A stretch of DNA of 63,078 nt, filler included, from Bipalium vagum (taxonomy: Eukaryota): the NCBI GenBank assembly GCA_037834085.1. It is 3 parts of 3 records of this genome, joined end to end, with 100 filler letters (N's around TTAATTAATTAA, not from the genome) between each part and the next. Parts side by side here need not be neighbours in the genome. Positions count along the whole stretch, not along the records: positions 44,364 to 63,078 come from JBBMKC010021946.1; 2 more parts are not named here. One strand, written 5' to 3'. Below, one piece after another: positions 1-63,078 of the stretch; the first letter of the stretch is position 1, and the number at the start of each line of letters is the position of its first letter. A program made the position numbers and the translations under genes. A model generated the notes under the pieces. That model was not told the DNA's origin. It saw nothing but the letters and a program-made list of their open reading frames with translations, and searched no databases.

Positions 1-186
1 CCAGTCGATTCTTAATATAAACATATTTAACGCAACCTCCGATCGTTACACTCTCTAAATCCTTCTGATATCTAAAAATTAATTGGTGTTGAGGTTTAGT
101 AAAGCAAATAGAAGTAAATTTTATTACTCAAAACCCCCACATATCCAATACTGATATAACAGAAACTTTTCTGTTGTTTTACTCAT
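1..186 (-). CDS. 5' end of an unidentified protein-coding gene, divergent from GPI (partial; continues beyond window start)
   Basis: ATG at 186-184; exon 128-186, 56-bp GT-AG intron 72-127, exon 1-71. Splice phase is compatible (GA|A) and the frame stays open: MSKTTEKFLLYQYWICGGFEYQKDLESVTIGGCVKYVYIKNRL. Product not recognised. Confidence 0.55.
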
Positions 187-662
187 GTCCTGTTAGATAC
201 TTCAAAACAGTATTCAACCATTTATACAAGCATGGGTAATCCCAACATTTATGAAAAATAAACTAATATAAAATAAATTAAAAATATTTGATGAATTATT
301 TAATTTTTATATCTTTATTTTAAGCATTTTGTATTTCTTAAAACTTATTTCCTTTTTAAGAAATTTTTTTATAGTGAATAGATTCGACAGAAAATTCAAC
401 TTCATCTCAGTTATATTGAGTTAATGTTTATTAAAAAAAACTAAAAAATATAATATTGATTATCATTTATTACATAATAAAAATTATTTTATATATAAAA
501 TAAATATTTATTTAAAATAGCTTTTAGTATTTAGAGGACTAAGTAAATATTTATACTGTTTGCAATATTGTGTAATTATATTTTTGTTTAAATACCTGAA
601 CCAGTCCAGTTTTAATTGTATAATCTTTTAAGTCACGTATCGAATTGAATCTAAAGAAGACT

Positions 663-3841
<3,179 letters not shown>

Positions 3842-3948
3842 AAAGACAAGTTGCGTTAATTAGAGAATTCGCATATATTTTCCTTTGAAATTTATTGTTA
3901 TTAAGTTGGTGTTGAACAGATAGTTTGAATATTTAGAAATATTAGTCT

Positions 3949-3954
3949 AATAAA
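3949..3954 (+). terminator. Likely GPI polyadenylation signal AATAAA
   Basis: AATAAA ~110 bp after the stop codon, followed by GT/T-rich sequence. Confidence 0.5.
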
Positions 3955-5875
3955 TGTTTGGTTTTGAATTGTGTTCCAGTTGAGCTTCTTCATTTTTTGT
4001 TTTGAGAATCTTGTCTTTTCATAGTTATGTTGATTTATTAAGATTGATTGTTAAAATTTAGTATCAATAAATATAATAAATTTGAACTTTTGCTATAAAA
4101 TTTTTATTTTAATTCATTTTAAAAAGGTAAGGTGAGAACGACATAATTTTCAAAAATCTAGGCTTGAAAGAAGTGCAAAAAAATCAGCTTGCCACCTATT
4201 TAATTGCATCGGTGATTGCTCAGAGTTACCACATATCTACAACACATAAAAGCTTCCTCAATTCCTACTTCTCTTATACTTCCCTCTCTTTCTTAATATT
4301 CTTATCTATATCATTACTATATAAAATCATTATCAATATTTTTAAAAAGTATTTTCTACCTAGGTGTGCATTTGCACCGGTTACGCACTTACATATATAT
4401 GGGGTGTGTAACTGATCTTTTTTAGTCAGTGTTTCGTGTTCGAATACTGAATGAGTAGGTGTGCTTATGTACCAGTTATGTTGTCTACTACGTATGAGAA
4501 CACAACTGATTCTCTGTTATGTAAATAAGTAGTAAAATACATAGCTTAAGTGTTCTTTTGACCGACCTTTTGTCATGGTTTTTTATAGTGTTTGCCTTTT
4601 TATTTCTTTTTAACAAAAGTAGTAAGTCAAGTAAGTTGAAGAAAGGAGAATTTTGCAGTTGGAAGGTGAAGGATGGTTTGTGAACTACCCTTCCATGATT
4701 CTCATATTTACAAGAGAATGGAGGTGAAGGATTTTCTCCACTTCTGGAATCAGGCCTCAAAAAGGAGTTGGGAATTTGGGAAAAGATGCTGAACTATTAA
4801 CTGGGTTGGAGATACGGAATAATCATGAATCAATGCCTTCTGACCAGGAATCTGAGTCCAATTCTAGGGTGGTCTTTTAGCCACCTGAAAAGATGTCATG
4901 TGGTTGAATCTAATCAGAAACAGTGGAGCGCCCTAGATTTGACCAGGAAACTTGGTTGAATTGCAGTTGAGACGCACACGATCTGTTGTCTCACTGAAGA
5001 TATCCTCATGTTAGCCTGGACCCGATGAATAAAAAAAAGAAAAATTACAAAATCAAAAAAAGAAACAGGAATAAAACAGTTGAGAATATCAGAAACCAAT
5101 CAAATCGAAGAAAACTTACTTTTATGTGTTATAATGTGATAAAATTTATAAATCGTAAATTTAAATTTAATTTTTTATCAAAAAATTGCTAAATAATTTC
5201 TTAACTCATGTTTGATTAGTTTGTTTTTTATTGAAATATTAATATAATAAAACAATTTTTGTAAGTGCTTATAGTTGAAAATAAAATTAGGCAGGAACTA
5301 TTTTCAACCATTTTCATTAAGTGATTTAATGTAACAGATTGGTTATTAAAACATTTTCTAAAAACAATCGTTTAATATTAAGGAAAATACCATGATCTTG
5401 GCAATAAAAAATGTTTAGAAACCACGGAAATTTTGAATATTTATAAAATTTAATTGGTTTCAAATCATAAGGATAAATTAAATTTTAAAGGCAGTAATCT
5501 AAATAACAATTATTGAAAAATATTTTAGATATTTCAAATTCATAGTTTTATGTAAAATTAAAAGTCCCGTCTTTATGAAAATAAAAAAACAAAAATAACA
5601 ATCGAGTCATTGAAAGCAAATATCTTGATAATCATTAAAGAAAGACCGTCGATATTGAGATCTGAAATGTAAGATTAATCATGTAAAATACCTAAGATTT
5701 TTGAATAAGAGAAAACATATTGGATATTGCTTTTATAAGTGTTTCTGAAATTTTTAATCAAAGAAAATCCTCAAAACAAAGTATATTCAAAATAAAACCA
5801 AGATATTAGCTATGTTTCATTTTCAGTTATTAATAAATCAGTTAATATTAAACAAACAATTTAAAAATTTCAATT

Positions 5876-6602
5876 TGAGGTTTAAAAGAACGAAATAATA
5901 ATAATAACAATAATGATAAATAAAATAATTTTTAATATAAAAATATTTTTCCCATTTTTATCGATAATTCTTCTCTGCTCAAATGGCATTTTTCCATTTT
6001 TACCCTAATGAGCTCCTATTTGGAATTCCTTGCAGGTACCTATTAGTGCGGTCGTAATTAATCAATTTTTGCCGAGGTAGCATTAGCTCCCTTAGTTTCT
6101 TTGGCTATTAAGAAAAGCTGTCAGGTCTGGGAGCTGAGATTGGTAGTCAGGGAGAACATAAAAGTTCACAGAGATGGTAGTTTTGGAGAGATTTCATAGA
6201 AATATTTTATTTTGATATTAAAGAGGAGAAGATATTATCTTACAGTTTACAAAGTGACAAAGATACATTTTCAAATGAAATCCTTCAAAAGGGCTGACCT
6301 GACCCAAGAAAGGAATTTGTGGTTTGTCCAGAATCCTGGTCCGTAGTTTCCAATCGGGTGAGACGTTCTTTATTCTTGTTAGTTTATTTCTTTTCATCAT
6401 TATTAGTTAGATTAGTATTAATTTGGTAAAGGATATTTGCTTTAATTCTTTTCTAAATTAACTGTATTGTAACCTAACAATTTTTATCATTGGACTTATT
6501 TTCGTTATATCGATTGATTACTGTTTTTTATATCTTCTCTCTTGCTAATTTTTTTATTTGTGGTGTATTGTCGGGAATAGATTGAAGTGGGAGCAGTTGA
6601 CA
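5876..6602 (+). mobile_element. Putative solo LTR (copy A of a hairpin-rich ~725-bp family)
   Basis: TG...ACA ends. Shares ordered blocks with 17929-18653: AAT-rich start, CTAATG..CATTAGC, GGCTATTA, GATTGGT, (C/T)ATAAAAG, GGTGAGAC..TTTATTC..TTTATTTCT, TTGTGGTGT, ATTGAA..GGG(A/T)GCAG..ACA. No clear TSD; left boundary approximate. Confidence 0.5.
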
Positions 6603-7019
6603 TTATGTTAGCGGCTTACATATTAATTCTAATATTAACAGTTTATTAATACTTGTAAATTCAGTAAAACTAAAATCATATCAAGTTTTTAATTAATTTC
6701 ATTAAAATTATATATAATACATTTTAGTAATATTATATGAATTTCTAATATTCTGCATAGTTTATTTATGGATTATTCCATGCTAATAAAAATTAACTTC
6801 AATATATATATACTTTGGTTGGATATATTTGATAAAATAGTGTTTTGTAGAAAATATAGATTATCATATTTTGAAAATTTAACACCCATTATCAAAATAT
6901 GTTCTGTTTCAATTCTAGTTTGTCTAATATTTTAATAAAAATAATATATAAAAAATTATATTATTAATTAACAACTCTTTTAATGCATCAAATATATAAT
7001 TAAGTTTATCATAGATACA

Positions 7020-10000
7020 ATGTCTTTTCGACCGAAAAAGGTAATTTCATATAAAATGTGAAACTCTTAAAATTTTATTTTTATAGACCGCTAAAAGTGG
7101 CAGAAGGGCTCATAACCCGGTTGATGAAATTAAAGACAAGGATATCGAAGAAAATATAGATAACAATGAACAAAAAGTTAGATTTTTTTTAAAATTAGTA
7201 ATTTAAATTTATAATCTGTAAACAAGCACCAAACCACTAAAGGATGGGGAGAGGAATCTTCCAATATGTAATTTATAATTGATATAATAACTATATTATG
7301 AATATCTTTAGAAGAAGATTTAGCTTAAATAAAAAGTAAAATATTTTTTTTATCAAAATAAATTACTATCAATTAGTGTGGTAAAAGAAGAAACTATTCT
7401 CGATAAAGACGGTACTATTAAATAAAATATTTCAGTTGACCATGTTTTTTAGATTCTGAAAGCGATCACGAAATAAGTTAGTATTTTTGGAAGTTCATAT
7501 ACAGTTGATAATTGAATGTTAATATGAAGATATCCCAACAATCCCTGAAGCCTCAGCAGAAGAGCCACAAATTGCACATGCTCCAAAGTATTTTAATTAT
7601 ATCTCAATTAATTTACATTTTAAACCGCTTCTGATTGGTAATCGTATCAAAATAGTTCTCTGCAAAAAATATTTTAATTCATAAATATTAGTTATTTTTA
7701 AATAATAATCATTTTATTTAAAATTATTTTTCTTATTTTCGGTGAAAAATAGATGGAAAAGTCATTCTTAGACTTTGTTGAAAAAATGTGTTAAATAGAT
7801 TTTTTATGAATTAAATAAGAGAACATCTTCCAAAGTGAAAAAATGACTTCAAAATGCATATTCTGATATAAATAATGTTTCAAGCAAAGAAAATGTACAT
7901 TATCTGCATACCTTTCATTGTCATTCTTATTTTTTAGTTGTGTACAAAAATTTCTTTGTCCTTATTTTCAATGTTGTACATGTACAAACTACAGGAATTT
8001 ATATTCAGTAGATTTATTCTGAATATTCTATTTATTTATTTGGTTCCGTTCAATTTTTTCTATCAATCTGTACCGAAAATAATTATGATTGTTTCAAGGT
8101 TATCAGGGGTTATGCATTTCAGTTCACATCTTTTTTGTCTGTAGTGACCTGGAAGAAACTGAATAATATGTTTGTGTTTGCTTCCAGCTATTACATAGAA
8201 TTTTATATTTTATCAACATGTGACAGATGAACATATTGTATTTCTATCAAGGTTATTTGTATAAAAAATAAGAATAGAGGTTTTATTTCCTTTATGCATT
8301 TATTTTTGATAGAAAAGTCGGATTATAAAAACTAAATTATCAAACCAAGGGATTTCAATTCTTTAAAATGTATTGATTTAATTTCCATTTTACATATTGA
8401 TTAAATTATTTTATTATTAAAATTTTTGTCTCATTTTATTTTACATTATTTAACTTATGATTGTAAAATCAAAATTCTCATCGAATGATGATAATTCCTT
8501 GTATTAGCGGAATTTGCCTCCTCATTCAGATTCACCGTAGACATTTTTAAATTCCAACTTCAGTTTGAAAATGACATACTCTGAAGAGTACGTTCAAGTT
8601 TCTGTAATCCAAGCATGTCAAACTCAGAGTCCCGCGAGGGCCATAGGATGCAATATGTGATATCACGAGGGTCGCAATTCTACAATATAATTAAAGTTTA
8701 TAAATAAAAATTATAGCAGAATATTTTTCTTTCATATATTCTTTCATATTCAAGAATGCAAGCACAAAGGTGCATGTTTTTTCTCTTTATTTTTGCTTGT
8801 AACTTAAAAAGAAAAACACCATTATGTCTGCCAACCATATTTGATGCACCATCAGTAGACAAGCATACAAGTTTGCTCAAGTTGAAATCATAATCATGCA
8901 GAACCTCTTCGACTTTCTAAAAGATGTCCTGGCTTGCTGTAGTGTCTTGCATAGGGATCAGTTCGACTAGTTCTTCATAAATGTTGAATTCATTATCACA
9001 GGCCCTAATAAAGACTACTAGCTGTGCTATTCCAGTGATATCGATGGTCTCATCAATTGCCATAGGAAAATGTTCAAATATTAATTTTTTTTCAACTGTT
9101 GCTTCAAATCACTTGACATTTCATCAATCAGTTCAGTAACAGTGTTCCGGCTGAGTAAAATATCTTTGAAAAAGTGTGCGTTTTCCGGACAAAAAATAAT
9201 GTGCACCTTTACTTATGCTTAATATTAAATGCTGGTGGTAAAGGTTTTCAACTCAATTGACGAATATTATTAAGTTATCGGAGACTAGACTTAAAATGTT
9301 AAATGTTTACCGTCTGCATTGACGTCAGTGTTACGATGTGCAACAAAAGATTTTTTATTTTAAGAAAGGAAAGGAAATTGAAGTAACACACTCAGAGCGG
9401 TTAAGGGTATGGATGTGAGCTTTAAAGGAGGGGGATGTGAGATAATTTGAAATTAGTCGGGGGATGTAACTCAGCGGCCAGAGAAGGGCATGCGCATGTG
9501 AAGGTCCCGGGTTCGAATCCCGGTATCTTTGATTAATTTTCAACTAAAAAAGTTTTAGATCACTTTGTGAGGTAATACATTCGTAGATCTGATTTCTTGA
9601 GCTTTTCGGAATCCTTCTGGTATTATCTGAAATAACTTTAAGAAACCTATTCATAAAAAATTATTACGTCATAAGTATAGATCGATATCAGTGGAAACTT
9701 CTAATATTAATAACCTTTGAGTACAATTGTCAATCATTCAGAAACTCTTTGCAACAATAAAAATTATTTTTATTAATAGAATAATTAATCATTGAGAATA
9801 CTTTGTCATTGTTGCTAAACAAATTTCAGCCTCAGCGATTCTATGCAACAAAACATCTATTGATAAAATTCAAAATGTCAATAAGAATCTGATTCAAATA
9901 AGCGACCAACCTTTATTGAATAGGGATTTTCATTAAAAGTTAAGAAAACTTTGATTTTTAATCTATACACATTTCTTCAAAGTTTGAAATTTGACCCTTT

Positions 10001-11862
10001 TTACTTTTACTTTAATATTTTTCATTTAATTGCATATTTTAAGATAAAAATTGTCGAGGATTTTCATATTTATCTGATTTTAGATTGAATTTGTAAATTA
10101 GAATGAAATATTATTCAAATTTTTATTTTCTTATATAATTCTCCCTGTTACCATATACAGTGAAACCTGCATAAATGAACACCTTTGTTAGCTGAACACC
10201 TCTTTTATTTGAACATTTAATTCCGTACACTGTAAATATAAGTTAAACTTGAACACCTTGATTATCTGAACACCTCTATAATTTGAACTTTTCAGCAAGG
10301 ACACTATGGTGTTCAATTTAAGCAGGTTTCACTGTAATAATAATAATAATTATTATTATTACTATTAATGTAATTATTTTAATATTAACCAATTTCAATT
10401 ATCTGTCTGCCAAATCTGTTGTTATGGTTAGGTTCCACTGTAACCCTACGAGGAAAACGTAAATGACGAATAACTGCATTAAAAGTTATTGAATATCAAC
10501 ACAGAATCACAAAACTATCGATTAAGTTTCTAAATGCTTCTTAATCAACTATTCTCCTATACTTTTCACTAATATAACGCCTACCTTTTTCCGTCTGCAC
10601 ACCTGATCACGTCTTTTAATACTTATCAAATCTAATACTAATAACGACAGCGCAGACACCGTAATTAAATACACAAAAGAAAATATTATAAATTTATGAT
10701 TAATTAACCAGAGGCAAGAGTGAAAATAAACTCAAATAAAAGAAAATTAAAAATAAAAAGTAAAAATTAAAGTCGAACAACAAAAAGGATAAAAATAATA
10801 AATAATATGATCACCAAATTGGAATTGGATAAGGCTCTTCTACCAACCCTGAATTCCCTTTCGTGTCCGGCTGACATAAGTCATAAACTACCACATTCTT
10901 CCAATAACTGTTCCTTCTGATGATTACATTTTGAATCATTTCTTCTGTAATTTGACAAAACTTTTCTGTGCAATTCAACAGTAAAATTGTTTCAACAATA
11001 AGTTCTTTTTTGAAATTTTTTTATTATCTCTGACTCAATCGATCACTGCGAGCTGTTTATGTGGTTGTAAGCATCAAATCTAGGCCACATAGGTGGAAAT
11101 TCCTGTCATTCTCTCTTACTCAGTGGAAGTACCTGGTGCTATTGTTGAAACAACCAGTATTTAGATAGCACCAGATGCCATGCAGAGAAATAATAATAAA
11201 GCAATTTTCTTCCATTATTATTTTTATCATAAATAATTGTTATAATAATTATTATTGTAAGGTAAAAACCAAAATATTATATTATTGTTATTATTAATAT
11301 CATTAACGACTTTTCTTAGTATCATAGTCAATAGAGTGTCAACATACAAGGAGCTTGATCATGATTTCAACGAACATGTTGCTTTCACAAGTTTTGTTAG
11401 TTCAACTTTACTAATAAAAAAATTATTGTAACTGATTTAAAGGAAAATGAAATCGACCTAAAAATCTTATCAAGCTGCTTACTAACAAAATCAGAAGTCG
11501 AAGAGGTAAAATTCATTTTGGCATTATTGTAGAGGGATATTTGTAATAACTTATTGTTAATTAAATCAATTAAACGAGATTTCGTTTGTTTTATGTTTAT
11601 TTTTCCTGACATTTGACTGGTTATTTTTAATTTAACTTTTCCAATATTCTGAGTTTCTATAACCACTGTGTCACAGACATTGTCAACTGTCTTGGAAATC
11701 AAAGAGATACGTTTAAATGTCATACCATTTTCGAATTGAATGTTTGAATAATTAATGTAAAGAAATTTTAAATTTCAGGATGATAATCAGTGGGAATATG
11801 ATCATTTATTCGCTGAAGTCACTTCGGACTTGATTGGAAATGGGTCCAAACAAATTACTTAG
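7020..11862 (+). CDS. IFT43: Intraflagellar transport protein 43 (IFT-A subunit), complete, 10 exons, 171 aa
   Basis: Exons 7020-7040, 7087-7176, 7227-7267, 7312-7335, 7377-7411, 7453-7476, 7530-7587, 11320-11395, 11443-11505, 11779-11862 (516 nt, in frame, all GT-AG). C-terminal half NIPTIPE..QIAHAPNIIVNRVSTYKELDHD..ENEIDLKILSSCL..EVEEDDNQWEYDHLFAEVTSDL matches the IFT43 domain pattern (DIPxIP..RVxTYxxLDxD..EIDLKLL..WxxDHLFxEV). Inclusion of the N-terminal micro-exons is less certain. Confidence 0.88.
8610..9260 (-). mobile_element. Decayed hAT transposon fragment (Buster/Charlie/GTF2IRD2-like transposase) in IFT43 intron 7
   Basis: Minus-strand translation LSRNTVTELIDEMSSDL..MAIDETIDITGIAQLVVFIRA..IYEELVELIPMQDTTASQDIF*..LSKLVCLSTDGASNMVG. 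TIR-like end CAAGCATGTCAAACTC at 8610; stops and frameshifts present. Confidence 0.85.
9460..9531 (+). pseudogene. tRNA(Ala-like)-derived sequence / possible SINE head with intact Pol III A and B boxes
   Basis: GGGGATGTAACTCAGCGG...GGTCCCGGGTTCGAATCCCGGTATCTTT. Perfect T-arm (CCGGG TTCGAAT CCCGG), G:U-rich acceptor stem, anticodon stem unable to pair; T-run at ~9537. Confidence 0.65.
10158..10334. mobile_element. pogo/Tigger-like MITE
   Basis: ~26-bp TIRs CAGTGAAACCTGCATAAATGAACACC / GGTGTTCAATTTAAGCAGGTTTCACTG, TA on both sides, internal TGAACACCT subrepeats, non-coding. Confidence 0.88.
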
Positions 11863-13171
11863 AATCATGGAAAGGATTCGTTAATGTATTGTTATATTCA
11901 TGTCTGTTTGAAATAAATATTTTGTTATATTTCGTTGTTGATTACGTCGTTAAACATTATAAAAATATTTTTAACCATGTCTGTCTAATTTATCTTGTTA
12001 AACAACTGTTTTCATAATAATATTATATGATATTTCTAATTCTGTTTTCTGTCATACTTATACTGCTATCACCTTTTAGGAATATATCTATTGAAAAAAT
12101 ATCCGTATTTTAGGAAACAAAATCTGATATTGAATATTTTTGACGCGTTGATTTCGGAAATTCTATAGCACGTTCAATTAAACTTTATTTTTCAAATAAT
12201 ATCAGTCGTGTAATGTTTAACATTTGATAGTTCATTAAAAATGTTAAGAATCTCTTTCTCAACTTTAAAAAGTTAACTATAAAATAAATGTATATTAGTT
12301 TTTATTTTGACATGATTTGAAAATATTACCATCAAAAAATGGGTATCAACCTCTGAAAATTGATCAGAGCCGAAAAGGAACTCTCAAGTTGACGTTCAGA
12401 TTGTTCGAGAATGTCAGTGTAATTCTGCAAAATCTTTTCAGTTAATTCTAGTTTTCTTTTATACAGATAATTATTATTATTAATCTTAATATCACCAGTA
12501 ATAAATATTAAAGGAAATCAAGATTTTTTCCTATTGTCAAAATTCGATACAAAAAAATGTTTGTCGGTTGTCCATGTCATGGATAATTTCTTTTCTTTCC
12601 ATCGAAATTTTCCTAATTGATTTAAGTCAAAAATTACGGAAGGAACTCTGACTAGAAAGTAACATACTTGCAAGTTCTATACTAAATTTAATGACTTTTA
12701 TAAAAACACTTCCAAGTCATCCGAACTCGTTTTTATATTTCGAAACTTCGAAAACTCTTAGTACTGAGTTTGCAAATGTTTTTCTATTATAACAAGTTTC
12801 CAAGTGATACAGCAGAATTTTGCTTTGATTGAATAACGAAAGCACACAATTTTGAATCTTATTCTACCTCAAAATAATAATGACTCAATTTTTAATTTGA
12901 TTCAAATATGACTTGATTAAACAAAAATATAGTTATCCAAAGTGTATAGGTTATATTATAATTTAGTGTCATGCATATGACCGAATGAAACTTTAAAATA
13001 CTCTATATATTTTAAATACCGAAAATCTGTTTCAGACAATATAAATGAAAAATTTATAATCTACATTTATTAAAAATGTGCAGAAAGGAAAACAGTAAAG
13101 TAGAAAATTTATTTACAATTAAGTAAATATAAAAATATCGATAAACAACCTAAGATTCGCAGAAAGTAAAA

Positions 13172-16100
13172 CTACAAATATTTAGGCAGCTGTCTCAATT
13201 TCTCAATATCAAGAACATTAGTTATATCCTCAGAATATGAACTTTTATCTACACCGGCTTGGTTACGTTGGAAATGTTTTTGAGACCAAGAATCAGTCGA
13301 ATCTTCGTTCATTACCGGCAATATTGAAGGCTGTTGTTTCAGCCCGTCCAAAATTCGAACATAAGACCAATCAGTTTCCATTGGTTGCATATTAATCTTA
13401 TTGGAATCACCAGTTTTCTTAAAACAGTTGTCGGAAAACGGTTGAGCGTGAGGAGTTGGGGTACTATAGATCAAATGTTTACTTCTCGGCAAAGAATAAC
13501 CATCGGGCATTCTGATTGACGAAAAATAATTCATGCTTGCGTTCTCTGATGCAGTCAAATCGACAGCATTTAAATTATATTTCTGCAAATATTTTTTCGT
13601 GTTTATACTGACATTTTCATTTTCACTTGTGCAATTGACGGAACAAGATTTTAACCAATGGGGAGAATTTGAGCTCTGCAATCTCTCGAATTTCGTGGTA
13701 GCTTTATTGAGATATTTAACGGCCAATTCTTCGAGAAACGTGCTCTGTTCACTGAGAAGAGATGAATTTTTCTGACTATTGGCGTCCGTCAAATTGGGCG
13801 ACAAGATTGAAGAATTCAGAAACAGGGAAACATAATTGATTTTTTGCATAAGAATGGTGGAATCGAGACTGCGTCTTTCATTTTCAGTTTCCTGGTCAAG
13901 TCTACAATAATAACTGTTCAGTCGATTCTTGACAGGTATACACAAAAATGTGATATAAAACAGTGACAATATGAAATTTAAAACAATTATTCAAATTAAG
14001 AAAGGTTCAAAGAAAATCTAGCAAAGAATCCTATTGATCGATGAATATTAAGGGTAATTCAAATTATTTTTATGATTAATAAATTGGCTCAATAAAAAAA
14101 ATCAATATATCATTTTTTTCAATTTATGAGTAAAATGCTTTGTATTAGGTCATTAAGTATGAAATGCATGGATTTAAGACAAAACATTATTAAAGAAATC
14201 TTTAAGAAGAAACAAGGGAATCAATAGAGATCTGTACCACCAGAAAGAATAAACTTCTGCCATCTTGTCTGTAGGTCGGAAATGCCTTTATCGAAAAACT
14301 CTGGTTTGAGAGAGTCAATAAATTGAGTGAAGACACTTTAGACAGCCTCTGCGGAATTGAAAATTTTTCCTTGTTTTTTGTCCAAATTCTGCAAAAAACA
14401 ATAATCTGTAGGTGAAGGTCTGGAGAATAAGGAAGATGATCGGTTGTTTCCAAATCCATCTCCAAAATTTTTAATTGAGTCCGATTTGCAACATGCGGAC
14501 GGGCATTGTCATGTAGCAAAATTAGTTTATCTCTATTGGCCAATTTCGGCTGTGTTTTTGCCATATTCTTCATCATTTCTTCCTATTGAATGCAGTATAT
14601 GTCTTCTCTGATTGACTGAGAATACCACTCCGCCACTTGTCCACAAAATGATAACCATCAACTTATTTTGATGAATTTTCGGTCTTGAACATGTTTTAGG
14701 AGGTTTACTTGCATATAACCATTGTGCTGAACGCTTACGATTATCATAAAGGATCTACTTTTCGTTAAACGTAACAATACGATGCAGAAATGGATCACTC
14801 TTGTTCCGGGAAAGGAGAGAAATGCATGTATTGAAGCGCTTTCTCTTGTGGATATCTGTCAATTCCGATGGAATCATTGGTCGAGTTTTTTTACTTTATT
14901 AATATGTCGCAGATGAACCAAAATAGTTGAGACGGAAACACCAAATCTTGTTGCTAAATCTGTGATAGTTTGACTCGGGTCTTTTTTCCATGATAGCTTT
15001 CAATTTATCATTGCAATTTTCAGATCTTCCTCGGAGCCGATTTTCCAAGCAAAAATCTCCAGGTCTAAATTTTTCCAACCAACTGCTGATGGTGTTTTGA
15101 TTAGGCCCATTATCACCGAAGACATCCTTCATGTTCTGGAAGATCTGAGCTATCGTGGATATTCTACAGAACTCGTATTCCATTATCATACGAATTTTTG
15201 ATTTTTCCATTATCTATAAACTGTAAATTACAAATCATATATTGACCTAAAATAGATGTCTTGATATTTTGAAAGCATGTGGCTTTTGCTAAATATTGCA
15301 ACAAAATTTATTATTTTAAAATAAAATTGGCAGATATATTAGACTTTAAAAATGACCATACAAGGTTATGCATTTCATGCTTGACCTAATAAATAAACAT
15401 TTTCGCTCATGGTTTTTGTTGGTGTTTGCAGATATTTACAAATCAAACTTTCAGACTGTTGACGGCTTTCCAGATTGAAAATTAATATTAATAATAATCC
15501 ATCTAATTCACTAACTCGTCAACTCTGTCTCCATCAGGCGGAATATCCGTTTTACTGGACCGAACAGTTTCCCAGTACTGATTCTCGAAATCTCGATCAA
15601 CATTCAATTCTCGAAGATTACTGATGGCTTCTTCCAGTAATGTTATCTCAGATCGATGACTGGAACCAGAATTGGGTCCTGTTTGCAAAGTTTCCCCTTC
15701 TTCAAAGGAATTCTTCTGTCGAATCTGCTGTGCAAAATTCTCCATGTTTTCCTAAAATAAACTCAACTTTTTTCTATTGATTGAATGAGGACAAACCAAA
15801 TAACTGAAAATGACAAATTTGTACCAATTTTCAGATATATAAATGTTTGTATACAGAAACAAACTTATAAATTAAAAAATTTGTGAAATATAAATCAATC
15901 AAACTGAATAATATTACTTTAATATAATGATTGTGTTATTTGTAAAAAGGAATAAGCAATTTTATTATGTTTGTTAATATCGTAGTTTAGATAAAGCATT
16001 TTAAATAAAAATGTTTATGGAATATTGGTGTTAACATCTATTTGTTTACAACCAATAAGACTTTTTTTTAATGATTTATTAAGTAATATAAATAATCTTC

Positions 16101-19100
16101 ATTTTCAAATCAAACCATGTGATTTCAATATTTCATTATAAATTTTAGAAAATACTTTTAAATGTTAACAATAGTAATGTATAAATTCTTTAATACTTAA
16201 TGTAGATAATATTTTAAAATATGTTTAAAGTTATTATTTTTAAAATTTTAATAAACCACTAAAATAAGATTTTAAAATTAAAATTCCTATGGTCTGATTA
16301 TCTTCATTATAGTTGCAAACAAGGAATTTAAACGTAAAAAAAGAAAATGTTATTGATTTTTTAATTTTTCAAAAGATACAATATAAATTCAGTGTTGTCA
16401 TATAACAAATTTTGTTTTAAAATCTGTCCTCTATGACAAAAAACATAGAGAACACCTCATTTTTCGAACTCATCATTTTCATTTTTGACTAACACAAATA
16501 AAGACAAACAATTTGAATAAAAATATACCAATAATTCATTGAAATGTTCGCACTCTTCTGACGTGATTTTTTCTTCAGACTCCGTTTGGCTGATCTAAGA
16601 GCAAAATAAAAACATGAGACAACTAGTTCTAGCGTAGATGATACTTCTGGTTGAACCTTCACAAAAAAATCATCAGTTGAGAGTTTCTCGTGTGCATTGT
16701 CATTTGATGAGTTATGTATTGTACTACCAACAGTAACAATTTCCTTTCCGTTACCGTTGAGATCACTGTTTAAACGTTGGCAGCAATAAAAACAAGTGTC
16801 CTTATTGATCAAAGATGGTAGATCTGTATGAAAAAACATTTTACACTTAACCAAATTGTTTTTTATGAATAAATCAAGGATTATGATATAAAAAAGAAAT
16901 AAATATATTAGAAGATTAGTTTTTATCTTTTCGTTTTGAACTATGTTGATTTACGATTTAACCATAAATTAAACAATCAAATTATAGTTTTTTAGACCAA
17001 ATGAAAAATTAAATTATAAGCACAGAATTAAATCAAATTCAATTCATTTTCTAAATCATAAATAAATTGTAATAGAATAATATTAATGTATCATGATACA
17101 TTGTCTAAATCATAACATTTTTAATAAAACAAAAACTATCTAAATATTTTTGCAATGATAGAATTGAATATATAGTTTATTTATCAACTGTAATATCTAC
17201 AAATTCAATTTAAATTTATTCAATTCAGTTCATTTCATCCCTTCAAAACCAGATTAAGTCTCAGTGCACACTGATTACATGATGACAAGGCTTTTGGACA
17301 CTGATAATAAAAAAGCTATACCGACAACTTCATGATAATATTATTTATTTAAAACCCATTTAAAGTAGGTTCCAGTGCTAATAGTAAAATTAGTTAATGT
17401 CTGGGAAAATTAGTGATGACAGCTGTCTATAAACCAGAGCATATCAAAATTATTAATCAACCAATGTTACATTCAGGGACTCGGGTTAGGTAAAGTTCTT
17501 TCTTTAAGAAAGGCATAGTACTTCTCAATGACCTATGGCTTAAAATTTTTCAAATAAAAAAAGGAGACAGTACAAAGATAGACTACCTCTTTCATTATGC
17601 CAACTGAACTTTGTATAAATGAAATATATTTTCTTATTTTGAAAAGAAACGGAATAGTGAGGTCTCCAATTTCTTCGTCTTCATCTTATTATTAATAAAA
17701 AGCCTCTTCCATAATCTCAGACTACTGCATTGTAAATCATAATGAAAAGTTCTTCGTGTCATTGTCATCTTGACATATAAATTTAAGGCAAAGATTGTTG
17801 AAGGAAATAAATCTTGCCGAATGAGCTCCTCAGATATTTTGATCAAATTCACTGTTGCGAAATAGATAAGTCGTGAGTCTTTCTTAAATGGTGGATCTTC
17901 TTTAAGATGAAATACGTACGGACAATATTGTTGGGTTTTGAAAAATAATAATTTTTGAATAATAATAATTTTAATTAATAATAAATAATAATAATAAAAT
18001 TAAAAAAAAAATTTTTGTTAATAGCAAAATCCCGTCGTGGGGATTTTTCGGGAAATTAGGCTAATGGATTTCCTGACAAGAATTCATTAGCCTCGACAGG
18101 AGACTATCTCGGCGTAGAGATAGTGAGTGGCTATTAGGGAAAAATAGCCGTCTCTGAGCGTAGGGATTGGTGATTGTAAACCAATCTCTACGACTATAAA
18201 AGGAGACGGCTATTCTCGTTAATAGCGAGAAAAAAAACCCAGAAAAAGCCAGAATACCAAAAACGGAAAATTTCCCTCTCCCGCCGAGGACGAACCCAGT
18301 AATTATTTTATTTCTGTCAATTATGCAGCCGGATTTTTACAAGGGGACCCAGTGAGCTTGGAAACCCCTAGGCGACCTGAGAAGGGCCTAGAGGGTGACC
18401 CGGGGACCCCTTGTCGCTCTTGGTGAGACCGATTTATTCATTTTTGTTTTTATTTCTCGATTTTATTATTAATTTATTATTATCAATTATTGATTTGATT
18501 TCAACATTAACGTAATCCTTGAACGTGATTTTATTTACCCTCAATAAAGTTTTTTTTGTGATTTGAATCGATTTAGCAATTGTAATTGTGGTGTTAGTGC
18601 AAATAAAGTTTTATTTTAAGTATATTGAATTGGTTCTTAAGGGTGCAGATACAGTATTGTGGAGGGTGGTTTAAATTCAAAAAGGTTGAGAGGAATTACG
18701 AACACGAGTTATAAAAAGTAAGGAGTCACGAGCAGACGAGCACACGTTGCTAAGTTTTAGTATAATAATAACAATATAGTTCATAGTTAAAACCGAAAAA
18801 CTGTAAAAATTGAACATTGCCATCCTTTTATTAAAAGACGGAGAACAAAATTTAAGTAATCAATGTCTAATAAAATTAATCAAAGCAAAGTTTACTTTGG
18901 AGCATATTGTATTGTTTAAATAATTAATATTAAAAAATATATATGGATTAATAGAGATCAATAAAAAATATATATCAGTCTTATAATTAGTATTTCAAGA
19001 ATATTGATCAAATTCATAGACCTGATGCTAGCTTATATTAAAAGTCATACAATAAATTTTAATTTTATTGTTCTAAAATGCAGAAATATTTAGTTAGGCC

Positions 19101-20744
19101 AGTCAGTTGAGAATTATTATAACTGATTCAAAAAAGAAAAGTATTTATAATATTATAATATTAAATATTTAATATTTATAATATTAAAGTAGGTATATGT
19201 ATATATAATGTAAAATCCATTTACTACCACACCTTTTACTGACCTAATAATAAAGTGTATACTATTAATCCTTAATTTATCGAATTTAAAAATTTTAAGT
19301 TAAATTTCAAAGATATTTTAAATTTCATATATAACTTTGATAAAAATTGTGATCTCATTTATATTCTTCTACTTTAATGATGATACCAAAATATTTTATA
19401 ACTGTAATCAGATACAAGTTTTAATTACTAAAGTAATAATCAATCAAAAATTCAAATAGGTTAATTTTTATTTATAAGATAAAATTATTAAAACCATTTT
19501 GTAAGATTAAACAAGAAAACCAACGATTTTCTCAATTAAAAGTTAAATTATCCAATCTAATAAAATGTTAAATCAATTATGGTTTAAAATTCTTAAAAAG
19601 GTGATAAATATGTATATTTGACAGATAATAGCTATAGGTATAAAAATAAATCAATGATTATGGAAAATTTTAATATTTTCTTAACAATACCTATAGAAAA
19701 GAATGTAGCCACTGTTGAAAAAGAATAGATTATGTTAAAATATCATTGTAAAATCATAAAAACGGTTTATTACCTGTCGAAACCTCAATAAATTTCTTGC
19801 TTGCAGTTTCTGGAAAAATTTCACTGGTATTTGTTGAAGTCGATATCATGAATGTCTTAGTCTGGTGATGCCTCTGGTTTATTATCTGCTGAACGAGTAA
19901 TTCCAAAGTAGCTAAGTCTTCTTCCCGATCAAGTTGCAATATTCGTTTAGACAATTTACTGCTTTGAGATGCCACATCTGCTCTTTTATCTCCTTTCGCT
20001 CTTTCCTCATGTACTTTTGTTGAGTTCATAGATATTATTTGAGTATTTTGTTCAGAAGTTTTTTTATTTTGACTTTCTTTTAAAATAGTTTTATTTTTCG
20101 ACATACTTTTCTTTGTGGTTGTTGCAGTTCCGATGGCGGTACCCAAAACAGTTTCCGTTTTTTTCGGTGGATGTGGCGGTTTTGATTTTGTAGGTTGTAT
20201 TAGATCGTGATTAGCAATAAAAATATTTGGTGAATACATCGGATAAGGATTACCAGTAGGAATGAAAGCTGGATATTGAAATAATTGTGGTGGAATGAGT
20301 TGCAATTGTGGATAACTGTGAAAAAATTTTGGATTATTGAGATCAGTGGGAAAGTTCTTGTTTGATATCCGATGCTGCTTGTGAACCAGTGGTCTTGGAA
20401 TTGCCTCGTCTGTCTCTTTGTTTGTCTTAAACAGTATCTTTTTTATTGACTTATCATTCGAAAATCTGAAATTTATTAATTTTAAATTGATATTTACTTT
20501 CTTATGAATTAGAAATAATTAAAATAAAAAAATTCTTTTCATATCAAATACTTACTCTTCCATTTCTATTTCTGCTTCCTTTACGGGTGGGTCATTATGA
20601 TTCAAAGAATATAGTGATGTTTCACTGAAATCAGATGACATTAAAAGTGATATATCTGGTACTTCCAATCCACTAAAATTATTCGATAAAGCAAAATTCT
20701 CACGAGCTTTATTATGCCTTGGAATTATATCACATTTTCCAGAG
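13172..20744 (-). CDS. STIL: STIL/Ana2/SAS-5 centriole assembly protein, 3' five exons (5' end lost at contig join)
   Basis: Exons 20556-20744, 19774-20465, ~16645/16657-16823, 15516-15751, 13172-13901 join in phase. CR2-like IIPRHN..LEVPDISLL, short coiled coil (LQLDREEDLATLELLVQQII), STAN motif (LEELAVKYL..NVSINTKKYLQKYNL) and C-terminal TIM motif VLDIEKLRQLPKYL*. Confidence 0.85.
14145..15389 (-). mobile_element. Full-length decayed mariner element in the last STIL intron
   Basis: TIRs TTAGGTCATTAAGTATGAAATGCAT / ATGCATTTCATGCTTGACCTAA, TA flanks, ~1.25 kb. Transposase pieces MEKSKIRMIMEYEF, LLHDNARPHVA, LPYSPDL; frameshifted. Confidence 0.93.
17929..18653 (+). mobile_element. Putative solo LTR (copy B of the hairpin-rich ~725-bp family) in a STIL intron, antisense to host
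   Basis: TGT...ACA ends, imperfect 4-bp TSD ATAT/GTAT, ATTGG/CCAAT boxes (18166-18185), TATAAAAG (18196), AATAAA (~18544 and ~18602), multiple inverted repeats; collinear motifs with 5876-6602. Confidence 0.6.
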
Positions 20745-20797
20745 CTAAGATATTAAACAAGATCAATTAATAGATAGATTATTAATTTTTATGGTAA

Positions 20798-20848
<51 letters not shown>

Positions 20849-20948
20849 NNNNNNNNNNNNNNNNNNNNNNNNNNNNNNNNNNNNNNNNNNNNTTAATTAA
20901 TTAANNNNNNNNNNNNNNNNNNNNNNNNNNNNNNNNNNNNNNNNNNNN
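20849..20948. other. Artificial assembly spacer (44 N + TTAATTAATTAA + 44 N)
   Basis: Exactly 100 bp with a six-frame stop 12-mer in the centre; identical to 44264-44363; preceded by (TTA)n. Confidence 0.97.
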
Positions 20949-21239
20949 ACCTATAAATAGTGAGAATTAATCATGCCAAATTTTATTGAAATATAAATAT
21001 TTTTTCGGCTTCATTCTAAGGACTTGTCAGCCCAACCATGTATATTCAAACTTGACGATAGACTTTTTGAAAATATATTTGTTCAACACATTTATTTACA
21101 TACCACTGACAGCACAGGGATTGTTTTTCCATAATTTTTACTTTACCATTATTACTAATGTCTCATTTATAATATTTTTAAAAGTCATGTTAGATTAAAT
21201 GTCAATTTCAAGCAATTGAATTGTATGATTTCAGATTGG

Positions 21240-21633
21240 GCAATAATAAGTCTTCAAGACATGCTCGGTAATACGTTGAAAAAAAATTCATGTACAATCT
21301 GAATCATTTGGGATATAAAAGTCTGCCTTGTCCAGCCTACTCCAGGGATCTGTTGTCTCCTGACTATCACTTTTTTATCATCTTTCCCATTTCCTACAAA
21401 AGAAAATCTTCCACAACAGTGTTATTCAGAATACCATCCATGAGTTTATCGATTCCCGAAGACCGGATTTCTACGTCATTGAAATAAATAAATTTATTTC
21501 GCCTTAGCAGAAAATTGTTGTTTATTATTGATCATTTTTTGAATAAAAAAATTTCTGGTCTTAATATTTTTAATAATACATTTGTACAAATGTTTTGTAA
21601 TACAAAAATTCAATTACATTATTACCAACCTGA
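21240..21633 (+). mobile_element. Mariner transposase 3' fragment
   Basis: LNHLGYKSLPCPAYSRDLLSPDYHFF (degenerate HPPYSPDLAPSDYHLF) and TIR-like end ATTACCAACCTGA-TA. Confidence 0.75.
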
Positions 21634-22145
21634 TAATAATGATAATAATAGTAATTATCTTTATCATTATGTATATATATTTGATGAATTGCCAAATACA
21701 CTAGGATGACTGCAAAATAAAATAAGACAGTGTGAAATAATTTGTTTGGTTTGAATACCAAATTGTCATTACTTAAATAAACAATGAAAAAGAAGAAACA
21801 AGTCGATTTTGAATTTTTTCATCTAATCCAGAAATCCGGCCTATTGACAACATTAGTCAATTTTACGGTGCATAATAAAGAAAACAAGTTGGGATTCATC
21901 AATCACCATACAGCATCGATCTAAGCTGTTCCGAGACTCAGTACAAGTGAGAGGCATGTGTGCAAAAACTCTGGTCTACTAGGTTTTACGATAATGGTTA
22001 ACACTTTGAGGCATTTTGAAATTAAATGTGTCCCTATTTTTTGATACTTGAGATCCACAATGGATTATTTTTTACAAAATTTAACCTACACACGAACATA
22101 ATGTCGAAATTCATCACATCATCCACATCAGTTCATTCATCGAGA

Positions 22146-25100
22146 TCATTTGGTTTTTTGTATCTCCTCTCAAATGGTATTGTGGAATAGAATGAATAAA
22201 TATCCATGAAATAAAATTTTTAAAAATTTGAAATTGGTTATGTTCTTCTTTTAATAATAAAATCAATTATTTTTATCACTTACCACATGGCTATTGTTAA
22301 AAGTTCCACTCAGTACGGGGTCATAGTTTTGAGTATTTCTCTTTCTGTAGCTGGGGCAAAAGTGGTCCAGGTCATATATTGAACCTGAGGATAGGTCTTC
22401 ATTCAAGTAGTAATCCCAAATATCGATCATGCACAAGTGGGTACAAGGTCTCAAAACCTAAAATAACATTATCATGACAATTGAAAACAATTTAGGGGAT
22501 GGTTTCCGCTTTTACTTCTTGGGATAAGTGAGGATTGTAGAGAAAGTTGAAGAACACCGGCCATTCTGCATGATGACGTTGGATGTATTTCCATATTGAA
22601 TATTGGTCGTACAATTTCGAGCCCGGAGCACAGTCATCGTCAATGGAACGCATCCATTGGATTCTCTCGGCCTCATTGTCCATTTTAAAGTCGTGAAATC
22701 GATTAGACAAATGATGATATGCAAGAAACTTAAGAAAAAAATCGTTGAATTCAAATGCCATCGGAAATTGATTCAACAGTTGATGGACAGTGTCGAGAAA
22801 TTGTAAAAAAATCGGAATGAAACTGTTCGCTCTTGCATTGGAATTCAAACATAGCCGTGCTTGAAATTTGTGACCGGCCATAATCCAATCCTTTTCAATA
22901 AGAGACCAAAATCCACTAATGGTTCGATATTGTTCATCGAGCATTATTTGTGCAAGTGAAACTATCTAAGTTGAAAAACACCAATTTTCATTATGAGAAG
23001 TAAAATGAGCAGCAAAAGAAAACAATTTATCAGTTATCGTAATAAAAGATTTTCACCTGACAAGTAACATCACAACCGCCCTCAAGACAAAAGGTAACCG
23101 ACGCCGACTGTATGTCTATTAAGTCAACCACAGCTCCACTTAATTCCAATAAATACTGAATCTGCAAAATCCACTTATTTGCTGCTCCAGCAAGAGAGGT
23201 TTCTGAATTTAGTTGTGTTTCTTGAAATCGAGTCGAAGAACTTCCAGGATTTAAATGGCTTATAATTGGAATGGGACTAATGTTGTCAGGCAAAGCTGCT
23301 TTTAATAACAGCTCATATGCATCTCTAACTTGGTGCTTGCCGAGACTTTCAACAGCAATAAATTCAATGTCATGAAAGCTTTCCGATTTACTCATTGCCT
23401 AGAAAAGTTTTTTGTGATCTTAATGACCTATTGATAATGTTCTACCTTAATTTGGGATTTCTCTCCCAATATGTACAATGGAACAATTCTGAGCTCTGAA
23501 AAGTGAGAATCTATTCCTTGATTGATATGATTTTCAGTTTCCTCTTCTTCAACTTTTTCGTCCACAATGTCAGCACCACTTGCCACACTTTCTTTACTAG
23601 GTCGACGATGTATGGCTATAAGTAATACGTCGTCAAAAACAAGAATAATAATAATTAAGAATAATTCAACATCAAATTTTATAACACAAGGGAAATCTTA
23701 AGAAATCGATAATCAATAATTAATGCACCAAAAAACTTTAAATAATAACATAAATATTTAATAAAAAATAATATTAATCGTTAATTGTCAGAATTGATTA
23801 AAATTTTTAAATTAAATTATTAAAATTGATATTTATAAAAAAATAAAATTTTGGTGCAAATTCGATTTCGTAGGAATTAAAACAAAATTAATCTGAAAAA
23901 CCAATTAATGCAAAAGTAAAACCAAATTAAATTGAAAATAACAAAAGACACAGTGAGGTGTACATGTGAACAAGTAAAATGATTACCGCGAAAAGACGAA
24001 ATAAAGTGTGAATCTAAAATATATTAAAAATGATTGATTGACAATAAAAATATAANNNNNNNNNNNNNNNNNNNNNNNNNNNNNNNNNNNNNNNNNNNNN
24101 NNNNNNNNNNNNNNNNNNNNNNNNNNNNNNNNNNNNNNNNNNNNNNNNNNNNNNNNNNNNNNNNNNNNNNNNNNNNNNNNNNNNNNNNNNNNNNNNNNNN
24201 NNNNNNNNNNAATTTTAATAAATAAAAACAATAATGTCAGCGTAAAAAAGCCGGTTAGTGTCTTATATTTTTTCAAAGGAAAATATAAATAAAAATTTTA
24301 GGTTTGAATGCAAGCATTATGAAAATGTTAATTATAAAATCATCCACTGTTAGACTGCATTAAGATCGTGTAATACTGCGAAATACTTGCAAGCTCCGAT
24401 AATATAAGAAGTTTTACTCACACGAATTAAACGATTTCGACCTGGAAAATTCCTCCACATGGTTCACATTCTTATTTTGTATTTTATTATTCAACGGATT
24501 TTTGCCTAATCCTTTCAAACTTGAAGGAGAATGCGGACGTAACAACGAAGAACTTTGCAGTTTAAATTGTAAAATCTCTCGGACTCCTTTGTGTCGATAA
24601 GGTTTATTTTCTTTAATTGGTGTTTTCTTCGATTTCTTCTCGTTTCCCAAACCAATTGTACTAGTGCTAGTTTGGGACATATTATCTTCATCCTCAGCAG
24701 ATTTTATATTTTTAGACCGATCATCAAATTCCACACGAGGAATATGTAGAATGTGATCAAGTTTCTCTTTAAAATGAACAAAATCTGTTATTGTATATGT
24801 CACACTTGTACAAAAGATGTATGAATGTTACATAATTACAAATTGTTAGTCAATAAGAATCTATTGGATGTCTTTTTACTAAATTGATAGTGTATAATTA
24901 TCATTACCAAACGACATTAGAACAGACTTTGAGATATTTCAATCTTATAAAATTCTGATTATTTGAAACGTTTAAAAATTAACTTTAAAAGATTTCATTT
25001 AATTTTATGAATATATAAAAGATGTAATATAGAGAAAAAATCTCAATAAATGGCCNNNNNNNNNNNNNNNNNNNNNNNNNNNNNNNNNNNNNNNNNNNNN

Positions 25101-26784
25101 NNNNNNNNNNNNNNNNNNNNNNNNNNNNNNNNNNNNNNNNNNNNNNNNNNNNNNNNNNNNNNNNNNNNNNNNNNNNNNNNNNNNNNNNNNNNNNNNNNNN
25201 NNNNNNNNNNNNNNNNNNNNNNNNTCTCAAATGTAAAATAAATTTATTTATTTTTTTAAATATTAATTAAATATTTAGAAAATATCAAGGAAGTATTTTT
25301 AAAAAAAGGAATAGAATTAGTGATATGATTAAAACATTTTATAAGATGTTCTAATTTAAGGTACATTTTAAATTAAACTCAATTTACCATTTTTTTAAAA
25401 TCAATAGTTGTGGAATAAGTAGTAGTAATAAGTAGTAGTAATGCGGTTTTTAAAATGAAACATTATTCCACTGAACAACGAGTGTTTACGGAAAAATTTA
25501 TGTCGAAATTGGCAGATAATTTAGGTCTGAATATGGAAAAGAAAGTTGCCCGTCACATGTGATAATTCAAAAAGTTATCAAAAAATTTATAGAAGTGGCT
25601 CGAAAAAAGCTGAAGGACGCCACGAATATCATAGAAATGGTTGTTCGGAAACTAATATTACTACTGTTAATTGGAGTGTGAATGAAAAATCAAAAATGTC
25701 AATCCGTCGTTGTTTACAACTAACCATTCCAAGAACGATGTTATTCAGAATTTTGCATTAAGATCTTCATTTAAGGCGTTCAAGATTCAAATAACTCAAA
25801 AAATAAATCCGGCAAACTTTGAATTAAGCCATAAATTCAGTAAATGGGCCATTGAAACAATGCATGAAAATGAAATACACGCAGTTTAAAATTTTTATCA
25901 ATTGTTAAAAAAATAATCATAAACTATAAATTACAACTAAGAAATTTTATTCCGCTTGTCCAAACAGCGGGACATTGACAATTTTGAGATTTATACAATT
26001 ATTTAAGTTTTCTCAGTAAAATTTATGACTTGAACTAAGAAACTGAAAAGGATACGGTGTTAATGATTTAATTTTAAATATTTAAGAAATTTTACAAATT
26101 GTATTTATTTTTATTACTATTAAAACTTTTTAAAAAAAATTTTAACTCATAAAAAGGAAAAATTATTTTGAAAATTACATTTGAAATAAACATTACATCA
26201 TATATTAAATTCCGGTATCCATAGACAATGATTTCTAAACTTGAAGCCTTTCACAAAATGATTATTTTAATTAGAAAAAAATTTTGCTTCTGATATTTTT
26301 ATTCATTATATATTATAGACTTTTTACTTATAAAATAATATTTTGATTATAAATCATATGTTATTAAAGAGACCCAACAATGATTCGGTTTACAACAACA
26401 TTTAAAGCAAAGAAAAAATGTTTAAAAAATAATATAAAAATTAAAAGATGTATATAAAATAATATGTTCAGTCAAAACCTTGTAAAGATTTGAAGACCAT
26501 AGCCAATCACAGAAAACCAATAATTGAAATATATTAATAGCTAAAATAATTTAATTAATTAAAATATAATCTAAATTATGTACGATAACAAAATGCACCA
26601 CTAATTAGATCAAAGGGATAACATCATTCATGCTATATTAACTCACTAATTAAGCTATCGTGTGATGATGAAACTTTGAAAAGAGCTAAAAAGGAAAATA
26701 ATCCAATAATCAGGTTTCTTAACAAAACATCGATAATACTAATATCAATAATAGTAGTATTATTAATAATAGAAATAATACCAA

Positions 26785-26849
<65 letters not shown>

Positions 26850-29800
26850 AATACCAGAATAATGATAACAATAGTAATAATCTAACACTAATAATCAATT
26901 AAATTCTTAAAATTTAAATTACTTTTTGATTTTTCACTTGCAGCCATTACAGTTTTGTATGCTTTTTCCAAAGGATTCCTTTTATGATGCAATATATTCT
27001 GCCTGCAATTATCGGTCCAAGGAACGAGAGGATCGACCATAGAGAGATGTTGTTGTATTTCTTCATAACTTGAAGAAATGTCTACAATTGCTTGAAAGTA
27101 ACGCATTTGTTCTTTGGCTGTAGTTATTTCGGTAGATGAATCTATTAAGACAGGCTCGTTATTTAACAAAATACAGTAACACTTATAAATCAATATTTAA
27201 AAACTACTATGAATAAAAGGTAACACTAAAAACTAACTTTAAAATACATTAAATCGATGTCTATGAGCATTGTGTATTAAAGACAAAAAATATTTAATCT
27301 AGTTTTAATAAGTTGGTAAGAAAGTAATGTCGTGTTTTATAAGGATGTTTTTTTAGCTTCAGAAACAATTTTTTTATTAAAATAATTGAAATAAATATTA
27401 ATGAGTCTTTTAGGCAGCAATCAAGCTTCCTTGAAACAACTCGTCATTTGTTGAACCAAAATTGCACTTTCAACATGCTTCTCCATCATAAATGATTTTT
27501 CGTTCAAAAAAATATTGATGTGATCGTATAGGTGAAAATTTAATGCAACAATCTCTGGGTTATTCAATCAATGTGGTGAATTTTTCTAACCAAGTTTTAC
27601 CTATTCTTCTCGGGTTGTCATTACAATACGATGTGACGCTATCTATTTGTAGAATAACATCATTTCTGTTAGGTTTTATGGGACATGTTCTTATGATTTT
27701 TTGACTTAAAGGGGAAACCTGAGCCCTGTACACATCAGCAGGAATAGCTTCATCTTTAAGAACAATGCATACTGAACTGGACGAATTTTGTCCAACCAGA
27801 TGCACAAAATTCAATTTCCCATGTGAACATTGAGTTTTGCAGAAGACAATGAAAATTCATTCAGATGAAAAATGAACTGGTTTACATTCTACATATTGTA
27901 CATAATCCACTTCTTAATACCTGTTATCAGTAGATGATTTGAAAAGGTTCATGAAAGTACTTTACTTTTATTACGAATAGAGCTAAACAACCATCCAAAC
28001 CGACCACACAATTACAATCAGAAAAATAGGAAAAATAAAAAAAGAAACGAATAAATGTGAAATATTAAAAATCATTAAATAAAAGCTAAATCAATAAAAT
28101 TGGTTATGAAATGATAATAAAAATACTTGACAATAGATTAACAATAATAACAATATAAAGCAAATAATAAAATAGTATTATTCACATTAATATTGGAAAT
28201 TATTCTATATCCGTTTAAAAAATAATTGGATTTTAAAATGTTGTAATAATAAAAGTAAAAATCGATTCTGAAGGGAATTAGGAAATGTAATTTTTAAATA
28301 ATACAAAGAGATTAAAATGGATAATCACAATGAAAATTAACATGCATTATCAATCCAAATTAATAATAACAATTTTAGCATACAAATTCCCTGTCAATAA
28401 TTCGTGGTAAATGAATCAATAAATAAATCAATGGTAATCTAGAACAAACTTTCACGGAAGCCTCTATTATTAAAATTTGATTTTAGAACCAGAGTCTGGT
28501 ATCCTGAAGAAACGTTATCATATTTACAATCCGGAATAAACAAGAAAATAATAATAAAATTACTAATAATACTAATATTGATAATGATAATAATAATAAA
28601 AATAATAAAAAATAATAATAATAACAATAACATTAAATATTATAATATCAACAATTTTCAAATCCAGTGTCAATTTCAAGGACGAAAGTTATACGCTCCA
28701 GGCTCTAAAGCTCTCCTGTCACTCTCAATTTAAGATTTTATTATGATTTTCGTAGTACTGCGATATATTGATGAAATGATTACCTCCCCCCATAGATAAA
28801 ATACGAAAATAGTCTACCAATCCTTGTAAACTATCCATGGCTCCAAATAAGAGATGAACAGTTCAAACCGTTTAAAGTAAACAGTGAAAATGAAAACTGG
28901 CTTTGATATCATTCAATGATGAAAAACCACGGAGAATAAAATTTATTTATAATGACTTTATAACAAATAATAATAACTGAAACTCTTAACAGTCCACATT
29001 TTTCTCACAATAAATCAGAAATCCACCAGAAATAATTTCTTCATGTTTTCCCAAAATTTGGAAATAGTTGAAAAATCACTTTTTGATCGATAGGAAGAAA
29101 TCCAATTTCAGAGTGTAATTATCCTACGAACCAATACATATATCCCAAGAAATAAAGTTTGAAAAACCCAGGACTTTTACAAAGGCAAACTAAATAACCG
29201 ACATCTCCAAAAGCGAACTGGAAACATTCTCAGGACAAAGTGAAATCAATTCATTAATTATTTATTTTAATGGAAATTATAAAAATGACGAATGGACTTT
29301 GATAGAATAAAAACTGTTGTAAAAATATAAATTGTATCACATACTTTGCAGCGTACTGGTGACATTGCGGAACATTTCCGTGCCTAAAGGGACATTATTG
29401 CCTTGGCCGCTACCTGGTTTCAATTTCCCTAATAATCCTTTAGGCTGGAATCCCGCTCCACGTAGCAAGTAAGCGTTAATCCTCATACTTTTCCAAGTGA
29501 TTATTGGAAATCGATTTTTTCTGTGAGTTTTAGCAATTTTTTTCAATGTTATTTCATTAAAAGTCTACAACAATTGAATGTGTTAAAATATCTTTCCTTG
29601 ATATTGGTTTTATGCAATATGGAAAGGTCGGAAATGTTACCTGCGGAACGACCATCATCGACTGATAGGATTTCACATTCTGGTATCGGTCATTGAAATT
29701 ATGAATTAATCTGACCGATTCATTTCGATTGTTGTTATTATTATTACTGTTCTTATCGGCCACACCGAATGATCCTGGAAAATTTCCCATGTTCATGCGA

Positions 29801-32800
29801 TAATACTCTTGGTATCCAAGAGTTGAACGCAATTTTTCCAGTAATTTTGCATCTGTTAGCGGGTAATTTAATTCTAGAACAAAGTCTGAAAAAATAGAGG
29901 CTTCAACAAGCAAGAAATTCACATAACACGTACAATTGAAGTAAACATTAAAAATAGTTAAATGATTGATGGATGATCAAGTAAAGAAGATCAATACGGT
30001 TTATAAGACATAAATGAGACCATAAAGCTATCTAATTCTGAAAATTCATTATTTTTCATTATCATCCAAATTCATTGATAGAGCCGAAATTGTGAGAAAC
30101 CAAGTTAAAAGACGGGTTTAAAAAGCGTTTAAAATAACACAATTTGAGTAAAATATTTTTTATACTAAGAAATATAACAGAAGCATTATAAAATCATAAT
30201 GTTATTTTATCTTGTGTGACTCATCTAATCTGAAGGACAAACATTAACATGGAAACTTCACCATTATTCAGGATAATGCTAGTCTTCATGTAGTCAAATT
30301 TACCAATTTTTTCTTGAAGAAGAATTCAATCAAGCGTAAAACACAACCACCGCATTCGCCTGCCTTAAACCTGATGGATGGCTTCATATTTCTGAATTTG
30401 AAATCAAAGAAGATTGAAAATATTCAAATCTGTTCACGAAATTAAAAAAAACAGTTCTTAAGGGAGAAGATAACATACGAGATGCCTCATGAATTGAACC
30501 GATTGAGAAACGATTTGGACAGTATCATTTTGTATGAATATTAGTCATAAAATTTTGTACGATTTCTGGAATAATTTTTTTTAAAAAGCGGTTTTTTATG
30601 GGTCCTTTATATTTGTGACTATTTTTCTTATTCCGATGAATTAAGCACATTTCTCAAAAATACCTTTCAATAACTGCTGACGTAGATAATCAATTATTAT
30701 TTCTCCTTACTGCATTAAACATATTAAAAAATTATACATTGAGAAAAAGATATCTATTTTAAAAGATTAATTATTTTAGAGAATAATACCCGGTAATTAA
30801 AATGTTCAATGCGTTTAAAATATATACTAAAATTATTAAATGTGGCACACATTTTACTATTTTAACTAAAATACAATTTTGTAATTATCTAAAAAATCAA
30901 TTATTTCTTTAACATTTTCAAACTTTCTAAATTAAAACCTCCAATAACAGAAAATGAGAAGAACGAATACTGAGAAAAAATATTTCGACTGTCCCTTAAA
31001 ATCTGAATTAATTTAAATTATTTCCTTAGACTCCTGGAAAACAATAGTAAGTGTACAAGTGAGATTCTGCCCTTTTTTATAGTTGATAAAATAAATGACA
31101 AAGGGAAAAAGAAAATGAAATGTTTATTAAAAATAATTAAATAATAATAATAATCAATTTTCCAGACAATTTGTGAATCCCTTTATAAAAAAAATGATGA
31201 TGTTTCGACGAATCTTTCTCTAACCATTTCTGAACATCTTCATAATTTTTAAAATAAATTCAGACAAGCCATGTGCGAAAGACCGGAACAAGTGGTAATC
31301 CGACGGACACATTTCAGCTGAGTACGGTGGGTGAGGTCTTTTAAATCTCAAATCAGGTCATTTAATTTGTCTTTAACAATTTTAACAATTTTTTTTTTCA
31401 TGCCTAAAAACTCATTCTGATCGTTTTGCTGTGTTTCTTATTTAAATGCATTACTTAATTTTCATAAGGAATACCGGTAACAACTTCTCCTGTTTTCAGT
31501 ACCTCTTAGTAAATAATACCTTTTTGATCCCACCATACACAAAATAACATATTTTTGTTTAAAAAAGATTATTTTTAAAAAATCCACTCTTCATCTCCAG
31601 TAAGGATAGGATGAAGGAAAGACTTCCCTTTATTCCTCTTAATCAAAATTTTGAAAGTGGTTTTCTCTGCTGCTTGCTTCTTTCGGTTCTTTCAAAAGGT
31701 ACCCACTTTCCTTTCTGAATTTTTCTCATATTATGTAACTGATTTGAAATCGCTCGTAGCGTTAAACTCCGAAATGAAGCCAATGGTTTTTTTCCTTCGA
31801 GCGTGGTCTTCGTTAAATAACACTTGCAGGTTAGTTTTCAATTTTTTGGTAGTCTTCCATGATCTTAATCATTCACATCAAAATCACAGGTTTAGAATCC
31901 TTGAAATATAGTTGCCATAAGCCTTTATATCAATTTATCTACAGTTTGATCTTAGAAAATTAAAAATACAAAATAACGCTTTTTGCAAATTTCGTTTTAC
32001 AGGCTTGATCTAAAATCTAAATCTGAACATTATACATACTCATTTTGCAAAATTTCAGCATTAATAGCGTTTAAGCTACACTTTTTTTAAACAAAATTAT
32101 TTTGAAATATTTCTTTGTTAAAAAAAGTTGGAAGAATAGGCGTTATTTCCAATTCAGATATACTTTAATTTTTCTCAGTGAGAAATCAAGTTTGTCAAAT
32201 TGATTCTAAAGAGAGAATACTGGTTCCAAAAGGTATAGACAATATTTTTCTCTAATAAAAATTTTTTCAACTGTCTAAAAATTGAAGATCATCGCATTTT
32301 GTTAAAGCATATATATGAATGTTGACATAGTAATGGTTCACTGTAGTTCATGGAAGCAGTGCGTGATATCCATAATTATTCCACATAAATGAAAAGACTT
32401 CGTTCAGTTTTTAGGTTCTGTGTTGGTGGAGTGGGGAATATTTTCTTTGACAACTGTTTCACGAATTTTACTTAATATCAGATTAAGAATGTTCGTTTCT
32501 TTTATAAATTTTAAAATACTTCTTTAATCAAATGAATTACACCAAATTAATCAAAAATTTATAAATAATCACTAAGAAGAAAATAATCACACATTCATCT
32601 AATCAAATTTTCGAGTTCCACCAAATCAATTTCCATCTGAAATTCACTCATTGCCTTTCAAGTTTCAGCTAAGTTCAGTAAAGATCTTTATTAAATCAAC
32701 TCCAGAAAGTCAATAATCAAGAAACCCTCGAATTTATAATGCTTTCCGCAATTTTTACTCAGATTATTGAACGTTGCCAAGAATTAATTAATAATAATGG

Positions 32801-35800
32801 AAACTGCGTTATTGATTTATTTATCGTAATGTTTTTTCTAAAAGTAAATTAAAAATATATTATGATGTCTTTATTTTTATATAAATCTTGTTCAGATTAA
32901 TGTACATGTTACTTATTTCCCAATCAAAGAATTGATAGATTTCATACTTTTAAAAAATAAATAAATAAAGTAAAACCATGTAAAAAAAGAATTTTTTAAA
33001 AATTAACTTATTTCTCAAAAATTATTAGAATTTCCCACATCGTTACATTTATTTCAAAAGGTATACCTTTTTGTAGTATAAGGATAATAAAAAATTTTCA
33101 ACATTTAATTTAACTAATAATTAAAATTAATTCATATAATAAAATTCAAATTTTCAACAAATCTTCACCTCTGTTTTCATCATCATGAACAGCACTGCTA
33201 CTTTGTTCAGATTCAGATTCGGATATTCCTTTGGATTTACCCGTAGATGAAGGAGGCGAGAGACCTTTCATCTTGCTAATGCCTTCCTTGGCACGTATAA
33301 GAGTATTACGAGGAAATGAAATTTTCTGTTTGAGGTTGCTGTGAATTGATGGACTAGTAGTGGAAAACGAATAATTTTGACTAGAATAGAAAGAGCTATT
33401 TGATTCTGATGCATATCGTTTATGGGGTTCGACATTTTCATCAGGTAACCCAGTGCAATAATTCATTTTCTGATGTGCATTGCAAATCTTATCGGAAATG
33501 TTGAAAGAAAGACTTAAGACTTGTGGATACCGAAGTGCCTAAAGATTTATTTATCACACTGATTCAAATGGAAAAGCAATAGAAATATTTTTCTTTTTTA
33601 TTATTTAACGTTTATCGCCGACCTTTAATATATTATATTAAAAATATTATTATTCACTCTTATAAAAAATATCTTTTAAAATTTTCGTAATTATTGTTTG
33701 ATTATTATGATTACTTTATTATAAATTTACAATTTTAAAAATTATAATTTTAAAAATAGATTTAAAAATCTTTATTATCGCCTTGATTTGTATCATTAAT
33801 TTTATGACTTGTTCAAAGTCAATGGATATATTAATAATTTACATATAAAATATTAAGTTAAGTTTTTCTAAATTTTGAGAAAATAAAAACAGTTAATAAA
33901 ACAATATTTTCTTTGTTACATTAATGCTCATCAAATTTCATTGATTATTTTTATTAGAGATCTGTTTAAAAAATTTTATTGATAATACAGATGTGAAAAT
34001 CTATAAATCTTTCTAATGAAATTCGTCAACAATTCTAATGATTAGATTTGATTTGACTTTCCTCATTATAAATAAATTGATTTTTAAATTTGAAATTGAC
34101 CATAATAATTTCTTGTACACAATAAAAATATAAATAAATAATAAAAGCAATAAACTTGTGTCATCGATTAAAAATTAATTATTTTAATTAATTCTTAGTA
34201 AAAACAGTAAAAATTCACACAATAGAAAAACAATATAATATAATGACAAGTGAAAAAAAGAATTTCTAAAATCTGTTACTCTGGATTTCCTATTTATCTG
34301 ATTGACTGGCCAAAAATAAAGCTACTTGTTTTACTTCTTAAATCTAAGTCTAAATTATATTTAGATTATTCCAATTGTAAAATTAAAAAACTTCAATTGA
34401 ATTAATTAAATAAATTAAACTAAATTAAGTAACAAAAATAATTGAGTGAATCGAATACCATTTTAATTATCGAAGAGTAATATATATTTGGTTATTATGT
34501 TCTCATGAATTAAGCATTGGTTAAAACAAACCTCTAATGGAGACTGTCAGTCTCACATTTAAAACAAAACTAATGTTTTTTTAATAATTATAGCATAACA
34601 AAATCAGATTTTTATACAAACAAAAATCAATATCTTTAGACGGAAAATCAATTAAATGAAACCAATTAAGATAAAAAACCAATTTAGCTTCAATGAAAAA
34701 AATATTAATTACAATAAATTCAAAGAAAATTGTTAAGACACAAAACAGAAAAATTTTGAATAATTATATTTTAGAAATATAAAAGAAATAATAAAAAAAT
34801 TAAAGATAATATACCATCATTAATACGTGTGCAGCTGGACAAGTTTGTGGATCTAGTACCAATCATACTTTCCAAAATATGCACCTTTAATGTCATAAGA
34901 CTTTTTAATTTTTGAATCATTTTTCCACCTTAAAGCTGGCACTTTAGATTCCAACAATACTTCGAATTTTGAAGTAACTTTTTCAGGCGATGAAAGCGCT
35001 TACCATTTAATTTCTTCTTTATGGTTGCCAAAAGAAATAAGTTACAAGTTGATAAGTCAGTTGAATAATGGTAATCTGTCATTATTTCTACGATTTGATG
35101 ACTGCAAAATCGATCATTGATGGGCCGTATGAGACCTCGTGTCGTCATGAAGAATAATTTTTCGATTTCGATTGTTCCCCTTGATTTTCGAAATCATTTA
35201 TGGTAAACAGACTAATGTTAACCATTCAGTATTGACAGTACTTTGATTTTCTAAAGTTATCGTTGCCACATGTCCTTGTAAAGTGAAGAAGCAGGTAAAT
35301 AATTAATTTTCAGTATTACGAGACCGAACAATTTTTGTTGATTTGTATTCACCTTTAAATACACAAACGTAGATTATTGTTTACTTTCAGGGGCGTACGA
35401 ATAAATCCCCACGTTTCATGACTAGTTACGATATGGTAAATTAAAATTGAAAGACCTTTTAATTATCGGTGGCATTTTTGGTATCATTGAACACGATATT
35501 CTTTTTCAGAAGATAGGATACAACGACTACATAGCTTCCGTACCACCAGATTGTTGTGCAAAATTGTTTCAATTACTTTCATGCTGATATCAACGGATGC
35601 CTCAATTTCACGGGATTTGATATTTCGATCTCTTACAGTCATTTCATGTACAGCCTCAAAATTAGTGATTTAAATGGATGCTGATGGAAGACCATCACGA
35701 AATTCATGTTTTAAACTTTTGCGCCGCGCTGCTATTCTGCTATCCATTTCAAAACTTTTTAGTGGTGCTTCAGGGTACAACCACTTTTAAATCTTTGAAC

Positions 35801-38800
35801 GTTAATTTTTAGTCAAAGTTTCTTATTTTATTTGTAACTCCTTTTTATAACTCGGATATAACTCAAAGTGACCGATTCTATAAACTTTTCCAGAATCAAA
35901 AACATTAATAGTGATAATAATAGTTCTATGTTATAAAATATTTTAAGATTATATAATATTTAAAAAAAGAATTTATTAATTTTACTTAAATATATTATAT
36001 AATTATTTTAATTAACTTAAGTTATTTTAAATATTTGGTTGTGCAGTATGAAATTTCCATTTTAATAGTATTTTTTTGGAAAAGTTGTAAATCATGTAAT
36101 AATTAACTAAATTAAATTTTTACATATCATTTTAAAGCTTAGAATTCACTGTATCATATAATACTAAATCATTATATAAATATCAATTTTATATGGAAAT
36201 TTTACAAATGGCGTATAACTTGACAAACCATGATTTTCGTGTTCTTTTTTAATTTGAGTGAAAAATGAGACATAATACTCAAGAAGGTGCTAGAAACATT
36301 AATTATACATTTGGCAAGATTCTGCCAACGCACGTACCTACATCGTTGGTTTGACAAATTTAAATCCGATGTTCTAATCATGATAAACTGTGATCGAGGA
36401 AGGCCTAAAACCACCATTGTTGATAATGAATTACAAGCAGCAGTTGAACTGAATTCGAGACAATCCTTTCGGGAACTTTCAATACAACTCATTTAAAGTC
36501 ATTGGTAAAATAAAGAAGATGGAACAATGGGTACCACATTTATTGAGTAATTCTCAAACAACTAACCGCCTAGATATAGGCAAATCATTATTAGTTTGTC
36601 ATGAAAAAGATAAATTTTTTAAACCGCATAATTACTTCTGACGACAAGTAAGTTCTTTACCATAACCGTCGACGTTCGGCACAATGGTTAAGTGTGATTC
36701 AATTAGTTAATTGAAGTTCCATCTTTCTGTTCAAAACCCGATTTGCACCCAAAGAAATAATGATTACCGTTTGGTGATCTATCGCTGGTGTAGTGCATTA
36801 TTCTTTTCTAGAACCAAAGGAAACTATCACAGCAGATAAATGTTGTTTCGAACTTGAACTCACACACCAAAAATTATGCATTCAACAGCCTTTGTTGGTC
36901 AATAGGAAAAGTATTCTTCTGCTGCATGATAATGTCCGTCAAAATGTTTCTAATAAAACGCTGTAAAAGTTAACTGAATTAAATATTGAAGTTTTGAAAC
37001 ATCCTCCATATCCACCAGACCTTGCTCCGACGATTTTCAACTATTCAAGCATTTAGATCATGTCATCTCAAAAGTTTTCGAAGACCAAGAAGGTGTAAAA
37101 AAGGCCATCTCGGACTTCATAAATTCCAGAGACGAAGATTTTTATAGAAATGGAATCCAAAACTTGTATCTTATTGGGAGAAATGTTGCACAGCCAATTT
37201 ATTTAAAAAATATTTATTGGTACTTTTTTTGAATTTTAAAACTTATTGTGTAATCGGACATTCCATACTGAACAACCTAATATTATAATTTAAATTATGA
37301 TTTTAAAATTAAAAATTCCAGTCATCTGACTAAAAGGGAAAATAAAATATATTAAAAATAGATTATAAAATGGGCTAACCCATAATTTACTGGAAAGCTC
37401 TTCCTTGATTTCTGGAGATGAATCCTCTTGCTCTAGCCCAATCTTAAGCATCTGGAAGGTATTAGACCGAATTCTGATAATATCCAAACAACCATCACCC
37501 CCTCTTGCTTTCACAGCGCGACTATTACCAAAATTAAAGGAAACACTTTGCGAGTTTTGAATATTAAGGATAAATGATTTCATTCCTAATTTCTTAATGG
37601 ACTTTAAGGCTGAGATTGGAAAACTGCGACACACTAGCTTATTGGATTCTGACGAAACCCATTTCCACATTAAATTTATCAATATGTGCAAAAAATATTA
37701 CGATAGGGATCTTTAGGAGCACCATGGAATACAAGTCGATAATTGGTCAAGAACAAAGCTCCTTGAGCAGGTAAAAGTGGACGTAAAGCATCAAAATCAT
37801 CTTCTTCATCATTCATTCTATTATGAACCAAGCCGCCTTGACAACCTCCATTCAATCCTTCGAAATCCTGTTCCCGTTGTCGTTGCATATCTAACTTCTC
37901 ATGTCTTCCATCCAGAAGAAGATGACAACGTAGACTTTCTTTATTATTTATGGTAATTACAATTTCACTGGGTAACAGAACTGGACTCGTTACTTCGACC
38001 TTTGTTAATTATAAATTGTCATTGTTGCAAATGTCGATTTATCTCACTTTTTTCACTTTTGGAATATTTTGAACTTCAGGATATATTGATTCCAAGTTTG
38101 AAATGTGTCCCTCAATAATTCCTGAGAAAAATAAAAACTAAAGATCGGCCTTTAACAGAAATCACAATGACACGATTTTCAAATCAATGCGAATCTTTTA
38201 AAAAATTTTCTAGTAGAATAAAATTTTGAAATAAACTGTAGATCCAATGTCAGTATCCAATCAAGAATAAAAGGAAATCAGGTTTTTCAAAATAAAATTT
38301 ATACAAAAAGTAGTTTAATCTAAAAAAATTTTGAGATACCGAGGAAGAATGATAAAAAGTTGAGTAAAACAAGGTTAAGTGGTCCTCTGCTTATGTAAAA
38401 TTTGATTTGAATGAATTTAATTTTTAAAAAATTAACTAAATTTTGTATTCAAAAAAGTGATCATATAGGCACAAATTCTAAATAAAATTTAAGGTTTACT
38501 GTACCCTCAAAATAATTAAACAAGACCTATTATAGATTTTGCTTACAATAATGTGTTGAAAATCCAAGATGCAAATCTATATTGATTAATTATTAAATTT
38601 TAATTCAAAATTCATTTGGGAAATGTTCCTATGACGTTCTAAGTTTTTATGATGTTAATCAATTAGAAATGCCTCTCTTCCATAAATATATAAAATTTTC
38701 CAAATGTGACTATTAACTTAAAAACCCTTTGATAATGGCAGAGGATATCATTTGAATTAATGTGGTGATTTTTATTTTGAAGAAACTGATTTTTTCATGT

Positions 38801-41460
38801 TTGTCAACCACTGAGTTTTATTGAAGATGGATTACTTTGTGAGATGAAATGTTAACTTAAAAAATCCTTTCCCAATTCAAAAATCCGTGAGAAATAATCA
38901 ATCTCTATTTTAACAAGAATAGTTATAAAATAAAATAATTTTATATTTTATAACCAATAACTGCAATTATAAAATTTGACTCAAAACTAATTAAGTTAAT
39001 TACCAATCAATAAGTTCGGAGGTTGACTGATAACCTAATAGATATAAATAACAAAAATCAATAACAATTTAGAAATTTTTGAAAACGAAAACTGAGTTTA
39101 AGTCTGATTCTAAACATTGAACTTCATTTTTGGATTAATGAATTCCAAAGTAATCTTAAGAAAAAGAAAAAAGGTGTATGCATAAGTTTCAGTCATTTTT
39201 TGAGAACTGTTTAAATAATCCAAATAATAATCTAACAGCTCTCACCAAATTGTATTTCGGTTTTTAGATATTAAATTTTATGAAACTTATTATTTTAATT
39301 TAGTTTCTTATATAATATCGAAAATATTATTGAAAATTAGTAACGAAAAAACATACATTCGACAATACATTAAATATGAGTTTCAACAAGGTAAAAATAA
39401 TGTTAAAGAATTTAAATTGATATGCTCTATTCTTGCGGAAAATGCAGTTTCCCACGGCACATGTAAATTTTGGTACTTTGCATATGCTGGGATATGAGAG
39501 GCCCTAATCATTATGAGTTCTTTCATGTAGGTGAGACTATGAATGCAAAACGTTACAGCAAGTAGTTAATGTATTTGGCTGAAAAAATATAGAAAAAAGA
39601 CCTTTTTCCGGACAAGGATCGCATATGATATTTTTGCTGCATGACAATAATAGGTCACCTGTGACTAAAAATCCGTGAGAAATTATCTTACAATTAGCGT
39701 TCTTCCTTACACGACTTATTCTCGGACATAGATCCTAAAGGTTACCATCATTTTTGTTCAATGCTACACTTTTCAGTCAGATGTCACTTCAAAAATGTTT
39801 CCGAGATACGAGAATTTATGAATAATTTCCTTGCTTAGATACCTAAAATTTTTTATCGTTCTGGTATTCATCAATTACCTGAAAGGTAGCAAACAGTGAT
39901 GGACAATAATTTTTCATATTTTTTTGATTGATCTTTTGTAATTTTATTGTATAAATAAATAATTATTAGCTTTTTTATAACATTCAATTTTATTTTAAAA
40001 AAATAAAACTTATTCATAACCCTAATATTATTCTATTTTACAAATATTTAAAGGGAGACCTTTTTTATTTATATTGTTAGAACGGTAATTTTTAGTGTAA
40101 TTTCAAAAAAATAAAAAACATTGTAAAAATTATTTTTTAACAAATATATCAATAAATATTCGATTATCAAATAAAAATAGATTTCGATTATGTATATTAT
40201 TGAACTCTGAAATTGCAAAGATAGATTTTTTTCTTTCATAAAATTATTTTCCAATTCACAATTTAATAATCGAAAAAAATATATATAAATGAAAATAAAA
40301 TGATAAAATTCATCTATTGGGGAAGAAAATGTGGTAAAATACTAACATCAAAGATGATCATTTAACATGTATCTATAAGATAACAGATTAAAGGAAATTA
40401 CTTTAGTTGAATCTGATTGGCTGTAAATAGCTGATAAAAAACGAATTCAAAATTAATTATGATTTCAGTAAGTTTATATAACTGAGCTCCAAGATTTATT
40501 TGATAAAAAATGAAACAAACAAGTTATTTTAAGAATGATATAATATTAAATCTTATATTAGAAAGATTTGATTGGGTTAAAATACCTAATAAAAATAAAT
40601 TAAAATTAATAATAACAGTAAGTCCACACATCGAGTATAAAAGTTTACTTTATGATAAAATTTATCTCAAACATAAAAAATAAATTATTTATAAAATGAT
40701 AAAAGATAATTTTATATATGATAGATTAATGTTTAGTTAAAACAATATTAAAAAGAATTTAAAATTAAAATAACAAAAATTATTTTATTATCAAATCTGA
40801 AAATGTAATCATTGGTCACCTTGGACAAATTTTTGAGACTAAGAACATTTTGCTTTGTCATAATCAACGGGCTTTGTTCACAGAACTTAACATTTATTTC
40901 GACTTTGTTCCATTGACTAAGATAACTAAGTTAGAGGGATAGTGATAAAAATAAACTTATTTATTTACACCTTCTTCTTATTTCTAAATTTATTAATAAA
41001 GTTTCCATTATTAGAATATAGTATTCACGCCTATGCTAGACCACCAACACTCACTAACAACTTCTTTTGATATTACATTCTGTGTGTGTGTGTTTCAGTT
41101 ATCCATCATTTTTGTTTCTGTTTTTCATGGAGTTCATGTGGAATCTACTTACATAACTTTTTCTTCTTTTCTAAATAATTTAAATTGTTTATTGTTAATT
41201 TGTAGGCACTCTGAGATTTCAAGTGGTCTGAAATATTGTTGAGTCGCGTAAAATCTCATACTTCATAATGATGAACATTTCAGATAAATCCATTTTAAAT
41301 AAAATTGATTAATTAAAAAATTTGATTAATATTTTTGAGTTTACAAAGATTACTTTAAACAGCAGAAATATGTTAATTACCAACACAATAAACTAAAAGA
41401 TAAAGCTAAAGATAAATAGTTAAAATTGGAAATATGTATTATAGATCTTTATTATTATCA

Positions 41461-41504
<44 letters not shown>

Positions 41505-42717
41505 GGCCTCCACAATTAACTTTATCATATAATAAATATTGAAAAATTGATCATCTAAAAATAAAAAGTTAATTAATGAACTGCCTAATATCTTGATGAC
41601 AATAACGGAACCAGTTTCGAACTGTCGTAATAGATTTGTCTGCCGATAATTGTCCTTTCCTTACAAACGTCATTGGTTTTCTTCCATGCATAATTCCATG
41701 CATAAAAATGTGTTCAATTGCTAAAAATTTGAAATATTGTTGGTTCGTATTTTATGTGTACATAACAATACATAAACGAATTAAAAATAATTAGACATTT
41801 TAACAATGCTGCCCAAAGTCATTTACATCAACAAAATATCGGAATGACATATTGCCACATAATTAATTATTAAACAATAGTAAGGTCGATCTTCTTTCGA
41901 AATTCCAAACAAAGAGAACAATAAAAATTAGGGAATCCAGGAAAAATAACCAATGAAATTTCAAAATAAAAAATAGATATTAATGAAATATTGTAAAATA
42001 ATTGATACCTTCAATTTTACTTTTGATATTTTCAATACTGATCTGTGCTAAATTATTATCTGACGCTGTTTTGTCAACAAACTTCTTGAGCCATGTTTCT
42101 AGATTCGATACTCTTGTATTAACAAACAGGTTATCATCATAGCCACTTTCACTGTCAAAATTACCACCACCGGAAGCACTAAGATCAGTAAGAATATGAT
42201 AGTAATTATTTACTTGTTATCATTGGTTATTATTATTAATATTGTTAGATATATTATTATTTATTTATTATTATTACCGAAATATCAAATAATACCTGGT
42301 AGCCATGCTTATTCTATCCCCGTAATCACTTGGATAATTATGTACTTGCTGTTGTTGCAAGTGGTTTGGGTGAGACTTTTGTTCGTTTCTATCCACTAGA
42401 TTTAATGGAATTCGAAAATTTACAATCAATGTGATAAAGTGCAAAATTTGAGCATAGACGGTCGACTCTTCTAATTTTTGAACTTCCAAATCTGGAATGT
42501 CGATAATTTTCATTTCTTCTGCAGCCATATCCAATGCTGACATTTTATTCGTATAAAGGATTCTTTTACAGTCTGGTTCTTTCCAACCCGGACTACACCC
42601 GTTGCTACCTGAAGATCGAGATTTGGAGATATTCCCCAAAGACGGTTGAGAAGAAGTACCGGCATTATGAGACCAACTTTTCTGTTTAAGTATAGCAATA
42701 CTAACTTTTAAGAACAA

Positions 42718-42792
<75 letters not shown>

Positions 42793-43666
42793 AGACTTCT
42801 TTTTATTTATGATAAATATTGATAGAATAAACAATTTATGATTCAATTTTGATGCTTTTTAAAAAATCATGGAAATCTTACGTCAATCAATGAACGCGTT
42901 GGCATTCCACCCGTTGATAATAAATTGGATGTATTTTTTTCAGCAAGATTCAGTCGCTCATTGCGCTGTCGATATTGTGACCCAGAGTGATGTAAGTACA
43001 GCTGGCGTATTTCATTATTGACTTGATCACAGAAAGCTGTTATCCAAAATTTTTGACGCTCCCATACTGCATGGTCTTGAATCTGGGGTGTCATATTGGA
43101 ATAATATCGAATATTGCTCAATTGCTAAAGTTATTATAAATCAATAAAGCTAAACTGTTAAAAATCATACTGTGCAAAATTTAGTGCTCAGCTCCATTAT
43201 TATCGGTACAACACCACTTTCTTCATTTTGTCCTTCCTGTCTCAAAGCTTCTCCCATTAGATCATTGACCAACTCAAACTGAGGGTAACCCAAAAGTGCT
43301 TTGCGTTCACAACTGATTTCCGTATTATATGGGGCAATATTTAGGTTGTACTGTGGACCAAAAATATCACTCTGATCCGGATAAAGCTGGCGATATAATT
43401 CGTCAATAAATATTCGTCGAATAAGTCTGTTTTTAAGATCTTGGCGAATTGTATTCCGTCTCTGTTGATTAAGTGTCCATGTGAAGAAGATAATTTACTA
43501 GTAAATTACCTTTAAAGCTTCAGTGATGTGATTATTAAAGATATTGGCAACGAATTCCCTTATAACTTTATTCTTGTCTGATAATGCCTCCGTTTTGAAA
43601 ATCTGCTTATCTAATTCAAGCCCATGTGGAACAAATCTAGGATCAGCCGTTTCTTGTTTATTGGTA
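22146..43666 (-). CDS. SBF2: Myotubularin-related pseudophosphatase SBF1/SBF2 (MTMR5/13) ortholog; multi-exon, 5' DENN region lost at contig join
   Basis: SBF2-domain exons (VIREFVANIFNN.., QDHAVWERQKFWITAFCDQVNNEIRQLYL, ESTVYAQILHF, SGYDD), GRAM (PLLPAQGALFLTNYRLVFHG), myotubularin domain (RKNRFPIITW..LLRGAGFQPKG; LYILGEKSQIK; inactive P-loop FCLEGGCDVT; SLIEKDWIMAGHKF; PIFLQFLDTVHQLLNQFPMAFEFN; VLRPCTHLCMIDIWDYY). The 3' end is inferred via the GTAAGT donor at 22283 to a small exon 22146-22166 (EIQKTK*). SBF1 and SBF2 cannot be distinguished. Confidence 0.92.
25455..25890 (+). mobile_element. Tc1/Tc3-like transposase 5' fragment (HTH region), decayed
   Basis: MKHYSTEQRVF..; NITTVNWSVNEKSKMSIRR..IPRTMLFRILH*DLHL, typical N-terminus of Tc3/DD37-type transposases. 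Confidence 0.65.
26786..26848. repeat. (AAT)n microsatellite
   Basis: About 21 perfect AAT units. Similar arrays at ~20800-20848, 41465-41503, 42720-42790, 44195-44263, 50546-50593, 51548-51616, 55268-55335 and 56974-57032. Confidence 0.95.
30245..30612 (+). mobile_element. Tc1/mariner-superfamily transposase 3' fragment
   Basis: FTIIQDNASLH..QPPHSPALNLMDGFIF (QDNAxxH and PxSPDLNxxD motifs). Confidence 0.65.
31150..31930 (-). mobile_element. Internally deleted decayed mariner
   Basis: Minus-strand PPYSAEMCPSDYHLFRSFAHGL plus N-terminal LQVLFNEDHAR; boundaries approximate. Confidence 0.7.
32100..32780 (-). mobile_element. Highly decayed mariner-like remnant
   Basis: Weak minus-strand similarity to mariner (WNNYGYHALLP*TTVNHYY; AYSSN near the expected YSPD position). 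Confidence 0.35.
34826..35880 (-). mobile_element. Decayed mariner element (different subfamily)
   Basis: FLHDDTRSH, HYSTDLSTCNLFLLATIKKKLNGKRF; TA-CGTGTGCAGCTGGACAAGTTTG terminus; right boundary approximate. Confidence 0.75.
36034..37280 (+). mobile_element. Full-length decayed mariner element in an SBF intron
   Basis: TIRs TTTGGTTGTGCAGTATGAAAT / ATTCCATACTGAACAACCTAA, TA flanks, 1247 bp. Motifs RWFDKFKS, RGRP, WVPHLL, ITSDDK, LLHDNVR, HPPYPPDLAPT; stops and frameshifts. Confidence 0.93.
39001..40025 (+). mobile_element. Decayed mariner element
   Basis: LLHDN and YSxD..YHHFCS motifs; 3' TIR AAAACTTATTCATAACCCTAA-TA; partial 5' match AATAAGTT at ~39009. Confidence 0.72.
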
Positions 43667-44193
43667 CTAAAACATCAAAATAGCTATCAAATTCAATTCC
43701 CGAACTTTCGGTTATATCATAAGTTATATGAACACATAACGTTAATCAATATCAATTCTACCATCAATGTCTCACAATCAGAAGACCAACTAACAAAATA
43801 TATCAAACTTTGATCAGACAAAATATCAATGCAAAAATATCAATCAACATTTCTATACTTTGAAATCTTTAAAAAATAATCAATAGATACGTATTCTAAC
43901 AATTAAAAATTTTCCAAGTTTTAATGATACTTTATTAATTTAATTAAATAATATAAGTATGATTCTCTCGTAAGTTAACATTTTAAAATAAAAATGATGT
44001 TGATAACAATAAACTGAAGTTTCCATCTTTAAACTTGTTAACATTTTAAATGATAAATATTAACGATTTTAAAAAATAATTCTGAAACAATTAAGATATA
44101 ATATAATTAAGTAAATAAATAATTATTGATTTATGATTTAAGTGCCGATTAAACGAAACGAAACTTATTGTGTAATTTAATAATAAAAATAAA

Positions 44194-44256
<63 letters not shown>

Positions 44257-44263
44257 AATAATA

Positions 44264-44363
44264 NNNNNNNNNNNNNNNNNNNNNNNNNNNNNNNNNNNNN
44301 NNNNNNNTTAATTAATTAANNNNNNNNNNNNNNNNNNNNNNNNNNNNNNNNNNNNNNNNNNNN
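44264..44363. other. Artificial assembly spacer (44 N + TTAATTAATTAA + 44 N)
   Basis: Same 100-bp construct as 20849-20948; preceded by (AAT)n. Confidence 0.97.
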
Positions 44364-46729
44364 ATTTAAACAACTATTTATAATTAAATTGAAATATATA
44401 TCAAAATTAGTATTTTTGATAGGGGTTGAACAGACTTTTTACGCGCACTGAAAATATTAATTCAAATTCATAAAGTGAGAAATTGAAAATAGTCAATTGA
44501 AAAAAGGCAACAAATATAAAAAAATTATATTAAAATAACAACTGATTTCCAACTTAATTTATCAGAAAATTGAATTAAAAGCACTTATAAATTCTTCTGA
44601 TAAAATAAATTCTTTTCTGTGTTATGTTGCCTTTTGTTTAAAACTGTAGATTATATAAGAGCTTTATATATACTTAAAAAGCACACGGGCTTATTTTCGG
44701 ATTTCATTATTATTCAAAAATACCTTATATTTTAAATTTAATAAGATTTTATTTTGATTGGATTAATTAACATCAATCGATATTTGAAACTTTTAATCGT
44801 TTATTTTAATGACGATAATTTTTTGCATTATTTATTTCAATAAAACATTTAATCAATGTTCATAGAAAAGGCGTTTTTTTAAAAAATAATATTTTCTTTT
44901 AATATTTTTTCAAATTTATTTTCCTACGATAAAACTCCGGGTATCATATTGCTATTTAGTACACATTTTTCTTGTTTTCTAATATTTGTTTTTATAATAC
45001 TTTATCTGCAATTAATTTAATCTTTCTTCTAAGAATTTCCAATGTCCAGTATAACAATAATTAATGATAATATATTCTGTAACTTATTTTTCAATCTTGA
45101 ACATACTTGTACATCAAGAGAGTCATTCCAAACAAAGATTATAATTTAAAAATACTATAATTCTTTGTCAAATTTAGGACTAAGTCAAAACAAGATTTAT
45201 TTTTATAAGACAGGTTGATTAGGACAATCTTTTAAGCATTATATTACTTAAATTTAGACATAAAATAAAATTAATGAGCAAATGAAGACACGAATGGCTT
45301 CAATATTACTAAGATATGCATTATTATACATCTACTACAAAGATTTTTATGAAAAGAATACATTCTTCGAATTTATAATTTTCTATTGTCATGTGGTCTA
45401 TCACTTTCTGAAAAATAAAAACAAAAATTAAATATTTTAAATTTTTAACAAATTAAAATATTTTTTGCATAACTTATTTTTTGGAACATAGCTTGAACCA
45501 TCATTTATAATTGACAACTTGCTTTTCGATTATGTTATGTTGATCACAATTTTGACCATACATAATAGCGGTGACTTAAAAATGATGAAACTATTTATAC
45601 CATTGTTATTTGATTTAAAGAATAACATAATTTGGATTACCAACCATTTTCAATTGATTTCCGTAGTCAATTAAAAATGATGGTCCCTTAATTTTCAGTT
45701 GGGTGATAATAGTAACAAAATAAACTGTATTTAAATAAAATTTAAAAAGTAGGAAATAAGATATAAAACAATAAAAAGTTTCCAAAATTTCTGATTTGGT
45801 ATAAACTATGAAGATGACTGTACTATAAAAATGTACTAGGTCGAAAATAGCTTTTCAACAAGGTTATTTTTGTTGGATAAATTATTGTTTAAAACAAGAG
45901 ATTTCATACAAGATGGAATGAGAAATTGAAACCTTTCAATTAAGGTACCAGACAATCATAATCCAAATTTTTCTTTGTTGATATTTGAAGACTATAATAT
46001 ATTAGTGATAATCTTCTGTAGCCATTTGAATCTCTGCTTTTCGTCTGAAAACAACTATTTAAACAAATCCTTTTTTTAAATAGCCACCTCACTATTATTT
46101 TTATTAATAATTACAAAAACATTTTTAAATTAATTAATTTTAGATAAATTTTAGTTAATTTTAGAAACTAATTTAAAAATCACATTTATAATAATTTAAT
46201 AGTAAATTTACAAAATCTTTATTACGAAGTTAAATATATGTTATTATAAATGAGGTCTCTATCTAAAAAAATTCATTGAAAACAATATTTCAAACCACAT
46301 TTTATAATATTGAAGAAAGAACAACTTAAATATAAAGAAAAACTTGTAAGAATGTTATTGATTAATAAAATAATGGTTTTTTGTGAAAATTTTACTTTCT
46401 AATATTGATAAAGCTTAACAGAATTATATTTTAAGACCGGTTTCCCATACCACAGACAAATATTCAAAGATATTATAATACTGACAATGATACAGAAGTA
46501 AGGAAACCAAAAATTCAATTTAAAATTGCATTTATTATTAATAAGATCAAGAATTCCAAATACAGTGGAATCTGTTAATTTGGGCAAAATGTTCGGTCTT
46601 AGTGGTGCCCAACATTGACAGGTTTCATTGTATTACGAAAAAATTATAAAATATTTGAGAACAGAGTTTTTTTTGAAGAAGCCATTTTAGCTTTTAATTA
46701 ACAAAAATTCTAACGTTGACAGCTTGGAC

Positions 46730-49700
46730 CTATACAGAGGTCATAGACATATCATTTAATCCTTGTAAGACCATCACATCCGGATTGAATTTAGTTACAG
46801 CCAGGATGGCTTTGATCAATATCTAAATCAAAATAAATTCTTTCTCTTCAAAAATAACAAACTTCATCTTCCTCGTCGAAATCCTTGGAATAACCTTGAA
46901 TTCTTAGGAGACTATTGCGGGTGACCTATTTGAAAATAAAGCAAATAAGTAAATAATGTTCGAACTGGAATCGTTCTTAATAATATTTTGATTAAAATTA
47001 ATTAATATTAACACTGCCGAATCGACTTTTGAACAAAAACTCAATTCTTTTAAAAAAATAAAAACCTCGTCTTCACATCTGTCTATTGTATTTCTATTCA
47101 CATTGGTAGTTGTCTTTATTTTTGTCTTTTTTATAGTTCTGGTTACTGTTCTACCGTGCTGATCTATATAAGTCTCTGTTGATATTTCCGGATCGCCCTT
47201 TTCAACTGTCTACAATTTAATTAACGAATTAAATCAATAATGAAGAATTAAATCTTTCATTTGTCACATGACTAAATTAAAAAATATATTAAAACCTGGT
47301 AGCTTTCTTCAATTTCTGATCTTTCTTGCATTTTTATAAAAGCATGTCTTTCCTCTTCTTCTTTTCTTAATTGTATTTCTCTTTGTCTTTCCTCCATTTC
47401 TAATTGCTCGCGGTATAATCTAAGTCTTTCCTCTTCTTCTTGCTCTTTTCTACGTCTTAATTCTTCCTCCCTTTCTTGCTGAAGTAATAATCGTCGTTCT
47501 TTTTCTTGTTTTTCTATTCTTTCTTTTTCCTTTAACATATTTAATTTTCTTTCTTCTTCTAGTTGAGCGTTTCTTTTAAATTTTTCTCTGGCTTGTCTGC
47601 GGAGCTCAAGAACATCTTCTTCCCGTTCAGTGAAAGGCCTATTGAAGAGCTATAGAAAATCTAATCAAATATTTTAAAATAAAAAATTCTAAACTGAAGG
47701 ATCCCTTTTCTTTGACTTTTCTGTATTCCCATTTGCTGCATAACACATCGCATTCCATTCATTCTAAATATTTGGAAAACAACAATAAAAGCTTAATAAC
47801 AAAAATCTAACTCCTGGATAAAATTCAAAAGGCCTGTTCCCAAAATTGAAATCTAGTGTATTGTTGACAAGACTTGCCGTTGGATAGAATGCTCTCAATT
47901 CAACTAAATCGTCTGGAATTGTATAAGCTTCCTTATATACTTGTCCATTCTTAGACCATTTGATAAGTTTGTTATCTAGATCCAGGAAGCATCCTATCAC
48001 ATCTCCTTTCATAAGAGGCTGAAATGATTGGCAATTTTGAATAATAAAGAAATTATAAATTATAAATTATAATTATAATTATAACTTAACCGTCAATTGT
48101 GATTTAATAAGAGATATAGTAACAGTGTTAGGTATAAAACAAGTCTTACTTCGCCATAGTTCTCTATTTCACCACCATTCATTTTTTTACCTTGATTACG
48201 TTTTATTCCGAAGCCATCATTATCAGCTCCATATCCAAAACCAGAACTATCATTTCCAAGATTTAAGCTTCCATCATCTGTTGCCCATCCAACTCTGACC
48301 AAACCATCTTCCACTGGTATGACTTCATAATAATATTTACCGGCGTCATATACTCCCTAAATGTATAATCATCATCAAAATATTTTAACGATAATTATAA
48401 TTTTTGTCAGTCAATTCAAATTTTCACTGTGAAAATATAAATAAAATTATTAAAGCTTCGTGGTTTCCATATTACATCAAAATGGAACATAATTCGAATA
48501 GGTTTATTTTAATGAAAATTTTAATTTTAATATATAATGACCTGAGCTATAAATGTTCGCAGATATAAAAAGGAGTCAAGTCGGAAATCAAAGCAGTGCC
48601 TATCTTACAATTTCGACAAATTTCTTTATATTTAAAGAAATATTATATCTCAAATAGTTTCGACTATGTAATCATGTAAGTGTAANNNNNNNNNNNNNNN
48701 NNNNNNNNNNNNNNNNNNNNNNNNNNNNNNNNNNNNNNNNNNNNNNNNNNNNNNNNNNNNNNNNNNNNNNNNNNNNNNNNNNNNNNNNNNNNNNNNNNNN
48801 NNNNNNNNNNNNNAACCAAATCCTAATCCTATATTTTTTGCTCTTGGCCAACAGGCTATAGATTTCACATTAAATAACCCTTTCTCATGATTTTTATTAA
48901 AATAAGCTTTATGTAAATAAATTAAGTCAGATATCCGCATGTATTACATTACTTTTCCCAGAGATGTCGACAGAATAATCGTCTTAGAATTAGGTTCTAT
49001 TGTTGTATATATGAATACAATTTGGAATTCTGAAAAGTCCGATCGATTAGAAAGTTAAACGGTGTTTCAAATAAGATCGAAGTATTTTAAACAAAGATTA
49101 TTTTTCATTAATAACAGTTGCGATAAGACGAAAAATGTCTTAAGCTATTTTGAAAGGCTTAAGTCCTGTGTGATCGACATTTTTTAATCTTGTTTTGAAG
49201 AAAAATTGATTAGATTGACACATTGAAAGTTTATTTTTGACTATTTGTCATTTAATCGGTTTAAGAAAGTTTGAAATTACGATACTCTCGAAAAAAAATC
49301 CATATTAAAAATTTTAATGAAATTTAGGATAACACAAGTTATGATAGGAAACAATACCTATTGATTAACAAAGATAGAGAAAGTCCTGAAATAATCGAAA
49401 CCAAAAAATGTTCCATTTTCTAGTTTTTTTAACAAAATATTTCTTTCAAACACTCCTTTGGTCTGATGATTTTATTTTGAAGAAAATTTAGTTAAAAAAA
49501 TTATTTTAAGTTTACGTGAAACTTAAACTTCTTCGACACCTTTCATATTACTGATAATCTATAAATAATATTTTTTATTTTAATTTGTTTAAGTATTTAT
49601 TTTATATTTAAACATTTTCATTTTATTTTTTAAAAATTACTTTCACAATTTTAAAAATTTGTAAAGGGAAAACTGCAAGGCATTGCAACATTACTTGTTT

Positions 49701-50542
49701 AGTTGTCTCTGTAGTTTGCATAGATCTGAGGCATTTAAATAAACGTTAATAATCCACCAGACATCAATATTTTGTCTATTGACCAATAGTATCACAACTA
49801 TCCTTTGATCTCACACAATAAGTACAATTTAACTAAATACGTATTTTTCGTCTTGAAGCTATTGATCGCACATTATTTTTTTATTCTCCTCATCATATTG
49901 GTATGCAACTATTATACAAGTCTTTTTACTCAAGGTCCACATACTTTGATTATAACTATATATAAATATTGAGAGTTCTCTTAAATCACTCTGCATTTCT
50001 GTTTATCTTTATTTCGTTTCAAGTCTTGAAAAAGAAAAAAGTATGCATCTCATTAAACTTATTATTTATTTACTTCTTATTTAATTATTTCTCTCTGACG
50101 CCACAGTTTACCGTCACTGATGAGAACGTATTTTAGTTTGTTGATTCCATTTTGGGTATTAACGGCTTCAACCTCTTAAAAAAGTAATATTTTATTACGC
50201 TTAAACTTAAATATATTTTATAAATAATTATATTTATAACATAGGTGAAAGAAACTCCAGATGATGAATTTAAATTTCTTGTTTTATTAAAATCAACTAA
50301 AAGTTCTTTCACCTTTGGTATGGGATTTTCAAAGTCTTTTCTAACGTTAACGTTGTTTAATATAAAAACTTAAGCTTTAAAATTTGCTATCCTTTATTAT
50401 TATTTTTGCAAAACAGGGGCAAATTTTTAATGCAGTTGTCTTTGAAAAGTTATCGAACTTTTTTACCAGAAAAGATGAAACAAGAGTTCCAAACACAAAA
50501 TATGGAAAGAATAATTGCTACAATGGAATGACCTTCGTTTAT

Positions 50543-50596
<54 letters not shown>

Positions 50597-51547
50597 GGTT
50601 TATAAAATTTATAAATTTTACTTTGTTCGCTCGGCATCCATTCCATTCACCATTTAATTTAGACTGAGCCGTATAACCATTTCCTGATACTTCTGTTCCT
50701 GTTGTCGTGTCAAATGGGTTTAATCTCCAACCGGTATGTTTGTTTAATAATGTATTATTATCTGGAGCTTGAGAAAGAGGAACCCAATCCCGTTTAGGCA
50801 AATATGATAATGGCTCATCTCCAAAATTGAAAATAACTCGACCATCCTTAACACATGAAGCTAGGAAAGGGAAATAAATGTTTTTCAAAAGAAATTATTT
50901 ACTTGGAAAGAAAGCTTCGTCTTTCAAATCCTCAGGAATTTTAAATGCTGGTGCAAATGTGGCACCATTTTTACTCCATTGAATGTTACCATTATCAAAA
51001 TCAATATAACACCCTATAACATCTCCTTCTTTAATAGGTTGACCATATTCATTTTCTTGTCCATTATTACGTTTAAATCCGCAATCCAGATCTTGTCCTT
51101 TCTGATCGTTTCCATAGCCAAAACCCTTTTTATCTGATCCAAGATCTAAACTTGCTTCATTAGTTGACCAACCTAGCCGTATCAATCCATCTTCTACTAC
51201 TTTTCCTTCATAATAAAATTTCCCCGGACCTCTTATTCCTTTATTACTTCTGCATCCCTATAATTATTATTAATAATCTAATTATATATTTATACTTAAT
51301 ATACTTGCCAACCAGAACCCTTATTTGCAGCTACATCTAATCCTGTTGGATCTATACCAATTTCAGGAGTACAATCATCGATTGACATCTGCCAATATTC
51401 CTTAGGCAAATCAGGCCTTTCTACATTGTAAAGGGGATCTTCCAAATTAAATACTTCGTCATTACTTGCATAAGGAGCGATTCCACTTGGTGAAAACATA
51501 TCTGATAATAATAACAATAAAAATATAATAATAAAATAATGAAACAA

Positions 51548-51618
<71 letters not shown>

Positions 51619-54600
51619 AAATAGAATGTGTAATCTAAACAGAAAAACATTTTTAAAATTAAACTACTATATATTTTTAAAGGTTTGGATTTTTAAACGT
51701 TTAGTCTGACATCCTTATTTTAAAAAAGGATATCCAGATGTGAAAATAATTAAGTGATGCTTGTTATTGATTGAAAGCCAGTTTTGGTGATATATCTCAT
51801 AGATGCTGATAGAATTTGCTTACACTATCAATAATGGAAAACTAGACAAACTTTAAAACTAGTGACATTAAATCATTAACTCGTACTTATGAATACTTCA
51901 AAGTTTAGAAAATGCAAAGATTTCATCAAACTCTTTTATTAATAAATGTGGAAGTGTCAAGATTTCTCTACGAAAGAAATAAAAATTGCGATATTAAGTA
52001 AATATTAATCTCTTACTGTCCTTTTCTCTTCTTTGAGTCGGCATTCTTCTAACTTTCGGTTGTGGTCTACTAAGAATAATATTAGGGGTTGATGGTGTGT
52101 TATCGGGAACTGAGTGCGTTGTAGAAGTCTGATAAACATATTTACGAGTTCCAAACCCAGGTATTAACTGAGCTTTCCTTGGATTTTCTGCATCGACCAT
52201 ACTATTAAGAATAATTAATTTACTTATTTTAAATTACTCGAAATGTATTACCGGAAAAATGTGTGATGTTCAACGCACGCTTTCCACAGTCTTTTAGCTA
52301 AGCGATGATTACCGCATTTGAATTCCAGAATTTTCTCTTTCCTCGTGATTTCTGTAGCTCGGAGTGTAAGAAAAAAACTTTTATTTTTGTATGTCAATTT
52401 TAATATCTGAGGCCATGAATGTCGAATAACTCTAATCCTATTCCGATACAAGAGAATTCCACTATGATAGACTCCCACACTCATCTCATCATTATTACTG
52501 TTCTATAATTTGGAAAATAATTTTCATTAAAATTAAGTAATTTTCATTCTCGACAGTACTAGGCTGTAACACACCAATTATAGTTAAAGAATATTTTATT
52601 TTAATTCATATAACAGAAACATTTTATTGTTTAAAACATCAGCCAAAATTCAATCAGCATATAATGATAACTGAAACACTAAAACAGTGAGAATTGTTTG
52701 GAGCTCTATAAGATATACTGGTAAGAGTTACATAAAACAATATATATTTTATGCTTAATAATAGTTATAATAGGTATAAATTGTAGTCATGACACCATGA
52801 TTCTATAAAAATAAGAAATCATGCGTATTATTTTATCTAAAAATCAGGTAATGATCAAAGTAACAAAAGTTTCAATGTTAATGATGCACGAGAGCATATT
52901 TTTAATAATTTAGATATTGTCTGGAATTATGCTGGAATATTAGAGAATATTATGAAACATAATATTTGAATAACTGCAATGCTGGTCTTAAAATGAAAAG
53001 ATAATATCAACCATCAACAGATAAAAAAAGTTTAGAAGGTATAGAGAAATGGTAAAATGAAAATACAATGGAAAGTCGAAAATTATTTTATCAAAATTTC
53101 AAAATATAAATTGAAAAAAATCCATAAAAATCAGAAAATCCAAAATCTAGAATTAATAACAATGAAAATCATTACAGTGTTGTTCAATTAATTAATTATT
53201 TTTTCTTTTAAGACCATAATATTATTGAAAGTCTTATTATCATAAATACTTTGGAACTCGAGCAGTCTTCAAAACTAGTTCAATGTTCCTGAATTGCTTG
53301 CCAAAGAAAAGGGAGTAAAATGTTTTCCAAGAGTTTCATGTAAACAGTTTTTCCTTCATCTTAGAAATAATTGTAATTTTTTAAGATATATAATGCGGAA
53401 TCAAAATTTTAGAGTTTATTTTTCCGAATTTTTCTTTCTTTGTATGTCACATTGAATGTAAATATTTATAATCTGGATTAAATAATTGTGATTACCTTTT
53501 AAGAAAAATATCAATCCATTTAATTTAATTTAGATATATAAAATTTTATTGCTAGTTGTTCTTATGTAGTATTACTATTTATATTTTATATTTATTATAT
53601 GTTAAAAATACCCCAAATTATAAATTAATCAATAAAAAATTTAGTTTTGATTTATTAAACATAAATGAAATGAAAGATGCGATATATTTAACTTTTCTTC
53701 AAAAATCAAGTTACTAAACTTTTAATATTAAGCAGTTTAACCATATTTATCTGAAAAATATTATATTATATTATATATATTATATAATATTTAAATATAT
53801 TTTTGACCAATATCTTTTTATAGACTAACTAAATCAACAAAAGATCAAAGTTTCCATAATATTTTTATAGTTTGATTCTTATTAAGTCATAAATATCTGA
53901 TGACATATTCTAATAAAAAAAGTATTAAAAATCAAAAATTTTAAGTAGCCGCTGTGTAATAACAAAATTTCAGTTTTAAAAGGTCGATAATTAGTAGTTT
54001 TTGATTCTTATTTTGTGCTATTATTTTGGTCAAAAGGGAAATATTAAAGAGCTTCCAAAATGGATGAAAAATGAAAATATATTTACATTCTTTTTTTCTA
54101 CGGATTGATTTTGCATTTTCTTATGTGAATTTTGTGAAGCTTTCATAGTCAATTATCATTCTTCAAAAAATCCTAATGGTAAATCAAAGGTTTCACTATA
54201 ACAAATTCAATTTTAAAGTAAATTAATTTAATTATTTTATTATTAAATGAAAAAGACTAATTGGAGTCGAGATATTTGGACAAATACCGAGGTCAATAAA
54301 TTTAATTATAACCAATTTTAAGATCTTAAGTGTTCTATTTCAATTAACATTTTCATCAGTGTAATATTAGTAAACTCATTATTATATGTAACATGTATCC
54401 CACCTCGGTTCTTAATAAAGAATTGTAAATATATACATAAGTTGGTTTCTTTAGGTAAACATATCCTCATTTGTAATAATAGAGAATCTTACATATACTG
54501 TATTTCTACCCAGAGTACTTCGTAATGTATATGATCTCTGTAATAAATCTTCCATAGAAAAATATTGAAATTGAGATTTTAATTTGTTTTAATCAAATTA

Positions 54601-55267
54601 TGTAGTCACAGCTTTTATCCTGACAGCATTAAATAGAAACTTTTTAAAATATATTTGCTATTTTACACTGATAACTTGTTTCAAATGAACAAATATTACT
54701 AAACAAGATTTGTAGAAATATTATTAATTGTCTATTGTTGGATCCATTAATTGATTTTTTCGAAACATGACATCACATAATATTTAATTACCTTTGTGAT
54801 TAAGCATTGGCATATGTGTGTAAATGTGTGCAAATGTATGCCTATTATTAATCATTTCTATTATCAAACTAATACTAAAGAGAGATCACTACAATTAAAC
54901 TTCAGTGTCATCATCATCGATTTATGATTATAGAGAATGCTGGTCATTGAGTAAAGTATTTTTCGAAAACCTATTATTTCAGTAAACAACAAAAATAATA
55001 ATAACAATGATCAGATGATTTTGATTATTATTAATTTTGGAGTCATCATTTTAAGCATTTCGTACTTATATTACATTCTGGAAATAAATATTAGAAATGA
55101 AAAACGTGTTAGAAAATAAATTTCAAGAACTCTAAGGAAAAATAGAATGGAGATGGAAAAATTACCTTGACTTTGTGCATGTCAACTCCATACATACCAA
55201 GTTTCATTGCATTCCACAAAAATATTCGATCCGCTTCTTCAGGTGATTGTAATCTGATGTAATAAGG

Positions 55268-55302
<35 letters not shown>

Positions 55303-56971
55303 TAATAATAATAATAAATAATAATAATAATAATAAGTAACAATAATTAGTTACAAACAGTTTCTAAATTATATTATAATAAAAAGAAATTAATTTTTTA
55401 TTGTCACTTTTCTTACGACATTAAAAATAAAATCACTGATCTTCTAGAGATATGATTATCGCGTGACATCCTGAACGACAAGGATAGATAACACTTTAAA
55501 AAATCTAATCACTTTATTCAAACCACTTGGAAAAATTTTAATAAAATCAGAACAGAAACAATATGTACAGGTAAATAAAGTATTTATCAAGACTGTTCAA
55601 GGCCAAAGTTATAGATTACTGCTGGAATTCTAAGTAAAAGATTTTATACGGCTATTACAATTGTGAATATCCCTTATGATTATTTGTGCAGACTCTAATA
55701 TAATATTTGTAATAATAAAATAATATATCAAATATTATATGTTATGCATAAATAGATAAACTTTATTTCATTGGCATTTTGTAAAAATTAAAAACCAGAG
55801 ATTATTCTTGAGTATACATGAAATAAATGAGTATCGAAATAAATAATGAAGATAAGTAAAATAAAATTGGATTATAGTTTTATCTATTAATAGAGCAGTT
55901 TGAATCTTTTAAAATTGTTTTAACTTATGTTTTCATATTATTAAATTATGCTTTCAGACAAGCAAGACAGGTTTGAAATATATCACAAATACTGGCTGAA
56001 AAATCTCACTTATGTTAACCATAAAAAACAGACTTGATAATTTTAAAATCATCTTAGATTGATAAATTACAATATATTTTCGATATAATAACTCTTAGAT
56101 AAGAATATTTTAGCTGAAATATAGATAGAGAATAGCGAAATACCTAAATTTTACAAGTGGAAATGTTTAATAATAAAATTCATTTTTTTCAAATTTCTAT
56201 TTATAAATGTAAAATAAAATTTTAAAAATTGAGGTTTTGAAAATAAGTTCGTTTTTTATAAAATTCTTTTTAATCTTTGTTATGAGAATAGATTTATGAC
56301 TTCCAGACATAAATTTTCTTTTTATAAATTTTAAATTCCGTTTATTAATTTATTAATCCTCCAATATTAATCTATATTTCCTTTATAATTGATATACAAT
56401 AAAATATTGATTTTTGTATGTATTAATATTTTATTTTTAAACTGAAAAATAATTAATGATATTGGAAACTAATAATGTGGAACAAGTTATCTTAACAAAA
56501 GGAGCTTAAATCATAAGAAAACTTTTACAAACTGATTACCAAATATAAATTATAAATGATTTTATTAAAAAGAATTTCTTGGTAATCTTCTTTGTATCTT
56601 TTTATAAAATGTTCCTAATAGTTCAATAAATTTAAAAAGTTTACAGACATGTACTTTTTTTATTAGATTTGGCATAGCACTAAAAAGATAATGCAAATTA
56701 TAATATGAGGTTTCAAGATTTCTTTTAAACATATTTATTTTAATGGTACGGCAAAGAAGTAATATTTTTTGATCTCACTTCCAAAAATCATTATCACAGA
56801 TGCGTAATATTAAGTCTATTATTAATCTTTAAAAAATTTTATTACTATTTATTTATTGCAATATTTTATTACTATTTGCAATAAAGATACACTAATTTTA
56901 CATCGATTATAGTCAGAGATGTTTAATTGTAAACTAGTTTCTGTATAAAAGAATAGTCAACACTAGCAATT

Positions 56972-57034
<63 letters not shown>

Positions 57035-60000
57035 TTATCATTATTATTTTCAAGTTTCTGTTAAAATTTACTATGATAAATGTAATTTATTCCTTGTACA
57101 AAATAAATAAAAATTAACTGTAGAAATCGTAAAACATTAGTTTATATTAATTTAATTTATATATTTTTTTATTTATTTTAAGTTTTATTAATTTAATAAT
57201 GTTTATAAACTGAGGTGTGAGTTCAGCAATTACAATTTATTGAAATCGAAAAAATTATTGCCAAATAATTAATATTTTAAGAATAATCTATACATGAAAT
57301 GATAATCATACAAACATAAATTTAATACGTATTTTAATAAAAAAGCTCATACCCGACTTGCTTATGCAATTCACAGATTCTTATTAATAATTCATCAGTT
57401 TGTAAGGCTTTTGGAGCAAAGGGCATGTTTCTGATATATTCTATTCCACTGTGAACTTTAGGATCATAATCCCCAGCTTCTGATTGAACTGCATAAGCTC
57501 CAAGAAGAACAATTACATTAAAAGAAGCTGGCAATCTGTATGTTTTCACATTTAACTTTTAGTAATAAATTCAGAACTTTACTCACTTTCCTTCAACCAT
57601 GTCTTGTCGGACTTGCAAGCAAAAAAAATATTTTGTTAATTCTTCTTCCAAATCCTCAACATGTGGTGGATAAAATTTTACTTGAAAATCAAAAACCCAG
57701 TTATTTTCTAAAGATGTTGTCATTATAAAATAACCTCAAACGATAAATTTACTTCCAATTTGTTCTGATATCTTTTTATCCATATTGAGCCAGAACTAAA
57801 TAATAGCCAAATAACGATTAATAATAATAATTATTCTTATTATAATTATAAATAATAATAATAATTAATATTATTCTTATTACAATTATAAATAATAATA
57901 ATATTTTTAAATAAATAGCATTTAAAAAAAACAATAAAATAATAATAATTAAAATAAAATAAAAATAAAATAATTTTAAAAATAAAAAAAGAATTTATTT
58001 TAATCAATAAATAATATTTTTTAATATTAATATAATATTATTTTAAAAAAAATTTATTTTTAGTGAATTTATTAATTTAATTTGAAATTTTTTTTATAGA
58101 AGTTGATCTTTATGTCCTTATTTGTTATAAATTAAAATTAGTAAAACAGAAAGCATGAAATATTATTTTATATTAATAGTAATATAATAAAAATTTTATT
58201 TATTAATTATAATTACTATTTTTAAATCTATAAGTTAAAATTGGATGATCAAAAGAACACAAAACATAAAAATAAATTTGGAATGGTTTTGGTTTAATAT
58301 ATCACGAGATTCACAGACCTCAGCTTCCACATAGGTCCTCTCAATATCCAGGCTTTTCTTAGCTTATTAGCATTCATTGGTAATGTATCATGGTAATTAT
58401 TGTAACTGACAATATAAATTTTCATGAAAACCCTTCAAATGCGGATTAGAACATATAAAAATAAATAAATCTGAGTATTAATTTCCAACTTTAATTTAAA
58501 GTATACAGAACAGAAAAGGTACTGACTGCCATACAGAATTTATTTACATTAAATATTGTAAAAAGAAAATTCTTTCATTTGCAATTTTTAGTAAAAATTT
58601 ACATCAAGAAAACTTAAATTAACTTTCGTAAATAAAAGATAAATTTCGTGAAAAGAAAAATTCTAAATCACACTGTCAAAAAATATAAAATCAGGTGTAG
58701 CACAATAGTGTAAATATTTAAATAAATCATTTGTTCAAATACACAATGCACATTTTAGAGATTATTTTTGTCATAAAATACAATTGAAATCTTTAAAAAA
58801 TGAAACTACTCGTAATTTTATTATTTCAAGTGTTTTTAATGATTTTTAAAGTGTTACACATTTTAAGAAATGTGAAATTTAATTTTTTTCAAAAATACAC
58901 AAAAATTTAAAACAATATTTAATTGAACATTGCGCCAATATGGAATATCTTTTATAAATACAGACTCGATTCATATTTCACAGAAATAAATGTTTAAAAG
59001 AATTGAATTTTAGTTGTATGGAGAAAGAATTTGTGAAAAATAAATAATTATCATTCACAAAAAATTAAAATAAAATATGATAAATAATTTTTTTAAAAAA
59101 AGTTCAAACGTTCGGCTTAACCACCTATCCAATAGACGCCTTAAGCAATATGAGTAATTAAAAAGTTAATTAAATTATTGAAGAAGATATATTCGTCTGG
59201 TCAGATTCTTTTATTAGTTGATTGGAGTAGTGATATGTTTAAGACTTCAATCTTAAAAATAGAATATATTTTACATTGCATTGTTATTTAATTTGTCACA
59301 GTACTTATGAATATGTTGGAAGTGTTCTGCATACCATTATTGTTTGAGATAATGTTATAAAATCGATAAATGTCACTGAATAATTGTGATATTGGCTGTC
59401 TGTGTGTTGTGACTGTGACTTAGATCTCATCAGCGGCCAGCTAATCTGGTTGTAATTTAATCTTTACCAAGACATTCATTTTTCTATTAGAAAACATATG
59501 AAATGTAGACAAATGAAATTAACAAAGATCTGATGAGAACTTAGAGACCATAGATAGACTACTTACCCAAATTCTCAATGATTTATCAATGTACTTAATT
59601 CCAAAATACATTCTTTCATTGAGATCCAGTTGATCACAGACTCTTTCGAAAAGATGTTGACCTAATGATCCTGACTGAAATATAAATATTTATAATTTTA
59701 ATTATTTTAAATGGTTTATAATTTAAAATACATCAATCTCATAAGTTTCCTCAACTCCATCCAGCTTTGTCACTAAGCATTTTTCCATTTTTCCCGTTGG
59801 CTTATACTCGCTTGGCTTAGCACCTTTTCTTTGATAGGTGCCATAACGTTGACTGAGCGTATTATTACTTTGAAATTTGTTGAAATTTCCAGAATTTCGA
59901 TTAATTGAGGCATTGCTACCCATTCTTAGGCTTGCATAATACTCATGTTTTGGAAGCGCATGTGTCTCTTCAATTTGCCCATTATCTAATTCACGTCGAT

Positions 60001-60090
60001 GGACTTTCTTATCCTATATTAATATGCATGTTTAAAACTTATAAATCTTATAGTTTTTAAACTTACCAATGTCAGATTTTGAGAGCTCAT
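46730..60090 (-). CDS. Protein 4.1/Coracle-like FERM protein with two DDX1-type SPRY domains, an E/R-rich coiled coil and a 4.1-like C-terminal domain; 19 exons, ~1070 aa
   Basis: Exons 60067-60090, 59732-60013, 59567-59674, 57753-57795, 57587-57707, 57353-57535, 55166-55253, 52252-52502, 52017-52201, 51305-51501, 50903-51257, 50622-50860, 48150-48356, 47812-48018, 47695-47763, 47296-47649, 47066-47209, 46863-46925, 46730-46822 sum to 3213 nt in frame, all GT-AG. FERM motifs (GQHLFERVCDQLDL..YFGI, VKFYPP, LGAYAVQSEAGDYD, LGMYGVDMH, AKRLWKACVEHHTFFR); SPRY x2 (WxGCRxNKG..GKxYYE..DGLxRxGW..LxLG.D..GFGYG..GDVIGC..KWSKNG..FNFG); C-terminus EEDEILIKAILAVTKFNPDVMV. Confidence 0.9.
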
Positions 60091-60679
60091 TATAAAGAAA
60101 AATCTAAAAAGATTATATTTATAATTAATTTTAATAATTATAACTTTTAAATATTATTATTTACAATTAGAAATTATATTTCAAATAAATAAACTTCACC
60201 TTTTAATAAAATTATATATTTACCGTGTTTATCGCAAAAAAATTAATTAACACTTTAAGACTTAAGAAATGTAAGTGATATATTTAAACAATGGAAAATA
60301 AAATAAATTTTAAAGCTTTTGTTTTAAAATAACATTTTCTTAAGTTTGTACTTAAATTATTTAATAAATTTAAGAATTTTACTATTTAAGAAGAATTTTC
60401 ATTATAAAGGTAAGTTTTTTAAGCTTCAAAAAGTATAAAAATCCAGTTACCAGTGATATTTAATTAAATTATTATTTAAATCTGATAAGTAAAATGAAAA
60501 ACTTAAAATTTATTTTTAATTTTAATATATAATTAACTGAAACGCATCCTCAAATCTTTTAATTAAAATAAAACATCAAATTTAATGCAGATTAATAACT
60601 GATTGGAATAAATTTATATTTTAGATAAAGTTTAAAAATGTTAAAATTGACAAAATTTAACATTTAAAGGTTTAATTTT

Positions 60680-60989
60680 CCGATGAAGTAATTTTTCATA
60701 TCCTGAATGCTAAAAGGAATTTTGTACAGCGTCGCAATGGAATAAGTATCATTCTGATTGCATAACAGAGACGGTTAAACAATTTGCCTTTGTTTATGTC
60801 TGGTCATGTACTTCAAGTAAAGGCATGGGTTTTCTTAATACAATCTGGGACACACTTAAACAAGACCAGTACAAGAAAATTCTGAATTTTTACCCGTTAC
60901 CTCAACTAAAATTATGGTAAACAAATGGATAAGAATTATTTTTCATGCATGATTGAGCTTCATGCCATAAAGCCCAATCAGTTACAGAG
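60680..60989 (+). mobile_element. Tc1-like transposase internal fragment
   Basis: VYVWSCTSSKGMGFLNTIWDTLKQDQYKKIL..IFMHD*ASCHKAQSV, matching the Tc1 VMVWG..QDNAPCH pattern. Confidence 0.75.
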
Positions 60990-63020
60990 TTAGAAGACCT
61001 AATGCAGTGACCGAAAGACAAGCATTCCCAATGCCAAACGTTGACGAAGTGTTAGATGAGTTAGTTGGAGCACATTATTTAAACTCAATTGACCTGGGTA
61101 CTTCTTATTATCAAGTTGAATTGGACAAAAATTAGCAAGAAAAGACTGCTTTTTCTACAAAAATGGACAGTGCTGTTTTAATACAATGCTATTTGACATT
61201 GCAGTGGCACCAGGAACGTTTCAAGAGGTAATGACAAAGGTCATCGATAAAATCAATGGACCTATGGTATATCTAGATGATATTCTGGTTTTCACGAGCA
61301 GTTTGGAAAGACATTACAATGCCTTAAATCAGGTTTTGATGAGCATCACAGAATCTGGCTTAAGAATTAATCTCAAGAAATGCCAATTATTATTAATATT
61401 AAAGGACAAAGTCAAATTCTTCGGCCATATTGTAAACAAAAACGGTGTTCTGACAGATCAATCAAAAAAAGATTCTATCCAAACATTTACGCAACCAAAA
61501 TGTGTTAAAAACCTGAGGAGCTTTTTGGGTATCTGCAATTACTATAGACGATTTATAAACGGGTATGCACAGAAAGCAAAAGCTATGGAACAATTATGCA
61601 GAATTAATAATAAGAAATTTATTTGGACACCAGAAGTAAATGAGGTTTTTGAAGAACTAAGTATATCCTGCCCAATATTATGCTTTCCAGATATGAATAA
61701 AGAATTCATTCTTGATACTGATGCGAGTTTCGACACAATTGGGGCAGTTTTGTCACAGAAAGATTCAAATGGACATGAAAGAGTGGTAGCATATGGCTCG
61801 TATTCAATGAATGCTCATGAAAAAGATTACTGTGTAATACGGAAAGAGCTGCTGGCTATGTATTACTTCTGTAACCATTATTCATATGGGAAACGGTTCA
61901 CATTATGTACGGATCATAAAGCAATAATCTTTATGATAGAAACAAAAAAACCAATTACTTCACAATTTCAAACGTGGATCAATTATCTCAGTAGTCTAGA
62001 CATGAGACTAGAATACAGGAAAGGAATCGCACATTCAAATGTAGACATGCTTTCGAGACTGAAGTGTGATACATGATCACAATGTCAAACACAGCATGAA
62101 GAACCAAAATTGGGAAGAGTTCGAACAAAGATTTTAGACGTGGTAACAATAGAAAGGCATCAGTTAGCGGAAAGAATTAAAAGGTGCGAAGATAAGACGT
62201 TTCAAGATATCGTTTGGTCGGCTCATCATATGCTGGCACATGCTGGAGCTGAAAAAGTTGTGTATTATATGAAAGACAAGTGCTCAATTCCAATTTTGAA
62301 GGAAAAAGCTCAGGAGATAAATAAAACCTGTGGAGTTTGTCAGAGATATAAAGTTTTCACAACGAGGACCAAGGAATTGGTACAGAAAGTAGAAGCGTCA
62401 GAACTTTTTGAAGACATATATCTAGATATATGTGGGCCTTTAAGAGAAACTACCGGAAGAAAAAAATATATCCTTGGTATTATAGATAAATATAGCAAAT
62501 ATATTTCTTTGACAGCGATTGTAAAACAAGATGAAAGCTCCGTGCAAAAGATAATTATGAATAATTGGATACTGAAGTTTGGAAATCCAAAAGCGTGACA
62601 TGCAGATTGTAGTAAATTGTTTGAATCTAAAAGCATGAGGGATTTTGCAGAGAGAGTTAATGCCAATCTCTTTTTTACGAGTCCATACCATCACAACACA
62701 AATGGCCAAATAGAAAGACAATTTAGAACCGTGCGCGATTTGTTGAACGCAACTTTAAGTGAAAGAGAGACAAATGACTGGGCCGACATCCTGCTGGAAG
62801 TAGAATTTCCTCTCAATTCTACAGAAAAGAATTAAAATAAGTTCGGCTGAAATGGTGTTTGGTAGAAAGATCTCCAGAAATAGAATATAAAAGGCCGCTG
62901 AGAAACAGATTTCAAAAACAAAAAGAAAATATAAAGAGGACATTTGCCGTAGGAGAATAAGTGCTAGTGAAGGCCGAAACTCGAGGAAAAGAAAATGAAA
63001 GATATTGGGTTGTGGAATAA
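60990..63020 (+). mobile_element. Decayed Ty3/gypsy LTR-retrotransposon pol (RT-RNase H-integrase), 5' truncated
   Basis: NAVTERQAFPMPNVDEVLDEL..IDL..YYQV, YLDDILV, LRSFLGICNYYRRFI, FILDTDAS..GAVLSQ, KELLA..TDHKAI, HHCC zinc finger (H-HMLAH-AG..CGVCQ), integrase core (LDICGP, PYHHNTNGQIER). RT-RH-IN order; stops and frameshifts. Confidence 0.95.
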
Positions 63021-63078
63021 GTTCTGCATTATTTTTAAATAATAAAGTTTATACAAAATTTTCTCAAATAATTATTAA

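What the first reader, a model, noticed from the sequence alone, without database searches (positions are those of the whole stretch)
47695..52502. Protein 4.1/Coracle-like gene that has captured two tandem DDX1-type SPRY domains
Seen: FERM and FERM-adjacent exons splice in phase, with no assembly gap at the junction (52017 to 51501), into two SPRY domains, then a long E/R coiled coil and a 4.1-CTD-like end. The 19 exons give one 3213-nt frame. Established: canonical 4.1/Coracle proteins are FERM-FA-(SAB)-CTD without SPRY. The SPRY sequences here follow the DDX1 SPRY pattern (WxGCRxxKG, GWST..ASLDLG.D..GFGxG, IGCYxDxDxG, SKNG, FNFG..P...V.LS.AP). Inference: a lineage-specific chimera in which an RNA-helicase interaction domain was shuffled into a membrane-cortex/septate-junction scaffold. 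I do not know whether this architecture is already annotated in related species.
Basis: partly seen in the sequence, partly recalled or inferred. Interest (0 to 1): 0.75.

Follow-up and report, generated by a model that had tools for sequence, protein, structure and literature searches.

The report
Flatworm protein 4.1 with two SPRYs
This is an intact gene for a membrane-skeleton adaptor of the protein 4.1 family that carries two DDX1-like SPRY binding modules in its middle, a layout shared by flatworms in general and already present, unstudied and often misnamed, in public databases.

Summary
The gap 48686-48813 lies inside the intron between exons 50860-50622 and 48356-48150. Relatives align across that junction without a missing residue.

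Pfam finds FERM_N/M/C and two SPRY domains. The nearest solved structures are 4.1-like protein 3 for the FERM and the DDX1 SPRY, 2.2e-27 against 9.5e-8 for the next family.

The gene is not a one-off chimera. 38 of the 40 best relatives carry FERM plus SPRY. All named ones are flatworms: trematodes, cestodes, a monogenean and free-living Macrostomum. Five full-length relatives sit on contigs too short to hold introns. DDX1 is the next-nearest SPRY.

The FA and CTD parts are degenerate: no Pfam hit, only profile-profile matches. No RNA run was on offer for this genome, and six paper searches found no study. The scan had already reported the same kind of gene on two other pieces of this genome. 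Verdict: new member of a known, unstudied family; moderate interest.

The parts
60067..60090 (-). Possible first coding exon (8 codons from an ATG, donor GTAAGT)
   Evidence: Frame and splice signal only; no homology support. An alternative start is the ATG at 59923.
59732..60013 (-). Exon with the N-terminal region and start of the FERM N lobe (internal ATG at 59923-59921)
   Evidence: Aligns to P0004 residues 75-118 and to P0005 and P0003.
59567..59674 (-). FERM_N exon
   Evidence: Pfam FERM_N 9.4e-10; AG/GT, phase 0.
57753..57795 (-). Small FERM exon (43 nt)
   Evidence: 14-residue matches to P0010, P0003, P0005 and P0008 in collinear position.
57587..57707 (-). FERM N/M-lobe exon
   Evidence: Weak FERM_M match, 0.09.
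57353..57535 (-). FERM_M exon
   Evidence: Pfam FERM_M 4.1e-4; 60-72% identity to relatives.
55166..55253 (-). FERM_M exon (end of the M lobe)
   Evidence: 52-71% identity to relatives.
52252..52502 (-). FERM_C exon
   Evidence: Pfam FERM_C 1.2e-24. Best solved relatives: Band 4.1-like protein 3 at 1.4e-25 and 4.1R at 1.7e-22.
52017..52201 (-). Degenerate FERM-adjacent (FA-like) exon
   Evidence: No Pfam hit. Conserved in 43 family proteins directly after FERM_C. The family's region aligns to the canonical FA at 73% probability, controls 0.2% or less.
51305..51501 (-). Linker plus N-terminal lead strands of SPRY module 1
   Evidence: Its last 38 residues are conserved just before SPRY1 in relatives. 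On its own it has no significant PDB match.
50903..51257 (-). Core of SPRY module 1
   Evidence: Pfam SPRY 1e-16; DDX1 SPRY 4xw3 at 2.2e-27.
50622..50860 (-). Single exon holding the end of SPRY1 (to about 50730) and the lead strands of SPRY2 (from about 50744)
   Evidence: Residues 3-43 match DDX1 chain 164-204 and residues 39-79 match DDX1 chain 20-57.
48686..48813 (.). Assembly gap, inside the intron 50621-48357
   Evidence: The flanking exons are phase 0 and adjoin without a missing residue in 5 of 5 relatives.
48150..48356 (-). SPRY module 2, first half
   Evidence: Pfam SPRY 6e-6. Sits inside the SPRY2 clade, 100/97.
47812..48018 (-). SPRY module 2, second half
   Evidence: Pfam SPRY 8.7e-10. 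Sits inside the SPRY2 clade, 100/97.
47695..47763 (-). End of SPRY2 plus a basic linker (23 codons)
   Evidence: Frame and splice signals only; no significant match to relatives.
47296..47649 (-). E/R/K-rich helical segment (118 codons), specific to this gene
   Evidence: E+R+K reaches 65% in 80 residues, against at most 34% in the same region of 15 relatives. Inclusion in the mRNA is not shown; skipping it keeps the frame.
47066..47209 (-). Conserved C-terminal motif exon (alternative donor after 47102)
   Evidence: Matches 21 family proteins near their C-termini at 5.5e-9 to 6.5e-4. No Pfam hit.
46863..46925 (-). Acidic exon (21 codons)
   Evidence: Frame and splice signals only.
46730..46822 (-). 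Last exon with a 4.1-CTD-like terminal motif and the stop codon
   Evidence: Weak matches to 5 family proteins. The family's C-terminus aligns to the canonical CTD end at 89.8% probability over 24 columns. No Pfam hit.

Best explanation
The locus is one intact, multi-exon, minus-strand gene, the flatworm form of the cortical adaptor protein 4.1. It has a 4.1-type FERM head that, by analogy with 4.1/Coracle, docks on the tails of membrane proteins. A degenerate FERM-adjacent stretch follows. Then come two complete tandem copies of the SPRY module otherwise known from the RNA helicase DDX1. Then comes a spacer, here an unusually E/R/K-rich helix, and a short tail that keeps the last motif of the 4.1 C-terminal domain. 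The two SPRYs sit between FA and CTD, where vertebrate 4.1 has its spectrin-actin-binding region. They most likely act as added protein-binding platforms that bring new partners to the membrane cortex. The fusion and the tandem duplication happened once, before Macrostomorpha, this genome's lineage and Neodermata split. The window's gene is a member of that family. Shown: exon structure, domain identities, collinearity with relatives, distribution. Inferred: single mRNA in this species, membrane-cortex role, partner-binding role of the SPRYs.
For: Exons, phases and splice signals. Pfam FERM_N/M/C and SPRY twice. The FERM_C is nearest to 4.1-like 3 and 4.1R. SPRY1 is nearest to the DDX1 SPRY at 2.2e-27, with RyR2 next at 9.5e-8. 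One exon matches both the end and the start of the DDX1 SPRY chain. In an exhaustive HMMER search of 1.84 billion representatives, the best long hits form a set apart from DDX1, and 9 of the 10 scanned have FERM plus two SPRY stretches. In one search, 38 of the 40 best relatives have FERM plus SPRY; 39 of the 40 are named and all are flatworms. They are followed by 21 DDX1 helicases (6.2e-39 to 7.1e-16) and then other SPRY families at about 1e-9. Window exons are collinear with single proteins. Full-length relatives lie on contigs too short for introns: 1105 aa on 3975 nt, 1088 on 3522, 1195 on 3841, 1217 on 4642, 1144 on 4380. In the tree, the SPRY2 clade holds all 21 family SPRY2 rows plus both window pieces at 100/97. 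The window's SPRY1 groups with 19 of 21 family SPRY1 rows at 97/80. A search with the FERM region gives 29 flatworm rows first and then canonical 4.1 of Lingula, Patella and Daphnia at about 50% identity. FA and CTD remnants.
Against: There is no transcript evidence from this species. Pfam FA, SAB and 4_1_CTD models hit nothing in the window or in relatives. Exons 47763-47695, 47649-47296 and 46925-46863 have no homology support. In the tree, the SPRY1 rows of Macrostomum and of one unnamed relative fall outside the SPRY1 clade on long branches. One hnRNPU-like outgroup row falls inside that clade. The position of the family among DDX1 SPRYs is unresolved. Function is inferred from domain families only. 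DDX1-conserved columns are kept at 72% (SPRY1) and 81% (SPRY2), but at 62% in the outgroups too, so this says little.
Confidence: 0.85

Rival explanations
1. Two neighbouring genes were read as one: a FERM-only 4.1-like gene ending after exon 52201-52017 and a separate SPRY-only gene starting at the ATG that opens exon 51501-51305.
For: If the intron after 52017 is retained, a stop follows 8 codons later. The first full codon of exon 51501-51305 is ATG. Some database models hold SPRYs without FERM: P0001, P0188, P0011. An earlier scan note on another piece of this genome proposes a stop-and-restart cassette between the halves (not tested).
Against: The junction is in phase with canonical signals. 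38 of 40 relatives hold both halves in one protein. Five of them lie on contigs too short for introns. The ATG is not kept in the closest relative fragment, P0002. The SPRY-only models come from fragmented assemblies (contigs of 17-32 kb).
Confidence: 0.05
2. A recent chimera special to this species or genus.
For: The architecture is absent from canonical 4.1 proteins of other phyla: 0 of 89 canonical rows carry SPRY.
Against: The same architecture occurs in trematodes, cestodes, a monogenean and Macrostomum. The window's SPRY2 pieces sit inside a 100/97 clade with all 21 family SPRY2 rows.
Confidence: 0.02
3. An unexpressed or decaying extra copy. The scan reports the same kind of gene on two other pieces of this genome, so this copy could be a redundant paralogue or haplotype duplicate.
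For: One search lists two other pieces with the same architecture. No RNA run was available. A decayed retroelement lies just upstream.
Against: All 19 exons are open with canonical splice sites. Identity to relatives is spread over the whole length. No frameshift or premature stop was seen.
Confidence: 0.08

Closest known systems
Canonical protein 4.1 / Coracle (EPB41 family; e.g. Lingula 'protein 4.1 homolog' P0224, Patella 'band 4.1-like protein 3' P0226)
   Same: The three-lobed FERM domain is about 50% identical over the FERM region of a family member. For the window's FERM_C exon, the best solved relatives are 4.1-like 3 and 4.1R. The order is the same: FERM, then a post-FERM stretch, a variable middle and a C-terminal tail with the D.D.AL..AI..T..PD.SV-type motif.
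   Different: Two DDX1-type SPRY modules lie in the middle. The FA and CTD are too diverged for Pfam's models. There is no SAB, although the invertebrate canonical 4.1 proteins listed lack a Pfam SAB hit too.
Flatworm FERM + 2xSPRY proteins in public databases (e.g. S. mansoni 'putative 4.1 G protein' P0179, E. multilocularis 'SPRY domain containing protein' P0176, Clonorchis 'Band 4.1-like protein 3' P0178, Macrostomum lignano P0193)
   Same: The domain order is the same and the proteins are collinear over FERM, the FA-like stretch, the SPRY1 lead, SPRY1, SPRY2 and the C-terminal motif. The window's SPRYs fall in the family's SPRY1 and SPRY2 clades.
   Different: Identity is only about 40-60% in the SPRYs. 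The window's SPRY1 branches outside the neodermatan SPRY1 set (99/93). The 118-codon E/R/K-rich segment has no counterpart in 15 relatives.
SPRY domain of the DEAD-box helicase DDX1 (PDB 4xw3)
   Same: It is the best solved-structure match, covering the core (2.2e-27) and both the N-terminal lead and the C-terminal strands. DDX1 helicases are the next-best full-length hits after the family.
   Different: No DEAD or Helicase_C domain occurs anywhere in the gene. There are two copies in tandem in a FERM protein. Names such as 'DDX1, partial' on relatives P0006 and P0008 are misnomers.

Membership tests
Protein 4.1 family (EPB41/Coracle) | FERM domain with N, M and C lobes, closest to 4.1 among FERM families | tested here: met
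   Pfam FERM_N 9.4e-10, FERM_M 4.1e-4 and FERM_C 1.2e-24 on separate exons. PDB ranking is 4.1-like 3 and 4.1R, ahead of PTPN3 and FARP. The nearest non-flatworm relatives of a family member's FERM are canonical 4.1 proteins.
Protein 4.1 family (EPB41/Coracle) | FERM-adjacent (FA) region, Pfam PF08736 | tested here: inconclusive
   No Pfam hit in the window exon or in any of the 31 family rows. hhalign of the family's post-FERM stretch against the canonical FA gives 73% probability, E 3.1e-5, over 52 columns; controls give 0.2% or less.
Protein 4.1 family (EPB41/Coracle) | C-terminal domain, Pfam PF05902 (4_1_CTD) | tested here: inconclusive
   No Pfam hit, even at E up to 1. hhalign of the family C-terminus against the canonical CTD gives 89.8% over only the last 24 columns, and 78% for the other paralogue group; controls give 1.1% or less. 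The window's own last exon was compared by eye only.
Protein 4.1 family (EPB41/Coracle) | Spectrin-actin-binding domain, Pfam PF04382 | tested here: not met
   No hit. In one search this Pfam domain is listed only for vertebrate rows and some unnamed contigs, so it does not define invertebrate 4.1.
Flatworm FERM + tandem SPRY family (unnamed) | FERM followed by two tandem DDX1-type SPRY modules in one collinear protein | tested here: met
   Exon-by-exon blastp is collinear with P0004, P0154, P0010, P0003, P0005 and P0008. The single mRNA in this species is inferred, not shown.
Flatworm FERM + tandem SPRY family (unnamed) | Each SPRY orthologous to the family's SPRY1 or SPRY2 | tested here: met
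   SPRY2 clade at 100/97 with both window pieces. SPRY1 set at 97/80 with the window's exon, but with one long-branch outgroup row inside it and 2 of 21 family SPRY1 rows outside it.
Flatworm FERM + tandem SPRY family (unnamed) | Conserved C-terminal motif exon | tested here: met
   Exon 47209-47102 matches 21 family proteins near their C-termini.
DDX1 helicase | DEAD and Helicase_C domains around the SPRY insert | tested here: not met
   No such Pfam hit in any exon. True DDX1 hits show DEAD + SPRY + Helicase_C.

The most novel reading that the evidence does not exclude
In flatworms the tandem DDX1-type SPRY pair took over the middle of protein 4.1 and keeps the still-unknown ligand specificity of the DDX1 SPRY. 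If so, it tethers an RNA-processing partner (or another DDX1-SPRY ligand) to the cell cortex, a phylum-specific link between membrane skeleton and RNA metabolism. In this lineage an added E/R/K-rich rigid helix would set the distance between the SPRY pair and the 4.1 tail.
Probability: 0.1. Interest if true: 0.65.

Novelty: new member of a known kind. Interest (0 to 1): 0.35.

Why it matters
Protein 4.1/Coracle is a core organiser of the membrane skeleton and of epithelial junctions. Among the proteins these searches listed, every flatworm 4.1-type FERM protein longer than about 600 residues carries two DDX1-like SPRY modules, and no canonical flatworm 4.1 appeared (one search lists only the best 120 of 5606, so absence is not shown). 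That is a clean, datable case of domain capture in an ancient scaffold, shared by free-living and parasitic flatworms, including major human and livestock parasites. It marks a phylum-specific protein that nobody seems to have studied. It also exposes wrong database names ('DDX1, partial'). For this window alone the result is modest: one more member, with a lineage-specific E/R/K-rich insert.

Tried and rejected
RNA evidence. The look-up of sequencing runs offered one run of unknown kind that holds 0.98 of the sampled words, introns included. It is therefore DNA and possibly the assembly's own source, so it is neither a transcript test nor independent support.

Pfam FA, 4_1_CTD and SAB. I scanned the exons at E up to 0.1 and up to 1 and found nothing. 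I then compared profiles of relatives instead.

The lead exon of SPRY1 against solved structures gave only chance-level hits.

Retention of DDX1-conserved columns. Of 33 columns, SPRY1 keeps 72% and SPRY2 81%, but the outgroups keep 62%, so this does not discriminate. The paper on the DDX1 SPRY structure names no patch residues in the text I read (section 3.4 and passages of PMC4555926), so I could not test the conserved surface patch.

Rooting the SPRY tree. The 10 outgroup rows did not form one side of any branch. I therefore claim no donor lineage within DDX1.

Literature. Six searches found no paper that describes a FERM-SPRY or 4.1-SPRY protein. PMC5818524 (one passage read) lists a 'SPRY domain containing protein' and a 'Band 4.1-like protein' in a Schistosoma mansoni vesicle proteome. 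PMC3166049 (passages read) lists three '4.1 G proteins' enriched in cercariae and never uses the word SPRY. I could not map either paper's accessions to the family.

I did not use the third large protein search to look for a canonical, SPRY-less 4.1 in flatworms. That absence is therefore not shown.

Full report
What is in the sequence. The piece is AT-rich, with 18-35% G+C per kilobase, and it carries a multi-exon gene on the minus strand. I read the strand directly and checked each exon on its own in scripts.

The FA-like exon ends at 52017 with one base of a codon, and exon 51501-51305 supplies the other two. The intron between them (52016-51502) contains a (TTA)n run but no N. Exon 48018-47812 ends in phase 0 at a GTTAGA donor, and exon 47763-47695 follows in phase 0.

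A shorter variant (18 exons, 3063 nt) starts at the ATG at 59923 and uses the earlier donor after 47102. Both variants are open, and nothing here decides between them. I never joined the exons into a spliced sequence.

The gap. The only N run in the piece is 48686-48813. It lies in the intron between exon 50860-50622 and exon 48356-48150, 1935 nt after the donor and 329 nt before the acceptor. Both exons are phase 0. The text across the junction (GCRANK, then GVYDAGKYYYEV) mirrors the uninterrupted GCRSNKGIRGPGKFYYEG of the first SPRY. In 5 of 5 relatives checked, the two exons align to directly adjoining residues, for example P0004 711-795 and 796-865, or P0003 725-801 and 802-871. So the gap hides no coding sequence and does not affect the frame.

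Domains. Pfam finds FERM_N (9.4e-10), FERM_M (4.1e-4) and FERM_C (1.2e-24), and SPRY in three exons (1e-16, 6e-6, 8.7e-10), which together make two domains. Against solved structures the FERM_C exon is closest to Band 4.1-like protein 3 (1.4e-25) and 4.1R (1.7e-22), ahead of PTPN3 (5.2e-16).

The core exon of SPRY1 is closest to the DDX1 SPRY domain 4xw3 (2.2e-27), and the next family, ryanodine receptor SPRY, scores 9.5e-8. Exon 50860-50622 matches two separate parts of the DDX1 chain. Its first 43 residues match the C-terminal strands (164-204), and its last 41 match the N-terminal lead (20-57). Each repeat is therefore a whole DDX1-type module, lead strands included. The lead exon of SPRY1 alone gives no significant structural match.

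The intron positions of the two repeats differ. SPRY1 has introns before GCR and after FFP. SPRY2 has them after GCRANK, after YGE and after FYPG. This fits an old duplication.

Relatives. An exhaustive HMMER search of 1.84 billion representatives with the SPRY1 core exon gave 1136 hits at E up to 0.001 and 12 at E up to 1e-30. The best long hits, P0001 and P0003-P0011 (2.6e-86 to 6.4e-39), stand apart from the DDX1-length proteins that follow at about 1e-24. Nine of those ten have FERM plus two SPRY stretches; P0001 has three SPRY stretches only. Two of the following proteins that I scanned, P0018 and P0025, are DEAD + SPRY + Helicase_C.

A word-indexed search with the SPRY region of P0004 returned 63 proteins. 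The first 40 (E up to 1.1e-76) are the family. 38 of these 40 list FERM and SPRY Pfam domains. 39 of 40 are named, and all named ones are flatworms:
- Trematodes: Schistosoma, Trichobilharzia, Heterobilharzia, Fasciola, Fasciolopsis, Echinostoma, Calicophoron, Clonorchis, Opisthorchis, Paragonimus, Dicrocoelium.
- Cestodes: Echinococcus, Taenia, Hydatigera, Rodentolepis, Mesocestoides, Spirometra, Schistocephalus.
- The monogenean Cichlidogyrus.
- The free-living Macrostomum lignano.

I checked the last two in the taxonomy; the class assignments of the rest are from my own knowledge. The next 21 rows are DDX1 helicases from many phyla (6.2e-39 to 7.1e-16). The last two are an RNF123-like and an AAA_33+SPRY protein at about 1e-9. 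Every FERM-bearing protein among the 216 then held belonged to the family, including a third, more diverged Mesocestoides protein, P0107.

One gene or two? The window's exons are collinear with single proteins of relatives through FERM, the FA-like stretch, the SPRY1 lead, SPRY1, SPRY2 and the C-terminal motif. Five full-length relatives lie on contigs too short to contain introns: 1105 aa on 3975 nt, 1088 on 3522, 1195 on 3841, 1217 on 4642 and 1144 on 4380. I take these to be assembled transcripts.

For this species there is no transcript evidence. The one run on offer holds the introns too, and read laying laid nothing. The single mRNA here is thus a strong inference, not an observation.

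Origin of the SPRYs. I built a maximum-likelihood tree of 85 SPRY segments over 119 columns. The window's exons went in as three separate partial rows. The tree has few columns for so many rows, and the outgroup was not monophyletic. The main results are:
- All 21 family SPRY2 rows and both window SPRY2 pieces form one clade (100/97).
- The window's SPRY1 groups with 19 of 21 family SPRY1 rows (97/80). One long-branch hnRNPU-like row sits inside this set. The SPRY1 rows of Macrostomum and of its unnamed relative P0010 sit outside it on long branches.
- SPRY1 and SPRY2 join each other (93/86) and sit among the DDX1 SPRYs, but the deep nodes are unresolved.
- The neodermatan SPRY1 rows exclude the window's (99/93). 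This suggests the window's species is a flatworm outside Neodermata.
- Within Neodermata two paralogue groups each unite trematodes with cestodes (100/99 for one; 94/63 and 96/88 for the other).

So the tandem pair predates the split of the sampled flatworms. DDX1 is the nearest outside relative by score, but I name no donor lineage.

Is it a 4.1? A search with the FERM region of family member P0180 listed the best 120 of 5606 hits. The first 29 rows are flatworm proteins, 28 of them with SPRY. Canonical 4.1 proteins follow (Lingula 2.1e-100, Patella, Daphnia, amphioxus, vertebrates) at about 50% identity. All 89 canonical rows list the FA domain and 86 list 4_1_CTD. None of the 31 family rows lists either, and no canonical flatworm 4.1 appears in the list.

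Profile-profile comparison of relatives with canonical 4.1 gave the following:
- The post-FERM stretch aligns to FA at 73% probability (E 3.1e-5, 52 columns).
- The C-terminus aligns to the end of the CTD at 89.8% (E 1.8e-6, 24 columns; 78% for the other paralogue group).
- Reversed or mismatched controls reach 1.1% at most.

The window's FA-like exon is conserved in 43 family proteins, and its C-terminal motif exon in 21. Its last exon resembles the CTD-end consensus by eye only. I read this as the flatworm orthologue of 4.1 with eroded FA and CTD, and with the SPRY pair in the variable middle.

What is special here. Exon 47649-47296 encodes 118 residues that are 30% E, 19% R and 8% K, reaching 65% E+R+K in 80 residues. 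The same region of 15 relatives reaches at most 34%. It could form a coiled coil or a single stable helix, but I ran no predictor. It has no homology support, and skipping it keeps the frame, so its presence in the mRNA needs RNA data.

How it most likely works. The following is inferred from what is established for the families. The FERM head binds the cytoplasmic tails of membrane proteins at the cortex or at junctions, as in 4.1/Coracle. The SPRY modules add protein-binding surfaces. [quoted passage not shown] The short CTD remnant may keep one 4.1 partner site. None of this is tested.

Literature and earlier notes. Six searches found no paper describing this architecture. Two schistosome papers list proteins with fitting names but no domain analysis, and I could not map their accessions. 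After my own analysis I found that this scan had already reported the same kind of gene on two other pieces of this genome, with the same conclusion, plus an untested idea of a cassette exon between the halves.

Verdict. This is a new member of a flatworm-wide family that is annotated in databases but unstudied. Interest is moderate.

Noticed in passing
window 61007-62835, + strand: A decayed LTR-retrotransposon pol region lies just upstream of the gene's 5' end. Reverse transcriptase (1.7e-12), RNase H (9.5e-25) and integrase zinc-binding and core pieces are spread over at least four separate ORFs, so the frame is broken.
   Followed up: partly
window 47296-47649, - strand: A 118-codon E/R/K-rich open exon (65% E+R+K in 80 residues) with no counterpart in 15 relatives. 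It may be a lineage-specific helical spacer or a frame-neutral false exon in purine-rich DNA.
   Followed up: partly
relatives P0006 (Clonorchis) and P0008 (Cichlidogyrus): The public names 'ATP-dependent RNA helicase DDX1, partial' and 'DEAD box helicase 1, partial' are attached to proteins that have FERM and SPRY domains but no helicase domain.
   Followed up: yes
relatives in the tree; P0107: Neodermata have two paralogue groups of the FERM-SPRY gene, each shared by trematodes and cestodes. Mesocestoides has a third, more diverged copy, P0107. The scan also lists two further copies on other pieces of this genome.
   Followed up: partly
window 51545-51625, 50545-50600, 55265-55340 and about 56950-57060, - strand: Long (TTA)n/(ATT)n microsatellites lie in introns and translate as runs of L, I, Y or N in the six-frame listing.
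   Followed up: no
window 59906-59923, - strand: If the internal ATG at 59923 is the start, the protein begins MGSNAS. That fits the N-myristoylation pattern as I recall it (no tool used). The motif is not seen at the start of relative P0010.
   Followed up: no
window 51257/51305, 50903/50860, 50622/48356, 48150/48018 and 47812/47763: The two SPRY repeats share no intron position. This fits an old duplication followed by independent intron gain or loss.
   Followed up: no
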